Shown one piece after another: positions 1 to 64,000 of a DNA stretch of 64,000 bases (positions are counted from its first letter, which is position 1; each line of letters begins with the position of its first letter). A program made the position numbers and the translations under genes. A model generated the notes under the pieces. That model saw only the letters and a list, made by a program, of their open reading frames with translations, did no database searches and was not told the DNA's origin. Origin of the DNA: Nocardioidaceae bacterium (GTDB lineage: Bacteria > Actinomycetota > Actinomycetes > Propionibacteriales > Nocardioidaceae); assembly GCA_040002845.1 (NCBI GenBank), contig JBDUDR010000001.1, positions 8,678 through 72,677 of the forward strand, read 5' to 3'.

Positions 1-97
1 GGGGAGCGTGATCGCTACCTCGTTCCATCCTGAGATGACCGGCGATGACAGAGTGCACCGATACTTCGTCGAGCTGGTTGGTGCGGCGGCTACCTAG
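1..97 (+). CDS. pdxT: 3' end of pyridoxal 5'-phosphate synthase glutaminase subunit PdxT (partial, start outside window)
   Basis: Frame 2 reads [41 protein letters not shown] is the conserved PdxT C-terminus, and pdxT-yebC-ruvCAB order is typical of actinobacteria. Confidence 0.6.
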
Positions 98-155
98 GCC
101 CGTCCGGCAGACAGGTGGCGACGGCAGCGTCGTCAGTACGAGAGGATCCCCGGAG

Positions 156-917
156 ATGTCTGGCCACTCCAAGTGGGCAACCACCAAGCACAAGAAGGCG
201 GTCATCGACGCACGCCGGGGCAAGTTGTTCGCCAAGCTGATCAAGAACATCGAGGTGGCTGCGCGCACGGGCGGTGGAGACCCGGCGGGAAACCCGACCC
301 TCTACGACGCGATCCAGAAGGCCAAGAGGTCCTCGGTCCCCAATGACAACATCGACCGCGCCGTCAAACGTGGCGCCGGGCTCGAGGCCGGCGGAGCCGA
401 TTACCAGACGATCATGTACGAGGGCTATGCGCCAGGAGGCGTAGCGCTGCTCATCGAGTGCCTGACCGACAATCGCAACCGCGCAGCCGGCGAAGTGCGC
501 ACCGCGATGTCGCGCAACGGCGGCTCGATGGCGGATGCGGGGTCGGTCGCGTACATGTTCACGCGCAAGGGTGTGGTGATCGTGCCGAAGGCCCAGGAGG
601 CTGGCGAGATCGGCGAGGACGACGTGCTCGAGGTCGTGCTCGAGTCAGGGGCCGAAGAGGTCGACGACCTCGGCGAGAGTCTCGAGATCGTGTGTGATCC
701 AACCGACCTGGTCCCGGTCCGGACGTCCCTGCAGGACGCGGGCCTCGACTACGAGTCGGCCGAGGCGTCGTTCGTGCCATCGGTAACGGTGCCTGTCGAC
801 GAGTCGGGCGCGAAGCGGGTGTTCCGGCTGATCGATGCGCTGGAGGAGTCCGACGACGTACAGAACGTGTTCGGCAACTTCGACGTCTCGGACGAGGTGT
901 TGGCGGCTCTGGACTGA
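156..917 (+). CDS. yebC: YebC/PmpR family DNA-binding transcriptional regulator
   Basis: ORF 45..917. The ATG at 156 gives the canonical N-terminus [24 protein letters not shown] and [10 protein letters not shown] motifs are present. Confidence 0.9.
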
Positions 918-1020
918 GCCGCCCGGACAGGGGGCCCACGGCGCGTCGGTCACCAGTGGCGACAGCCCCTCCGGGTAAGGTCGACGCCGAACACATGTTC
1001 GGTTGGTGAGGAGTTATCAG

Positions 1021-1545
1021 GTGCGCGTCCTCGGCGTCGACCCGGGTCTGACCCGATGCGGTCTCGGGGTGGTCGAGGGCCAGGTTGGTCGACAGCTCCA
1101 CCTGATCGACGTCGACGTCGTACGCACTGCCGCCGATGCACCCGTCGCTCTGCGTCTGTGCCGGATGGCGGCTGCCCTGGAGGAGTGGCTGGACGTGCAT
1201 TCACCCGATCTGGTCGCCGTCGAACGCGTCTTCGCTCAGCACAACGTCAAGACGGTGATGGGCACTGCACAGGTGAGCGGGTTGGCCCTGGTGGCCGCCG
1301 CGCGGCGCGGCATTCCGGTTGTCTGCCACACGCCGAGTGAGGTCAAGGCCGCAGTGACCGGCAACGGCCGGGCCGACAAGGCACAGGTCACGTCGATGGT
1401 CACCAAGTTGCTCAAGCTGACGACCCGGCCGACGCCCGCGGACGCGTCTGACGCCCTCGCCCTGGCCATCTGCGCGGTCTGGCGCGGAGCCGCCTCGCGT
1501 CGCATCGAGGAGGCGCTGGCAAGCATCGAAAGGGGTTCACGATGA
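1021..1545 (+). CDS. ruvC: Holliday junction resolvase RuvC
   Basis: ORF 1003..1545. GTG 1021 follows the GGTGAGGAG RBS and gives [14 protein letters not shown]. The stop overlaps the ruvA start. Confidence 0.9.
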
Positions 1546-2150
1546 TCGCCTTCGTGCGCGGACGGGTGGCGGCTGTCAGCCTCGACTCCGCCGTCCTCGA
1601 GGTGGGAGGGGTCGGGCTCCAGTTGCTCTGCGCTCCGGGCACCCTGGCTGGACTACAGGTGGGCCAGCCGGCGCGGCTCTCGACCGCGATGATCGTTCGG
1701 GAAGAGTCCTTGACGCTTTTCGGTTTCGCCGACGACGACGAGAAGGGTATGTTCGAGCTGCTCCTGACCGCATCGGGGGTCGGGCCGAAGATCGCTCAGG
1801 CCATGCTCGCGGTGCACGGCCCGGATGACCTTCGACGGGCGGTCGCCCGGGAAGACCTGATTGCCTTGACCAAGGTCCCTGGCATCGGGCGCAAAGGCGC
1901 GCAGCGCATCATCCTCGAGCTCAAGGATCGGATCGGGCCGCCACAGGGCGACGGTCACCCAGCACCCGGCTGGTCGAGTGAGGGGCCACCGGCAACCTGG
2001 CGTGATCAAGTCCACGCGGCCCTGATGGGGCTCGGCTGGTCGGCCCGCGAGGCTGACAGCGCAGTGGAGGCCGTGGCTCCCGAGGCGGGCGACTCACCAG
2101 ACATGGCCGCGTTGCTGCGCGCCGCCCTGCGCACCTTGTCGCGGACGTGA
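1542..2150 (+). CDS. ruvA: Holliday junction DNA helicase subunit RuvA
   Basis: ATG 1542 overlaps the ruvC stop (ATGA). N-terminus is MIAFVRGRV, with HhH motif [19 protein letters not shown]. Confidence 0.9.
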
Positions 2151-3280
2151 GAGCCGTGACAAGGCCCGTCGACGATTCCGGCGACAACCTGGCTGCGGAC
2201 GTGGACGTCTACAGCGACGAGCCGCCGCAGGGCCTGGTGGATGCGTACGCCAGCGGCGACGAGCGTGTGGTGGATGCGGCACTGCGACCGCGTTCGCTGG
2301 CAGAGGTCATCGGTCAGGAACGAGTCCGGGCTCAGCTGTCGCTGGTGCTCGAGGCGGCTCGCGCCCGAGCCGGCAGCCCTGATCACGTGTTGCTGTCCGG
2401 ACCTCCCGGCCTCGGCAAAACGACATTGGCCATGATCATTGCCCACGAGATGAACGCTCCGCTGCGGGTCACCTCCGGACCTGCGATCCAGCACGCCGGC
2501 GACCTCGCGGCGATCTTGTCCGGGCTGGCCGAAGGTGAGGTGCTCTTCCTCGACGAGATCCATCGCATGAGCCGGCCCGCCGAGGAGATGCTCTACATGG
2601 CGATGGAGGACTTCCGGGTCGACGTGGTGGTGGGCAAGGGACCGGGAGCGACGGCGATCCCCCTGGAGATTCCGACCTTCACGTTGGTCGGTGCCACCAC
2701 CAGGGCCGGATTGCTCCCGGGACCGCTGCGCGACAGGTTCGGCTTCACAGCACGCCTGGAGTTCTACGAGCCGGGCGAGTTGGAACGCATCGTCAACCGA
2801 TCGGCTGCCCTGCTCGAGGTCGACGCCCGCCCCGACGGAGCTGCCGAGATAGCGTCCAGATCGCGAGGAACACCGCGGATCGCCAACCGCCTGCTGCGAC
2901 GGGTCCGCGACTATGCCCAGGTGCGCGCTGACGGGGTTGTTGACAGGCGCATCGCCCGCGCGGCCCTGGAGCTGTACGAAGTAGACGACTCGGGGCTGGA
3001 CCGGCTTGACCGGGCGGTCCTCGATGCGCTGTGCCGGCGGTTCGGCGGCGGCCCCGTCGGGTTGTCGACTCTCGCCGTCGCGGTCGGTGAGGAGCGCGAG
3101 ACTGTGGAAGAGGTGGCCGAACCCTTCCTGGTCCGCATCGGCATGCTCGCGCGGACGCCGCGGGGCCGGGTTGCGACGCCGGCCGCATGGCACCATCTCG
3201 GGATGGCAGTCCCCCCTGCAGCGGTGTTCAGCGATCAGGCGAGTCTGTTCGGTGAAGCGGCTGACAACTCTGACGAATGA
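2147..3280 (+). CDS. ruvB: Holliday junction branch migration ATPase RuvB
   Basis: GTG 2147 overlaps the ruvA stop. Walker [17 protein letters not shown] and [16 protein letters not shown] are present. Confidence 0.95.
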
Positions 3281-3445
3281 TCCCCGTAGCGGCCGCGGCC
3301 TGGACGCAACCGTCACCCACCGAGGAAACGTCTGGCCTCCGCCGGCCGTTAGACTCCGCGACTGGCCTGGTGTTTGGATGGGTCACAGCTAAACGTGCCG
3401 GGAGGCCCGGCGTGGGTTGCCCGGAGCAGGGGAGTTTTTCACCGA

Positions 3446-3763
3446 ATGACTGGTTCCGCGTGGGAGTCCTTGATTCCCCTCGTCCTCATCGTGCTTGTGT
3501 TCTGGATCTTTGTCGTGCGTCCTGCCCGCAGACGTCAGGTCGCGACCGCCGCCATGCAGTCGAAGCTGCGGGTGGGTGCCGAGGTCTTGCTGACCAGTGG
3601 CATATACGGCCGGGTCAACTCCTTGGATGAAGAATCCCTGCAGCTGGCGGTTGCCCCGGGGGTCATGCTGAAGGTGCACCGCCAAGCCGTGATGAACCTG
3701 GTCGACTCCGACCACCTGGACCCCGGCTCGGAGCCCGACGAGAGTTCCCAGGGAGACCGCTGA
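3446..3763 (+). CDS. yajC: preprotein translocase subunit YajC
   Basis: ORF 3374..3763. ATG 3446 follows GGAGCAGGGGAG. One TM helix is followed by RRQ...GAEVLLTSGIYGRV. The gene lies directly upstream of secDF. Confidence 0.8.
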   Translation: MTGSAWESLIPLVLIVLVFWIFVVRPARRRQVATAAMQSKLRVGAEVLLTSGIYGRVNSLDEESLQLAVAPGVMLKVHRQAVMNLVDSDHLDPGSEPDESSQGDR

Positions 3764-3765
3764 TC

Positions 3766-5646
3766 GTGGCAACCCGACCGTCCCGACCGGGACGTACTCT
3801 CATCATCTTCTTTCTCGCGGTGGCCGCCATGTATGCCGGCGTCATCGCTGCCGGCAGCTGGGCACCCAGACTCGGGCTCGACCTGCAAGGTGGCACCCGG
3901 ATCACCTTGTCGGCGAGCACCCAAGGGGGGAACGGCGGCGTCACGCCGGCGAAGATGAGCGAGGCGGTGAACATCATCCGCAACCGTGTCAACGGGACCG
4001 GCGTCACCGAGGCAGAAGTCACGACGCAGGGCGGCAGCAACATCATCGTCGAGATCCCCGGGCAGCAGCGAAAGGACATCGTCGACGAGGTGGGGAAGAC
4101 GGCTCAGTTGCGCTTCCGGCTGGTCGCGCCGTTCGCCGATGGCACCCCAAACCCGGTTGCGGGCGTGGACCTGACCCAACCGACGACCACGGGTTCTGCC
4201 ACCGGCTCGCCGACCGGTCCCACCACAGGCGCACCCTCGGGGGGCTCGACTGGCCCGTCCTCGGGAGGGTCCACCAGCCAGCCCTCCGGAGGCTCCAACG
4301 GGCAGCCCTCGGGATGGTCGACCGCACAGCCTTCGGGTGGCGGTACGCCGTCTCCTTCGCCGCCGCAGCCCGCCAGCCCGACCAGCGGTTCCACCTCGAA
4401 GCCGACCCACGGGTCCACCGCTCCGTCGGGTGGGTCGACCACTCCGTCGGCTGGGTCGAGCACTCCGTCGGGCGGGTCGACCACGGCGCCCGGCCAGGTG
4501 GTCCTGCCGCCGAAAACCCCCATCGACGATCCCGAGTCCTGGCAACCCGACCAAGCCTGGGAGCAGGCGTTCCTCACGTTCATCTGCCCTAAGAACGGCA
4601 CCACGTCCAAATACTCGGTGGACGACCCGACGCAGCCCATGTTGGCTTGTGACGACAAGGCGCAGAAGTTCCTCCTCGGGCCCGCGATCATCGAGGGCAC
4701 CCAGATCAACAGCGCCAGCGCCAGTATCCCCCAGAACCAGATCAACTGGTCGGTCCAGCTGAGCTTCGACAGTTCGGCTCGAAGCACGTTCGGCCGGGTG
4801 ACGACCATGCTGGACGACCAGCAGGGGTCCGGTCCCTATCGCGGCGGTCAGTTCGCGATCGTCCTCGACAGCCAGGTCATCTCGTACGCGGGAGTCAACG
4901 AGCCGATTCTCAACGGTTCCGCCGAGATCACCGGAAACTTCGACCAGCAGTCGGCGCAATCGCTGGCTAACTCGTTGAAGTACGGCGCGCTGCCGCTGAC
5001 CTTCCGCACCGAGTCGGTGGACGAAGAAGGTCCCGAGCTGGCTTCTGATCAGCTCAGGGCCGGGATCATCGCGGGCATCATCGGCCTGCTGCTGGTGGTC
5101 GCGTACTGCCTCATGTACTACCGCGGACTTGGCCTGGTCGTCATCTCTTCCCTGATCGTCGCCGGCGGGATCACGTACGCCTTGGTGTTGCTGCTGGGTT
5201 CGTGGATCGGCTTCACGCTGACCCTTCCGGGCATCGCGGGCCTGATCGTGGCAATTGGCATCACGGCCGACTCGTTCATCGTCTACTTCGAACGTCTCCG
5301 AGACGAGGTGCGCGGTGGCCGGACCTTGCGTACAGCCGTGGAGGCGGGCTGGGTGCGGGCTCGGTTGACGATCCTGGCCGCCGATGCCGTCTCGTTCCTC
5401 GCGGCGCTGATCCTCTATATCTTCGCGATCGGCGTGGTGAAGGGCTTCGCGTTCGCGCTCGGCCTGACAACGCTCGTCGACGTGGTGATCGTGTTCTCGT
5501 TCACCAAGCCGGTCGTCACCCTGCTGGCACGCACCAAGTTCTTCGGCGACGGTCACAAGTTCAGCGGCCTCGACTCCAAGCACCTGGGCGTGGATCGCCT
5601 GCCTGCCTTGCGGGGGCGGCGCCGTCCGGCCGGGGGGGAAGCCTGA
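3766..5646 (+). CDS. secD: protein translocase subunit SecD
   Basis: GTG 3766 lies 3 nt after the yajC stop. It has the GLDLQGG motif and a C-terminal multi-TM SecD/SecF domain, plus a P/S/T/G-rich insert at residues ~138-243. Confidence 0.9.
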   Translation: MATRPSRPGRTLIIFFLAVAAMYAGVIAAGSWAPRLGLDLQGGTRITLSASTQGGNGGVTPAKMSEAVNIIRNRVNGTGVTEAEVTTQGGSNIIVEIPGQQRKDIVDEVGKTAQLRFRLVAPFADGTPNPVAGVDLTQPTTTGSATGSPTGPTTGAPSGGSTGPSSGGSTSQPSGGSNGQPSGWSTAQPSGGGTPSPSPPQPASPTSGSTSKPTHGSTAPSGGSTTPSAGSSTPSGGSTTAPGQVVLPPKTPIDDPESWQPDQAWEQAFLTFICPKNGTTSKYSVDDPTQPMLACDDKAQKFLLGPAIIEGTQINSASASIPQNQINWSVQLSFDSSARSTFGRVTTMLDDQQGSGPYRGGQFAIVLDSQVISYAGVNEPILNGSAEITGNFDQQSAQSLANSLKYGALPLTFRTESVDEEGPELASDQLRAGIIAGIIGLLLVVAYCLMYYRGLGLVVISSLIVAGGITYALVLLLGSWIGFTLTLPGIAGLIVAIGITADSFIVYFERLRDEVRGGRTLRTAVEAGWVRARLTILAADAVSFLAALILYIFAIGVVKGFAFALGLTTLVDVVIVFSFTKPVVTLLARTKFFGDGHKFSGLDSKHLGVDRLPALRGRRRPAGGEA

Positions 5647-6776
5647 TGTCGAAGTTCGGCAGGATCGGCAACCGGCTGTACACCGGCGACGTCTCGATCG
5701 ACTTCGTCGGGCGCCGGCGGACCTGGTACGCCATCTCGGCATTGATCGTGATCGTGGCCGCCCTGGGACTGGGGCTGCGCGGCCTCAACCGGGGGATCGA
5801 GTTCAAGGGTGGCGTCGAGTACGCAGTTCAGATCGCCCCCACGCAGGCGAATGTGGAGTCACTTCGCTCAGCCGTCGTAGGCACCGGCCTGGATGCGGCC
5901 AGCGATCCCATCGTGGTCACCTCAGGCAACGGCATGCGCGTGCAGACCGAGCCGATGAGCGAGGACGACGTCACCAAGGTCGAGAACGCCATGAAGGCAG
6001 TCGGTGCCGGTGAGGTGAGCTCCTCCTCGGTCGGACCCACCTGGGGAGCCCAGATTGCGCACAAGGCGCTGATCGGCCTTCTGGTGTTCGTCGCCTTGGT
6101 GGTGCTGTTCATCTGGGCGTACTTCCGGGAATGGCGCATGTCGGTGGCCGCCATCGTCGCACTGGCCCACGACCTCATCATCACCGTCGGGGTTTACTCT
6201 CTCGCCGGCTTCGAGGTCACGCCGTCGACGGTGACGGGACTGCTCACGATCCTGGGTTACTCCCTCTACGACACCGTGGTGGTTTTCGACAAGGTGCGAG
6301 AGAACACCAAGGGCATCACCTTGTCGACCGTCCGCACCTATCAGGAGGCCGCGAACCTTGCGGTGAACCAGACGTTGGTCCGGTCCATCAACACATCGGT
6401 GGCGGCGCTGCTTCCGGTCGGGGCCATCCTGTACGTCGGGGTGACCCAGCTAGGTTCCGGACCGCTGAAGGATCTGGCGCTGGCACTGTTCGTTGGCATG
6501 GCGGCAGGCACGTACTCCTCCATCTTCATCGCAACGCCGCTCGCGGCCCAGCTGAAGATGCGTGAGCCGTCGATGGTCGTCCAGGCAAAGCGGGTCATGG
6601 CGAGACGGGCGAAGGAGGCCAACAGCAGCCGGGTGGTGCCGGCCGAGGGCGGCGGCGCCACGGTCAAGACCGACCCCGTCACCACGACGTCTCCGACCGT
6701 TCGCGTGATGACGACGGGCTCGGCCAAACGATCACAACCCACCCGGGCACCCCGGTCCAAACGCGGCAAGCGATGA
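5646..6776 (+). CDS. secF: protein translocase subunit SecF
   Basis: ORF 5202..6776 is 5'-extended over secD. ATG 5646 overlaps the secD TGA and gives MSKFGRIGNRLYTG. It has the GIEFKGG motif and a multi-TM body. Confidence 0.9.
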   Translation: MSKFGRIGNRLYTGDVSIDFVGRRRTWYAISALIVIVAALGLGLRGLNRGIEFKGGVEYAVQIAPTQANVESLRSAVVGTGLDAASDPIVVTSGNGMRVQTEPMSEDDVTKVENAMKAVGAGEVSSSSVGPTWGAQIAHKALIGLLVFVALVVLFIWAYFREWRMSVAAIVALAHDLIITVGVYSLAGFEVTPSTVTGLLTILGYSLYDTVVVFDKVRENTKGITLSTVRTYQEAANLAVNQTLVRSINTSVAALLPVGAILYVGVTQLGSGPLKDLALALFVGMAAGTYSSIFIATPLAAQLKMREPSMVVQAKRVMARRAKEANSSRVVPAEGGGATVKTDPVTTTSPTVRVMTTGSAKRSQPTRAPRSKRGKR

Positions 6777-7339
6777 CCAACGACCGAGCGGCGCCGGCCC
6801 GGCCGGACATGACGGCGCTGCTCGAGCGGCTGGTGCGTGACGTCCCGGACTTTCCCAAGCCCGGAGTGCTGTTCAAGGACATCTCTCCGCTGCTTGCCGA
6901 CCATCAGGCGTTCACCGCCGTCGTCGAAGACCTGGCAGCCTCGGGGCGCGACGCGGACGGCTCGGGGGTTGTCGACAAGGTGGTCGGAATCGAGGCCCGC
7001 GGGTTCATTCTCGCCGCCCCCGTTGCGCTGCTGCTCGGCGCGGGCTTCGTGGCTGTCCGCAAGCAGGGCAAGCTTCCGTCGGCCACGTATCAGGTCTCCT
7101 ATGACCTGGAGTACGGGCGGGCCGCCTTGGAGGTGCATCGAGACGCGTTCGAGCCCCAAGACCGGGTGTTGGTCATCGACGACGTGCTGGCCACCGGCGG
7201 TACGGTGGCCGCAACCCTCGAGCTGATCCGACTCGCGGGTGCCCAGGTCGCCGCAGTTGCCGTGCTGATCGAACTCGGCTTCCTGCACGGGCGAACCAAG
7301 CTGTCGGGGATGGATGTCCGGTCACTTGTGACCATGTGA
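6773..7339 (+). CDS. apt: adenine phosphoribosyltransferase
   Basis: ATG 6773 overlaps the secF stop. PRTase motif VLVIDDVLATGGT is present. Confidence 0.9.
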   Translation: MTNDRAAPARPDMTALLERLVRDVPDFPKPGVLFKDISPLLADHQAFTAVVEDLAASGRDADGSGVVDKVVGIEARGFILAAPVALLLGAGFVAVRKQGKLPSATYQVSYDLEYGRAALEVHRDAFEPQDRVLVIDDVLATGGTVAATLELIRLAGAQVAAVAVLIELGFLHGRTKLSGMDVRSLVTM

Positions 7340-7422
7340 ATTGGTAGCTATGAACGGGTAACCATCGGTAAGTCGCCGTCCCATGCCCGTAGACTGGTGG
7401 CTCGGCTAGACCAGGAGAGTAG

Positions 7423-9900
7423 TTGGCAGACGATCCGGTAGGCTCCGCCACCGTTGAATCCCATCCGGCAGCGGTGGATACTGACGTGTCCTCGATCGAT
7501 GGCAAGGAGTCCGGCGAACCCGCAGACGTAGCCGAACAGACCCCCTCGGACGGTGCCCGGACCCCTCGACAAACCCCACCTCGCGTCGGCGCCGAGGGCT
7601 CTCGTGGCGCTGCGGCGGCAGGCGAGACACAGGCGGTCCCGTCCACCCGGATGCGCGCCAGGTTGGCGCGGTTGGGCAGTCGGCCGATTGCGCCGAACCC
7701 GGAGCTCGAGCCGCTGTTCCGGGTCTTGAAGACGACTCACCCAAAGGCCGATCTCGCTGTCGTCGAGCGCGCCTACCGCACCGCCGAGCGGTTCCACCGG
7801 ACTCAGCGGCGCAACAGCGGAGACCCGTTCATCACTCATCCGCTGGCGGTCGCGACCATTCTGGCCGAGCTCGGGATGACGCCTCCCACGCTGTGCGCCG
7901 CGCTGCTGCACGACACCGTGGAGGACACCCCGTACACCCTCGACCAGCTACGCGCCGACTTCGGCGACGAGGTCACCCAGCTTGTCGACGGCGTGACCAA
8001 GCTCGACAAGGTCAAGTACGGCGATGCCGCTCAGGCCGAGACGATCCGCAAGATGGTCGTTGCGATGAGCAAGGACATCCGCGTTCTGGTCATCAAGCTG
8101 GCCGACCGGCTGCACAACATGCGAACGCTCCGCTACAACAAGCCCGAGAAGCAGCAGCGGACGGCCGAGGAGACCTTGCAGATCTACGCACCGCTGGCGC
8201 ACCGCCTCGGCATGAACACGTTGAAGTGGGAGCTCGAGGATCTGGCGTTCGCGACCCTGCACCCCAAGGTCTACGACGAGATCGTCCGGCTGGTGGCCGA
8301 GCGTGCCCCCTCACGAGACGAGTTCCTCGCCGAGGTTGTCGAGCAGGTCCAAGGTGACCTGCGGTCGTCGAAGGTCAAGGCCACGGTCACCGGCAGGCCC
8401 AAGCACTACTACTCCATCTACCAGAAGATGATCGTTCGCGGCCGCGACTTCACCGACATCTACGACCTGGTCGGCATCCGGATCCTGGTCGAGTCGGTCC
8501 GGGACTGCTATGCCGTCCTGGGCGTACTGCACTCGAGGTGGAACCCGGTGCCGGGACGATTCAAGGACTTCGTCGCGATGCCGAAGTTCAACCTCTATCA
8601 GTCGCTGCACACCACTGTGATGGGTCCACAGGGCAAGCCGGTCGAGATGCAGATCCGGACGTTCGGAATGCACCGTCGAGCCGAATACGGCATCGCCTCG
8701 CACTGGAAGTACAAGGAGGACTCCAACGCCGGCGTCGACACGGAGCGGTCGCTGGCCGGGGAGATGACCGGTTCCCAAGGGGACATGACCTGGCTGAAGC
8801 AGCTGCTCGACTGGCAGCGCGAGACCGAGGACCCCGGAGAGTTCTTGGAGTCGCTGCGCTTCGAGATCGATTCCGACGAAGTCTACGTCTTCACACCCCG
8901 TGGCGACGTGATCGCGTTGCCTTCCGAGGCCACGCCCATCGACTTCGCGTACGCCATCCACACCGAGGTCGGTCACCGGACGATCGGCGCCCGGGTCAAC
9001 GGCCGGCTGGTGCCGTTGGAGAGCGCGCTGGACAACGGCGATGTCGTCGAGGTGTTCACGAGCAAGGCACAGGGCGCCGGTCCGAGCCGCGACTGGCTGA
9101 CGTTCGTCAAGAGCGCGCGCGCCCGCAACAAGATCAAGCAGTGGTTCACCAAGGAGCGTCGCGAGGAGGCGATCGAGCAAGGCAAGGACGCCATCGCGCG
9201 ACTCATGCGCAAAGAAGGTTTGCCGCTGCAGCGGCTGCTGACCCATGAGTCGCTGGCCGCCGTTGCCGACGAGCTGCGCCACTTCGATGTGTCCGCTCTG
9301 TACGCAGCCGTGGGCGAGGGAAACATCAGCGCACAGACGGTCGTACGCCGGATCATCGACCTGTTCGGCGGCGAGGAGGGGGCGACCGAGGATCTCGCCG
9401 AGGCCATCCACGTCACGAGCGAGCGTGATCGGCTCAAGCGTTCACCGCGCGCGGACGCCGGTGTGATCGTCAAGGGCGTGACCGACGTGTGGGTCAAGCT
9501 GGCGCGTTGCTGCACGCCGGTGCCGGGTGACGAGATTCTCGGGTTCGTCACGCACGGATCAGGGGTGTCCGTCCACCGGGTGGACTGCAGCAACGTCCGT
9601 AACCTGCGTGATCAGCCCGACCGGCTGGTCGAGGTCGAGTGGGCGCCGACTGCACAGAGCATGTTCCTGGTGGCCATGCAGGTCGAGGCGCTCGACCGCA
9701 GCAGGCTGTTGTCGGACATCACCCGGGTCTTGTCCGACCAACATGTGAACATCTTGTCCGCATCTGTGACGACGAGCCGCGAGCGCATCGCTATCAGCCG
9801 CTTTACGTTCGAGATGGGTGACACCAAGCACCTGGGTCACGTAATCAAGGCCGTATGCGGGGTCGACGGCGTCTTCGACGCTTACCGCGTCACCCAATAA
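7423..9900 (+). CDS. rel: bifunctional (p)ppGpp synthetase/hydrolase (RelA/SpoT family)
   Basis: TTG 7423 follows CCAGGAGAG. HD hydrolase (HDTVEDT), synthetase (YQSLHTTV), TGS and C-terminal ACT regions are all present. 825 aa. Confidence 0.95.
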
Positions 9901-9968
9901 CCGCGATCCGACACTTATTCCGCGCGATCCGACAGTTATTCGCCGGCATCCGACACTTATTTCGCGCG
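9901..9968 (+). repeat. array of three 21-bp tandem units (consensus GCGCGATCCGACACTTATTCN), starting right after the rel stop
   Basis: Read directly: CCGCGATCCGACACTTATTC / CGCGCGATCCGACAGTTATTC / GCCGGCATCCGACACTTATTTC. The same unit recurs at 10996-11058, 35861-35922 and 38669-38753. Confidence 0.95.
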
Positions 9969-9998
9969 TCGTAGTGCGCATGGGCTGACGTGCCATGG

Positions 9999-10916
9999 TC
10001 ACCACACTCTCGGACGTAGCGAGTCGACACCAAGGAGCTGCGCGACCTCCTCCTCCAGTGTTGGTTCAGCACCCATCACGGACGCGCTGTCGCACGTGAC
10101 CAGGCGCCAGTCGAACTCCCTCCTGAGACGCTCCCGCCGACTTTCGTCATGAGCTTCGTCTTGCTCGGCAGTGTGGAACTGCCGTCCGTCAAACTCGACG
10201 CCGACTCGGACCGCTTCGTAACCCATGTCGATCCGCGCCACGAGCTTTCCGTGCCGATCAAGGATCTCGACCTGGGGCTTGGGGCGGGGGAGTCCCGCAT
10301 CCACGAGGCGGAGGAAGGTCCAAGACTCACCGTGCGACTCGCGAGCCGGATCGACCATCATCACGAGTTCGCGGGCCTGACGTATTCCTGGGTGCCCCGC
10401 CAGCTGCGCGATCCGCTTTCGAATTGCGCTCAGGTCAATGAGTTCCGCCCTGGCCATCGCGTCTACCGACGACAACGCGAACGGTCGTCGCTGAAATCTC
10501 AACAAATCGACCGCAGTGCGATCTGGGATCGTGACCCGAATGCCATTGACGGTCGTGACATCGTCGGCATTGATCTTCGACTCGACCGTTCTGACACCTG
10601 GACGTCGCTGTCTCGACCAATGGTGTGGGACTGCGCACTCAGGTATCAGCAGACTTCTCCTCTCGGGTTCGTACGCATCGACTCCCCAGATCCACGCCGC
10701 CGTCGAACCCCAGATGACTGCATGTACGGGGCAAGCCAAAGAGAGCGCGAGACACCGAAGTTCACGAGAGTCGACGACTCCCGGGTCGACGTAGATGCCC
10801 CGGAGCACCCGTCGCAGCTGCCCGTCGTGAACGAGCACCGGAAGGTGTTTCGCGGGTATGCCAAGCGAGCTGGCTCGACTCGAAAGGAACGGGATGCCTT
10901 CATTTATCAGCGACAT
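9999..10916 (-). CDS. hypothetical protein with N-terminal AbiEi_4-like wHTH region and C-terminal DUF559 (Vsr-like endonuclease fold) region
   Basis: ORF 9999..10964; the ATG ending at 10916 (MSLINEG) is preferred. N-terminal ...GQLRRVLRGIYVDP..., C-terminal PRPKPQVEI...RIDMGYEAVRVGVEFDGRQFH. G+C is visibly lower than in neighbouring genes. Confidence 0.75.
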   Translation of the reverse strand: MSLINEGIPFLSSRASSLGIPAKHLPVLVHDGQLRRVLRGIYVDPGVVDSRELRCLALSLACPVHAVIWGSTAAWIWGVDAYEPERRSLLIPECAVPHHWSRQRRPGVRTVESKINADDVTTVNGIRVTIPDRTAVDLLRFQRRPFALSSVDAMARAELIDLSAIRKRIAQLAGHPGIRQARELVMMVDPARESHGESWTFLRLVDAGLPRPKPQVEILDRHGKLVARIDMGYEAVRVGVEFDGRQFHTAEQDEAHDESRRERLRREFDWRLVTCDSASVMGAEPTLEEEVAQLLGVDSLRPRVW

Positions 10917-10995
10917 GGCGAACACCCTGCCCGCATCCGGCAAGGCGCGTCGCCCGTTGTCCACAGGAGTGGCGGCGTTGTGCGCTGGCTTCCGG

Positions 10996-11058
10996 GGAAT
11001 TAAGTGTCGGATCGCGTGGAATAAGTGTCGGATCGCGCCGAATAAGTGTCGGATCGCG
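10996..11058 (-). repeat. array of three 21-bp tandem units (reverse orientation on + strand), 3 nt after the stop of the - strand DUF349 gene
   Basis: Read directly: GGAATTAAGTGTCGGATCGCG / TGGAATAAGTGTCGGATCGCG / CCGAATAAGTGTCGGATCGCG, the reverse complement of the unit at 9901-9968. Confidence 0.95.
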
Positions 11059-11061
11059 GGT

Positions 11062-12360
11062 TTACGCGGGGGGATCGGCCGGGGGTTCGCCGGGCGGCGT
11101 CACGGGGGAGAACTCGTCGAGCGCGAGACGGGCCTGCGTGAGCCAGGTGCGCCGAGCCTCAAGTGCTTCCGCAGCGGCGGCGACCGTGTCTGGGTCCCCC
11201 TCGGCGTGGGCCGCCGCGAGGTCTTCTTCGAGGCCTTCGATCAACGACTCGAGCTGTCCGACGGTCCCTTCCGCACGGGCTCTTGCTTCCGGGTTGCTCC
11301 GTCGCCAGGTGTCCTGCTCGGCTGCCCGGATCGCATCCTCTACCTTGCGCAGCCTGCCCTCCAGGCTCTTCATCTGAGCGCGCGGCACCTTGCCCGCGGC
11401 GTCCCACCGATCACCGATCGAGCGAAAAGCCTCCCGCGCGCGGCGAGGATCGGTGATCGGCAGCAACGACTCCGCCTGTTCCAGCAGGGACACCTTCTGT
11501 TCGGCGTTCGTTGCGAGCTCCTTGTCCAGCTCGGCATTGACTGTGTCGCGTGCACTGAAGAACCGGTCCTGAGCTGTCCGGAACCGGGTCCAGAGCTTGT
11601 CGTCGACATCCTTGTGGGCACGACCCGCCCCCTTCCACTCCCGCATCAGGTCGCGGTAGCGCCTGGCGGTCGCTGACCAGTCGGTCGATCCGGCGAGTGA
11701 CTCCGCCTCCCTGACCAGGCGCTCCTTGATGGCCTGCGACCCTTCACGCTGCTCGTTCAGCTCGACGAAGTGCTGCTTGCGCCGACGGGTGTACGTCGTT
11801 CGGGCAGTCGAAAATCGTCGCCAGAGCATGTCGTCAGTGGACTTGTCGAGACGCGGCAGCGCCTTCCAGAGATCGAGCAGCTCACGCAGCCGGTTGGCGC
11901 CCGCCCGCCAGTCCTGACTCTCAGACAGGTTCTCGGCCTCGACGGCAATCGCCTCCTTGCGTTCGCGAGCCTCCTCCAGCTTCTTGCTGCGATCGGCGCG
12001 GCGGCGTTCTCGCGCGGCGGCGATGGCGGGTCGCAACGCATCGAGTCGGTCCGAGAGCGCGTCGAGGTCTCCCACAGCGTGAGCATCGGCGACCTGGCCG
12101 CGCACCTTGTTCACCGCCGCAGCAGCGTCGTCGGGCCCGAGATGTCCCTCGTGGATCCGCTGCTCGAGCAGTCGAACCTCCGTCTCCAGCGAGTCGAACC
12201 GGCGGCGAAAGAACGCGAGTGCTTCGGTGGCGTCTCCGTCCGGCCATTGACCCACCGCGCGCTCGCCTGCCTTGGTGCGTACATAGACGGTGCCGTCCTC
12301 GGCCACCCGCCCGAACGAGTCGCCAGGCGACGCCTCTACGGGGCCGGGATCGGCCGTCAC
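11062..12360 (-). CDS. DUF349 domain-containing protein
   Basis: GTG start at 12360. Reiterated helical units (LWRRFSTAR, LWTRFRTAQDRFF, IGDRWDAAG) are typical of DUF349 proteins encoded near rel/hisS in actinobacteria. Confidence 0.8.
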   Translation of the reverse strand: MTADPGPVEASPGDSFGRVAEDGTVYVRTKAGERAVGQWPDGDATEALAFFRRRFDSLETEVRLLEQRIHEGHLGPDDAAAAVNKVRGQVADAHAVGDLDALSDRLDALRPAIAAARERRRADRSKKLEEARERKEAIAVEAENLSESQDWRAGANRLRELLDLWKALPRLDKSTDDMLWRRFSTARTTYTRRRKQHFVELNEQREGSQAIKERLVREAESLAGSTDWSATARRYRDLMREWKGAGRAHKDVDDKLWTRFRTAQDRFFSARDTVNAELDKELATNAEQKVSLLEQAESLLPITDPRRAREAFRSIGDRWDAAGKVPRAQMKSLEGRLRKVEDAIRAAEQDTWRRSNPEARARAEGTVGQLESLIEGLEEDLAAAHAEGDPDTVAAAAEALEARRTWLTQARLALDEFSPVTPPGEPPADPPA

Positions 12361-12695
12361 TGCTGGCCTCGGTCACTCGCGCTCGATGTGGGCTTCGAAT
12401 GCGTTGGCGTCGTCCCAGTCGGCGCCGTCTGTGTTGCGGGGGGTGAGTAGTTGGGAGCCTGGAACGTGGGGGGATTGGTCAACCCGGGCAGGATCGGCGA
12501 CTGCGCCGGGGCAGGACTGTTGCCCAGCTGGGTGGCGCCGAACCACACGACCAGCCCTGCGACGGCCAACCCGAAGACGGCCCATCCAGCGATCGCCAGC
12601 CGACGCAGCCGGGCCCCCCGCGTGTTCCGGCGCGTCTGCTGGCGCTCCCACTTCGCGCGCGCGAGCTGCCGAGCGCGCTGTTGCTTCGTTACCAC
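12357..12695 (-). CDS. small membrane protein (hypothetical)
   Basis: GTG 12695 follows GGAGG. It has a basic N-terminus, one TM helix (LAIAGWAVFGLAVAGLVVWF) and a P/T-rich tail. The stop overlaps the DUF349 start (GTGA). Confidence 0.6.
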   Translation of the reverse strand: MVTKQQRARQLARAKWERQQTRRNTRGARLRRLAIAGWAVFGLAVAGLVVWFGATQLGNSPAPAQSPILPGLTNPPTFQAPNYSPPATQTAPTGTTPTHSKPTSSASDRGQQ

Positions 12696-12925
12696 TCGTA
12701 CCTCCGAGTACGTCCATGTCGACTGGTGGCAGCCGTGGACAGGACAGTCAGTGTAAGAGGGAGTCCGACGACGTCACCGTAACTCCCCCGGCGAGCGCAA
12801 CTGGCTCGCGGCCAGCTCCCGCCGTAGGTACGCTGCACAGCGCGGGTGGAAACGCGTCAGCCGGCCGCCCGCTCGAGTGTTCACCTGGCGCCCCAGCCAA
12901 CTCCCAGCCGACAGGAAGGCCCGCA

Positions 12926-13627
12926 ATGCTCATCGCAGCGTTCCCGGCCGGTCCGTGGGCGACCAACTGCTACGTCGTGGCCACCGGCTCCGGGCACGAA
13001 TGCGTGATCATCGACCCGGGCAAGGATGCAGCGGCCGGCGTAGCTGAGATTGTCGAGCAGCAGCACCTGCGACCGACCGCTGTGCTGGTCACGCACGGCC
13101 ACGTCGACCATATGTGGTCCGTGGCTCCGGTGGCAGGAACCTATGACGCGACGGCCTGGATCCATCCCGCGGACCGGCACCTGCTCACAGACCCCGTGCA
13201 GGGCTTGTCGCCCGAGACCGCCGCGATGTTGCTTGGCGGCAGGTACACGTTCGCCGAACCCGATGACGTGCGTGAACTCGCTGACGGGATCACGCTGCAG
13301 CTGGCCGGCCTGGACTTCGCGGTCGATCACACTCCCGGGCATACCTGGGGGTCGGTGACGTTTCGATCGCCGTATGAGGGACCGGAGGACGTGCCCGAGC
13401 TGATGTTCTCAGGCGACCTCTTGTTCGCCGGCTCCATCGGGCGTACCGACCTGCCAGGTGGTGACCACCCCACCATGCTGCGCAGCCTGACCGACAAGGT
13501 GCTGCCACTCGATAACCGGGTGGTGGTGCTGCCGGGCCACGGCCCCCAGACAGACATCGGGCGCGAACGCGCGACGAACCCCTACCTCCTGCAGCTCGCG
13601 CCGGCCCGGATCACCGAAAGCGGTTGA
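12926..13627 (+). CDS. MBL-fold metallo-hydrolase (glyoxalase II-like)
   Basis: ORF 12290..13627 is 5'-extended. ATG 12926 follows AGGAAGG. HxHxDH motif THGHVDH is present. Confidence 0.85.
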
Positions 13628-13628
13628 G

Positions 13629-14891
13629 ATGAACCAGCTCTTCTCGGCACCCAAGGGGGTGCCTGAGTACCTGCCACCGGAATCGGCGAGCTTTCTGGCC
13701 GTCCGGGACACCCTGGCCGAACCGGCCAGGCGCGCGGGGTACGGCTATCTCGAGATGGCCGTCTTCGAGGAGACCGGCCTCTTCGTACGCGGCGTCGGAG
13801 AGTCGACCGATGTCGTCGGTAAGGAGATGTATACGTTTTCTGACCGTGGCGGTCGATCGCTCACCTTGCGGCCGGAAGGCACCGCGGGCGTGGTGCGGGC
13901 TGTCATCGAGCACAAGCTCGACCGTGGCCAGCTGCCGGTGAAGCTGTGGTACGCCGGACCGTTCTTCCGGGCCGAGCGGCCGCAATTCGGTCGGTACCGG
14001 CAGCTGCACCAGCTCGGGATAGAGGCGATAGGCGTCGACGACCCGCTGCTCGACGCCGAGGTGATCGGCGTCGCCGATGCGGGCTACCGCGCTCTCGGGC
14101 TCACCGGCAGCCGGCTGGAGCTGACGTCGCTGGGCTGCGCCGAATGTCGTCCCGCCTACCGGGCGCGGCTCGCGAAGTTCCTGGCCGGGCTCGACCTCGA
14201 CGAACCCACCCGCCAGCGGGCCGAGCTCAACCCGTTGCGCGTACTGGACGACAAGCGCCGGGATGTCCAGCGACAGCTGGTCGACGCGCCCTTGATGATC
14301 GACTACCTGTGTGCGGAGTGCGCCGAGCACTTTGCTGCTGTACGGGCTCAGCTCGAAGCGCTCGAGATCACCTATGAGCTCAACCCCCGGCTCGTTCGGG
14401 GCCTGGACTACTACACCAAGACGACCTTCGAGTTCGTCCACGACGCCCTTGGGGCGCAATCGGGCATCGGCGGCGGTGGCCGCTACGACGGGTTGATGGA
14501 GGATCTGGGCGGCCAGCCGCTGTCGGGGATCGGGTTCGGGCTCGGCATCGACCGCACGCTGCTGGCCTGCCAGGCCGAGGGCCTCACCCTCGGAGATTGG
14601 CAGCTGGTCGACGTGTACGCCGTGCCGCTGGGCGAGCCGGCTCGGCGACGAGTCGCCCTGCTGGTCGATGAGCTGAGACGAGCAGGTGTGCGCGCGGACA
14701 TGGCATTCGGCAGCAGAAGCCTGAAGGGAGCCATGAAAGGGGCGGACCGTTCGGGAGCCCGCTGGGCGATCGTGGTCGGTGAGCGTGACCTATCTGAGTC
14801 GGTCGCTCAGCTGAAGAACATGGTCACGGGCGATCAGGTAGCCGTACCACTCGACGAGCTCACGGCCACCGTCAAGAAGAGCCTCCAGTGA
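13629..14891 (+). CDS. hisS: histidine--tRNA ligase
   Basis: 420 aa. Class II motifs [14 protein letters not shown] and [18 protein letters not shown] are present. Confidence 0.95.
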
Positions 14892-16690
14892 TCCGCACCC
14901 ATGAGGCGGGCAGCCTGCGGGCGGACCACATCGGCGCGACCGTGACGCTGGCCGGCTGGGTCGCGCGGAGACGTGATCACGGGGGCGTCGCGTTCATCGA
15001 CCTTCGAGATGCCAGCGGGGTCGCGCAGGTGGTCGTTCGCGACGAGCGGGTGGCCCACCCGCTGCGCCCGGAGTTCTGCATCCGCGTGGTAGGCGAGGTC
15101 GCCGCCCGCCCGCCAGGGAACGAGAACGTGCAGCTGCCGACCGGCGCCATCGAGGTCGTCGCCGCTGAGCTCGAAGTCTTGTCGACAAGCGCCGCCTTGC
15201 CCTTCCCGATCGAGGAGCACCACACGACCCCGGTCAGCGAGGAGGTCCGGTTGGCCTACCGCTACCTGGACCTGCGGCGAGCCGACATGGCCGCGAACAT
15301 CAGGTTGCGGGCCCGGGTGACCGGAATCATCCGCAGCGTCATGGAGGCGAACGACTTCGTCGACATCGAGACCCCATATCTCACCAGGTCGACGCCGGAA
15401 GGAGCGCGCGACTTCCTGGTCCCCGTGCGCCTCCAGCCAGGATCGTGGTATGCGCTGCCGCAGTCACCGCAGCTGTTCAAGCAGCTGTTGATGGTGGCCG
15501 GGATGGAACGCTACTTCCAGATCGCCCGATGTTTTCGCGACGAGGACTTTCGTGCGGACCGTCAGCCCGAGTTCAGCCAGCTCGACATCGAGATGTCCTT
15601 TGTGGAGGTCGAGGACATCATGGCGTTGACCGAACAGGTGCTGGTCAGGTTGTGGCGGGAGGTCGCCGGTCATGAGATCGGCACTCCGATTCCCACAATG
15701 ACGTACGCCGATGCGATGACCCGCTACGGCATCGACCGCCCCGACCTCCGGTTCGGCTGCGAGCTGACCGACTTTACCGCCTACTTCTCCGACAGCCCGT
15801 TCCGGCTGTTTCGAGGGCCGGACGAGCCCGCGGACGACTCAACTGCCGCCCCTCGCGACTGGCACGTCGGTGCTGTGGTCATGCCGGGCGGCGCGTCACA
15901 GGCGCGCAGGCAGCTGGATGCGTGGCAGGACTGGGCCCGCCAGCGCGGCGCCAAGGGGCTCGCGTACGTCCTGGTTCAGCCGGACGGTGAGCTCGGCGGG
16001 CCGGTCGCGAAGAACCTCTCAGCCCAGGAGCGGGCAGGTCTGGCATCACACGCGGGCGCCACGGCTGGTGACTGTGTGTTCTTCGCGGCAGGCGCCAGGC
16101 AGGACGCACTCGGGCTGCTGGCGGCCGCCCGGCTGGAGATCGGTGAACGCTGCGGACTGATCGACCACGACACGTGGGAGTTGGTCTGGGTGGTGGACGC
16201 TCCGATGTTCGAGCCCACAGAAAGCGGCTGGACGGCTGTCCACCACCCGTTCACAGCACCGACCGTCGAATGCGCAGCCACGTTCCACGAGTCGCCGTCG
16301 AAGGCACTCTCCCAGGCGTACGACATCGTCGTGAACGGTTCCGAGATTGGTGGCGGCTCCATCCGCATCCACCAGCGGGAGACTCAGCAGCGGGTGTTCG
16401 ACGTCATCGGCCTGAGCCAGGACGAGGCCCGGAGACAGTTCGGCTTCCTGCTCGACGCGCTGGAGTACGGCCCACCTCCGCACGGCGGCATCGCCCTCGG
16501 CATCGACCGGCTGTGTGCCTTGCTCGCCGGTGTGCAGTCGATCCGAGACGTGATCGCCTTCCCGAAGACCGCCTCGGGTGGTGACCCGCTGACCGGTGCT
16601 CCCTCTCCGATCAGCGCAAACCAGCGCCGGGAGGCGGGGGTGGATGCGGTCTCGGAGAAGGACGGTGTGGGGTCGAGCGCCTCGACGTGA
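14888..16690 (+). CDS. aspS: aspartate--tRNA ligase
   Basis: GTG 14888 overlaps the hisS stop. [26 protein letters not shown] and GGGSIRIHQ are present. 600 aa. Confidence 0.95.
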
Positions 16691-16907
16691 GTCCGCGAGG
16701 TCACGCAACTGGATTATGAGCGACCATGTCACCACAAAAGCGCAGTTCAGCCGCCAATTTGCGGGTCTTGGACAGGCCCCGGGCGCTGACCAAGCGTTCC
16801 CAGATCGTTACCAATCCTGGGCTGCGTCGTCGGTCTGGAGGCCATAGAGTCCGAAGAGGCCACAAGCCCAGAACTAGACACATCGTCCACCGGGGATGAG
16901 GTGACCC

Positions 16908-17912
16908 ATGTCGCTGCCGACGCCTGAGCTCATAACTGGTCACGATATGGGCGGCGCTTCGCTTATAGCAGCCGCCGAGCACCTCGCCGGGCGTTCGCCT
17001 AGCCGGATCGCGATGGATCGCCTTCGGTCCGACAAAGTGGCGATGGTCTCGGCGGTCGTCGTGTTCTTCTTCGTATTGATCGCCGTCTTCGCTCCGCTCA
17101 TCACCAGGGCCTGGGGCGTCGACCTGCGCGGCGGCGACCCGGTCACGGACACCGACCAGTTCGGCTTCCCGCTGATCGGACCGCCCTACCACGGCTTTAT
17201 CTGGTCACATCCGCTCGGTCTGGAGCCGCTGAACGGCAACGACCTGCTCGCCGAGTGGGTCTACGGTGCCCGCACCTCTCTAGAGGTAGCGACCATCACG
17301 ACAGCCCTCAGCACCATCCTCGGCGTCGTCATTGGACTGATCGCGGGGTTCTCACGCGGCACGGGCGACAAGCTCATCTCCTTTGTGATCGACGTGTTCT
17401 TGTCGTTCCCGTTCCTGCTGGGAGCGCTGGCGATGGCGCCGATCATCCTCAACCGCTACGGCGCCAACGCGGCCGATTTGCAGCGTGCGTCCTTCTGGGC
17501 GCTCGTCGGCATCCTCACGTTCTTCGGGTGGATGCCGCTGGCTCGCCTCATCCGTGGCGAGGTGTTCTCCCTGCGAGAGCGCGAGTTCGTCCAGGCCGCT
17601 CGAGTGATCGGGGTGCCGACTCGGCAGATCCTGTTCAAGGAGCTGCTGCCCAACCTGGTCGCGCCGATCGTCGTCTCGATCTCGCTCAACATTCCGGCGT
17701 TCGTGACCGCCGAGGCCGGATTCGCGTTCTTGGGCATCGGGCTCACTGGGCAGCCCTCGTGGGGACAGACGATCAACCGGGCCCAGGGCTACTTCCAGAG
17801 CGATCCGATCTATCTGTGGGCGCCGGTGATCGGGATCATGATCCTGGTGCTGGCGCTCAACCTGCTCGGCGACGCGGTCCGCGACGCCTTCGACCCGAAG
17901 ACTCGACGATGA
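16908..17912 (+). CDS. ABC transporter permease (OppC/DppC-like)
   Basis: ATG follows GGATGAGGTG. Multi-TM protein with the binding-protein-dependent permease pattern. It is followed by SBP, permease and two ATPase genes. Confidence 0.85.
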   Translation: MSLPTPELITGHDMGGASLIAAAEHLAGRSPSRIAMDRLRSDKVAMVSAVVVFFFVLIAVFAPLITRAWGVDLRGGDPVTDTDQFGFPLIGPPYHGFIWSHPLGLEPLNGNDLLAEWVYGARTSLEVATITTALSTILGVVIGLIAGFSRGTGDKLISFVIDVFLSFPFLLGALAMAPIILNRYGANAADLQRASFWALVGILTFFGWMPLARLIRGEVFSLREREFVQAARVIGVPTRQILFKELLPNLVAPIVVSISLNIPAFVTAEAGFAFLGIGLTGQPSWGQTINRAQGYFQSDPIYLWAPVIGIMILVLALNLLGDAVRDAFDPKTRR

Positions 17913-17962
17913 AAGCAGACACCGTGCACGCACGGTGTTCAACCAAGAAGGAGAATCAACCA

Positions 17963-19717
17963 ATGCGCTGGAAGAAACCAGTGATTGCCGCATCCGCGGT
18001 AGCGATGATGGCTGTCGCCGCCTGTGGTGGCGGTGGTTCAAGCACAACAGAGAATCCCACCAACCAGCCCAGCGGACCCAGCGGCGCCGCAGGGAAGTTC
18101 ATCGACATGTCGGCCAAGGCGCCGGCAGCTCCGATCCCAGGGGCCATCAAAGGCGGGACCATGACCGTCATGAGCGCCAGCGGTGCGACCACGATGGACC
18201 CCACCGAGGCCTACTACACCAACACGTCCTCGATCCTGGAGGCGTACGTCACGCGTTCGCTCACACAATACGAATACCGCAACGGCGACATGGTGCTGAT
18301 TCCAGACCTCGCGACGTCCTGGAAATCCAACTCCGACTACACGAAGTGGACGTTCACCATCAGGACGGGCATCAAGTACGAGAACGGCGACCCGGTGACT
18401 CTTCAGGACATCAAGTACGGCATCATGCGGTCCTTCGACCGCGACACGTTCCCGACCGGGGCGGACTACTCGAACCAGTACTTCAAGGACGGTGACACCT
18501 ACAAGGGGCCGTATGCCTCCAACGCCGACTACAAGGGCGTGCAGATCAGCGGCGACAAGCTGACAATCTTGATGGCGAGGCCATTCCCCGATATGCCCTA
18601 CTGGGGATCGTTCCCGGCCATCGGCCCGATCCCTGCTGGTGATGCCAGTAACCCAGCCACCTACAAGAACCACCCGCTGGCGACTGGTCCGTACAAGTTC
18701 GCCGACTACCAGCAGGGTGTGTCGTTGACACTGGTGCGCAACGACCAGTGGGATCCCAACACCGACCCGGGTCGGCGCGCCTATCCGGACGAGATCGACT
18801 TCACGTTCACCGATGAGACGGCGACGATCGACCAGACGATGCTGTCTGACAGCGGCACGGCTCAGTCGTCGCTGACCTATGACAACGTCGCCGCCGCCGA
18901 CTACCCAACGGCCGTCCAACAGGCGCCGGACCGGTTGGTGAAGGGCACGACCCCGTGCACGGCAATGTGGCTGCCTGATATGCGCAAGATCACCGACATC
19001 AACATCCGCAAGGCGCTTGGGTACGCGTACCCCTATGAGGCCGCCTGGAAGGCCGGCGGCGACATCGTCGGGGTGACCAAGATCCCGGGTGTGTACATCA
19101 TGCCACCGGGCACCCCCGGCCAGGGCACGTCGCCCTACGACGTGCTCGGCAACCAGGGTTCCCAGCCCGACACGGCAAAGGCCAAGCAGATCCTCACCCA
19201 GGCCAATAAGCTCCACTACGAGATCAAGTTCTTGTACGTCCGTGGCGATGACCTCGCCGAGGCTGCCAAGGACCAGATCGTCAAGAGCCTCACGGCGTCT
19301 GGCTTCAAGGCCACTCCGGTGGCAGTCGGGGTGAACCAGTACACGACCGTGCGTGCTGACCCGAACGCGGACATCAACCTACGTTCGTTCGGCTGGTGCT
19401 CCGACTGGCCGTCAGGCGCGTCATGGTTCCCACCAATCTTCAAGACAGTGCCAGGTGGCGAGGCAGGCCCGGCCAACTACGGATTCTTCTCCCAGCCGAG
19501 CGTGGACAAGAAGATTGAGACGATCGCGACCCTCCCGCTTGACCAGCAGCCCGATGCCTGGGGCGCTCTCGATAAGTACATCGAAACGACCTACTACCCG
19601 GCGGTCGTCATCGGTTACTACGGCGACGTGTTCATGCACGGATCGAAGATCGGCGGCATGGAAAACGACACCGTGTTCGGAATGCCGACCTGGAAGCAGA
19701 TGTGGGTCATGAAGTAA
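17963..19717 (+). CDS. ABC transporter substrate-binding lipoprotein (family 5, peptide/nickel type)
   Basis: ORF 17255..19717 is 5'-extended over the permease gene. ATG 17963 follows AAGAAGGAGA. Signal peptide with lipobox VAAC; family-5 SBP-like body. Confidence 0.85.
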   Translation: MRWKKPVIAASAVAMMAVAACGGGGSSTTENPTNQPSGPSGAAGKFIDMSAKAPAAPIPGAIKGGTMTVMSASGATTMDPTEAYYTNTSSILEAYVTRSLTQYEYRNGDMVLIPDLATSWKSNSDYTKWTFTIRTGIKYENGDPVTLQDIKYGIMRSFDRDTFPTGADYSNQYFKDGDTYKGPYASNADYKGVQISGDKLTILMARPFPDMPYWGSFPAIGPIPAGDASNPATYKNHPLATGPYKFADYQQGVSLTLVRNDQWDPNTDPGRRAYPDEIDFTFTDETATIDQTMLSDSGTAQSSLTYDNVAAADYPTAVQQAPDRLVKGTTPCTAMWLPDMRKITDINIRKALGYAYPYEAAWKAGGDIVGVTKIPGVYIMPPGTPGQGTSPYDVLGNQGSQPDTAKAKQILTQANKLHYEIKFLYVRGDDLAEAAKDQIVKSLTASGFKATPVAVGVNQYTTVRADPNADINLRSFGWCSDWPSGASWFPPIFKTVPGGEAGPANYGFFSQPSVDKKIETIATLPLDQQPDAWGALDKYIETTYYPAVVIGYYGDVFMHGSKIGGMENDTVFGMPTWKQMWVMK

Positions 19718-19755
19718 CGTCCCAGATGACCGCGAGGTCTATGTAACGCCAACCA

Positions 19756-19788
19756 CCGGTGGGGCGGGCAGCTCGCCCGCCCCACCGG
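19756..19788 (+). terminator. perfect 14-bp GC-rich stem-loop between the SBP and permease genes (possible attenuator or mRNA stabiliser)
   Basis: CCGGTGGGGCGGGC-AGCTC-GCCCGCCCCACCGG read directly. It lies 38 nt after the SBP stop and 24 nt before ATG 19813. There is no U-tract. Confidence 0.5.
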
Positions 19789-19812
19789 ACCATCGATCAA
19801 GGATTGCCAGTC

Positions 19813-20805
19813 ATGATCGGTTACATACTCCGCCGCATCGTCAGCGCGATACTCGTTCTGTTCGTCACGTCGAGCCTGGTCTTCGCGCTGTTCCTGTTCG
19901 GACCTTCAGACCCGTCACAGGCGCTATGCAACGTGAACCGTTGCACCGACGCCAAGCGCGCGCAGATCCACCAGTCGCTCGGCCTCGACCAGCCGTTCCT
20001 GTCTCAGTACGGGGATTGGCTCAAGGGCCTCTTCGTTGGTCGTGAAATATCATTCGGCCCCGGATTCCACATCGACTGCAACGCTCCCTGTCTTGGTGTG
20101 TCGTACATCACCAAGGAGGAGGTGACCCCCTACCTGATGAGTCGGTTCCCCGCCACGCTGTCGATCGCCCTGGCCGGCTTCATGTATCTCGCGCTGGGCG
20201 TCGCCATCGGAGCGTTCGCGGCCCGAAGACGCGGCACCACGGTGGACAGATCGCTGGTGGCCAGCACCCTGGTGCTCAGCTCGATTCCTTTTTACATATT
20301 CGCCTTGATGTCCTACCTCTATATCGTGCTGAAGTGGGGCATCTTACCCGACACTACCTATGTCCCGCTGACGGAAAACCCGCTGACCTGGGCGGGGCAC
20401 ATGATGTTGCCGTGGGCGGTGTTGGCGGCCTGGAACTGCGTCACCTACGCACGGTTCGGGCGCGGCTCGATGATCGACTCTCTGGGGGAAGACTACGTCA
20501 GGACGGCTCGGGCCAAGGGCCTGGGCGAGGCGTCGATCGTGGTCAAGCACGCCCTGCGCTCCGCCATCGTGCCCGTCATCACCATCTTCGGGATCGACAT
20601 CGCGACATTGCTGGCTGGCACCATCTTTGCGGAGAAGATCTTCAACATCCAGGGGATCGGACTGACCGCCCTCGCGGCGCTGACGACCGGGGACCTGCCC
20701 GTGATCTCGGCCACCGTGATTATAGCCGCGGGCTTCATCGTCGTGGCAAACTTGGTGGTTGACCTGCTCTACAGCGTTCTCGACCCGCGAGTGAGGCTCG
20801 TGTGA
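19813..20805 (+). CDS. ABC transporter permease (OppB/DppB-like)
   Basis: ORF 19759..20805. ATG 19813 gives the canonical MIGYILRRIVSAILVLF N-terminus. Confidence 0.85.
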   Translation: MIGYILRRIVSAILVLFVTSSLVFALFLFGPSDPSQALCNVNRCTDAKRAQIHQSLGLDQPFLSQYGDWLKGLFVGREISFGPGFHIDCNAPCLGVSYITKEEVTPYLMSRFPATLSIALAGFMYLALGVAIGAFAARRRGTTVDRSLVASTLVLSSIPFYIFALMSYLYIVLKWGILPDTTYVPLTENPLTWAGHMMLPWAVLAAWNCVTYARFGRGSMIDSLGEDYVRTARAKGLGEASIVVKHALRSAIVPVITIFGIDIATLLAGTIFAEKIFNIQGIGLTALAALTTGDLPVISATVIIAAGFIVVANLVVDLLYSVLDPRVRLV

Positions 20806-21887
20806 CAGTGACGGAATCAGCTACCTCACCCTCTTCCTCAGCCGGCGACGAACCGTTCCTCGTCGTCGAAGACCTCAGCGTCAGGTTCCCCACCGCCGAC
20901 GGGCTGGTTCAGGCGGTGACCGATCTCAGCTATGAAGTCGAGCTGGGCAAGACATTGGGGATCGTGGGGGAGTCGGGCTCTGGCAAGTCCGTCTCCTCGA
21001 TGTCTGTGATGGGTCTGCACGACAACAAGCGGGCCCAAAGTAGCGGATCCATCCGGGTCGACGGTGACGAGATCATCGGCATTAGCGAGAGCCGGATGCG
21101 CAAGATTCGTGGCAACAGGGTCGCGATGATCTTCCAAGATCCGCTCTCTGCACTCCACCCGTTCTACAGGGTAGGCAGGCAGATCGCCGAGGCATACCTC
21201 ACACATCACTCGGATGCGACCAGGCGGGAGGCCCGAGCCAAGGCCATCGACATGCTCGACCGGGTGGGCATCCCACAACCCGATCATCGTGTGGACGACT
21301 TCCCGCACCAGTTCTCCGGTGGAATGCGCCAGCGCGCGATGATCGCGATGGCGTTGGTGAACGACCCGCGCCTGCTGATCGCGGATGAGCCGACGACCGC
21401 CCTTGATGTCACCGTTCAAGCACAGATCCTTGATCTGCTGCAGGATCTGCAGCGGGACTTCGGCTCAGCCATCGTCTTCATCACCCACGACCTCGGCGTC
21501 ATCGCCGAGGTCGCCGACGAAATACTCGTGATGTACGCCGGACGCGGAGTCGAACGCGGTTCCTGCAAGGAGATCCTCACCCACCCGGAGATGCCCTACA
21601 CGTGGGGGCTGATGAGCAGCATCCCCGACGTCACGGGCGACACGTCAGCGCGTCTCCACCCGATCCCGGGCACACCGCCGAGCATGCTGGCCCCGCCCAC
21701 GGGATGCTCGTTCCACCCTCGATGCACGTTCACCGACCACGTACCCGGCGACCTGTGTGTCACGCAGATACCCGACCTGCGGCCGGGGGGCCGGGGGCTG
21801 GGGCATCTGAAGCGCTGCCACATCGAGGACGTCGATGCGGTGTACGAATCCGAAGTCAAGTCGGACCTTGCGTGGGAGGAATCATGA
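20802..21887 (+). CDS. ABC transporter ATP-binding protein (OppD/DppD-like)
   Basis: Walker A GESGSGKS, signature FSGGMRQR, and a C-terminal Cys-containing oligopeptide-transporter extension. Confidence 0.9.
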
Positions 21888-22933
21888 CGAGTGCCACGCA
21901 AAGCCCCCCGCTCCTTCGGGTCGAGAACCTCGTCAAGTACTTTCCGGTCAAATCGAGCGGCATCGTCAGGCGCGTCGTCGGTCAGGTCCAGGCCGTCGAC
22001 GGGATCTCCTTCACGGTTGACACTGGCCGGTCCATCGGGATAGTCGGCGAGTCCGGCTGCGGAAAGACCACCACGGGCCGGTTGATCACCAGGCTCGAGG
22101 AGCCGACGTCCGGCTCGATGATGTTCGAGGACACCGACATCGCCAAGCTGGGCAGCGGTCAGCTGAAGGGATACCGCCGAGAGATCCAGATGATCTTCCA
22201 GGATCCCTACTCGTCACTCAACCCCCGGCACACCGTCGGCACGATCGTCGGCACCCCGCTGCGCGTGCACAAGGTGGTTCCCGAGAAGCAGGTGTTATCA
22301 CGGGTTCAGGAGCTGCTCGAGGTCGTCGGCCTCAACCCTGAGCACTACAACCGCTATCCCAGCGAGTTCTCCGGAGGACAGCGCCAGCGGATCGGGGTTG
22401 CCCGGGCGCTCTCGCTGCAGCCGAAGCTCATCGTCGCCGACGAGCCCGTGTCGGCCCTGGATGTGTCCATCCAGGCCCAGGTGGTCAACCTCCTGCAGGA
22501 TCTGCAGAAGGAGTTCGGCATCGCCTTCGTTTTCATCGCCCACGACCTCGCGATCGTTCGGCACTTCTGCCCAGAGATCGCGGTGATGTATCTCGGCAAG
22601 ATCGTCGAGAAGGGTGACCGCGACACGATCTACCTGCGGCCGCACCATCCATACACGCAGGCCCTGCTCTCCGCGGTGCCCGACGTAAAGCAGGCGGCGA
22701 TCGGTGGTCGCCGGGACCGCATCATGCTTGAGGGCGATGTCCCGAGCCCCATCAACCCACCGTCGGGCTGCCGATTCCGCACCCGTTGCTGGAAGGCCCA
22801 GGACATCTGCACAGACGTGGAACCGCCGCTGATCGACTTCGGCCACGGTCACACGGTGGCCTGCCACTTCGCGGCTCCGCCCGGTGAGGAGCGCACGACT
22901 CCAATAACCTCGGCGGCACCAGTGAACGCCTGA
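21884..22933 (+). CDS. ABC transporter ATP-binding protein (OppF/DppF-like)
   Basis: ORF 21602..22933 is 5'-extended. ATG 21884 overlaps the upstream TGA. Walker A GESGCGKTT and signature FSGGQRQR are present. Confidence 0.9.
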   Translation: MTSATQSPPLLRVENLVKYFPVKSSGIVRRVVGQVQAVDGISFTVDTGRSIGIVGESGCGKTTTGRLITRLEEPTSGSMMFEDTDIAKLGSGQLKGYRREIQMIFQDPYSSLNPRHTVGTIVGTPLRVHKVVPEKQVLSRVQELLEVVGLNPEHYNRYPSEFSGGQRQRIGVARALSLQPKLIVADEPVSALDVSIQAQVVNLLQDLQKEFGIAFVFIAHDLAIVRHFCPEIAVMYLGKIVEKGDRDTIYLRPHHPYTQALLSAVPDVKQAAIGGRRDRIMLEGDVPSPINPPSGCRFRTRCWKAQDICTDVEPPLIDFGHGHTVACHFAAPPGEERTTPITSAAPVNA

Positions 22934-22942
22934 CCTGCGAGT

Positions 22943-24304
22943 GTGGAACCCGAAGGTCTCTTCGACATCCCGTCAGCACAGCCCAAGACCCCGGCTGGCA
23001 GCCTGACCGGGGTCGCTCATCCAGACACCCCGCTCGCCGTACGCATGCGTCCGCGCATCCTCGACGAGCTCGTCGGCCAAGACCAGCTGCTGGCAGCAGG
23101 ATCTCCGCTGCGCCAGCTCATCGAGGAAGACAAGTCCTCGTCGCTGTTGCTGTGGGGTCCGCCAGGCACGGGCAAGACCACCATCGCTGCCATCGTGTCC
23201 GGTCAGACGGGTCGACGGTTCGTCGAGGTTTCCGCGGTGGTCGCCGGCGTGAAGGACGTGCGTGCCGTCATCGACGCGGCACGTCGTGATCTGGCGACGG
23301 GCGGACGCGGGACAGTGCTGTTCGTCGACGAGGTGCACCGTTTCACCAAGGCGCAACAGGACGCGTTGCTGCCTGGCGTCGAGAACCGCTGGGTCACGCT
23401 GGTGGCCGCCACCACAGAGAACCCGTACTTCTCGGTGATCTCACCGCTGTTGTCGAGATCGCTGGTGCTGACGTTGGAGCCGTTGAGCGATGACGCGATC
23501 CGCGAGGTGCTGCGCCGCGCGTTGGCGAGCGACCAAGGTCTCGCTGGACACTATGAGCTGGCCGCGGACGCCGCGGACCACATCGTGCGGCTGGCCGGCG
23601 GTGACGCTCGACGAGCGCTCACCTATCTCGAGGGGGCCGTGCGGGCCGCGGAGACGCAGCAGTCGCGAGAGCTCGACCTGGTCGCCGTCGAGACGGCCGC
23701 AAACCGCGCGGCTGTTCTGTACGACCGGCAGGGGGACCAGCACTATGACGTCGCCAGCGCCCTGATCAAGTCGGTTCGCGGGTCGGACGTGGACGCCGCG
23801 CTGCACTACCTGGCCCGCATGGTCGCGGCGGGGGAGGATCCCCGGTTCATCGCCCGCCGGCTGGTGATCTCGGCCAGCGAGGACATCGGGCTGGCCGATC
23901 CGACGGCGCTGCCAACCGCGGTGGCGGCGGCCCAGGCGGTGCAGCTGGTCGGCCTGCCGGAGGCGGCTCTCAACTTGGCACAGGCTGTCATCGCGCTCGC
24001 GCTCGCGCCGAAGTCGAACGCGGTCACCACGGCTCTGGGCGCAGCCACCGCCGACATCGATGCCGGCCGCATCGGACCCGTCCCGGCGCATCTGCGGGGC
24101 TCGGGTTACCGCGGAGCACAGAAGCTCGGACACGGCGTTGGCTATCGCTACGCCCACGACTATCCGCGTGGCGTGGTGGCGCAGCAGTACGCCCCGGACT
24201 CGGTCACGGGGTCCGACTACTACCAGCCGACTCGACACGGAGCGGAGGCCGACTTCGCCGACCGGCTGGCTATGTTGCGCTCAATCCTGCGTGGGGAGGA
24301 GTGA
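22943..24304 (+). CDS. rarA: replication-associated recombination protein A (MgsA/RarA AAA+ ATPase)
   Basis: Walker [18 protein letters not shown], and a C-terminal MgsA domain ([16 protein letters not shown]). Confidence 0.9.
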
Positions 24305-24364
24305 TAGTCGACGGTCTCTGATAGCTGTGCAACCGCGGGCGGCACCGCGATAGGGTCGACCGCC

Positions 24365-24826
24365 ATGGACTCGACCTCGACCGCCGGGCTCGTGGTGGCG
24401 GCTGTGGTCGTCGTCGTTGCGTTCGTTGTCACCGTGGTGCTGGCCCAGGCGTTGGCTCGGGCGCGCAAGGAGTCTGCGCGTCTGCGTGGCGAACTGGCGG
24501 CCCTGACAGAGTGCATCGAGCGGCTTGCCGAGACCGACCGGATCCGCCGCGAGGCACCGCTCGTCCAACCAGGCGCGGTTGTTGCGCTGCCCGACGAGTA
24601 CGTCATCACCGACGCGGGCAACGGTCGCAGGGTCGGCGACATCCCGTTGTCTCGACGCACCATGGCGCTGACGATGGGGGAGCCGCTGGTGAAGGTCGCC
24701 GCGTTCTCATCCGGGGTCGGTCGGGCACTTCGTGAGGAGACGCGTGCGCACATCGCGTACCAGGTGCGCCGGGAGATGAAACAGCGGCGGCGCCAGCGCC
24801 GCCATGTCAGGAGGCGGGACCAGTGA
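24365..24826 (+). CDS. hypothetical membrane-anchored coiled-coil protein
   Basis: ATG 24365. N-terminal TM helix, predicted helical region and a basic C-terminus. Function unknown. Confidence 0.55.
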   Translation: MDSTSTAGLVVAAVVVVVAFVVTVVLAQALARARKESARLRGELAALTECIERLAETDRIRREAPLVQPGAVVALPDEYVITDAGNGRRVGDIPLSRRTMALTMGEPLVKVAAFSSGVGRALREETRAHIAYQVRREMKQRRRQRRHVRRRDQ

Positions 24827-25104
24827 GTCGGGCGTTCTGGTTTGCCGCCGGCGCCGGGGCCGGCGTGTATGCGGTCATCAAGGCCAGGCGAGCGGCCGAC
24901 CGGCTGCGGCCCGCGGGCCTCGGAGACCAGCTCGCCGCCGCACAGATCGCCGGTCGGTTGTTCCTGCACGAAGTGCGAGAAGGGATGGCGGAGAAGGAAA
25001 CGGAATTGCGGTCACGCCTTGGTCTGACCGACCCTGGAGTCCCAGACCAGCCGAGCCTGACCGAGAGCACCGGCGAAAGAGGCGCCCCTGATGGACACCG
25101 CTGA
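24823..25104 (+). CDS. hypothetical small protein
   Basis: GTG 24823 overlaps the upstream stop (GTGA). Hydrophobic N-terminus FWFAAGAGAGVYAV. The 3' end overlaps the alaS start by 14 nt. Confidence 0.5.
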   Translation: MSRAFWFAAGAGAGVYAVIKARRAADRLRPAGLGDQLAAAQIAGRLFLHEVREGMAEKETELRSRLGLTDPGVPDQPSLTESTGERGAPDGHR

Positions 25105-27769
25105 GATCAGGCGGAGGTTCCTGACACATTTCCAGCAGCGCGACCACACCCCGGTGCCGTCGGCCTCGTTGCTGGTCGACGACCCGACCCTGCTGTTCGT
25201 GGGCGCCGGAATGGTGCCCTTCAAGCCCTACTTTCTCGGGCAGGAGGCGGCGCCGTACCGGCGGGCCGTCAGCGTGCAGAAGTGCCTCCGTACCACCGAC
25301 ATCGAAGAGGTCGGGAGGACCACCAGGCACGGCACCTTCTTCCAGATGTGCGGCAACTTCTCGTTCGGTGACTATTACAAGGAGCGGGCCATCGAGCTCG
25401 CCTGGGACCTGGTCACCAGGTCGCAGAACGACGGTGGCTACGGGTTGGACGAAGCCGTCCTGCTCGCCAGCGTCTATCACGAGGACGACGAGGCGATCTC
25501 GTTGTGGCGGCGCATCGCCGGCCTCCCGGACGAGCGCATAGTCCGGCTCGGGATGAAGGACAACTTCTGGTCGATGGGAGTGCCGGGCCCTTGTGGCCCG
25601 TGTTCGGAGATCCTCATCGACCGTGGGCCTCAGTACGGCCCAGAGGGGGACATCGAGAAGGCAGGGGACCGCTACCTGGAGTTCTGGAACCTCGTGTTCA
25701 TGGAGAACATCAGGGGTGAAGGCGGCGTCAAGGAGGGGTACGAGATCGTCGGCGACCTCCCCGCCAAGAACATAGACACAGGGCTGGGGCTCGAACGCGT
25801 CGCCTACCTGCTCCAAGGCAAGGAGAACATCTACGAGATCGACGAGGTCTTCCCGGTGATCGAAACGGCGCAGCAGCTCGCGCGGCGGCCTTACGGGGCC
25901 GATCAGGAAGCCGACGTGCGCTTCCGCATCGTGTCCGACCACGTTCGGAGCGCGTTGATGCTGGTGGGCGATGGGGTGACCCCGGGGAACGAGGGCCGCG
26001 GTTACGTCCTGCGTCGGCTGATCCGCCGAGCCGTGCGGTCGATGCGGCTGCTCGGTGTCGATGACCCGACCATGCCCGAGCTGTTGCCGGTGTCGATGAA
26101 CAAGATGAAGCTCTCCTATCCGGAGGTGGAGCGCGACTGGGCGCGCATCTCAGCTGTCGTCTATGCAGAGGAGGACGCGTTCCGTCAGACACTGCGCAGC
26201 GGTACGCAGATCTTCGACCAGGCGGCGGCCGAGACAAAACAGTCCGGTCGCACCGAGCTGGCCGGTGACAAGGCTTTCCAGCTGCATGACACGTTCGGGT
26301 TCCCCGTCGACCTGACCCTGGAGATGGCGGGTGAGGCGGGCCTCACGGTGGACGAGGCGGGGTTTCGCCGGCTCATGCAACAGCAGCGGGACCGAGCGAA
26401 GGCCGATGCGAAGGCCAAGAAGGGAGCGCACGCCGACACCAGCGCTTACCGCGAGATCGCCGCCGGCCTTGGGCAACCGGTCGAGTTCACTGGTTACGAG
26501 GAGGTGGACGGCGAAGCGACAGTACGCGGCCTGATCACGCCATCGGGTGTTGTCGCATCGGCCGGGCCCGGTGAGGAGATCGAGCTGGTGCTCGACCGGA
26601 CGCCGTTCTATGCGGAGGCCGGTGGCCAGCTCGCCGACCAGGGCGTGATCGAACTGGCCGACGGCGGTCGGGTGGAGGTGCTGGATGTGCAGTCACCGGT
26701 CAGCGGGCTGATCGTGCACCATGCGCGTGTGGTCGCCGGCGACGTCTCTGTCGGTGTCGGCGCACACTCGCTGGTCGACTTGGAGCGTCGACGCTCGATA
26801 TCGCGCGCCCACACGGCGACTCATATGGTTCACAAGGCGTTCCGGGAGGCGTTGGGGGAAACCGCGACGCAGGCCGGTTCCGAGAACGCACCCGGACGGT
26901 TCAGGTTCGACTTCAGCGCCGCTGGAGCCGTGCCGGCCAGCGCGATGGCCGATGTCGAGGCCAGAGTGAACGATCTCGTGCTCGAAGACCTGAGGGTCCA
27001 CGCGGACATCATGAGTCCCGAGCAAGCGGTCGCCGCGGGTGCGATGGCGCTGTTCGGAGAGAAGTACGGCTTGCAGGTGCGGGTGATCTCGGTAGGTGAC
27101 TGGGCTCGAGAGCTGTGTGGTGGCACCCACGCGGCTCGCTCGGGACAGCTCGGGGTCATCAAGCTGCTCGGCGAGTCCTCCATCGGCGCGGGCGTGCGTC
27201 GCGTCGAGGCGCTGGTGGGCGCCGACGCGTACCGGTTCCTGGCCAAGGAGCACGTGCTGGTCGCCCAGCTAAGCGAGCTGCTGAAGTCCCGGCCCGAGGA
27301 GCTCCCGGAGCGGGTCGGCGACCTGGTCGAACGGCTGCGGACAGCGGAGAAGCAGATCGAGTCGTTCCACGCGCAGCAGCTGTTGGCTGCCGGTGCGGAG
27401 ATCGCCGGCTCTGCCAAGGACGTCTTTGGAGTGGCACTCGTGGCGCACCGCGCCGACGGAGCCGGCCCGGGCGACGTGCGGAGGCTCGCACTCGACATCC
27501 GCTCGCGGCTGGCCGCCGACCGCCCGGGCGTGGTGGCCGTGGTCGGGTCGGCGAACGGCAAGCCGGCGGTCGTGGTCGCGGTCAACGACGCTGCCAGGTC
27601 GTGGGGACTGACCGCCAGCTCGCTGATCGGCGGGGCGGCGGCGGCGCTCGGCGGCGGTGGCGGTGGCAAGGACGACGTGGCGCAGGGTGGTGGCACCAAC
27701 CCCTCGGCCATCGACGACGCGCTCCGGCAGATCGAGCGCGCGGTCGGCCAGCAGGTCAGGAGGCCCTGA
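25091..27769 (+). CDS. alaS: alanine--tRNA ligase
   Basis: 892 aa. FFQMCGNFSFGDYYK, editing-domain HTATHMV and a C-terminal DHHA1-like region are present. Confidence 0.95.
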   Translation: MDTAEIRRRFLTHFQQRDHTPVPSASLLVDDPTLLFVGAGMVPFKPYFLGQEAAPYRRAVSVQKCLRTTDIEEVGRTTRHGTFFQMCGNFSFGDYYKERAIELAWDLVTRSQNDGGYGLDEAVLLASVYHEDDEAISLWRRIAGLPDERIVRLGMKDNFWSMGVPGPCGPCSEILIDRGPQYGPEGDIEKAGDRYLEFWNLVFMENIRGEGGVKEGYEIVGDLPAKNIDTGLGLERVAYLLQGKENIYEIDEVFPVIETAQQLARRPYGADQEADVRFRIVSDHVRSALMLVGDGVTPGNEGRGYVLRRLIRRAVRSMRLLGVDDPTMPELLPVSMNKMKLSYPEVERDWARISAVVYAEEDAFRQTLRSGTQIFDQAAAETKQSGRTELAGDKAFQLHDTFGFPVDLTLEMAGEAGLTVDEAGFRRLMQQQRDRAKADAKAKKGAHADTSAYREIAAGLGQPVEFTGYEEVDGEATVRGLITPSGVVASAGPGEEIELVLDRTPFYAEAGGQLADQGVIELADGGRVEVLDVQSPVSGLIVHHARVVAGDVSVGVGAHSLVDLERRRSISRAHTATHMVHKAFREALGETATQAGSENAPGRFRFDFSAAGAVPASAMADVEARVNDLVLEDLRVHADIMSPEQAVAAGAMALFGEKYGLQVRVISVGDWARELCGGTHAARSGQLGVIKLLGESSIGAGVRRVEALVGADAYRFLAKEHVLVAQLSELLKSRPEELPERVGDLVERLRTAEKQIESFHAQQLLAAGAEIAGSAKDVFGVALVAHRADGAGPGDVRRLALDIRSRLAADRPGVVAVVGSANGKPAVVVAVNDAARSWGLTASSLIGGAAAALGGGGGGKDDVAQGGGTNPSAIDDALRQIERAVGQQVRRP

Positions 27770-27773
27770 ACCG

Positions 27774-28235
27774 ATGCGGACGGGAGTGCGCCTCGGGATC
27801 GATGTCGGAGACGTGCGAATCGGGGTTGCCGAGTCAGACCCGGCCGGCTCGATCGCGACACCAGTCGAAACCGTGGTCCGCGGTGAGGGCGACCTGGAAC
27901 GGCTGGTCGCGATCGTCGCCGACCGGCAGCCGGTGGAGGTGGTCGTCGGGCTCCCCCGCTCGCTGTCAGGTGCGGAGGGCACTGCGGCGCTCCGGGTTCG
28001 GGAGTACGCTGCCGCTCTGGCGGCTGCGATCGACCCGGTGCCGCTGCGACTGGTCGATGAGCGCTTGACCACCGTGACCGCCGAGCGCCAACTGCGTGAC
28101 CGGGGGAGGAAGGGAGCCCGTCGCCGAGCCGTTGTCGACCAGGCGGCCGCGGTGGTGATCTTGCAGTACGCCTTGGACACAGAACAGTCTGCGGGGGCCG
28201 TGCCAGGGGAGACCCTCGACCTAGGACACATGTGA
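27774..28235 (+). CDS. ruvX: Holliday junction resolvase-like putative pre-16S rRNA nuclease RuvX/YqgF
   Basis: ORF 27657..28235. ATG 27774 gives MRTGVRLGIDVGDVRIGVA. Confidence 0.85.
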   Translation: MRTGVRLGIDVGDVRIGVAESDPAGSIATPVETVVRGEGDLERLVAIVADRQPVEVVVGLPRSLSGAEGTAALRVREYAAALAAAIDPVPLRLVDERLTTVTAERQLRDRGRKGARRRAVVDQAAAVVILQYALDTEQSAGAVPGETLDLGHM

Positions 28236-29332
28236 GCGACCTCGGACTGAAGCTCGACACGCCAAAGCGTCATCGGTCCAAGCAGCACGGACAGGGGCGT
28301 GGCTGTCTGGCCGTGTCCCTGGCCCTGGTGATCTTGCTGGCTGCCGGCGGTTTCGTCGTACTCAAGGGCCGTGACTACATCGCAGGCCTGCTGTCCCCGC
28401 CGGCGGACTACACCGGCGCCGGACATGGCACTGTCACGGTGGTAGTGCATTCCGGTGACACCGCAACCGACATCGGCGAGACGCTGCTCAACACAGGAGT
28501 GGTCAAGAGCGTCGAGGCGTTCACCGACGCCGCTCGTGAGAACCCCGCGTCACGGTCGATCCAGGTCGGAGCATATCGGCTGAAGTTAGAACTTCCGGCC
28601 AAAGCGGCGCTCAGTATGTTGCTCGATTCGAACAACCGGCTGGCGATCTCGGTCACCATCCCCGAGGGCTACACGGTCGACCAGATCGTCGAGGCGATCT
28701 CCTCCGACACGAAGTTCTCCAGGGACCAGGTCAAAACGGCGCTCGGGCAGCTGCGGCTGCCCGACTACGCGGGCGGCAACCCGGAGGGGTTCCTGTTTCC
28801 GGCGAGCTATCCGATCGGGCCCGACACGACCGCCAGAAGCCTGCTGCAGTCGATGGTGACCAAGTTCGACCAGGTCAGCCGCGATGTCGGACTTACGCGG
28901 GGCGCTGCTGCCCTCGGCCGGACGCCGCGCCAGATCGTGACGATCGCGAGCCTGGTGCAGGGGGAGGCACGCTTGCCGAAGGACTTCGGCAAGGTGGCCA
29001 GGGTGGTCTATGACCGGCTCCACATCGGCATGAAGCTGCAGTTCGACTCGACGATCCACTATGCCGTGGGCAAGGACGGTGACGTCGCGACGACACCACA
29101 CGACCGCGCCGTCGACTCGCCGTACAACACCTACAAGTACCCCGGACTGCCGCCGGGTGCCATCAACTCTCCAGGGGCCGCCGCGCTCCGTGCGGCGCTG
29201 CACCCAACGCGTGGGCAGTGGCTCTATTTCGTGACCGTGAACACCGAGACCGGCAGGACTTTGTTCGCTGACACCTACGCTCAACATCTCCGGAACGTCG
29301 ACAAGTGGTGTTCAAACTCTGACGAATGCTGA
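28232..29332 (+). CDS. mltG: endolytic murein transglycosylase MltG (YceG-like)
   Basis: GTG overlaps the ruvX stop. N-terminal TM helix, TIPEGYTVDQI and SPYNTYKYPGLPPGAINSPG motifs. Confidence 0.9.
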   Translation: MSDLGLKLDTPKRHRSKQHGQGRGCLAVSLALVILLAAGGFVVLKGRDYIAGLLSPPADYTGAGHGTVTVVVHSGDTATDIGETLLNTGVVKSVEAFTDAARENPASRSIQVGAYRLKLELPAKAALSMLLDSNNRLAISVTIPEGYTVDQIVEAISSDTKFSRDQVKTALGQLRLPDYAGGNPEGFLFPASYPIGPDTTARSLLQSMVTKFDQVSRDVGLTRGAAALGRTPRQIVTIASLVQGEARLPKDFGKVARVVYDRLHIGMKLQFDSTIHYAVGKDGDVATTPHDRAVDSPYNTYKYPGLPPGAINSPGAAALRAALHPTRGQWLYFVTVNTETGRTLFADTYAQHLRNVDKWCSNSDEC

Positions 29333-30165
29333 TGCGCTGCGCCGTCTTGGGTAGCCCGATCGCCCACTCGCTGTCTCCGGTGCTGCACCGAGCGGCATAC
29401 GACGCCCTGGGCGTCACCGGATGGCGTTATGACGCCTACGACGTCGGCCAGGCCGGGCTGCGGCCGTTCATCGAGAGTCTCGACCACACCTGGCGCGGGC
29501 TCTCACTCACCATGCCCCTGAAGCGAGCGATCCTGCCGCTGCTCGATGATGTACGCGAAACGGCACGGATCGCCGGTGTGGCCAACACGGTCCTGATCGA
29601 CTCGGCCGGCCGGCGGACCGGCGAGAACACCGACACCCCGGGGATGGTGAACGCCCTGCGTGCGGCCGGCGTGGACCGGGTCGAGTCGGCGGTGGTCGCC
29701 GGTGCCGGAGCGACCGCGGCTTCTGTGGTCCTCGCACTGCACCGTCTCGGGGTTCACGAGATCCTCCTGTTGGCACGCGCGCCAGCGAAGGCCGCCGGAG
29801 TGCAGGAATTGGCGAGCCGGCTGGGCGTAAGACTGCGAGTGCTGGAGCTCACGGCCGGGCACGCGTCTGCGGACCTGCTGGTGTCAACCCTGCCGGCCGA
29901 TGCCAGTCCGGCTGGCCTCGCGGGCGTCGCACCTGTGGTGTTCGACGTCGTCTATCGACCCTGGCCGACGCCGCTTGTCGAGGCGGCCGCACAACGTGGG
30001 GCGTTGACGCTCGGTGGACTGGATCTCCTCGTTCACCAGGCCGCCCTGCAGGTGGAGGAGATGCTGGAGGTTCGGGTCGCCCCGCTGGAGCAGATGATGG
30101 TCGCCGGCCGGCTAGCCCTCGCCGATCAGGCAACCAGCCGGACGGCTGAAGCGTCTGGTGATTGA
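29326..30165 (+). CDS. aroE: shikimate dehydrogenase
   Basis: GSPIAHSLSPVLHRAAY motif. The start could be ATG 29326 or ATG 29332, and both overlap the mltG stop region. Confidence 0.85.
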   Translation: MLMRCAVLGSPIAHSLSPVLHRAAYDALGVTGWRYDAYDVGQAGLRPFIESLDHTWRGLSLTMPLKRAILPLLDDVRETARIAGVANTVLIDSAGRRTGENTDTPGMVNALRAAGVDRVESAVVAGAGATAASVVLALHRLGVHEILLLARAPAKAAGVQELASRLGVRLRVLELTAGHASADLLVSTLPADASPAGLAGVAPVVFDVVYRPWPTPLVEAAAQRGALTLGGLDLLVHQAALQVEEMLEVRVAPLEQMMVAGRLALADQATSRTAEASGD

Positions 30166-30207
30166 CTCGAGCGCACGGGAGTCCGCTCAGACCGCGGGGA
30201 GGTCATC

Positions 30208-31767
30208 ATGGGAAACGCCATGGAAGCCGCTGGCGCGACGCTCGTGCGGAGACGCAGTGTGCTGCAGGCGGGTGCGACGACGGTGGTGGCGGCCGCGCTG
30301 GGGGCGACTGCCTGCAAGGCGGACGGTAGTCGAGCCCCCCGGCTGGCTTCAACGACCGCGGCGGGGGGTCCGTCCGGCGCTGACTGGCATGCACTCGCGG
30401 CGAGTCTGGACGGGGACCTCGTGCGTCCGGCCGACTCTGACTATGACGCTGCCCGCCGACTGTTCAACCCGAGGTTCGACGGCATCAGGCCGGCGGCTGT
30501 TGTCGAAGCGGCCAACCCCCATGACATCGCGGAGGCGATCCGGTTCGCCCGCAAGTTCGACCTGGTCGCGAGGCCACGCTCGGGTGGACATTCGTACGTC
30601 GGCGTTTCTACCGCGGCGAGCGGCATCGTCCTCGACGTCGGGCGCATGCGGGGTGTCGACTATGACGCCGGCAGTAAGTCCGCGGTGGTACGCGCCGGGT
30701 CCCGGTTGTTCGACGTACACGAAGCTCTGGAGGCGCACAACCGGTCCGTGCCCACCGGCACGTGTCCGACGGTGGGTGCCGCCGGACTCACCCTCGGCGG
30801 TGGCGTCGGAGTCGAGGGACGTGCCAACGGCCTGACCTGCGACGCGGTGCAGGCGCTGACACTCGTAACGGCGGCCGGCACGATTCTCCAGGTCGACGCT
30901 GACCACCATCCGGACCTGTTCTGGGCGCACCGCGGAGGTGGCGGTGGCAATTTCGGAGTGCTGACCTCGATGCGGATGCGCACGTTCGCGGCCCACCGGA
31001 TGGGCTTCTACTTCGTGTCATGGTCGCCTTCCCAGGCGGTGTCGGTCATTCGTGGCTGGCAGCGCCGGGTCTCCACGATGCCTCGCTCGGCGTGGGCCAA
31101 CGTCCATCTGGAAGCTGCCTCCGACGGTTCGGTGGCGATCCGGGTCGTTGGTGTCTCGCTGACCGGTGACGGCGGACCGGAGGCGCACGGGCTCATCAAC
31201 GCGGTGGGCCACCAGCCCACCAGCTTGTCGACCTTCTCCCGATCGCACGAGGACGGCATCAAGTTGCTGGCGGGGTGCTCCACGCGGAGCGACCAGCAGT
31301 GTCACCTGCCACCTCGCGGCAATCTGTCGCGGGAGGCCTTCGCGGCCGGCAGCGACGTGCTGGGCGGGCCGTTGACAACGCCACAGGCATCGCGCCTGGT
31401 CGCCGCGGTGCGTCTTCGAGCCGGCTCGGGAGGCAGTGTCGCGGTCATCCTCGATCCATTGGGCGGTGCTGTCGCGGACCTGGGCCCGGCAGCGACCGCG
31501 TTTCGCTGGCGAGACGCGCTGGCGACCGTGCAGTGGTACATCGGGCTGCCCGAGCACCCGACCGGCTCCCAGGTCAGGCAGGCCTACCACTGGATCAACC
31601 ATTCGGGTCACCCGGCGCTGCACGGCGCCTCCGTCGGTGCGTACGTCAACTACCTCGAGCCGGGGCGTTCGGTGGGCTCGTACTACGGGAGGAACCTGGC
31701 CCGGCTCCGCAAGGTCAAGGCCCGTTACGACCCGTCCGGGTTCTTCCGCTCGCGCTACACCGTGTGA
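30208..31767 (+). CDS. secreted FAD-binding oxidoreductase, berberine-bridge-enzyme-like (Tat signal, possible lipoprotein)
   Basis: ATG follows GGGGAGG. Twin-arginine motif RRRSVLQAG followed by ...LGATAC. PCMH FAD-binding motif RPRSGGHSYVG and C-terminal BBE-like YVNY...YYGRNLARLRKVKARYDPSGFF. Confidence 0.8.
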   Translation: MGNAMEAAGATLVRRRSVLQAGATTVVAAALGATACKADGSRAPRLASTTAAGGPSGADWHALAASLDGDLVRPADSDYDAARRLFNPRFDGIRPAAVVEAANPHDIAEAIRFARKFDLVARPRSGGHSYVGVSTAASGIVLDVGRMRGVDYDAGSKSAVVRAGSRLFDVHEALEAHNRSVPTGTCPTVGAAGLTLGGGVGVEGRANGLTCDAVQALTLVTAAGTILQVDADHHPDLFWAHRGGGGGNFGVLTSMRMRTFAAHRMGFYFVSWSPSQAVSVIRGWQRRVSTMPRSAWANVHLEAASDGSVAIRVVGVSLTGDGGPEAHGLINAVGHQPTSLSTFSRSHEDGIKLLAGCSTRSDQQCHLPPRGNLSREAFAAGSDVLGGPLTTPQASRLVAAVRLRAGSGGSVAVILDPLGGAVADLGPAATAFRWRDALATVQWYIGLPEHPTGSQVRQAYHWINHSGHPALHGASVGAYVNYLEPGRSVGSYYGRNLARLRKVKARYDPSGFFRSRYTV

Positions 31768-31796
31768 TCCGCGCCTAGCCCGTTGGTGTCCACAGG

Positions 31797-31822
31797 GCCG
31801 CCGTCGGCCGGCCGGCAGCGGC
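31797..31822 (+). terminator. imperfect GC-rich stem-loop downstream of the FAD oxidase gene (weak terminator candidate)
   Basis: GCCGCCGTCGG / CCGGCAGCGGC pair with one mismatch and one G-U, 30 nt after the stop. There is no U-tract. Confidence 0.3.
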
Positions 31823-31844
31823 CGGCGATCACTAGGCTCCTGGC

Positions 31845-32579
31845 GTGAGTGGACACCTGGCCGCTGCGGTCGTGGCATCTGTGGCGTTCGGGGCCGTGGC
31901 CGGTTCCGCAGTCCCGCGGGTGGTCCGAAGCCTCCCTGAGCCAAGTCCTGCCGCCGATGGCGTGGTCGCGGCGGCGCGAACCGGCGCCACGGTCTCCTAC
32001 CAGGAGCTGGGGGGCACACCCGGCCTGCGGTGGGGGTTCGCAGCCGCAGGCGCTCTCACGTGTGCCTGCGTAGCGTTCCGACTGGGCTCCTCCGCGGTGC
32101 TCCCTGCCTGGCTGTACGTCGCGCTCGTAGGGCTGTTGCTCGCCTGGGTCGACTCACGCACGTGCCTGCTGCCGACACGGATCATTGGTCCCTCCTACGT
32201 GGTGGTCACCGCGCTGCTTGTGCTGGCGTCGGCGGTCGACGACGACTGGGCCGCCCTGGGGCGAGCCGGCCTGGGCTGGGGCCTGGGCGGCGGAACCTTC
32301 TTTCTGATGTGGTTCATCTATCCCAAGGGTCTGGGGTACGGCGACGTGCGCCTGGCCGGCCTGCTGTCGATGGCGCTGGCCTGGGTTGGCTGGGCCGAGT
32401 TCGCGGTCGGGATATACGCGGGCTTCCTCCTCGGTGGGGTGGTCGGAGGCGCGCTCGTGCTGGCCCGGGTCGTGGACCGCCGGCGCTACCCGTTCGGACC
32501 GTTCATGGTGCTCGGCGCGCTGCTCGGCCTGGCATTCGGCCAGGCGCTTGCCGACTGGTACGCCAACCTGGGCGGCTGA
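31845..32579 (+). CDS. prepilin peptidase (A24 family)
   Basis: Polytopic membrane protein with catalytic-Asp motifs GLGYGDVRLAGLL and FGPFMVLGAL. It sits upstream of aroC as in many actinobacteria. Confidence 0.8.
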   Translation: MSGHLAAAVVASVAFGAVAGSAVPRVVRSLPEPSPAADGVVAAARTGATVSYQELGGTPGLRWGFAAAGALTCACVAFRLGSSAVLPAWLYVALVGLLLAWVDSRTCLLPTRIIGPSYVVVTALLVLASAVDDDWAALGRAGLGWGLGGGTFFLMWFIYPKGLGYGDVRLAGLLSMALAWVGWAEFAVGIYAGFLLGGVVGGALVLARVVDRRRYPFGPFMVLGALLGLAFGQALADWYANLGG

Positions 32580-32651
32580 GTGTCATGTGCGCGGATCCGC
32601 TCGCGCAGATCGGGCGGAGCACCGGCTGGTCGACATGGGAGACTTTGCACC

Positions 32652-33830
32652 ATGCTGCGCTGGCTCACCGCAGGCGAATCCCACGGCCAAGCCCTCATCG
32701 CCGTACTCGAGGGGCTGCCCGCCGACGTCGCCATCACCTCCGCACGGATGGCCGAGGTGTTGGCCCGGCGGCGACTGGGATACGGCCGCGGTGCCCGGAT
32801 GTCGTTCGAGCAAGACGAGGTTGCGTTCCTTTCGGGGGTTCGGCACGGTCGTACGCTGGGCAGCCCGATCACCGTCCGGGTGGGCAACACCGAGTGGCCG
32901 AAGTGGGAGCACGTCATGTCGGCCGATCCGGTGGACCAGGAGGTGCTCGAGGGGCTGGCCCGAAATGCAGCACTGACCAGGCCACGCCCCGGACATGCCG
33001 ACCTGGTCGGGATGCAGAAGTACGATTTCACCGACGCGCGACCGGTGCTGGAGCGCGCCAGCGCCCGAGAGACGGCTGCCAGAGTTGCGTTGGGAGCGGT
33101 CGCCGCCGCGTTCCTGCATCAGGCTTACGGCATAACCTTGGTCTCGCATGTGGTGTCGATCGGCACCGTGGAGGCGCCGGTCGGGTCAACCCCGTCGACC
33201 GGCGACGTGGCCTACCTCGACGGCGACCCCGTACGGTGTCTGGATCCAGATGCCAGCAAGTCGATGGTCAGCGAGATCGATACGGCTCGCAAGGACGGTG
33301 ACACGCTGGGGGGCGTGGTCGAGGTGGTGGTGCATGCGCTCCCTCCCGGCCTGGGCAGTCACGTCCACTGGGATCGACGGCTCGACTCGCGGCTGGCAGG
33401 GGCGCTGATGGGCATCCAGGCGATCAAGGGCGTCGAGGTCGGTGCCGGCTTCGAGTTGGCGCGCACCCGCGGGTCGGTGGCGCACGACGAGATCGTGAAC
33501 ACCGCCGAGGGCATCAGGCGCACCTCGGGCCGGTCAGGTGGGACCGAGGGGGGAATGTCCACCGGTGAGCCTCTTCGGGTGCGGGCCGCCATGAAGCCGA
33601 TCTCCACTGTCCCGCGGGCCCTGCGTACCGTCGACGTGGCCACCGGTTCGGATGCGGTGGCGCACCATCAGCGATCCGACGTCTGCGCTGTCCCGGCTGC
33701 TGCCGTGGTCGCCGAGGCGATGGTCGGGCTGGTCCTCGCCGACGCCGCGCTGGAGAAGTTCGGGGGCGACTCGGTGGGCGAGACGCGTCGCAACCATGCC
33801 GGCTACCTCGCGGCCCTGAGGTACCGGTGA
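32652..33830 (+). CDS. aroC: chorismate synthase
   Basis: ORF 32580..33830. ATG 32652 gives the canonical [15 protein letters not shown]. Confidence 0.95.
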
Positions 33831-34330
33831 GCCCGGTGGTCGTCTTGGTAGGCCCACCAGGTTCCGGCAAGACCACGGTCGGGGGGTTGCTCGCGCACCG
33901 CCTGGGCGTGGACTTTCGTGACACCGACGCCGACATCGAGGCGCTCGAGGGAAAACAGATCGCGGAGATCTTCGTCGACGACGGGGAGGAGCGCTTCCGG
34001 AAGCTCGAACGTGATGCGGTTGCGGCTGCGCTTCGCGAGCACGACGGTGTTCTCGCCGTGGGTGGCGGCGCGGTGACGTCAGACGAGACCCGCGGTCTGC
34101 TGACCTCGGCGCAGGTTGTGTTCCTTGACGTAGGGCTGGCGCACGCTTCGTCGCGGGTTGGGCTCGGCACGTCTCGTCCCTTGCTCTTGGGCAACGTCCG
34201 GGCCCAGCTCAAGCGGCTTCTCGACGAGCGGCGGCCGCTCTACGCCGAGATCGCCGACAGCGTCGTCGGCACCGATGGTCTGGATCCGGCTCAAGTCACC
34301 GAGCTCGTAGCAGCCAGGGTCAGCGCGTGA
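33827..34330 (+). CDS. aroK: shikimate kinase
   Basis: GTG overlaps the aroC stop. Walker [12 protein letters not shown] is present. Confidence 0.9.
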
Positions 34331-35424
34331 ACGGCGAGGCGACGCGAATCCGGGTGCGTACGGCCAACCCGTACGACGTCATCGTTGGAACCGGATTGCT
34401 CGAGACGCTTCCTGGGCTGCTCGGTGATGGCGTCAAGAGGGTGGCCGTCATCCGGCCCCCGGCGCTGGCGACGACAGGTGAGAGGGTCCGGGCGGAGCTC
34501 GCGAGATGTGGGTACGCACCCACCCTGGTGGAGATCCCGGACTCGGAACAGGCCAAGACCACCCGCGTGGCCGAACGATGCTGGGCGGAGCTCGGATCGG
34601 CCGGGTTCACCCGCACCGATGCAGTGGTCGGTGTCGGCGGGGGAGCTGCCACCGACGTGGCCGGCTTCGTCGCAGGCACCTGGGTCCGCGGCATCAAGGT
34701 CGTCCACGTTCCGACCACTCTGCTCGCGATGGTCGACGCCGCCGTCGGGGGGAAGACCGGTGTGAACACCCCGCAGGGAAAGAATCTGGTTGGCGTGTTC
34801 CACGAACCGGCGGGGGTTCTCTGCGACCTGACGGCTCTTCAGACCTTGCCGGCCGATGAGCTCACCAACGGCCTGGCCGAGGTGATCAAGTGCGGGTTCA
34901 TTGCCGACCCGGACATCCTGCGCCTGGTCGAGCGTGACCCTGGCGAAGCTATTCGCGACGGCGACGTGCTGCGGGAGCTGGTCGAGCGGGCGATCACCGT
35001 CAAGGCGGGCGTGGTCGCGGGCGACCTGCGCGAAACGATCTCGTCCGGCGCCGAGGTGGGGCGAGCGGCGCTCAACTATGGTCACACGCTCGCGCACGCC
35101 ATAGAGCGCACCGAGGCCTATCGCTTCCGGCACGGCGCCGCGGTGGCCATCGGCATGGTGTACGCGGCAGAGCTCGCCAGACTTGCGGGATGTCTCGACG
35201 ACGCCACGGCGCAGCGCCACCGGGTCCTGCTGGCCTCCGTGGGGTTGCCGACCAGCTATTCACGGATGACCTGGGCGGAGCTGCTCGATGCGATGAAGCT
35301 GGACAAGAAGACCCATGGAGATCGACTGCGGCTCGTCATCTTGAAGGCGGTCGGTCAGCCGGTGATCCTGGAGGCGCCTGACCGGGCCCTGCTTTCCGCG
35401 GCGTACGCGGCGATCGCGAGATAA
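34327..35424 (+). CDS. aroB: 3-dehydroquinate synthase
   Basis: GTG overlaps the aroK stop. GGGAATDVAGFVA and LNYGHTLAHAIE motifs are present. Confidence 0.9.
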   Translation: MNGEATRIRVRTANPYDVIVGTGLLETLPGLLGDGVKRVAVIRPPALATTGERVRAELARCGYAPTLVEIPDSEQAKTTRVAERCWAELGSAGFTRTDAVVGVGGGAATDVAGFVAGTWVRGIKVVHVPTTLLAMVDAAVGGKTGVNTPQGKNLVGVFHEPAGVLCDLTALQTLPADELTNGLAEVIKCGFIADPDILRLVERDPGEAIRDGDVLRELVERAITVKAGVVAGDLRETISSGAEVGRAALNYGHTLAHAIERTEAYRFRHGAAVAIGMVYAAELARLAGCLDDATAQRHRVLLASVGLPTSYSRMTWAELLDAMKLDKKTHGDRLRLVILKAVGQPVILEAPDRALLSAAYAAIAR

Positions 35425-35433
35425 GGTCCAGCC

Positions 35434-35922
35434 GTGCTCGTACTCGTCCTGAACGGTCCCAACCTCGGCCGTCTCGGTGCCCGCGAACCGGAGGTCTACG
35501 GCACTACAACGTACGACGAGCTGGCCGACGTGCTCAGGCTGACCGGCCAGGCGCTCGGAATGAAGGTGGAGGTCCGGCAGACCGACGACGAGTCGGAGCT
35601 GGTGGGCTGGCTCCATGAAGCCGCCGACGCGGCCACCCCGGTCGTGCTCAACCCGGCGGCGTTCACCCACTACTCGTACGCCCTGCGCGACGCCTGCGCT
35701 CAGCTGACGGCGCCGCTGATCGAGGTGCACCTGACGAACCCCGCGGCGAGAGAGACGTTCAGGCACACGAGCGTGGTCAGCGGGGTAGCCACCGGAACGA
35801 TCGCGGGATTCGGCGTGGAGTCGTACCGGTTGGCTCTGGAGGCCGTGAGCCGGGTTGTCTCCGCGCGATCCGACACTTATTCGGCGCGATCCGACACTTA
35901 TTCCCCGCCATCCGACACTTAG
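35434..35922 (+). CDS. aroQ: type II 3-dehydroquinate dehydratase with a repeat-encoded C-terminal tail
   Basis: [20 protein letters not shown] and IEVHLTNP motifs. The last 20 codons ([20 protein letters not shown]) are encoded by the 21-bp repeat array. Confidence 0.9.
35861..35922 (+). repeat. array of three 21-bp tandem units overlapping the 3' end of aroQ
   Basis: CCGCGCGATCCGACACTTATTC / GGCGCGATCCGACACTTATTC / CCCGCCATCCGACACTTAG read directly. Confidence 0.95.
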
Positions 35923-35933
35923 ACCGCCAGCCC

Positions 35934-36458
35934 TCATCGGCCGACTAGAGATCGTGCGGTCTTCTGGGCGTCGAGAATGCCAATCCTGAGCTCGTCGCAG
36001 AGCAGGCGTACCGCCGAGACTTCCTGGCGCTTGTTCATCAACGTGACTACCCTCGCCGCCAGCTCTGGCGGCACTTGGGCGATCTTGGGACTCAGCATGT
36101 CCAGCGGGCTGGGCGGCTCGAGCGGCTCGCCAGCCGACACTGCTTCAACCTCGACGGGCGCGGCGCTTGTCGGCCGAGGCGCTTGAGGCGCCGGCGCGGG
36201 CGGCGGCTGGGCTTGTGCCCGGGTCCGCCCCTGGGCTGCTGCGCCGGATCGCCTGGTGGGTTGCGGAGGGGCAGGCGCCGGGGGGCTCTCGATCACCCTG
36301 CGGCCGCCCTCAGGGGTGTCGACCACGATGAGACGACGACCCTTGGGTCCGCTGAGGACGCGAGGCACGGGGTGGCCAGGCCGCGAGCGGCTCCGCGCGT
36401 TGAGCCGCGTCGCGATCATGATCACGGCAATGACGGCGCACAGGAGCAGGAATCCCAC
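35934..36458 (-). CDS. hypothetical membrane-anchored protein with Pro/Ala-rich linker
   Basis: N-terminal TM helix (FLLLCAVIAVIMIA), PAPAP-rich linker and a ~45-aa helical C-terminal region tentatively resembling an L7/L12-CTD-like fold. Position and orientation between aroQ and pepQ match a conserved actinobacterial membrane protein. Confidence 0.55.
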   Translation of the reverse strand: MGFLLLCAVIAVIMIATRLNARSRSRPGHPVPRVLSGPKGRRLIVVDTPEGGRRVIESPPAPAPPQPTRRSGAAAQGRTRAQAQPPPAPAPQAPRPTSAAPVEVEAVSAGEPLEPPSPLDMLSPKIAQVPPELAARVVTLMNKRQEVSAVRLLCDELRIGILDAQKTARSLVGR

Positions 36459-36531
36459 CCCGTCACTCTAGCCGTGGAACCCCCACCTAGTCGGTTTGCC
36501 TCGGCGCGCGGCAGTGGCGAGGATTGTGGGC

Positions 36532-37617
36532 ATGCCTACCCTTGAGCGGTCTCGGCGCGATGCGCTCCGTCAGGTCCTGGTCGACCGCGAGCTGTCGGCC
36601 GTTTTGATCAGCAACCTGGTCAACATCCGCTACCTGTCCGGGTTCACTGGCTCCAACGGCGCCCTGCTGGTCGGCGTGGACGGCGAGGACCAGCTTGTGA
36701 CGGATGGCCGCTACACCGATCAGGTGGCCGCCCAGGCCCCGGACGTGTCGGCAATGATCACCACCGATCCCGCGGTCGACGCGCTGGCGAGTCTGGCGGC
36801 AGAACGCTCGTTGCAGACGCTGGCCCTGGAGACCCATGATCTGACGGCCGATGCTCGCGACAAAATCACGGCTGCCGTTCAGGGCACCATGACGGTCAGC
36901 CTCGGCCGGGCGGTCGAAGAGCTCCGCGTGGTCAAGGACGAGTCAGAGATCGAGGCCCTTCGCTCGGCCTGCCAGATCTCCGTGCAGGCGCTCGAGGAAC
37001 TGCAACAGGGCAAGTTCGTAGGGCGTACAGAACAGCAGATTGCTCGCGACCTGGAGTGGCGGATGTTCGCGCTGGGCGCCGAGGCGCTGGCATTCGAGAC
37101 GATTGTGGCGGCGGGTCCAAACTCGGCAATCCCACACCATGAACCCACTGGTCGTGAGATCGGCACTGGGGACCTGCTCAAGATCGACTTCGGGGCGAGG
37201 TTCGCGGGCTATCACGCCGACTGCACTCGCACCATGATGATCCACGACCAGCCGGCCGACTGGCAACGGGAGATCTACGAGCTGGTGGCGTCTGCCCAGC
37301 AGGCCGGACGGCACGCGCTGGCGCCGGGCGCCGAGCGCATCGAGGTTGACCGCGCGGCTCGCAGCGTCATCGATGCCGCTGGGTTTGGCGACTACTTCGT
37401 ACACGGGCTCGGACACGGCGTCGGGCTCCAGATCCACGAGGACCCGTACTTCAGCCCTCGGTCAACGGGTAAACTGCTCAGTCGCACTCCGGTGACGGTC
37501 GAACCGGGCGTCTATCTGCCCGATCGAGGGGGTGTGCGCATCGAGGACACCCTTGTCGTCGCCGACTCGCCGGAGTTGCTCACAACCACTACTCGGGAAC
37601 TCCTCGTCGTCGGCTGA
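36532..37617 (+). CDS. pepQ: M24 family Xaa-Pro peptidase (aminopeptidase P/PepQ-like)
   Basis: ORF 36496..37617; ATG 36532 preferred. Metal-binding motif [15 protein letters not shown] and VEPGVY...GGVRIED are present. Confidence 0.85.
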
Positions 37618-37657
37618 GCTCGGCGAGGCCACATACCAAGAGACGGATCGCGAACGC

Positions 37658-38221
37658 ATGGCAACGACCAATGAGCTGAAGAACGGGATGGTGCTCAACC
37701 TCGACGGCCAGCTGTGGTCAGTCGTGTGGTTCCAGCACCACAAGCCGGGCAAGGGTGGCGCCGTCGTGCGTACCAAGCTGAAGAACGTGCTCTCGGGCAA
37801 GACGGTTGACAAGACTTTCAACGCAGACGTGAAGGTAGATACCGCCAACGTCGACAAGCGCTCGATGACCTACCTGTACAACGACGGGTCGTCCTATGTA
37901 TTCATGGACACCGAGACCTATGACCAGGTCCACGTGCAAGAGGACGTCATCGCAGAAGCTGCTCCCTTCATGCTCGAGAGCCAGCAAGTCATCGTCGCCG
38001 TCCACGAAGGTACGCCGCTGTACATCGAGCTGCCTGCGTCGGTGGAGATGACGGTCGAGTACACCGAACCCGGGCTGCAGGGGGACCGCTCGACCGGGGG
38101 CACCAAGCCTGCCAGGTTGGAGACGGGGTACGAGATCTCCGTACCACTGTTCATCGTGACCGGGGAACGGATCAAAGTGGACACCCGGGATGGCAGCTAC
38201 CTTGGTCGCGTGTCTGCCTGA
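37658..38221 (+). CDS. efp: elongation factor P
   Basis: ORF 37532..38221 is 5'-extended. ATG 37658 gives [28 protein letters not shown] is present. Confidence 0.95.
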
Positions 38222-38640
38222 TGGCAGCGCGATCCAGGGCCCGCAAGCGAGCGCTGGACATCTTGTTCGAGAGCGAGCTGCGAAGCATGCCTGCGGGTGG
38301 TTCGTTGGCCGATCGGCTGACGGATCCTGCCCAGCAGCTGAATCCCTACACCATCACCCTGGTCGAGGGGGTCGGGGAGCATCGCGAACGCCTGGACGAC
38401 CTGGTCAGCGAGTACTCCCTAGGCTGGGCCCTGGAGCGAATGCCGGTGGTGGATCGCAACCTGCTTCGCATCGGGTTGTTCGAGATGCTCTACTGCGACG
38501 AGGTGCCGGACGCCGTGGCAATCTCCGAAGCCGTGAAGCTGGCTCGTGAGCTGTCCACCGACGAGTCTCCAGCCTTCGTCAACGGAATCCTGGGTCGAAT
38601 CGCCGAGCTGAAGCCGACCCTGCTCTCGCCAGACGATTGA
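38221..38640 (+). CDS. nusB: transcription antitermination factor NusB
   Basis: ATG 38221 overlaps the efp TGA. ARKRALDILFESE and VAISEAVKLAREL motifs are present. Confidence 0.9.
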   Translation: MAARSRARKRALDILFESELRSMPAGGSLADRLTDPAQQLNPYTITLVEGVGEHRERLDDLVSEYSLGWALERMPVVDRNLLRIGLFEMLYCDEVPDAVAISEAVKLARELSTDESPAFVNGILGRIAELKPTLLSPDD

Positions 38641-38668
38641 CCTAGCCTCCCCGACCTCCCGCGCAAAA

Positions 38669-38753
38669 GGGAACACGTGTCGGATCGCGCGAAATAAGTG
38701 TCGGATGGCGGCGAATAAGTGTCGGATCGCGCGGAATAAGTGTCGGATCGTGG
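38669..38753 (-). repeat. array of four 21-bp tandem units (reverse orientation on + strand), within 8 nt of the stop of - strand bldD
   Basis: GGGAACACGTGTCGGATCGCGC / GAAATAAGTGTCGGATGGCGGC / GAATAAGTGTCGGATCGCGCG / GAATAAGTGTCGGATCGTGG read directly. Confidence 0.95.
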
Positions 38754-38758
38754 AGGGG

Positions 38759-39256
38759 TTACTCCTCTTCGCCGGACCGACGGTCGTTGCTGTTGAGTAC
38801 GCCCCAGGCGACGAAGCGCTGGGCCAGCAGGCTGGGTGGCTCGTCGAAGATGACAGCGAGTGTCCGCATGTCGTCCTGCCGGATGGACAGCACCCGGCCG
38901 TTGTAGTCACCGCGTTGGGCCTGGATGGTGGCGGCATACCGGGCCAGCGGGGCCACCTCGGGGGCGTCGAGCGACTGGAGTCGCTCGAGGTCAAGCACCA
39001 GCCGTGGCGGCGGCTCCGCCGTCGCGCCGAACTGCACGCGGCCGGGCAGCAGCTCATGGACGGGGACGCCGTAGAACTCGGCCAGCTCGGACAGCCGCTG
39101 CACCGTGACGGCGCGGTCGCCGCGCTCGTATGACCCGACCACGACCGCCTTCCAGCGACCGTCGGATTTCTCCTCGACTCCATGCAGCGACAGGTTCTGC
39201 TGCTGCCGGATGGATCGAAGCCGGGCGCCAAGGGCCCGAGCGTACTCGTTGCTCAT
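38759..39256 (-). CDS. bldD: BldD-family XRE-type developmental transcriptional regulator
   Basis: ORF 38759..39352; the ATG ending at 39256 gives MSNEYARALGARLRSIRQQQNLSLHGVEEKSDGRWKAVVVGSYERGDRAVTV. By recall this is near-identical in pattern to Streptomyces BldD. The C-terminal RGD-x8-RQDD motif is retained. Confidence 0.85.
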   Translation of the reverse strand: MSNEYARALGARLRSIRQQQNLSLHGVEEKSDGRWKAVVVGSYERGDRAVTVQRLSELAEFYGVPVHELLPGRVQFGATAEPPPRLVLDLERLQSLDAPEVAPLARYAATIQAQRGDYNGRVLSIRQDDMRTLAVIFDEPPSLLAQRFVAWGVLNSNDRRSGEEE

Positions 39257-39460
39257 GGTGACGTCCTTCCGGCCGGGATGGGGCTTTGCAGGCTCATTCA
39301 CGGCGTTTCGACTACGGAGAGTGATCGTATCTCTGACAGGGCTCCGGGTCAAGCGGTACCTGTCGATTCGGGGAGTGTCGTGGTCGCCCCGATCGCGGAA
39401 ACGCCGAGGTCAGGTGCCGAAAGAACGCACGCGGGCTGGTACTGTCATCGGTGACCGACA

Positions 39461-39497
39461 TCCTTTAACGACCCGTCCGGTGAGGCGGGGAAGGAGG
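39461..39497 (+). promoter_or_regulatory. PyrR-binding RNA hairpin overlapping the pyrR RBS
   Basis: UCCUUUAACGACCCGUCCGGUGAGGCGGGGAAGGAGG. It has the conserved UCCUUUAA 5' part and a CCCG/CGGG stem, and the GUCCGGUGAGGC loop resembles the UCCAGAGAGG PyrR loop. The 3' arm is the AAGGAGG RBS, 8 nt before ATG 39506. Confidence 0.6.
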
Positions 39498-39505
39498 TCC
39501 GGCAG

Positions 39506-40117
39506 ATGAGTTCTGCCTTACCTGGCGCAGATCCCGGCGCCCTCCACACCGACGCTCGGCTGGTGCTCGACCGCCCCGACATCGTCCGGGCGCTGACCCG
39601 GATCGCCCATGAGATCCTCGAAAGCAACAAGGGTCCGCAGAATCTGGTCCTGCTGGGGATCCCGACACGAGGTGTCCCGCTCGCGCGGCGGATAGCCGCT
39701 CGCATCGCCGACGCGGGGGGCACCCAGGTCCCGGTGGGGTCACTCGACGTCACCATGTACCGCGACGACCTCAGACTTCGACCTGCACGCACCCTTGTAC
39801 ATACAGTGATCCCTGGCTCTGGGCTGGACGGCGCAGTCGTGGTCCTGGTCGACGACGTGCTGTTCTCCGGGCGCACGATCCGCGCCGCTCTCGACGCCAT
39901 CAACGACGTGGGCCGCCCCAGCGTGGTGCGGGTCGCTGTACTGGTCGATCGAGGTCATCGTGAGCTGCCGATCCGGGCTGACTTCGTCGGCAAGAACCTT
40001 CCAACCGCGCTGGGTGAGAAGGTCTCCGTGCTCCTCGAGGAGTACGACCAGAGGGATGCCGTGGTGATCCACCCCGAACCGGTGTCACCCCGAGCACGGG
40101 ACGAGGGGCTGTCATGA
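39506..40117 (+). CDS. pyrR: bifunctional pyr operon regulator / uracil phosphoribosyltransferase PyrR
   Basis: PRPP-binding motif [18 protein letters not shown]. First gene of the pyr operon. Confidence 0.9.
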
Positions 40118-41088
40118 AGCGGCATCTGCTCAGCAGCGCGGACCTCACCCGGGACGACGCGACGCTGGTGCTCGACACCGCGGAGGAGATGCGGTCGCTG
40201 GCCGATCGGCCGATCAAGAAGCTGCCGACCTTGCGGGGCCGCACCGTGGTCAACCTGTTCTTCGAGGACTCCACTCGCACCCGCATCTCCTTCGAGGCGG
40301 CAGCCAAGCGGCTTTCCGCGGACGTCATCAACTTCTCCGCCAAGGGGTCGAGTCTGTCCAAGGGCGAGAGCCTGAAGGACACCGCGCTCACACTCGAGGC
40401 AATGGGCGCCGATGTGGTGGTGGTCCGGCATCACGCCGCCGGTGCGCCTCATCGGCTCGCCAACAGCGGCTGGGTGCGCAGCAGCGTCGTCAACGCGGGC
40501 GACGGCACTCACGAGCACCCGACCCAGGCACTGCTCGACGCATTCACCATGCGCCGCCACCTCGACAGCCTGGAGGGCCGCCGGATCGCGATCGTCGGGG
40601 ACGTGCTCCACAGCCGGGTCGCACGATCGAACGCACTGCTGCTGGCCATCCTGGGCGCCGAGGTCACGCTGGTCGCGCCACCCACCTTGCTGCCGTTGGG
40701 CGTGGGCAGCTGGCCGGTGGAGACCTCGTACGACCTCGACCAGGTGCTGCCCAAGGCAGACGCGGTGATGATGCTTCGCGTGCAACGTGAGCGGATGAAC
40801 GCCGCGTTCTTCCCCAGCGCCCGCGAGTACAGCCGGCGGTACGGCCTGGACGCCCGACGGTTCGGACTGCTGCCTGATCACGCGCTCGTGCTGCATCCGG
40901 GGCCGATGAACCGTGGCATGGAGATCTCGGCTGAGGTGGCAGACAGCGACCGCTCGGTGATCGTCGAGCAGGTGAGCAACGGTGTCGCCATCCGGATGGC
41001 GGTGCTCTATCTGCTGCTCGGAGGCAACGACTTCGCGGACGGCGCCTCCATGGAAACCTCGCCGGCGAACTCGGAGGACGACGCGTGA
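40114..41088 (+). CDS. pyrB: aspartate carbamoyltransferase catalytic subunit
   Basis: [13 protein letters not shown] and HPGPMNRG motifs. The start overlaps the pyrR stop. Confidence 0.95.
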
Positions 41089-42371
41089 CCGCATATCGGA
41101 TCAGTGGCCCATCGATCTTGGGGGAGAAGCCGACGGACCTGATGATCCGCGACGGTGTCGTGGCAGCCATCGGCCACGACGCGTCATCCGGGAAGGCGGA
41201 GTCGATCGACGCGGCGGGCCTGGTGGCGCTGCCGGGCCTGGTCGACCTCCACACCCATCTGCGGGAGCCCGGCCGCGAAGACGCGGAGACGGTGGAGTCC
41301 GGCACCCGGGCGGCGGCCAGCGGCGGGTTCACGTGCGTGCACGCGATGGCTAACACCGATCCGGTCGCCGACACAGCGGGCGTGGTCGAGCAGGTCTGGC
41401 GCCTCGGCCGGGAGGCCGGCTACTGCGATGTGCGGCCGGTAGGCGCGGTCACTGTCGGGCTGGGTGGCCAGCGGCTGGCCGAGCTCGGCGCGATGGCCGA
41501 CTCGGTGGCGCGAGTGCGCGTGTTCTCCGACGACGGGAGCTGCGTCTCCGACGCGGTGTTGATGCGACGGGCACTGGAGTACGTCAAGGCGTTCGACGGT
41601 GTCATTGCCCAGCATGCGCAGGAGCCGAGGCTCACCGAGGATGCCCAGATGAACGAGGGTGAGCTGTCGGGGGTGTTGGGAATGCGCGGCTGGCCGGCCG
41701 TCGCGGAGGAGGCGATCATTGCCCGCGATGCCCTGCTGGCCGCTCATGTGAGCTCACGACTGCACGTCTGTCACGTGTCGACCGCCGGTTCGGTCGAGAT
41801 CGTACGTTGGGCAAAGGGCAAGGGCTGGAACGTCACAGCAGAGGTGACTCCCCACCATCTGCTGCTGACTGACGAGATGGCGGCCACCTACGACCCGCTC
41901 TACAAGGTCAACCCACCGCTGCGAACGCGGGTGGATGTCGAGGCCCTGCGCGCGGGTCTGGCTGACGGGACGATCGACGTGGTAGCCACCGATCACGCGC
42001 CGCACCCGGCTGAGGACAAGGAATGTGAGTGGGCGGCGGCAGCCTCCGGCATGCTCGGTCTCGAGACCGCCCTCACGGTCGTCCAGGAGACGATGGTCGA
42101 CACGGGCCTGCTGGACTGGGCCGGCGTCGCCGACCGGATGTCGGCGCGACCTGCACGGATCGGCCGCGTCAGCGACCACGGCCACCCGATCGCCGTGGGC
42201 GCGCCGGCCAACCTGGTGCTGTATGACCCGTCGGTTCGCCGTCGGGTCGACCCGGCGGAGCTGGCCTCACTGTCCCGGAACACGCCCTATGCCCACCTGA
42301 GCCTGCCCGGTGCGGTCGTGACCACCTTCCTGCGAGGCAAACCCACGGTCCTCGATGGGAAGCTCCAGTGA
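41085..42371 (+). CDS. pyrC: dihydroorotase
   Basis: [11 protein letters not shown] and ATDHAPH motifs. 428 aa. Confidence 0.9.
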
Positions 42372-43512
42372 CCATCGCACCGGCGCTGCTGGTCTTGGAG
42401 GACGGCCGTGCATTCCACGGTGAGTCGTTCGGCGCCCCCGGCGAGACGTTCGGTGAGGCGGTGTTCGCGACCGGGATGACCGGTTATCAGGAGACCCTCA
42501 CGGACCCGTCCTACCACCGTCAGGTCGTCGTGATGACTGCCCCTCACGTCGGCAACACGGGCATGAACGACGAGGACGCCGAGTCGTCGCGGATCTGGGT
42601 TGCGGGTTATGTCGTACGCGATCCCGCCCGGGTCGCATCCAGCTGGCGGTCGTTGCGCAGCCTGGATGATGAGCTGCGGGAGGACGGGGTCGTCGGCATC
42701 TCCGGTGTCGACACGAGGGCGCTGACCAGGCACCTGCGGGAGCGAGGTGCCATGCGCGTCGGCATCTCGACGACCGAGAGCAACCCGGCCGCGCTGTTGG
42801 GGAAGGTGCTGGCGCAGCCCGCGATGACAGGTGCCTCGCTGGCCGGAGAGGTCACCACGACGGAGTCGTACGTCGTCCCGGCCCGTCGACAGAGGCGGTT
42901 CACCGTGGCAGCACTCGATCTGGGGATCAAGTCGATGACGCCTCGACTGATGTCCGAACGGGGGATGGAAGTGCACGTCCTGCCCGGGACGGTGACAGTC
43001 CGAGGGTTGCTGTCGGTGAAGCCGGACGGCGTTTTCTTCTCCAACGGACCAGGTGATCCCGCGACAGCAGACCATGCAGTCGAGCTACTCCGGGAGGTGC
43101 TCGCCCGGCGCATTCCGTACTTCGGCATCTGCTTCGGGAACCAGGTGTTCGCGCGAGCCCTTGGGCTGGCCACCTACAAGCTCACGTACGGCCATCGCGG
43201 CCTCAACCAACCTGTCCTGGACTGTTTGACCGGCACCGTCGAGGTGACGGCCCACAACCACGGGTTCGCGGTCGCCTGGACCGGCGACGCGCGCCCCTAT
43301 GAGCCGGTGCCGACTCCTTACGGACTTGCCGAAGTGACCCATGTGTGCCTCAACGACGATGTCATCGAGGGGTTACGTCTCGTCGATGCCCCTGCCTTCA
43401 GCGTCCAGTACCACCCGGAGGCAGCTGCCGGCCCCCATGATGCGACTCACCTGTTCGACCGTTTTGCCAGCCTCATGGCCAACACGCCAGGACCTCCGGA
43501 CAGGGGCTACTA

Positions 43513-43513
<1 letters not shown>
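42368..43513 (+). CDS. carA: carbamoyl-phosphate synthase small (glutaminase) subunit
   Basis: GICFGNQ catalytic Cys and HNHGFAV motifs. Confidence 0.95.
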
Positions 43514-46844
<3,331 letters not shown>

Positions 46845-46848
<4 letters not shown>

Positions 46849-47753
46849 GCGTGGGTTCACGTACCGCACAGATCGAGTCCGCGCGGTTGCGCGCGGGTCC
46901 GTTGCAAGTGGCTGGAACGGTGCTCAGTATCAAGCGAGTCGGGGACTACCACCACCTGACGATGGTCGCGGCTGGGATCGCCGAGCGAACCCAGCCGGGC
47001 AGCTTCGTCGCGCTGGCCGTTGGCGGCGCGCACTCCGCGATGTTGCTGAGACGCGCCTTCTCCATCTATCGAGTGCGCAGCAGCGGGGTCTACGGGGGCA
47101 CCGTCGAGATCGTGTTCGCCACTTTGGGCAAGGGAACCGAGGCATTGTCCCGGCTCCGGCCGAACGACCCGATCGACGTGCTCGGCCCGCTCGGGCGCCC
47201 CTTCGCCTTACCGAAGCAGGCGGTGCCGTGCGTACTCGTGGGCGGAGGTTACGGGAGCGCTCCGTTGTTCGGTCTCGCTGAGCGGCTTCGGGACCGGCAC
47301 TGTCAGGTTCACATGGTGCTGGGCGCCGCGACAGCGAGCCGCCTGTTCGGCGCCTTGGAGGCCAAGCGGGCCGCTCAGTCTGTGCTGGTGACCACTGAGG
47401 ACGGCTCGGTCGGGATACGCGGCCGGGTCACGGACGCGTTGCCAGACCTGATCGACCGCACCGCCGCGCAGGTGGTCTATTCCTGCGGCCCGATGGGCAT
47501 GCTGGCGGCTGTGACCGAGGTCGCGCTCGCGCACGGCGCGTGGAGCCAGACGGCTGTCGAGGAGTCGATGGCCTGTGGTGTCGGAGTCTGCATGACCTGC
47601 GTGCTGCCGGTGATCGGGGACGACGGTGTCACGCGAATGGTGCGCTCATGTGTGGAAGGTCCGGTCTTCCGCGGTGAACGCGTGCGCTGGGACGCCGTTG
47701 GGACCGTCCCGGTCGACACCTTGGGTGCGCCCAGGGGAGGCCGGCACGGATGA
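46845..47753 (+). CDS. pyrK: dihydroorotate dehydrogenase B electron-transfer subunit
   Basis: ORF 46728..47753. ATG 46845 overlaps the carB TGA. FAD/NAD-binding fold and C-terminal 2Fe-2S Cys pattern CGVGVCMTC...SC. Confidence 0.85.
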
Positions 47754-48709
47754 CCATGCTGGAGGCATCTGGCGTCGACCTGACCACGTCCGTGGCCGGG
47801 GCCACGCTGCCCAACCCGGTCATGACGGCCTCGGGCTGCGCAGCGTCGGGTCGCGAACTCCACCAGTTCTTCGATGTGGCCGATCTCGGAGCCGTCGTGA
47901 CCAAGTCGATCATGCTGGACCCGAGGTCGGGCCGCCCGATCCCCAGAATGGCCGAGACCCCGTCGGGCATGCTCAACTCGATCGGTCTGCAGGGACCAGG
48001 CATCGATGCGTTCTTGGCGACCGACCTGCCATGGCTGCTGCAGCACCGGGCTCGGCCAGTCGTGTCGATCGCGGGCTCGAGTCTGGGGGAGTACGCCGAG
48101 CTTGCACGCCGGGTCGGAAACGACCCGGGAGTGACCGCTGTCGAAGTCAACATATCCTGCCCCAATGTCGAGAACAGGGGTCTGGTGTTCGCCTGTGACC
48201 CGTATCAGGCAGCCAAGGTCGTTTCCGTGGTGTGTCGAGAGACGCCACGCGGGGTTCCTGTCCTTGCCAAGCTGTCACCCGATGTCACCAGCATCGTCGA
48301 CATCGCCTCGTCGGTTATGGAGGCCGGCGCGTCCGGCCTCACCCTCATCAACACGCTGCTCGGCCTGGCGATCGACCCCGGCACCATGCGTCCGGTCCTG
48401 GCCGGGGTGACAGGCGGACTGTCCGGTCCGGCGATCCGCCCGGTCGCCCTACGCGCGGTGTGGCAGGTGCATGAGGCGATGCCCGACGTGTCCATCGTGG
48501 GGGTTGGCGGGATCCGTACCGGACGTGACGCCTTGGAGTTCATGTTGGCTGGGGCCTGTGCCGTCCAGGTAGGCACCGTGATCTTCAATGATCCGTCCGC
48601 GCCCATCCGCATCGTGCACGAGCTGGCAGACGAGCTCGCCGCGCGAGGCTTCGCAAAGGCCGCGGACGCTGTCGGGCTCGCCCACCTGGCTCGATCCGGG
48701 AGGCCATGA
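47750..48709 (+). CDS. pyrD: dihydroorotate dehydrogenase, class 1B catalytic subunit
   Basis: NISCPN active-site Cys motif, GGLSGPAIRP. It is coupled to pyrK. Confidence 0.9.
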   Translation: MTMLEASGVDLTTSVAGATLPNPVMTASGCAASGRELHQFFDVADLGAVVTKSIMLDPRSGRPIPRMAETPSGMLNSIGLQGPGIDAFLATDLPWLLQHRARPVVSIAGSSLGEYAELARRVGNDPGVTAVEVNISCPNVENRGLVFACDPYQAAKVVSVVCRETPRGVPVLAKLSPDVTSIVDIASSVMEAGASGLTLINTLLGLAIDPGTMRPVLAGVTGGLSGPAIRPVALRAVWQVHEAMPDVSIVGVGGIRTGRDALEFMLAGACAVQVGTVIFNDPSAPIRIVHELADELAARGFAKAADAVGLAHLARSGRP

Positions 48710-48712
48710 GCG

Positions 48713-49561
48713 ATGCAGCCGTTCGGCACGCGTCTACAGCGTGCCATGGCCGAGCGTGGCCGCTTGTGTGTGGGTCTCGACCCTCATCCGGGGCTGCTGC
48801 GCGAGTGGGGCCTCTCCGACGATGCCGCAGGTCTGGAGCGCTTCACCTTGACCATGGTGGCTGCGGTGGGCGATGTGGTGGCGGTGCTGAAGCCGCAGTC
48901 GGCATTCTTCGAACGCCACGGCTCAGCGGGCATCGCGGTCTTGGAGCGAACCATCGTCGCGGCCCGCTCGGCCGGGGCTCTCGTACTCCTCGACGTCAAA
49001 CGCGGAGACATCGGTTCAACGGCTCAGGCCTACGCCGACGCCTACCTCGATCCATCGTCGTCGCTGGCCTCCGACGCCGTGACCGCGAGCCCGTTTCTCG
49101 GGATTGGCGCCCTGGATCCCATCATCGACGCGGCGCTGCTGCACCGAGCCGGTGTGTTCGTGCTGGCGCTCACCTCCAACCTTGAGGGCCGCTCTGTGCA
49201 GCAGGCTCGGGCCGCTTCGGGCACAACCGTGGCCGGCGAGATCCTCTCGGCCATCGCCGGTCGCAACGCGGCGACCACCTCGCTCGGATCGATCGGCGCC
49301 GTGGTCGGCGCAACCATCGGTTCCACCAACGAGAACCTCGAGGTCAACGGGCCATTGCTGGTGCCGGGCATCGGCGCGCAGGGCGGAACGCTGGCCGATC
49401 TGCCTCGCATCTTCCGCGGGGCCGTCCGCAACGTCCTCCCCTCATCGTCACGTGCGCTGATGCGGGGCGGACCTAGCACCGCTGCCCTGCGGCAGGCGGT
49501 AGCTCAGACCGTGGGAGCGGCGGATTCGCTACTCGGGCGACCGGACTGCCCACAGGCCTGA
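48713..49561 (+). CDS. pyrF: orotidine 5'-phosphate decarboxylase (type 2)
   Basis: LCVGLDPH and DVKRGDIGST motifs. ~280 aa, the actinobacterial type. Confidence 0.9.
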   Translation: MQPFGTRLQRAMAERGRLCVGLDPHPGLLREWGLSDDAAGLERFTLTMVAAVGDVVAVLKPQSAFFERHGSAGIAVLERTIVAARSAGALVLLDVKRGDIGSTAQAYADAYLDPSSSLASDAVTASPFLGIGALDPIIDAALLHRAGVFVLALTSNLEGRSVQQARAASGTTVAGEILSAIAGRNAATTSLGSIGAVVGATIGSTNENLEVNGPLLVPGIGAQGGTLADLPRIFRGAVRNVLPSSSRALMRGGPSTAALRQAVAQTVGAADSLLGRPDCPQA

Positions 49562-49673
49562 TGCAACGCCACTCAAAGCACCGCTGCCGGATTCGCTGAA
49601 AGTCGAGCTCCGATCAGGCATGATGCAGGCGTGCATGCGAGAGTACGCATGGACCATGAGAGAGGAAACCCCA

Positions 49674-50204
49674 ATGAAGCGCATGATCGGCGCGTGCGCC
49701 GTGGCCGTCCTTACCTTTGGCTCGCTGACCGCCTGCGGCGGCGGCAGCGATAACAGCAGCGCCAACGCCAGTGACAGCAGCAGCACGGGCGACAACAGCG
49801 GCGGCGGGATCTTCGGCGGTGGCGGCACCGACGACTACTGCTCGGCCATCAAGGACGCAAAGGACCAGTTCGGGAGCGTCAACTTCAAGGCAGCCGACCT
49901 CGGCGATGCAGTGAACGTGATCCACAACCTTGCTGGGCAGGCTCCGGACAGCGTCTCCGCCGAATGGGCCACCATTGACGACGCGTTCAGCCAGCTGATC
50001 AGCGCCTTGGCCGATGCGGGGCTCGACCCATCAGATCTCGGGGACCCGACCGCCATGCAGAGCCTGGCCTCAGACCCGCAAAAGCTGCAGGAGCTCGAGA
50101 ACATCACAAAGAGCTTCAACAGCAAGGACCTGACCCAGGCGGGTAACAAGATCGATGCCGAGGTCAAGGCCGACTGCGGCTTCGCCCTGAGCAGCCCAAA
50201 CTAG
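49674..50204 (+). CDS. hypothetical lipoprotein
   Basis: ORF 49620..50204. ATG 49674 follows GAGAGAGG. Signal peptide with lipobox LTAC, S/G/N-rich linker and two Cys in the mature part. Confidence 0.65.
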   Translation: MKRMIGACAVAVLTFGSLTACGGGSDNSSANASDSSSTGDNSGGGIFGGGGTDDYCSAIKDAKDQFGSVNFKAADLGDAVNVIHNLAGQAPDSVSAEWATIDDAFSQLISALADAGLDPSDLGDPTAMQSLASDPQKLQELENITKSFNSKDLTQAGNKIDAEVKADCGFALSSPN

Positions 50205-50313
50205 GGACGAACGCGGCAGGCACCGCCGACAAGCACGCCGCGGTGCCGGCCGGCTGACACGCCATTGGCCCGGCACGGCGCCGAATGGGATTCCCCCTGT
50301 GTTCGCGAATGCT

Positions 50314-50343
50314 TTGACCTGTGAGCCGAAGGCTCGCTAAGTT
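50314..50343 (+). promoter_or_regulatory. candidate sigma-70-type promoter for mihF (TTGACC-N18-TAAGTT)
   Basis: Sequence match only, ~45 nt upstream of the mihF GTG. Confidence 0.3.
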
Positions 50344-50391
50344 CGCAATGCATCCTGTTTCCCTTCGCCGTCGATCCCGAGGTGACCCAAC

Positions 50392-50712
50392 GTGGCAGTT
50401 CCGCAACTGACACCGCAGCAGCGTCAGGCAGCACTCGAGAAGGCTGCCGCGGCCAGGCGTCAGCGTGCCGAGGTGAAGAACCGCCTGAAGCACTCGGGGA
50501 CCTCGCTCAGCGACGTGCTCGAGATGGGCACCTCCAACGAGGTGATCGGCAAGATGAAGGTGCTCGACCTGCTGCAGTCGATGCCGGGTCTGGGCAAGGT
50601 CCGGGCCAGGCAGTTGATGAACAAGATCGGCATCTCCGAGACCCGTCGGGTGCGCGGGTTGGGCAACAAGCAGGTAGCCGCCCTCCAGGCAGAGTTCGAA
50701 GCTCGCGGATGA
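50392..50712 (+). CDS. mihF: integration host factor MihF
   Basis: GTG follows [35 protein letters not shown] is characteristic of actinobacterial MihF. It lies upstream of gmk-rpoZ. Confidence 0.9.
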
Positions 50713-51278
50713 CCCAACCCGCGGGGACGGCACTCCTTACGGTGCTGTCGGGCCCCAGCGGGGTTGGCAAGTCCACGGTGGTGACCGAGCTGCGCCGGAA
50801 CCATCCGGAGGTCTGGGTCTCCGTGTCGGCCACCACCAGATTTCCGCGGCCCGGTGAGATCGACGGCAAGCACTACTACTTCGTGAGCCCGGCGGACTTC
50901 GACAAGCTCGTTGCGGACGGCGCTTTCCTCGAGTGGGCCGAGTTCGCGGGCAACCGGTACGGGACACCGCGGGACCCGGTCCTGAACCAGCTGGCCGACG
51001 GCGTCCCCGTACTGCTCGAAATAGACCTGCAAGGTGCACGAAGCGTGCGCGAGTCGATGCCTGACGCGCAGCTCGTCTTCTTGCGACCGCCGACGTGGGA
51101 TGAACTGGTCAAACGGCTAACCAGGCGTGGCACCGAGGATGACGAGGTGATCGAGCGGCGGCTGGCCGTTGCGCGCGAAGAGCTGGCCCACGAACCGGAG
51201 TTCGACCACACGCTGACCAATACGGATGTGCGCGCGGTTTGCGCTGAGTTGGTAGCCTTGATGATTCCCAGCACCTGA
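50709..51278 (+). CDS. gmk: guanylate kinase
   Basis: ORF 50382..51278 is 5'-extended. ATG 50709 overlaps the mihF TGA. P-loop [12 protein letters not shown] is present. Confidence 0.9.
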
Positions 51279-51362
51279 TCGAGCGGGTGGCAGTCTGTCC
51301 GCCGGCCGCGCGTCATGCTGGTCGTCTGCTGTTTTCCGATCCGATCTTGTGAGGCCTAGCGC

Positions 51363-51662
51363 GTGTCCGGCTCCCAGCCTGTTGCCGAGGGCATTACCAA
51401 CCCGCCCATCGACGAGTTGCTCGAAAAGACCGACTCCAAGTACAAACTCGTTCTCTACAGCGCCAAGCGCGCTCGCCAAATCAACGCCTACTACTCTCAG
51501 CTGGGCGAAGGCCTGCTCGAGTACGTCGGCCCGTTGGTGGAGACCCACGTACAGGAGAAGCCGCTGTCGATCGCGCTTCGGGAGATCAACGCCGACCTGT
51601 TGACCTGCGAGGACATCGACCCAGACGCCGAGCCGGATGCCGCGGACTCACCGCAGCTGTGA
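51363..51662 (+). CDS. rpoZ: DNA-directed RNA polymerase subunit omega
   Basis: [29 protein letters not shown] is present. Confidence 0.9.
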
Positions 51663-51704
51663 CCACGGCCCAGCGGTTGCCGAGACGCTGAGACACTGGC
51701 TGAC

Positions 51705-52946
51705 ATGGATCAGTCACAGACCGTGGACGCGCCTCGCCCGAAGGTGATCCTGGGGGTGGGTGGCGGCATCGCCGCCTACAAGGCGTGCGAGCTGCTGCGC
51801 CGCCTCACCGAGTCCGGGCACGACGTGCGGGTGATCCCTACGGCGGCCGCACTGCGGTTCGTCGGCGAGGCGAGCTGGGCGGCGCTGTCCGGAAACCCCG
51901 TGTCCGACCAGGTGTGGGCCGACGCGCACGAGGTGCCGCATGTGCGTCTGGGACAGACCGCCGGCCTGGTGGTCGTGGCCCCGGCGACCGCCGACCTGCT
52001 GGCGAAGGCGGCTCACGGCCTGGCTGACGATCTGCTGACCAGCACGCTGCTGACTGCGCGTTGCCCGGTGATGTACGCGCCGGCGATGCACTCGGAGATG
52101 TGGGAACACCCTGCGACACAGGACAACGTTGCGATCTTGCGCGAACGAGGCGCCATCGTGCTCGAGCCCGCTACGGGCCGCCTCACTGGTGCCGATACGG
52201 GTCCGGGTCGACTGCCCGAACCTGCCGAGATCTTCGCCTCCGCGCGCCAGCTGCTGACCCGCGGCTCCGTCCACCCCGACCTGGTCGGTCGGCGGGTGGT
52301 TGTCACGGCGGGTGGTACGCGTGAGTTCCTTGATCCCGTGCGGTTCCTTGCGAACCGCTCGTCGGGGCGACAGGGGTTCGCGCTGGCCCGCGCCGCCCTG
52401 GCCCGCGGCGCCGAGGTGACGCTGATCGCGGCTAATGCCTCGATGCCGGATCCGGCGGGGGTCAAGGTGCTCCACGTCGAGACGACCAGCCAGCTCCAGG
52501 ACGCGGTCAACGGGGCCGTCACCGATGCCGACGCGTTGGTGATGGCGGCTGCGCCGGCCGACTTCAGGCCCCGCTCGTCGGCGGACTTCAAGATCAAGAA
52601 GCCCACCGATGGATCCGCACCCGTGATCGAGCTGACCCAGAACCCAGACATCCTCAAGGCCATTTCGCAGCAGCGGCCGAACGGCCACATCGTGGTGGTC
52701 GGTTTCGCCGCGGAGACCGGCGACGATACCGGCAGTGTGCTCGATCATGGCCGGGAGAAGCTCGGCCGCAAGGGCTGTGACCTGCTGGTGGTCAACGACG
52801 TCAGCGGCGGAGCAGTGTTCGGGGCAGACAACAACGCGGCGGTCATCCTCGCCGCCGACGGAACGGCGACCGACGTACCTCTGGGCAGCAAGGACGCCCT
52901 GTCGCACACCGTCTGGGATCTGGTGGCGGCGCGCTGGGCGACCTGA
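51705..52946 (+). CDS. coaBC: bifunctional phosphopantothenoylcysteine decarboxylase / phosphopantothenate--cysteine ligase
   Basis: ILGVGGGIAAYKACELLRRL flavoprotein N-domain and a CoaB C-domain. 413 aa. Confidence 0.9.
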   Translation: MDQSQTVDAPRPKVILGVGGGIAAYKACELLRRLTESGHDVRVIPTAAALRFVGEASWAALSGNPVSDQVWADAHEVPHVRLGQTAGLVVVAPATADLLAKAAHGLADDLLTSTLLTARCPVMYAPAMHSEMWEHPATQDNVAILRERGAIVLEPATGRLTGADTGPGRLPEPAEIFASARQLLTRGSVHPDLVGRRVVVTAGGTREFLDPVRFLANRSSGRQGFALARAALARGAEVTLIAANASMPDPAGVKVLHVETTSQLQDAVNGAVTDADALVMAAAPADFRPRSSADFKIKKPTDGSAPVIELTQNPDILKAISQQRPNGHIVVVGFAAETGDDTGSVLDHGREKLGRKGCDLLVVNDVSGGAVFGADNNAAVILAADGTATDVPLGSKDALSHTVWDLVAARWAT

Positions 52947-53042
52947 TCCCAGCTGTCCGCGCGCTAACGCGGGTGCCTGTCCGATCAGACCGTTAGGCTG
53001 GTCCGCACGAGCGGCACTACCCCGTCTTTCTTGGAGGCTGTC

Positions 53043-54236
53043 TTGGCGCGCCGACTTTTCACCTCTGAGTCCGTCACCGAAGGCCATCCCGACAAGATCG
53101 CCGACCAGATCAGCGACGCGGTGCTCGATGCGTTGATCAAGGACGACCCCACGAGCCGGGTAGCCGTCGAGACCCTCATCACGACGGGGCTGGTGGTGGT
53201 GGCCGGCGAGGTTCGCACCGAGGCATACGCCGACATCGCCTCGATCGTGCGTGAACGCATCATCGACATCGGCTACGACAGCTCATTGAAGGGCTTCGAC
53301 GGCCGCTCCTGCGGCGTGCAGGTGTCGATCGGCTCGCAGTCGGTTGACATCGCCGCCGGGGTCGAGAACGCCCATGAGGAGCGCAGCGGAGGGTCCGTCG
53401 ACGAGCTCGACAGACAGGGTGCAGGCGATCAGGGGTTGATGTTCGGCTACGCCTGCGACGAGACACCGGAGCTGATGCCGCTGCCGATCACGATTGCGCA
53501 GCGGCTCGCTCAGCGACTGTCCGAGGTTCGCAAGGGGGGCACGATGCCCTACCTGCGTCCCGACGGCAAGACGCAGGTCACCATCGAGTACGACGGCGAC
53601 GTCGCCGTTCGTGTCGACACCGTGGTGGTCTCGAGTCAGCATGCCGCCGACATCGACCTCGAGCACCTGCTGACACCCGATGTCCGCAAGCACGTGGTCG
53701 AAGCGGTGCTCGAGAAGTTCGACCTCGACCACAGCGACTACAGGCTGTTGGTCAACCCGACCGGGAGGTTCGAGATCGGTGGCCCGATGGGGGACGCCGG
53801 ACTGACCGGTCGCAAGATCATCATCGACACCTACGGTGGCATGGCCAGGCACGGGGGTGGCGCCTTCAGCGGCAAGGACCCCTCCAAGGTCGACAGGTCC
53901 GGCGCCTACGCAATGCGCTGGGTGGCCAAGAACGTCGTGGCTGCCGGGCTGGCGCGCCGGTGCGAGGTCCAGGTCGCGTACGCGATCGGGAAGGCGCAAC
54001 CGGTCGGCTTCTATGTGGAGTGCTTCGGCACCGAGGTTGTCTCGGTGGAGTCGATCACCGATGCGGTGCTCGCGGTGTTCGACCTGCGGCCGGCCGCCAT
54101 CATCCGTGACCTCGATCTGTTGAGACCCATCTATGCCCAGACCGCGGCCTACGGTCACTTCGGTCGCGAGCTGCCCGACTTCACCTGGGAACGGACCGAC
54201 AAGGTTGACGCGCTACGGGCCGCGACCGGCCTGTAA
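53043..54236 (+). CDS. metK: S-adenosylmethionine synthase
   Basis: ORF 53031..54236. TTG 53043 gives [26 protein letters not shown] (TTG 53031 is an alternative). [10 protein letters not shown] is present. Confidence 0.9.
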
Positions 54237-54302
54237 CCCGGCGCAGGTAGCCCGCTGTGGATGGCGCCTGCGGAGGTGGGTGGAGCATGCTAGGCATACG
54301 CC

Positions 54303-56339
54303 ATGACGGGCGCCGGTGACCAGCAGGAGCAGCTGACGCTGGTTCGTGCCCGGGTCCGCAAGACCGTCGCGTCGTTCCAACCCGCCGCCGAGCTGCCCAT
54401 CGCCAGGGTCGCTGTAGACATCCCGCTCGCCCACCTCGACCGGTCGTTCGACTACCTGGTGTCAACGTCGCTCGACGAGGTTGCTCAGCCAGGGGTCAGG
54501 GTCAAGGTGCGCTTCGCCGGCAAAGAGCGGTCAGGTTTCTTGCTCGAGCGGGTCGCCAGCACAAATCACGAGGGTCAGCTCGCAGCACTGCGCCGGGTCG
54601 TGTCACCGGAGGTCGTGCTCCGGCCAACCATCGCAGAACTGGCTCGGCTGGTCGCTGACCGCTATGCGGGGACCCGGGCAGACGTCCTGCGGCTCGCCAT
54701 TCCGCCTCGGCACGCCCGGGTGGAGTCCGAGTCGACGGGGCAGTCGCTGCCGCCGCTCGGCGAGCTGAGCAGCGCGACGGTCGCCGGCTGGGCCGACTAC
54801 CGTGCCGGCCGGGCCTTCATCACACGCCTGAGCCGTGGGGAGGCCCCACGCGGCGTGTGGTCGGCATTGCCGGCCACGGACTGGCCGATGGCTCTCGCCC
54901 ATGCGGCGCAGGCTGCCCGGGCCTCGGGACGGGGGGTGATCCTGTGCGTGCCTGACAAGCGCGACATCGCGCGGGCCGACGCCGCCCTCTCGGAGGTTCT
55001 CGGGCCAGACCGGCATGTCACCTTGAGTGCAGATCTGGGTCCGGCCGCCCGGTACCGTGCGTTCCTGGCCATCGCCCGCGGCCGCGTCCAGGTGGTGGTC
55101 GGCAATCGCGCCGCCGTGTTTGCTCCCGTCCACCGCCTTGGGTTGCTCGCGATCTGGGACGACGGTGATGACCTGTTCGCTGAGCCGCGGGCGCCATACC
55201 CGCACACGCGCGAGGTGATGGAGCTGCGGGCCGACCAGTCCGCGGCCGCCATGCTGATAGCCGCCCATGCCCGCACGACCGAGGCTCAGCTGCTGCTTGA
55301 CAGCGGATGGGCGCAGCCGCTGACCGCCGACCGTGTTCTGCTGCGGGCGCGCACGCCCCTTGTCCAGGTCACGGGCGACGTCGACACCGACTTGGCCCGC
55401 GACCCTGGGGCCCGGTCGGCGCGTCTGCCGAGTCGGGCCTTCGAGGCGATCAGGTCAGCGATCGCAGGTGGCCCGGTGCTCGTCTCGACGCCGCGCGGCG
55501 GTTACCTACCCGGGCTTGCCTGCAAGCGCTGCCGTCGACCCGCCGCCTGTTCGCGTTGCACCGGCCCGCTGGCGGTGGACAGCGCCTCCGGTGGGATCAG
55601 CTGCCGGTGGTGCGATGCGAGCGGCGCCGTGTTCCGCTGTCGCCACTGTGGTGGGGAGACGCTATGGGCTCCGGTGGTGGGCACGCGGCGCACCGCCGAG
55701 GAGCTGGGCAGGGCCTTCCCGAAAGTTCTGGTTCGCACCTCAGACGGGGATCACGTCATCGACAGCGTTCCTGGCGAGCCCTGCCTGGTCGTTGCCACGC
55801 CAGGGGCGGAACCCGAAGCGGAGGGCGGCTTTGGCGCGGCGTTGATCCTCGACACCTGGATGACGCTCGCCCGCCCGAACCTGCGGACCTCCGAAGAAGC
55901 GGTCCGGCGCTGGCTCAACGTCGCGGCCCGGGTTCGGCCTGCCTCTCGAGGTGGCCACGTCCTGTTGGTCGGCGACTCGTCGGCGCCAACCCTGCAGGCC
56001 GTGGTCCGCTGGGACCCGGAAGGCTTTGCCGCTCGAGAGCTCGCCGAACGCTCCGCGGCCGGACTCCCGCCAGCCGCGCTGATGGCCACGGTCAGCGGGA
56101 TCCCGAATGCGGTGACCGCATTTCTCGAGGTGATGGACCTGCCAGCCGAGGCTGAGGTGCTCGGACCCGTTCCGGTGCCTTCCCCGGGGTCTGACGAGGA
56201 GCTGGTTCGGGCGGTGATCCGCAGCTCCAGAGAAGACGGTCCAAGCCTGGTCGCTGCCCTGTCGACGGCCCAGTCGATGCGCAGTGCGCGCAAACTCGAG
56301 GCCGTCCGGGTGCAGGTCGACCCATACGACATTGGCTGA
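54303..56339 (+). CDS. priA: primosomal protein N' (PriA) with degenerate ATPase motifs
   Basis: N-terminal 3'-DNA-binding region and a Cys-rich Zn-binding insert (CKRC...CSRC...CRWC...CRHC). Position metK-priA-def-fmt is conserved. Confidence 0.85.
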   Translation: MTGAGDQQEQLTLVRARVRKTVASFQPAAELPIARVAVDIPLAHLDRSFDYLVSTSLDEVAQPGVRVKVRFAGKERSGFLLERVASTNHEGQLAALRRVVSPEVVLRPTIAELARLVADRYAGTRADVLRLAIPPRHARVESESTGQSLPPLGELSSATVAGWADYRAGRAFITRLSRGEAPRGVWSALPATDWPMALAHAAQAARASGRGVILCVPDKRDIARADAALSEVLGPDRHVTLSADLGPAARYRAFLAIARGRVQVVVGNRAAVFAPVHRLGLLAIWDDGDDLFAEPRAPYPHTREVMELRADQSAAAMLIAAHARTTEAQLLLDSGWAQPLTADRVLLRARTPLVQVTGDVDTDLARDPGARSARLPSRAFEAIRSAIAGGPVLVSTPRGGYLPGLACKRCRRPAACSRCTGPLAVDSASGGISCRWCDASGAVFRCRHCGGETLWAPVVGTRRTAEELGRAFPKVLVRTSDGDHVIDSVPGEPCLVVATPGAEPEAEGGFGAALILDTWMTLARPNLRTSEEAVRRWLNVAARVRPASRGGHVLLVGDSSAPTLQAVVRWDPEGFAARELAERSAAGLPPAALMATVSGIPNAVTAFLEVMDLPAEAEVLGPVPVPSPGSDEELVRAVIRSSREDGPSLVAALSTAQSMRSARKLEAVRVQVDPYDIG

Positions 56340-56400
56340 TCGCACGCTACGCCGACATAGAATGTTCGGCGTTCGCGCCACCCCCATCAGGAGCAACCGT

Positions 56401-56946
56401 GTGACCGTGAGACCGATCCGCCTGTTCGGTGACCCGATCCTGCGCACCAAGGCCGAACCGGTGGTGGACTTCGACACCGAGATACGCCAGCTGGTCGGCG
56501 ACCTGACGGACACGATGCTCGACGCGCCGGGAACCGGCCTCGCGGCTCCCCAGATCGGGGTGGGCCTACGGGTGTTCACCTACGACGTCGAGGAGGAAGT
56601 CGGGCACCTCATCAACCCGGTGCTGTCGTTGTCTGATGACGAGCAGGACGGCCCGGAGGGCTGCCTGTCGATCCCCGAGCTCAACTTCGACTGCCTGCGG
56701 GCGGCCAGCGTGGTGGCTCGCGGGTTCGACCAGCACGGTGAGCCCATCGAGATCGCAGGTTCAGACCTGCTGGCCCGTTGCATCCAGCATGAGACCGACC
56801 ATCTCGACGGCATCTTGTTCGTCGACCGACTCGACAAGGCGACCCGCAAGGCGGCGATGAAGGCGATTCGCGAGGCCGACTGGTACGGCGAGCCGGCACT
56901 TCAGGTCAAGCCCTCGCCGCACCCGACGTTCGGCCGGGGAATGTAG
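56401..56946 (+). CDS. def: peptide deformylase
   Basis: ORF 56284..56946. GTG 56401 follows CAGGAGC. EGCLSIP and HETDHLDG motifs are present. Confidence 0.9.
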   Translation: MTVRPIRLFGDPILRTKAEPVVDFDTEIRQLVGDLTDTMLDAPGTGLAAPQIGVGLRVFTYDVEEEVGHLINPVLSLSDDEQDGPEGCLSIPELNFDCLRAASVVARGFDQHGEPIEIAGSDLLARCIQHETDHLDGILFVDRLDKATRKAAMKAIREADWYGEPALQVKPSPHPTFGRGM

Positions 56947-56949
56947 GGG

Positions 56950-57888
56950 ATGCGCATCGTCTTCGCCGGCACTCCCGATGCGGCGTTGCCCGCTCTCGAC
57001 GCGCTGTTGGAGAGCCGGCACGAGGTCTTGGGAGTCGTGACCAGGCCGGATGCCCCGGCGGGGCGTGGACGTAGGGTCGCCTCCTCACCGGTGACCCGGC
57101 GGGCAACAGTCGCGGGGATCGAGGTGCTCCGCCCCGATTCACCCAAGGACCCGGAGTTCCTCGGTTGGTTGAAGGAGGTGTCTCCGGACTGCTGCGCTGC
57201 TGTCGCGTACGGCGCCTTGCTTCCCGCCAATGCCCTGGAGATCCCGCGCGTGGGCTGGGTCAACCTGCACTTCTCGCTGCTCCCGGCCTGGCGTGGAGCT
57301 GCGCCGGTCCAGCGCGCACTGATCGCCGGGGACGAGATCACCGGCGCCAGCACCTTTCGGATCGTCCCCGAGCTGGACGCCGGTCCCGTTTTCGGCGTGC
57401 TCACCGAGCGGATCCGGGCCGACGACACGGCCGGGACGCTCACGCGGCGACTTGCCGAGCACGGTGCCCGTCTGCTCGTCTCCACCCTGGATGGGATCGA
57501 GGAAGGCTCCTTGCAGCCGCGTGAGCAAGACCACCGGGGCGCATCGTACGCCCCCAAGCTGACTGCCGACGAGGCGCAGATCCCGTGGCGTCAGCCGGCG
57601 CATGTGGTGGATCGGGTGATCCGCGGATGCACGCCCGCACCGGGTGCCTGGACGACCAACAGCGATCTGCGGCTGAAGATCGGACCGAGCAAACCACGAG
57701 CCGACGTGCTGGACCTGACTCCTGGCCGGCTGCGCGTCTCGAAGTCCGACGTTCTGGTCGGCACCGGCACGCATGCCGTCGCGTTGACGACTGTGCAGCG
57801 TGAGGGCAAGAAGCCGATGCACGCGGTCGACTGGGCCCGCGGGCTGCGGTCGGGTCCGGGGTTGGTCCTCGGGTCGCGCTCGCCGTGA
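56950..57888 (+). CDS. fmt: methionyl-tRNA formyltransferase
   Basis: MRIVFAGTP and [15 protein letters not shown] are present. Confidence 0.95.
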
Positions 57889-59246
57889 ACCGGCCAGGGG
57901 CGCGTGTCGACCCTCCGAGAAGGGTGGCCTACGACGTCCTGAGCGCCGTTGACGAGCGGGATGCGTACGCCAATCTCGTGCTCCCGGGCCTGCTGCGCAG
58001 CCGCGAGCTGGCGGGTCGCGACGCGGCCTTCGGCGTCGAGCTCGCCAACGGGACGTTGCGCCGGCGTGGCACGTACGACGCTGTGCTTGCCCGGTGCCTA
58101 CGGAAGGGCCTCGAGAGTGTGGAGCCGCCGGTCCTGCGGGTGCTGCAGCTTGGAACGCATCAGATCCTGTCGATGCGCGTGCCGGCGCACGCGGCCGTTT
58201 CGACCAGTGTGGACCTGGTCCGCGAAGTGGTCGGCGAGCGAGCGGTCGGCTTGGTCAACGCGGTTCTGCGGCGGGTGGCCGAGGACGATCTAGCGGGTTG
58301 GCTCGACGGGCTCACGGGCGAGGCCGGGGAGGTGGCCGCACTGGCCATCCGCCACGCGCACCCCGAGTGGATCGTGAGGGAGTTCGAGGCCGTTCTTCAG
58401 GGCGACCGGGAGCAGCTCCAGGCCTTGCTGGCAGTCGACAACGTGGCGCCGGCGGTAACTCTCGCGGCGCGCCCCGGCCGCTCCACGGTGGCCGAGCTGA
58501 CCGCGGGGGGCGGCGTCGCCGGCCGTTGGTCGCGGTACGCGGTCGAGCTGCCTGCCGGCGATCCCGGAGCCATCGGCGCCGTCGCCGAAGGACGAGCGGG
58601 TGTGCAGGACGAAGGCTCGCAGCTGGTGGCGCTGGCCCTGGCAGCCGCTGGCGTCGACGGCGACGACCTACGCTGGCTGGACCTGTGTGCAGGTCCCGGT
58701 GGCAAGGCGGCGCTGCTCGCCGCGCTGGCCGCACCGCGCTCGGCTGTGCTGCTCGCCGTTGACCGCAAGCAGCACAGAGCGCGGCTGGTTCAGGCCAACT
58801 TGCGGGGTGCCGGCGGTGCCTTGGGTGTGGTGGTGGCCGACGGCACCAGGCCCGGGTGGCACCCGGCTGCGTTCGACCGGGTCCTCGCCGATGTCCCCTG
58901 CACGGGTCTGGGTGCTCTCCGGCGCCGGCCCGAGACTCGGTGGCGGCGTCAGCCCGGCGACCTCGATGCCTTGGTGCCTCTGCAGCGAGACCTGCTGCGG
59001 GCGGCTGTCGAATCGGTGCGCCCTGGCGGAGTGGTCGGCTACGCCACGTGTTCGCCGCTGTCGGCTGAGACCCGTGGCGTGGTTGGAGCGGTTCTCGAGG
59101 AACGCACGGACCTGGTGGAGGAGGATGCGCGCCTGTTGCTGCCCCACGTGCCGGATCTCGGGCCGGGTCCCCATCTGCAACTGTGGCCGCACCTACACGG
59201 CACCGACGCGATGTTCCTGTCCGTGCTCCGACGCACCGCTGGGTAG
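57885..59246 (+). CDS. rsmB: 16S rRNA (cytosine967-C5)-methyltransferase RsmB/Sun family
   Basis: NusB-like N-domain, SAM motif [10 protein letters not shown] and catalytic Cys motifs [15 protein letters not shown] and YATCS. Confidence 0.85.
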
Positions 59247-59258
59247 GATCGTCGGGCG

Positions 59259-59951
59259 ATGGCCATCCAGATCTCACCCAGCATCCTCAGCGCCGACTTC
59301 GCCGATCTGGCTGCGCAGGCACGGGCGGTGCGCAACGCGGACTGGCTCCACATCGACGTGATGGACAACCACTTCGTCCCCAACCTGACGATCGGCGTGC
59401 CCGTGGTCGAGTCGCTGGCCAAGGCGGTCTCCACTCCGATGGACTGCCACCTGATGATCGACGACCCCGACCGCTGGGCACCTGCCTACGTCGAGGCGGG
59501 CGCCGCGAGTGTCACGTTCCACGTCGAGGCGGCGCACGCCCCCGTCCGGCTCGCGCGTGCGCTGCGTTCGCTCGGAGCGCGGGTGGGGATGGCGCTCAAA
59601 CCAGCGACGGCGATCGACCCGTACGAAGATCTCCTGGGCGAGCTCGACATGGTCCTCGTGATGACTGTGGAGCCGGGCTTCAGCGGACAGCAGTTCCTCG
59701 ACGTGTGCCTGCCGAAGATCCGGCGGACCAGGGAGCTGTTCGACAAGCACGGGCTCGAGTTGTGGCTGCAGGTGGACGGTGGAGTCTCGGCCGAGACCAT
59801 CGAGCGCTGCGCCCAGGCGGGTGCCGATGTCTTCGTCGCCGGATCCGCGGTGTTCGAGGCGAGTGATCCTGGCGCGATGGTCGACTCGCTCCGTGCTCAA
59901 GCGCGGTCTGCCGCGCTGCCCGGTGACACCCGTTCGCGTGGTGCCGGCTAG
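59259..59951 (+). CDS. rpe: ribulose-phosphate 3-epimerase
   Basis: [14 protein letters not shown] and VDGGV motifs. Confidence 0.9.
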
Positions 59952-60019
59952 GGACGGACGCCTTGCCGATGCCGACGGTCAGCGCACACCACGGTACGAT
60001 CCAGAGGTACGAACAAGCA

Positions 60020-60157
60020 CTCGCGTGCTCCGGGGTCGGTGAAACTCCGAACCGGCGGTGATAGTCCGCGACCCGGTCGTGACACGTCTGTCGTGACCGG
60101 TTGACCTGGCGAAATTCCAGGACCGACGGTCAAAGTCCGGATGGGAGGATGCACGCG
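60020..60157 (+). promoter_or_regulatory. FMN riboswitch (RFN element)
   Basis: Conserved cores GGGGUCGGUGAAACUCCGAACCGGCGGUGAUAGUCCGCGACC and GACCUGGCGAAAUUCCAGGACCGACGGUCAAAGUCCGGAUGGGAG, with P1 CGUGC/GCACG. It lies upstream of ribD. Confidence 0.9.
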
Positions 60158-60214
60158 GCGATGTGGCCGTCGTCCTGCGTCGGGCCGGTGGGAACCCACC
60201 GACAGCGCACGACG

Positions 60215-60234
60215 GGCGACCGAGTCGCCGTTTT
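60215..60234 (+). terminator. riboswitch expression-platform terminator hairpin
   Basis: GGCGAC-CGA-GTCGCC followed by GTTTTC, between the aptamer and the ribD start. Confidence 0.5.
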
Positions 60235-60277
60235 CGGTCCGCCCCGGAGTCCGCCTGCCGGATGAAGGGGCGCCGTC

Positions 60278-61327
60278 ATGGTCAGCCAGCTCGAGATCGC
60301 CGCGATGCGACGTGCGCTCGAGCTCGCCGCCAGTCCGGATGCTCCCCTCGGTCCCAACCCCCGGGTGGGATGCGTACTGCTGGATCAGGCCGGAAACACG
60401 GTCGCCGAGGGCTATCACCGAGGCGCGGGGCGTGCTCACGCCGAGATCGAGGCGCTGCAGCGAGCCGGCGCCGCCGCCGCCGGGGCGACCGCGGTGGTGA
60501 CACTCGAGCCGTGCGACCACACAGGACGTACGGGCCCCTGCTCGCTGGCGTTGATCGCGGCCGGCGTCCGGCGCGTCGTGTACGCCCAGTCCGACGGCAG
60601 TCCGGCGGCCCACGGGGGAGCCGAGCGGCTGCGCTCGGCAGCGATCGATGTGGAGAGCGGCGTGCTCGAGAAGCAGGCCAGAGAGCTCAACCATGTCTGG
60701 ACGTTCGCCACCGAGCATCGCCGGCCGTTCGTCACCTGGAAGTTCGCCGCCACCCTCGACGGCCGCAGCTCGGCGGCCGACGGGTCGACCCGGTGGATCA
60801 CGTCCGAGCAGGCGCGCGCGGACGTCCATCGGCTGCGAGCGGAGGCCGACGCGATCCTGGTCGGCACCGGCACGGCACTTGCGGACGACCCGCGGTTGAC
60901 CGTGCGCCACGACAGCCACCGTCCGCACGAGCAGCAACCGTTGCGGGTAGTGATGGGCATGCGCGACCTCCCGTCGACGTCGCGGGTCCTCGACGCGGCA
61001 GCGGAGACGCTGCACCTGCGCAGCCGTGATGTCACGAAGGCGCTCGCCGAGTTGTTCCAACGAGGTCGTCAGCACGTTTGGTTAGAAGGCGGCCCGACCG
61101 TTGCCGGCGCGTTTTGGCGAGCACGGCTCGTCGACAGGGTGGTCGCCTACCTCGCACCCAGCCTACTGGGCAACGGGGCGGCAGCGCTGACAGATGCTGG
61201 TGTCGGAACGGTTTCCGGGGCGATTCGGCTCGATATCGACGACGTGAGCCGCGTCGGTCCCGACCTGCGCATCGTGGCCCACCCACAATCTCGACCACAG
61301 GTTCAACGATCACTGGGCAAGGACTGA
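60278..61327 (+). CDS. ribD: bifunctional diaminohydroxyphosphoribosylaminopyrimidine deaminase / 5-amino-6-(5-phosphoribosylamino)uracil reductase
   Basis: Deaminase Zn motif HAEIEAL...PCDHTGRTGPC and a reductase C-domain. Confidence 0.9.
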   Translation: MVSQLEIAAMRRALELAASPDAPLGPNPRVGCVLLDQAGNTVAEGYHRGAGRAHAEIEALQRAGAAAAGATAVVTLEPCDHTGRTGPCSLALIAAGVRRVVYAQSDGSPAAHGGAERLRSAAIDVESGVLEKQARELNHVWTFATEHRRPFVTWKFAATLDGRSSAADGSTRWITSEQARADVHRLRAEADAILVGTGTALADDPRLTVRHDSHRPHEQQPLRVVMGMRDLPSTSRVLDAAAETLHLRSRDVTKALAELFQRGRQHVWLEGGPTVAGAFWRARLVDRVVAYLAPSLLGNGAAALTDAGVGTVSGAIRLDIDDVSRVGPDLRIVAHPQSRPQVQRSLGKD

Positions 61328-61332
61328 TCAGC

Positions 61333-61956
61333 ATGTTCACCGGCATCGTCGAGGAGCTCGGTCAGGTCGTCGCCATCGACGGCGTCGGGGACTCCGTGAG
61401 GCTGCGCGTACACGGGCCGTTGGCCACCTCCGACGTGGCGGCGGGTGACTCGATAGCAGTCAACGGTTGCTGCCTGACGGTCGTCGACTCACGCGGTGGC
61501 GCCTTCTCCGCCGACGTCATGAAGGAGACCCTGGACAGGACGTCGTTGGGCGGGTTGAGGCCGGGCGCGCCGGTCAACCTCGAGCGAGCCGCGACGGTCG
61601 GCGCTCGGCTCGGCGGACACCTCGTGCAAGGTCACGTCGACGGGACGGGGGTGATCTCCTCACGCACCCCATCTGAGCACTGGGAGCTCATCTGGGTCGA
61701 GATTCCTGCCGCACTGACCAGATATGTTGCCGTCAAGGGCTCCGTGGCGGTGGACGGTGTGTCGCTCACGGTAGCCGACCTACACGACGGTGAGCGGCCG
61801 TCCTTCAGCGTCGGGCTCATCCCCACCACACTCGAGCGCACGACTCTCGGCACCAAGACGATCGGCGACGCGGTAAACCTCGAGGTCGACGTGGTCGCGA
61901 AGTACGTCGAACGGTTGCTGGCCGCGGCGCACGGACCCAGAGGGGACGCCGCATGA
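61333..61956 (+). CDS. ribE: riboflavin synthase (alpha subunit)
   Basis: ORF 61078..61956 is 5'-extended. ATG 61333 gives MFTGIVEELG, and the second half repeats the lumazine-binding fold. Confidence 0.9.
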   Translation: MFTGIVEELGQVVAIDGVGDSVRLRVHGPLATSDVAAGDSIAVNGCCLTVVDSRGGAFSADVMKETLDRTSLGGLRPGAPVNLERAATVGARLGGHLVQGHVDGTGVISSRTPSEHWELIWVEIPAALTRYVAVKGSVAVDGVSLTVADLHDGERPSFSVGLIPTTLERTTLGTKTIGDAVNLEVDVVAKYVERLLAAAHGPRGDAA

Positions 61957-62669
61957 GTGTGTTCGCATCGCTGTACGAGGCCCACCTGACCATCGCCGGC
62001 CATGACATCACCTGGCGCGAGATCGTGGGCAACGCCTTCGGGCTGGCCTCCGCGATCGGGGGGATGCGGCGCCGTGTCTGGACATGGCCGGTGGGCATCG
62101 TCGGCAACGTCTTGCTGTTCACGGTATTTCTCGGCACCGCGATCGGCGGACAGGGCGCCCCTCTGTTCGGCCAGGCAGCCCGGCAGGTCTTCTTCGTGGT
62201 GGTGAGCGTCTACGGATGGCAGCGGTGGCGGGCGACGCGCTCAGCCAATGAGCAGACTCCGGGACGTGATGCGCCCGCGGTGCGGCCGCGGTGGGCCACC
62301 ACGCGGGAGCGGCTGGGCTATCTTTCCGCGGCTGCGCTACTTGTCGTTTTCTGCTGGTGGGTGTTCCGGGCCATCGGAGCCGGCTGGCCAGCCCCGTGGT
62401 GGTACTACGTGGCAGACGCGTGGATCTTCGTCGGCTCCATGCTCGCCACTTTCGCGATGGCCCGGGGCTGGGTCGACTTCTGGCTGGTATGGATTGCCGT
62501 CGACCTGGTAGGTGTGCCCGAATTGTTGCATTTCCACTATTATCCATCCGCCGTTTTGTACGGAATCTATACAGGATTCGTGATCTGGGGATTCACTGTC
62601 TGGCTCCGGGTCGCGCGGCGCGAGCGCCCGGTCCTGGGCGGCGGAGCATCCGAGGCGGTGAGCGTGTGA
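61953..62669 (+). CDS. ribM: PnuC-family transporter embedded in the rib operon (RibM/PnuX-like riboflavin transporter)
   Basis: Polytopic membrane protein with PnuC-like W/G-rich helices. The position between ribE and ribBA matches RibM/PnuX of Streptomyces and Corynebacterium. Confidence 0.7.
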
Positions 62670-63928
62670 GCGCCGATCAGCCGCCTGTGGACAGCGTTCA
62701 GCGGGCCATCTCCGACATCAAAGCCGGCAAGCCCGTGGTGGTCGTCGACGCGGAGGATCGGGAGAACGAGGGCGACCTGGTGTTCGCGGCGAGCAAGACC
62801 ACCGCGACGCTGATGGCGTTCATGATCCGCCATTCCAGCGGTGTGATCTGCGTCCCCCTGACCGGAGCAACGCTGGACCGGCTCGGGATCCCGTTGATGA
62901 CGCCGCACAACCGCGAGCGCATGCGCACCGCCTACACCGTGTCTGTCGACGCGCGTGACGGGATCACGACGGGAATCTCCGCCGCGGACCGGGCCCACAC
63001 GGTTCGCGTGCTTGCCGACTCTGCGACCGAGCCACCCGAGCTGGTGCAGCCCGGTCACGTGTTCCCCCTGCGTTACCGCGAGGGAGGCGTGCTGGTCCGG
63101 CCCGGCCACACCGAGGCGTCGGTGGATCTGGCTCGGCTGGCAGGCCTGACGCCAGCGGGCGTGATCTCCGAACTCGTCAACGACGACGGGACCATGAAAC
63201 GCGGCCAACAGCTGCGCGAATTCTGTGACGAGCACGGGCTCGCGCTGATCTCGATCGCCGACCTGATTCGCTATGTCCGGGTGCACGAGCGTCAGGTCGA
63301 GCGGGTGGCCGAGACCAGCTTGCCCACCTCACATGGAACATTCAGGGCGTTCGGCTACCGGAACACCGTGGACCATTCCGAGCACATCGCCCTCGCGTAC
63401 GGCGACATCGGAGATGGCAAGCGGGTACTGGCCCGGGTGCACTCCGAATGCCTCACCGGAGACGTGTTCGGTTCGCAACGGTGTGACTGCGGTGCCCAGC
63501 TCGACGCCGCGCTGTCTGCCGTGGTGGCCGAAGGGCGTGGGGTCGTGGTCTACCTGCGCGGCCATGAGGGCAGGGGGATCGGCCTGCTGCACAAGCTCCG
63601 GGCGTACACCCTGCAAGATGCAGGCCACGACACGGTCGACGCCAACCTCGAGCTCGGACTTCCCGCCGACTCGCGCGACTACGGCACCGGCGCCCAGCTG
63701 CTCATTGACCTGGGGGTCACCTCGGTCCGGCTGCTCACCAACAACCCTGCCAAGCAGACCGGCTTGCAGGCGTACGGCATCGAGGTCGTGGAACGAGTGC
63801 CGATGCGGATCGCGATGAACGAGAACAACGCACGCTACCTGCAGACCAAACGCGACCGGATGGGCCACGACCTGCCATACCTCGGCGACCCGGGGCAACC
63901 TGCTCCGGCGCCCGAGGCGAGCGCATGA
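62666..63928 (+). CDS. ribBA: bifunctional 3,4-dihydroxy-2-butanone-4-phosphate synthase / GTP cyclohydrolase II
   Basis: ORF 62291..63928 is 5'-extended. GTG 62666 overlaps the ribM stop. [15 protein letters not shown] (RibB) and [16 protein letters not shown] (RibA) are present. Confidence 0.9.
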
Positions 63929-64000
63929 GCGGCCGGGGAGCGCCACCCCCGGCACGGCTGGACGCCAGCCGGCTGCGGGTGGCCGTGGTGGCGGCCTCCT
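63925..64000 (+). CDS. ribH: 6,7-dimethyl-8-ribityllumazine synthase (5' end, runs off window)
   Basis: ATG 63925 overlaps the rib[30 protein letters not shown] fits the lumazine synthase N-terminus and operon position. Confidence 0.6.

What the first reader, a model, noticed from the sequence alone, without database searches (positions are those of the whole stretch)
9901..9968. Dispersed 21-bp tandem-repeat arrays that abut stop codons, always sense-oriented to the gene they follow (4 loci, 13 units)
Four intergenic loci carry head-to-tail arrays of one 21-bp unit, consensus 5'-GCGCGATCCGACACTTATTCN-3'. The loci are 9901-9968 (3 units, +), 10996-11058 (3 units, -), 35861-35922 (3 units, +) and 38669-38753 (4 units, -). 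The core ATCCGACACTTAT is nearly invariant. Three arrays share the same internal order: two GCGCGATCC...TTATTC units followed by a variant GCCGSCATCC...TTATTTC or TTAG unit. So the ~65-bp triplet, not the single unit, looks like the dispersed entity. Every array is in sense orientation to the gene ending beside it and starts 0-8 nt after that stop codon. For rel the TAA is at 9898-9900 and the array starts at 9901. For the DUF349 gene (- strand) the TAA is at 11064-11062 and the array runs from 11058 downward. For bldD (- strand) the TAA is at 38761-38759 and the array runs from ~38753 downward. For aroQ the array is fused into the ORF. The unit is not self-complementary, so it forms no hairpin. 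It is AT-richer than its surroundings, and on the sense strand it has C8 G4 A4 T5 (C:G = 2:1). The period of 21 bp equals two helical turns or seven codons. There are no spacers, so it is not CRISPR. I do not recognise it as a described repeat family. By inference it is a strand-specific 3'-end module. It could be a portable C-rich/G-poor Rho-utilisation-like tract in a genome largely lacking U-tract terminators. It could be a reiterated platform for an RNA- or DNA-binding protein. Or it could be the footprint of an element that targets stop-codon-proximal sites.
Basis: partly seen in the sequence, partly recalled or inferred. Interest (0 to 1): 0.78.

Follow-up and report, generated by a model that had tools for sequence, protein, structure and literature searches.

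The report
Repeat arrays belonging to a nuclease gene
The 21-bp repeat arrays are real, and they appear to be the recognition sites of a DNA-binding nuclease gene that two of them bracket; copies without the gene have spread to the ends of many other genes in an uncultured soil actinobacterial lineage, a repeat-plus-enzyme partnership not found in the literature searched.

Summary
The window has 13 units in 4 arrays at the stated coordinates (0.36 expected by chance) and no degenerate copies.

"Always sense to the gene it follows" is overstated. The rule is automatic in convergent gaps, which is 3 of the 4 window loci. Across 140 independent loci from relatives the informative bias is only about 2:1.

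This ORF encodes an AbiEi-type winged-helix domain fused to a Vsr/EDxHD-type endonuclease.

In 8 of 8 loci carrying a homologue (100-40% identity, five genomic contexts), the gene is bracketed from stop codon to stop codon by inward-pointing arrays of 21-33-bp units. The core sequence changes with the protein: ATCCGACAC, ATCCGTCAC, CCGGGTCAC, GGCGTGTCAC.

The aroQ and bldD arrays are gene-less "orphan" copies. Orphans persist at orthologous sites while 4-fold sites fall to 54-67% identity. Their cores stay 39/39 identical, unit number varies among strains (2-5), and their linkers are genome-specific.

Best reading: a REP/RAYT-like partnership between a repeat and an enzyme, using a different enzyme and a tandem rather than palindromic repeat. 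Binding, cleavage and spread are inferred. A co-opted terminator or insulator role is not excluded.

The parts
9901..9968 (+). Array A. It has 3 units of 21 bp (9901-9921, 9922-9942, 9943-9963) plus a partial tail. It starts directly after the rel stop (TAA 9898-9900). It is the inverted end of the cassette lying 3' of the enclosed gene, and it points inward.
   Evidence: inverted match to 10997-11059 with 89% complementarity over 63 nt
9999..10964 (-). Enclosed gene of 321 aa (probably about 305 aa from a later start). It has an AbiEi-type winged-helix DNA-binding domain, an AbiEi C-domain and a C-terminal Vsr/EDxHD-like endonuclease. It is the candidate cognate protein of the arrays. There is no AbiEii toxin partner next to it.
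   Evidence: Pfam AbiEi_1 E=9e-7; MTES_1575 E=1e-4, which is below the curated cut-off. PADLOC AbiEi E=7e-18. PDB profile hits 3r3p (I-Bth0305I) E=0.011 and 3hrl. AF2 model pLDDT 89.8. Foldseek 6y8q AbiEi E=2.7e-7; C-terminal domain against 3r3p_B TM 0.71. D245, E256 and D272 are invariant; D258, H263, R275, R276 and W285 are nearly invariant. GC3 is 0.69 against about 0.8-0.86 in neighbouring genes. Codon-position identity to L264 is 0.93/0.94/0.70, which indicates purifying selection.
10957..10967 (+). TTGTCCACAGG, which reads CCTGTGGACAA on the gene's strand. This motif recurs between the upstream array and the start of the gene in most lineages. It resembles a DnaA box. It overlaps the GTG of the longest ORF.
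   Evidence: read; significance not tested
10996..11058 (-). Array B. It has 3 units (10997-11017, 11018-11038, 11039-11059). It lies 2-4 nt after the DUF349 stop (TAA 11062-11064, - strand). It is 32 nt upstream of the longest ORF of the enclosed gene and co-oriented with that gene.
35861..35922 (+). Orphan array of 3 units (35863-35925), translated as the C-terminal tail of AroQ, (SARSDTY)n. The stop TAG at 35920-35922 comes from the last unit.
   Evidence: Relative L255 keeps its own stop TAG followed by one unit, so the tail in the window arose by stop loss, TAG to TCC. One strain has 2 units and a 155-aa AroQ.
38669..38753 (-). Orphan array of 4 units (38670-38753), 5 nt after the bldD stop (TAA 38759-38761, - strand). 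It lies in the convergent gap with nusB, which ends at 38640.
   Evidence: Closely related strains have 3, 4 or 5 units. The array is present with identical cores in L255.

Best explanation
The arrays are the cognate DNA repeats of a small cassette whose gene lies between the first two arrays.

The gene (9999-10964, - strand) encodes an AbiEi-type winged-helix DNA-binding module fused to a Vsr/EDxHD-type endonuclease. In every lineage sampled this gene sits in a convergent gap. It is bracketed from the neighbour's stop codon to the other neighbour's stop codon by two inward-pointing arrays of 2-5 tandem units. Each array is preceded by a C-rich leader. The conserved core of the units changes together with the protein.

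Inferred mechanism:
1. The winged helix reads the 13-bp core (CG-ATCCGACAC-TT-R-T).
2. The 21-bp period, two helical turns, stacks bound protomers on one face of the DNA.
3. The upstream array probably also serves as the gene's operator, as in AbiEi autoregulation.
4. The nuclease nicks or cuts at arrays. Repair from other arrays would then homogenise linkers and change unit number.

In the window's lineage the end arrays have been copied without the gene to many other gene-end gaps, either singly or as inward-pointing pairs. The aroQ and bldD arrays are such orphans.

On this reading the orientation rule is geometric. The outer, best-conserved end of an array faces the flanking stop codon. 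It is not a transcript-level rule.

Shown here: the anatomy, the gene-array association, the co-variation, conservation under saturated divergence, unit-number polymorphism, and genome-specific linkers.

Inferred, not shown: binding, cleavage, and the mechanism of spread.
For: 1. Association. 8 of 8 loci with a homologue have array, gene, inverted array running from stop codon to stop codon. These are the window, L264 (87% identity), L015 (57%), L259 (51%), L260 Solicola (46%), L262 Antricoccus (46%), L261 Mumia (41%) and L263 Kribbella (40%). In the five most distant loci TRF found intergenic arrays of period 15 or more only in the two gaps flanking the gene.

2. Co-variation of the core: ATCCGACAC(TTAT), 21 bp, in the window, L264 and L015; ATCCGTCAC, 22 and 21 bp, in L259 and L262; GATCCG(C/T)C, 22 bp, in L260; CCGGGTCAC, 21 bp, in L261; GGCGTGTCAC plus CATCGGAC..CTTGTGAC, 33 bp, in L263.

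3. Five different genomic contexts, which implies relocation.

4. Protein architecture: AbiEi DNA-binding fold plus Vsr/I-Bth0305I-like nuclease, with conserved acidic and histidine residues. AbiEi-family proteins bind repeats in their own promoters (PMC7319586). 3r3p is the catalytic domain of a homing endonuclease (PMC3239194).

5. The gene is under purifying selection. Among about 150 array loci only the rel locus carries it.

6. Orphans are old but constrained. Between the window and L255 or L015, 4-fold sites are 54-67% identical. The cores are 39/39 identical between the window and L255 at the bldD array, and differ at 3 of 39 positions between the window and L015 at the rel array. Linkers diverged. 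ATCCGACA is invariant in about 400 units, although up to 2 mismatches were allowed anywhere.

7. Linker consensus is genome-specific and is shared by the cassette flanks and the orphans: window TCCGCGCG, CAVOHB MAG TTCACGCG, JBKPNJ MAG CCGCCGCG.

8. 23 of 24 arrays lying within 3 kb of each other point inward, including cases where one member is not sense to any gene (L010, L023, L031). The spacers between them are unrelated.
Against: No whole genome could be scanned, so it is not shown that every genome with orphans has the gene, or that the gene is single-copy.

Orphans with the other cores (ATCCGTCAC and so on) were not looked for outside the fetched loci.

No target-site duplication or defined terminus was found.

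Spacers of orphan pairs hold unrelated DNA, including housekeeping genes: pepQ-efp-nusB in the window and a thiolase gene in L031. Many pairs therefore cannot be simple transposons.

The MTES_1575 Pfam score is below its curated cut-off. The nuclease assignment rests on weak sequence hits plus fold similarity.

Core conservation estimates are inflated, because the loci were found with an exact-match pattern.

My gene calls come from a home-made codon-usage caller.
Confidence: 0.55

Rival explanations
1. Domesticated boundary element. The protein is, or has become, a host DNA-binding factor. The orphan arrays, loaded with phased protomers, would act as roadblock terminators or insulators at operon ends and around insulated genes. 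On this reading they are retained because they benefit the host, not because they spread selfishly. This overlaps with the best explanation on who binds the arrays. It differs on why the arrays persist.
For: Arrays are enriched in convergent gaps: 32 of 84 with both neighbours called, against 70 of 410 gene pairs overall. They are depleted in divergent gaps, 5 of 84 against 67 of 410.

In about half of the solo convergent gaps the array fills the whole gap.

The orthologous gaps in relatives without arrays (L256, L258) hold short GC-rich hairpins instead.

The arrays are conserved at orthologous sites over saturated divergence, and the window has no decayed relics.

Inward-pointing pairs bracket single genes: the AbiEi-like gene, a VOC gene and a thiolase gene.
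Against: There are no expression or 3'-end data.

A conserved nuclease domain is unnecessary for a roadblock.

Avoidance of promoter-bearing gaps is common to most intergenic repeats.

Only two or three orthologous gaps were compared.
Confidence: 0.2
2. RNA-level 3'-end module. The sense transcript would be a C-rich, G-poor, unstructured Rho-loading tract. The TTATT(C/T) in each unit would act as a NusG-type TTNTTT pause signal on the non-template strand, independently of the enclosed protein.
For: On the sense strand C is about 0.5 and G about 0.2 in the 20 nt before the array, and linkers are C-biased.

Sense RNAs fold no better than shuffles, with z between -0.4 and +1.4; the exception is the bldD gap at -2.1.

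No intrinsic terminators lie next to the arrays.

TTNTTT pausing by NusG is documented in Gram-positive bacteria including M. tuberculosis (PMC9963633).

The arrays sit at operon ends.
Against: Rho and NusG do not need a 13-nt invariant core.

The position after TTRTT is C in 67% of units and T in only 24-30%.

12 of 34 solo arrays in co-directional gaps are antisense and are also kept between relatives.

The inward-pointing pair rule holds even where the sense rule fails.

The C-rich leader is also present at antisense arrays, so it belongs to the element.

This reading does not explain the association or the co-variation with the gene.
Confidence: 0.12
3. Ends of a conventional multi-site transposon of the Tn7, Mu or Tn552 type, mobilised by an unseen DDE transposase. 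On this reading the AbiEi-nuclease gene is only frequent cargo.
For: Several directly repeated binding sites of about 21-22 bp at each end, inverted between ends, is the end architecture of Tn7, Mu and Tn552 (from my own knowledge of those families). Insertion next to gene 3' ends recalls attTn7. Pair spacers are heterogeneous.
Against: No transposase gene was seen in any of about 170 loci. No target-site duplication and no TG/CA termini were found. The repeat core co-varies with the enclosed protein across 100-40% identity, which is not expected of cargo. Some pairs enclose conserved housekeeping operons.
Confidence: 0.06
4. MIRU-like intercistronic repeats that couple translation of neighbouring genes, or locally born slippage repeats (VNTRs) with no common origin.
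For: The period of 21 is 7 codons. All three sense frames are open. The aroQ ORF runs through an array. Unit number varies in whole units.
Against: Most arrays lie in convergent gaps with no downstream co-oriented ORF to couple to. The distance from stop to array is not frame-locked. Arrays at different loci are 96-97% identical, which rules out independent local birth.
Confidence: 0.03

Closest known systems
REP/REPIN sequences and their RAYT (REP-associated tyrosine transposase) genes
   Same: There is one enzyme gene per genome, bracketed by inverted copies of its own repeat. Many gene-less copies lie in extragenic gaps near gene 3' ends, often in convergent gaps. The copies persist at orthologous sites. 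The repeat sequence is specific to the lineage of the enzyme.
   Different: The enzyme here is an AbiEi winged helix fused to a Vsr/EDxHD-like nuclease, not an HUH Y1 transposase. The repeat is a tandem direct array of 21-33-bp non-palindromic units, not a hairpin-forming palindrome. No mobility mechanism is established.
AbiE type IV toxin-antitoxin system (AbiEi antitoxin / AbiEii toxin)
   Same: The N-terminal two domains match AbiEi by profile and by fold. AbiEi proteins bind repeated sequences in their own promoter (PMC7319586). An array lies just upstream of the gene here.
   Different: No AbiEii (DUF1814) toxin gene is adjacent; the neighbours are rel and DUF349. A nuclease domain is fused instead. 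The repeats are tandem arrays on both sides of the gene and are also dispersed through the genome.
EDxHD / Vsr-like homing endonucleases (I-Bth0305I) and DUF559 proteins
   Same: The C-terminal domain has the same fold (3r3p_B TM 0.71; profile E=0.011 to 3r3p; 3hrl; 1vsr), with conserved E-x-D...H...D residues.
   Different: The gene is free-standing rather than inside an intron or intein. Its flanks are repeat arrays, not a split target gene. It is found in five different chromosomal contexts rather than at one homing site.
Mycobacterial interspersed repetitive units (MIRUs)
   Same: Both are actinobacterial. Both are short tandem units dispersed in intergenic gaps, polymorphic in unit number between strains, and placed in a fixed relation to the ends of neighbouring ORFs.
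   Different: MIRU units are 40-100 bp. They sit between co-oriented cistrons and are thought to couple translation at start codons (PMC12548453). The arrays here favour convergent gaps and stop codons, and they have a candidate cognate protein.
Plasmid iterons and multi-site transposon ends (Tn7-R, Mu, Tn552)
   Same: Directly repeated protein-binding sites of about 20-22 bp are phased at two helical turns. At the two ends of an element they are in inverted orientation.
   Different: No replication initiator or DDE transposase is present, no target-site duplication was found, and there are dozens of chromosomal copies at gene ends.

Membership tests
REP/REPIN-RAYT | Enzyme gene flanked by inverted copies of the dispersed repeat | tested here: met
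   Arrays 9901-9968 (+) and 10996-11058 (-) bracket ORF 9999-10964. The same arrangement is found in 7 other homologue loci.
REP/REPIN-RAYT | Enzyme is an HUH Y1 (IS200/IS605-like) transposase | tested here: not met
   Pfam, PADLOC, PDB profile and fold searches give AbiEi plus a Vsr-like nuclease.
REP/REPIN-RAYT | Repeat unit is an imperfect palindrome that forms a hairpin | tested here: not met
   The units are direct tandem repeats. Sense and antisense RNAs fold no better than shuffles.
AbiE toxin-antitoxin system | AbiEi-type antitoxin fold (wHTH plus C-domain) | tested here: met
   PADLOC AbiEi E=7e-18. Foldseek 6y8q E=2.7e-7.
AbiE toxin-antitoxin system | Bicistronic operon with an AbiEii (DUF1814 nucleotidyltransferase) toxin | tested here: not met
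   The neighbours are rel and DUF349 in the window, L264, L259 and the P0123 contig (for which no DNA was retrieved); other housekeeping genes elsewhere. No DUF1814 gene was seen.
EDxHD/Vsr-like homing endonuclease | Vsr-like catalytic fold with conserved acidic and histidine residues | tested here: met
   3r3p profile E=0.011. 3r3p_B TM(target) 0.71, rmsd 3.8. E256 and D272 invariant; D258 and H263 nearly invariant. The sequence evidence is weak: Pfam MTES_1575 scores 22.5 bits against a cut-off of 38.2.
EDxHD/Vsr-like homing endonuclease | Resides in an intron or intein, or beside a cleavable empty allele | tested here: not met
   The gene is free-standing in convergent intergenic gaps.
MIRU | 40-100-bp units between co-oriented cistrons, with an internal ORF overlapping both neighbours | tested here: not met
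   The unit is 21 bp. 32 of 84 arrays lie in convergent gaps. Spacing to the stop codon is not frame-locked.
CRISPR array | Repeats separated by unique spacers of similar length | tested here: not met
   Units abut each other. The 8-nt linker is a genome-specific consensus, not a set of unique spacers.
MITE / IS with terminal inverted repeats | Target-site duplication and conserved internal sequence between the inverted ends | tested here: not met
   No direct repeats are visible at the outer junctions of 23 pairs. Spacers are unrelated except at orthologous loci.
Rho-dependent terminator (rut site) | C-rich, G-poor, unstructured RNA of about 70-80 nt on the transcribed strand | tested here: inconclusive
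   Composition and weak folding fit for sense arrays. However, a third of informative arrays are antisense, and a rut site needs no fixed sequence.
Rho-dependent terminator (rut site) | Rho-dependent 3' ends in vivo | not testable with these tools
   No transcriptome data are available for this uncultured lineage.
Any Rfam RNA family | Covariance-model match | tested here: not met
   No match at the arrays at gathering threshold or at E up to 10.

The most novel reading that the evidence does not exclude
A previously undescribed class of partnership between an enzyme and a repeat in Actinomycetota. A free-standing gene for an AbiEi winged helix fused to a Vsr/EDxHD nuclease maintains, homogenises and spreads arrays of its own tandem binding sites. 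It would do so by cutting the arrays and having them repaired from other arrays. The gene-less arrays, placed from stop codon to stop codon at operon ends, would then have been co-opted as protein-loaded terminators or insulators. This would be a REP/RAYT analogue built from entirely different parts. It could also suggest an origin for other actinobacterial interspersed tandem repeats.
Probability: 0.35. Interest if true: 0.85.

Novelty: new variant of a known kind. Interest (0 to 1): 0.74.

Why it matters
If the pairing is real, three things follow.

First, it assigns a DNA target to a widespread but uncharacterised actinobacterial protein architecture (AbiEi-like plus DUF559/Vsr-like nuclease, annotated as 'hypothetical' or 'DUF559').

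Second, it shows a second, independent route to a REP/RAYT-type system, in which one enzyme gene is partnered with many dispersed repeats.

Third, it makes the biology directly testable. The protein, its predicted 13-bp site and natural variant pairs (ATCCGACAC, ATCCGTCAC, CCGGGTCAC) are all defined, and some occur in cultured strains (Antricoccus suffuscus, Mumia, Solicola, Kribbella deserti).

It also explains a source of in-frame C-terminal protein tails (AroQ) and of strain-level unit-number polymorphism that could serve as a typing marker in soil Propionibacteriales-like populations.

Tried and rejected
- Rfam at gathering and permissive thresholds on the window and three related loci gave nothing at the arrays.

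- A viral-contig scan for the 14-mer gave only single scattered hits and no tandem matches.

- A literature search for the core sequence gave only primer coincidences for the 10-mers and nothing for the 12-mers. Searches for intergenic tandem repeats in Actinobacteria, for a 21-bp repeat in Nocardioides, for DUF559 with AbiEi, and for DUF559 with tandem repeats gave no relevant paper.

- MITE hypothesis. Spacers of 23 inward-pointing pairs were compared all against all, and only orthologous loci matched. Inner ORFs do not recur. No target-site duplications were seen.

- 'Decayed cassette' hypothesis for orphan pairs. tblastn with 81 homologues found the gene only in the window and L015.

- Promoter and terminator consensus scans around the arrays found nothing beyond shuffle expectation next to the arrays.

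- The two Dehalococcoidia hits of the genome scan are a 10-11-bp repeat (ATCCGACACTT) with its own conserved flanks. I judged them a probable coincidence and did not pursue them.

- I compared the motif from memory with PafBC/RecA-NDp, WhiA (GACAC), parS and the 16S 3' end. None matches beyond 5-6 nt. I did not test these.

- NCBIfam has no model for the protein.

- One look-up (P0123) returned gene calls but no DNA.
Full report
**1. The observation**

The core ATCCGACACTTAT, with up to 2 mismatches, occurs 13 times in the window. All 13 lie in four head-to-tail arrays of period 21, at 9901-9968 (+), 10996-11058 (-), 35861-35922 (+) and 38669-38753 (-). Dinucleotide shuffles give 0.36 matches. 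A 21-nt weight matrix built from about 530 related units finds these 13 sites (scores 24-37) and nothing else above the shuffle maximum of about 8, so the window holds no solo or decayed copies. Whole arrays at different loci are 96-97% identical over 58-68 nt. Pfam confirms the neighbours: rel 7423-9900, DUF349 11062-12360 (-), aroQ 35434-35922, nusB 38221-38640 and bldD 38759-39352 (-). The aroQ ORF runs through its array, ending ...[20 protein letters not shown]. Rfam has no match.

**2. Where the family occurs**

An exact tandem pattern was scanned against one genome per species. It hit two uncultured Actinomycetota MAGs (CAVOHB01 and JBKPNJ01) and, probably by coincidence, an 11-bp repeat in a Dehalococcoidia genome. 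A metagenome scan gave 120 short soil contigs. Identical BldD protein led to ten closely related strains. EF-P homologues led to more distant relatives. The nearest named ones are Nocardioidaceae and Propionibacteriales MAGs. The window itself is not from either MAG: rel is 81% identical in nucleotides to L015.

**3. The orientation claim**

I called genes with a codon-usage model trained on the long ORFs of these loci. I then collapsed arrays from orthologous loci, which left 140 independent arrays.
- The upstream gene is co-oriented in 85 and opposite in 29.
- The distance from its stop codon to the array has a median of about 8 nt.
- A typical junction reads STOP-CCGCG-ATCCGACAC.

'Sense to the gene it follows' is automatically true in a convergent gap, and three of the four window loci are convergent. 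In the informative cases the bias is modest. Solo arrays in co-directional gaps are 22 sense against 12 antisense. In solo convergent gaps the 5' end is nearer a stop in 14 against 7. Arrays are enriched in convergent gaps (32 of 84, against 70 of 410 gene pairs) and depleted in divergent gaps (5 of 84, against 67 of 410).

Stop codons next to arrays are richer in TAA and TAG: 44 TGA, 20 TAG and 13 TAA, against 268, 65 and 17 elsewhere (p=1e-4). Part of this is explained by stops that derive from the TTAT of a unit, as in aroQ.

**4. Anatomy of the units**

- Arrays have 2-6 units, with a mode of 3.
- The period is 21 in 249 of 265 intervals and 22 in 13.
- CG-ATCCGACA is invariant. Position 9 is C or G and position 12 is A or G.
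- The first (outer) unit is the best conserved and the last is the most degenerate.
- About 20 nt of C-rich, G-poor sequence precede the first unit, and this holds also at antisense arrays.
- Sense RNAs fold no better than shuffles.

**5. Age, constraint and dynamics**

The aroQ and bldD arrays are present in all ten close strains, but unit number differs: 3, 4 or 5 at bldD, and 3 or 2 at aroQ, the latter giving AroQ of 162 or 155 aa.

They are also present in L255 (EF-P 88% identical). There, 4-fold degenerate sites of bldD, nusB, efp and aroQ are only 54-67% identical to the window, yet the three bldD cores are 39/39 identical and the linkers differ. In L255 aroQ keeps its own TAG followed by a single unit. 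The window's AroQ tail therefore arose by stop loss, TAG to TCC.

The rel and DUF349 arrays are likewise shared with L015, where 4-fold identity is 0.54. Two relatives at 85% and 82% EF-P identity lack arrays at these gaps and have short GC hairpins there instead.

The linker consensus is genome-specific: window TCCGCGCG, CAVOHB TTCACGCG, JBKPNJ CCGCCGCG. Arrays within one genome are therefore homogenised even though their sites are older than the species. This is concerted evolution on top of a constrained core.

**6. The pair rule**

Of 24 cases where two arrays lie within 3 kb, 23 are + then -, that is, pointing inward. One is ++, and none points outward. About 19-20 of these are independent loci by my estimate, since a few are orthologous. 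The rule holds even where one member is not sense to any gene: L010 and L023 lie in co-directional gaps, and L031 brackets a thiolase gene. Spacers range from 136 to 2750 bp and are unrelated between loci. No inner ORF recurs, and no target-site duplication is visible.

**7. The key result**

The window's first two arrays are such a pair, and they bracket ORF 9999-10964 (-). The evidence on its protein is as follows.
- It matches AbiEi: Pfam AbiEi_1, and PADLOC E=7e-18.
- It matches a Vsr-type nuclease weakly by sequence: MTES_1575 below its cut-off, and PDB profile hits to the I-Bth0305I homing-endonuclease domain 3r3p (E=0.011) and the DUF559 protein 3hrl.
- An AlphaFold model from 35 homologues has pLDDT 89.8 and pTM 0.86.
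- Its best PDB match is S. agalactiae AbiEi (6y8q, E=2.7e-7).
- Its C-terminal domain superposes on 3r3p_B (TM 0.71) and on Vsr.
- D245, E256 and D272 are invariant, and D258, H263, R275, R276 and W285 are nearly so.
- No AbiEii toxin gene is adjacent.

I fetched the DNA around seven homologues (and L015). In all of them the gene lies in a convergent gap and is flanked on both sides, from the neighbour's stop codon inward, by a C-rich leader and an array of tandem units pointing at the gene:

| Locus | Identity to window protein | Units upstream + downstream | Unit or core |
|---|---|---|---|
| L264 | 87% | 2 + 2 | ATCCGACAC |
| L015 | 57% | 3 + 3 | ATCCGACAC |
| L259 | 51% | 4 + 4, 22 bp | CGATCCGTCACT / GGTCCGTCAGTTCC |
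| L262 Antricoccus | 46% | 5 + 4.7, 21 bp | CGATCCGTCAC(C/G)TATGT |
| L260 Solicola | 46% | degenerate, 22 bp | GATCCG(C/T)C |
| L261 Mumia | 41% | 2.9 + 2, 21 bp | CCCCGGGTCACCGTCTGCG |
| L263 Kribbella | 40% | 3.6 + 4, 33 bp | |

In the five most distant loci (L259-L263), TRF found no other intergenic array of period 15 or more. The genomic context differs in five ways: DUF349/rel, cysS-like/PAC2, crp/MBL, hydrolase/hypothetical, and DUF3180-region/nuoD. The gene is under purifying selection, with codon-position identity of 0.93/0.94/0.70 against L264. It has lower GC3 than its neighbours. Among about 150 array loci it occurs only at the rel locus.

**8. Interpretation**

A repeat that always brackets one gene family, and whose core changes with that family's sequence, is most simply that protein's recognition site. 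AbiEi proteins are known to bind repeats in their own promoters (PMC7319586), and the C-terminal fold is that of a homing endonuclease (PMC3239194).

I therefore read the four arrays as two cassette ends (9901-9968 and 10996-11058) and two gene-less orphan copies (aroQ and bldD) of a system that works like REP/RAYT. It is built from a winged-helix-nuclease fusion and tandem, two-turn-phased sites rather than an HUH transposase and palindromes.

Nuclease-induced breaks repaired from other arrays would account for the genome-specific linkers and for whole-unit gains and losses. On this view the 'orientation rule' is geometric: the outer end of an array faces the flanking stop codon.

Binding, cleavage and the way orphans reach new gaps are inferences. 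The absence of target-site duplications, and the housekeeping genes found between some pairs, argue against simple cut-and-paste transposition.

**9. Rivals**

- A host role as a protein-loaded terminator or insulator at operon ends is compatible with the same protein-site pairing. It is supported by the enrichment in convergent gaps, by the gaps filled entirely by arrays, and by hairpins at the array-free orthologous gaps.
- A purely RNA-level Rho/NusG module fits the C-rich, unstructured sense strand and the TTATT(C/T) motif (PMC9963633). It does not fit the invariant core, the antisense third, the pair rule or the gene association.
- A DDE transposon, MIRU-type coupling (PMC12548453) and local slippage are poorly supported.

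**10. Novelty**

The literature library holds no paper mentioning both DUF559 and AbiEi, nor the core sequence. The closest published parallels I found are REP/RAYT (from my own knowledge), MIRUs, and the intergenic TAACTGA heptamer repeats of Beggiatoaceae (PMC4679880). I rate the finding as a new variant of a known kind, an enzyme with its own dispersed repeats.

Noticed in passing
window 10957-10967; also L264 ~9995-10005, L015, L260 ~3462-3471, L261 ~3455-3463, L263 ~2808-2818, L262 ~2920-2950 (reversed, two copies): The motif CCTGTGGA(C/T)A, whose reverse complement TTGTCCACAGG resembles a high-GC DnaA box, recurs between the upstream array and the start of the AbiEi-nuclease gene in most lineages. 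In the window it overlaps the GTG of the longest ORF. It could be a promoter or operator element of the cassette.
   Followed up: partly
L021 297-599, L017 6261-6573, L019 4021-4334, L031 886-1199, L013 6178-6402, L024 3348-3549, L198: In the CAVOHB MAG many arrays continue into a second dispersed element of about 300 nt, 77-81% identical between copies. It ends in a hairpin of about 50 nt (TGCGCAGTTGTTGGTCACGG...CCGTGACCAACAACTGCGCA). It is absent from the window and has no Rfam match.
   Followed up: partly
L008 60-130 and 6820-6905; L009 5310-5400 (Dehalococcoidia chromosome OY282365.1): Arrays of 10-11-bp tandem repeats whose unit (ATCCGACACTT, or the variant CTATGCGACAC) equals the actinobacterial core. 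They lie between conserved flanks (CTCCACAAACCGCCCGCAGGACTCC ... CCCTCCCAGCTACGAA) in at least three copies. This is probably coincidence, but it is an unexplained element family in its own right.
   Followed up: partly
window 60021-60158 (+): FMN riboswitch (RF00050), 92.5 bits, full length.
   Followed up: no
window 35934-36458 (-): ORF of 174 aa with no Pfam match, convergent with aroQ and separated from the aroQ array by 11 nt. Its called length varies among relatives (103, 182 and 228 aa), and it is absent from the CAVOHB MAG, where aroQ overlaps pepQ.
   Followed up: partly
window 4234-4484 (inside ORF 3766-5646, +): In-frame coding tandem repeats of 24/48 bp and 21 bp (TRF scores 97-113) in a 626-aa protein. 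They are unrelated in sequence to the intergenic arrays.
   Followed up: no
L257 2374-2419 (CAVOHB MAG, between aroB and aroQ): In this species the shikimate operon carries an antisense array of 2 units between aroB and aroQ, instead of the array after aroQ seen in the window. Array positions within the same operon therefore differ between species.
   Followed up: partly
all array loci: Genes whose stop abuts an array use TAA 3.5 times more often than other genes in the same contigs (13 of 77 against 17 of 350). This is partly because stops are created from the TTAT of a unit. Whether it also reflects expression level or a target preference is open.
   Followed up: partly
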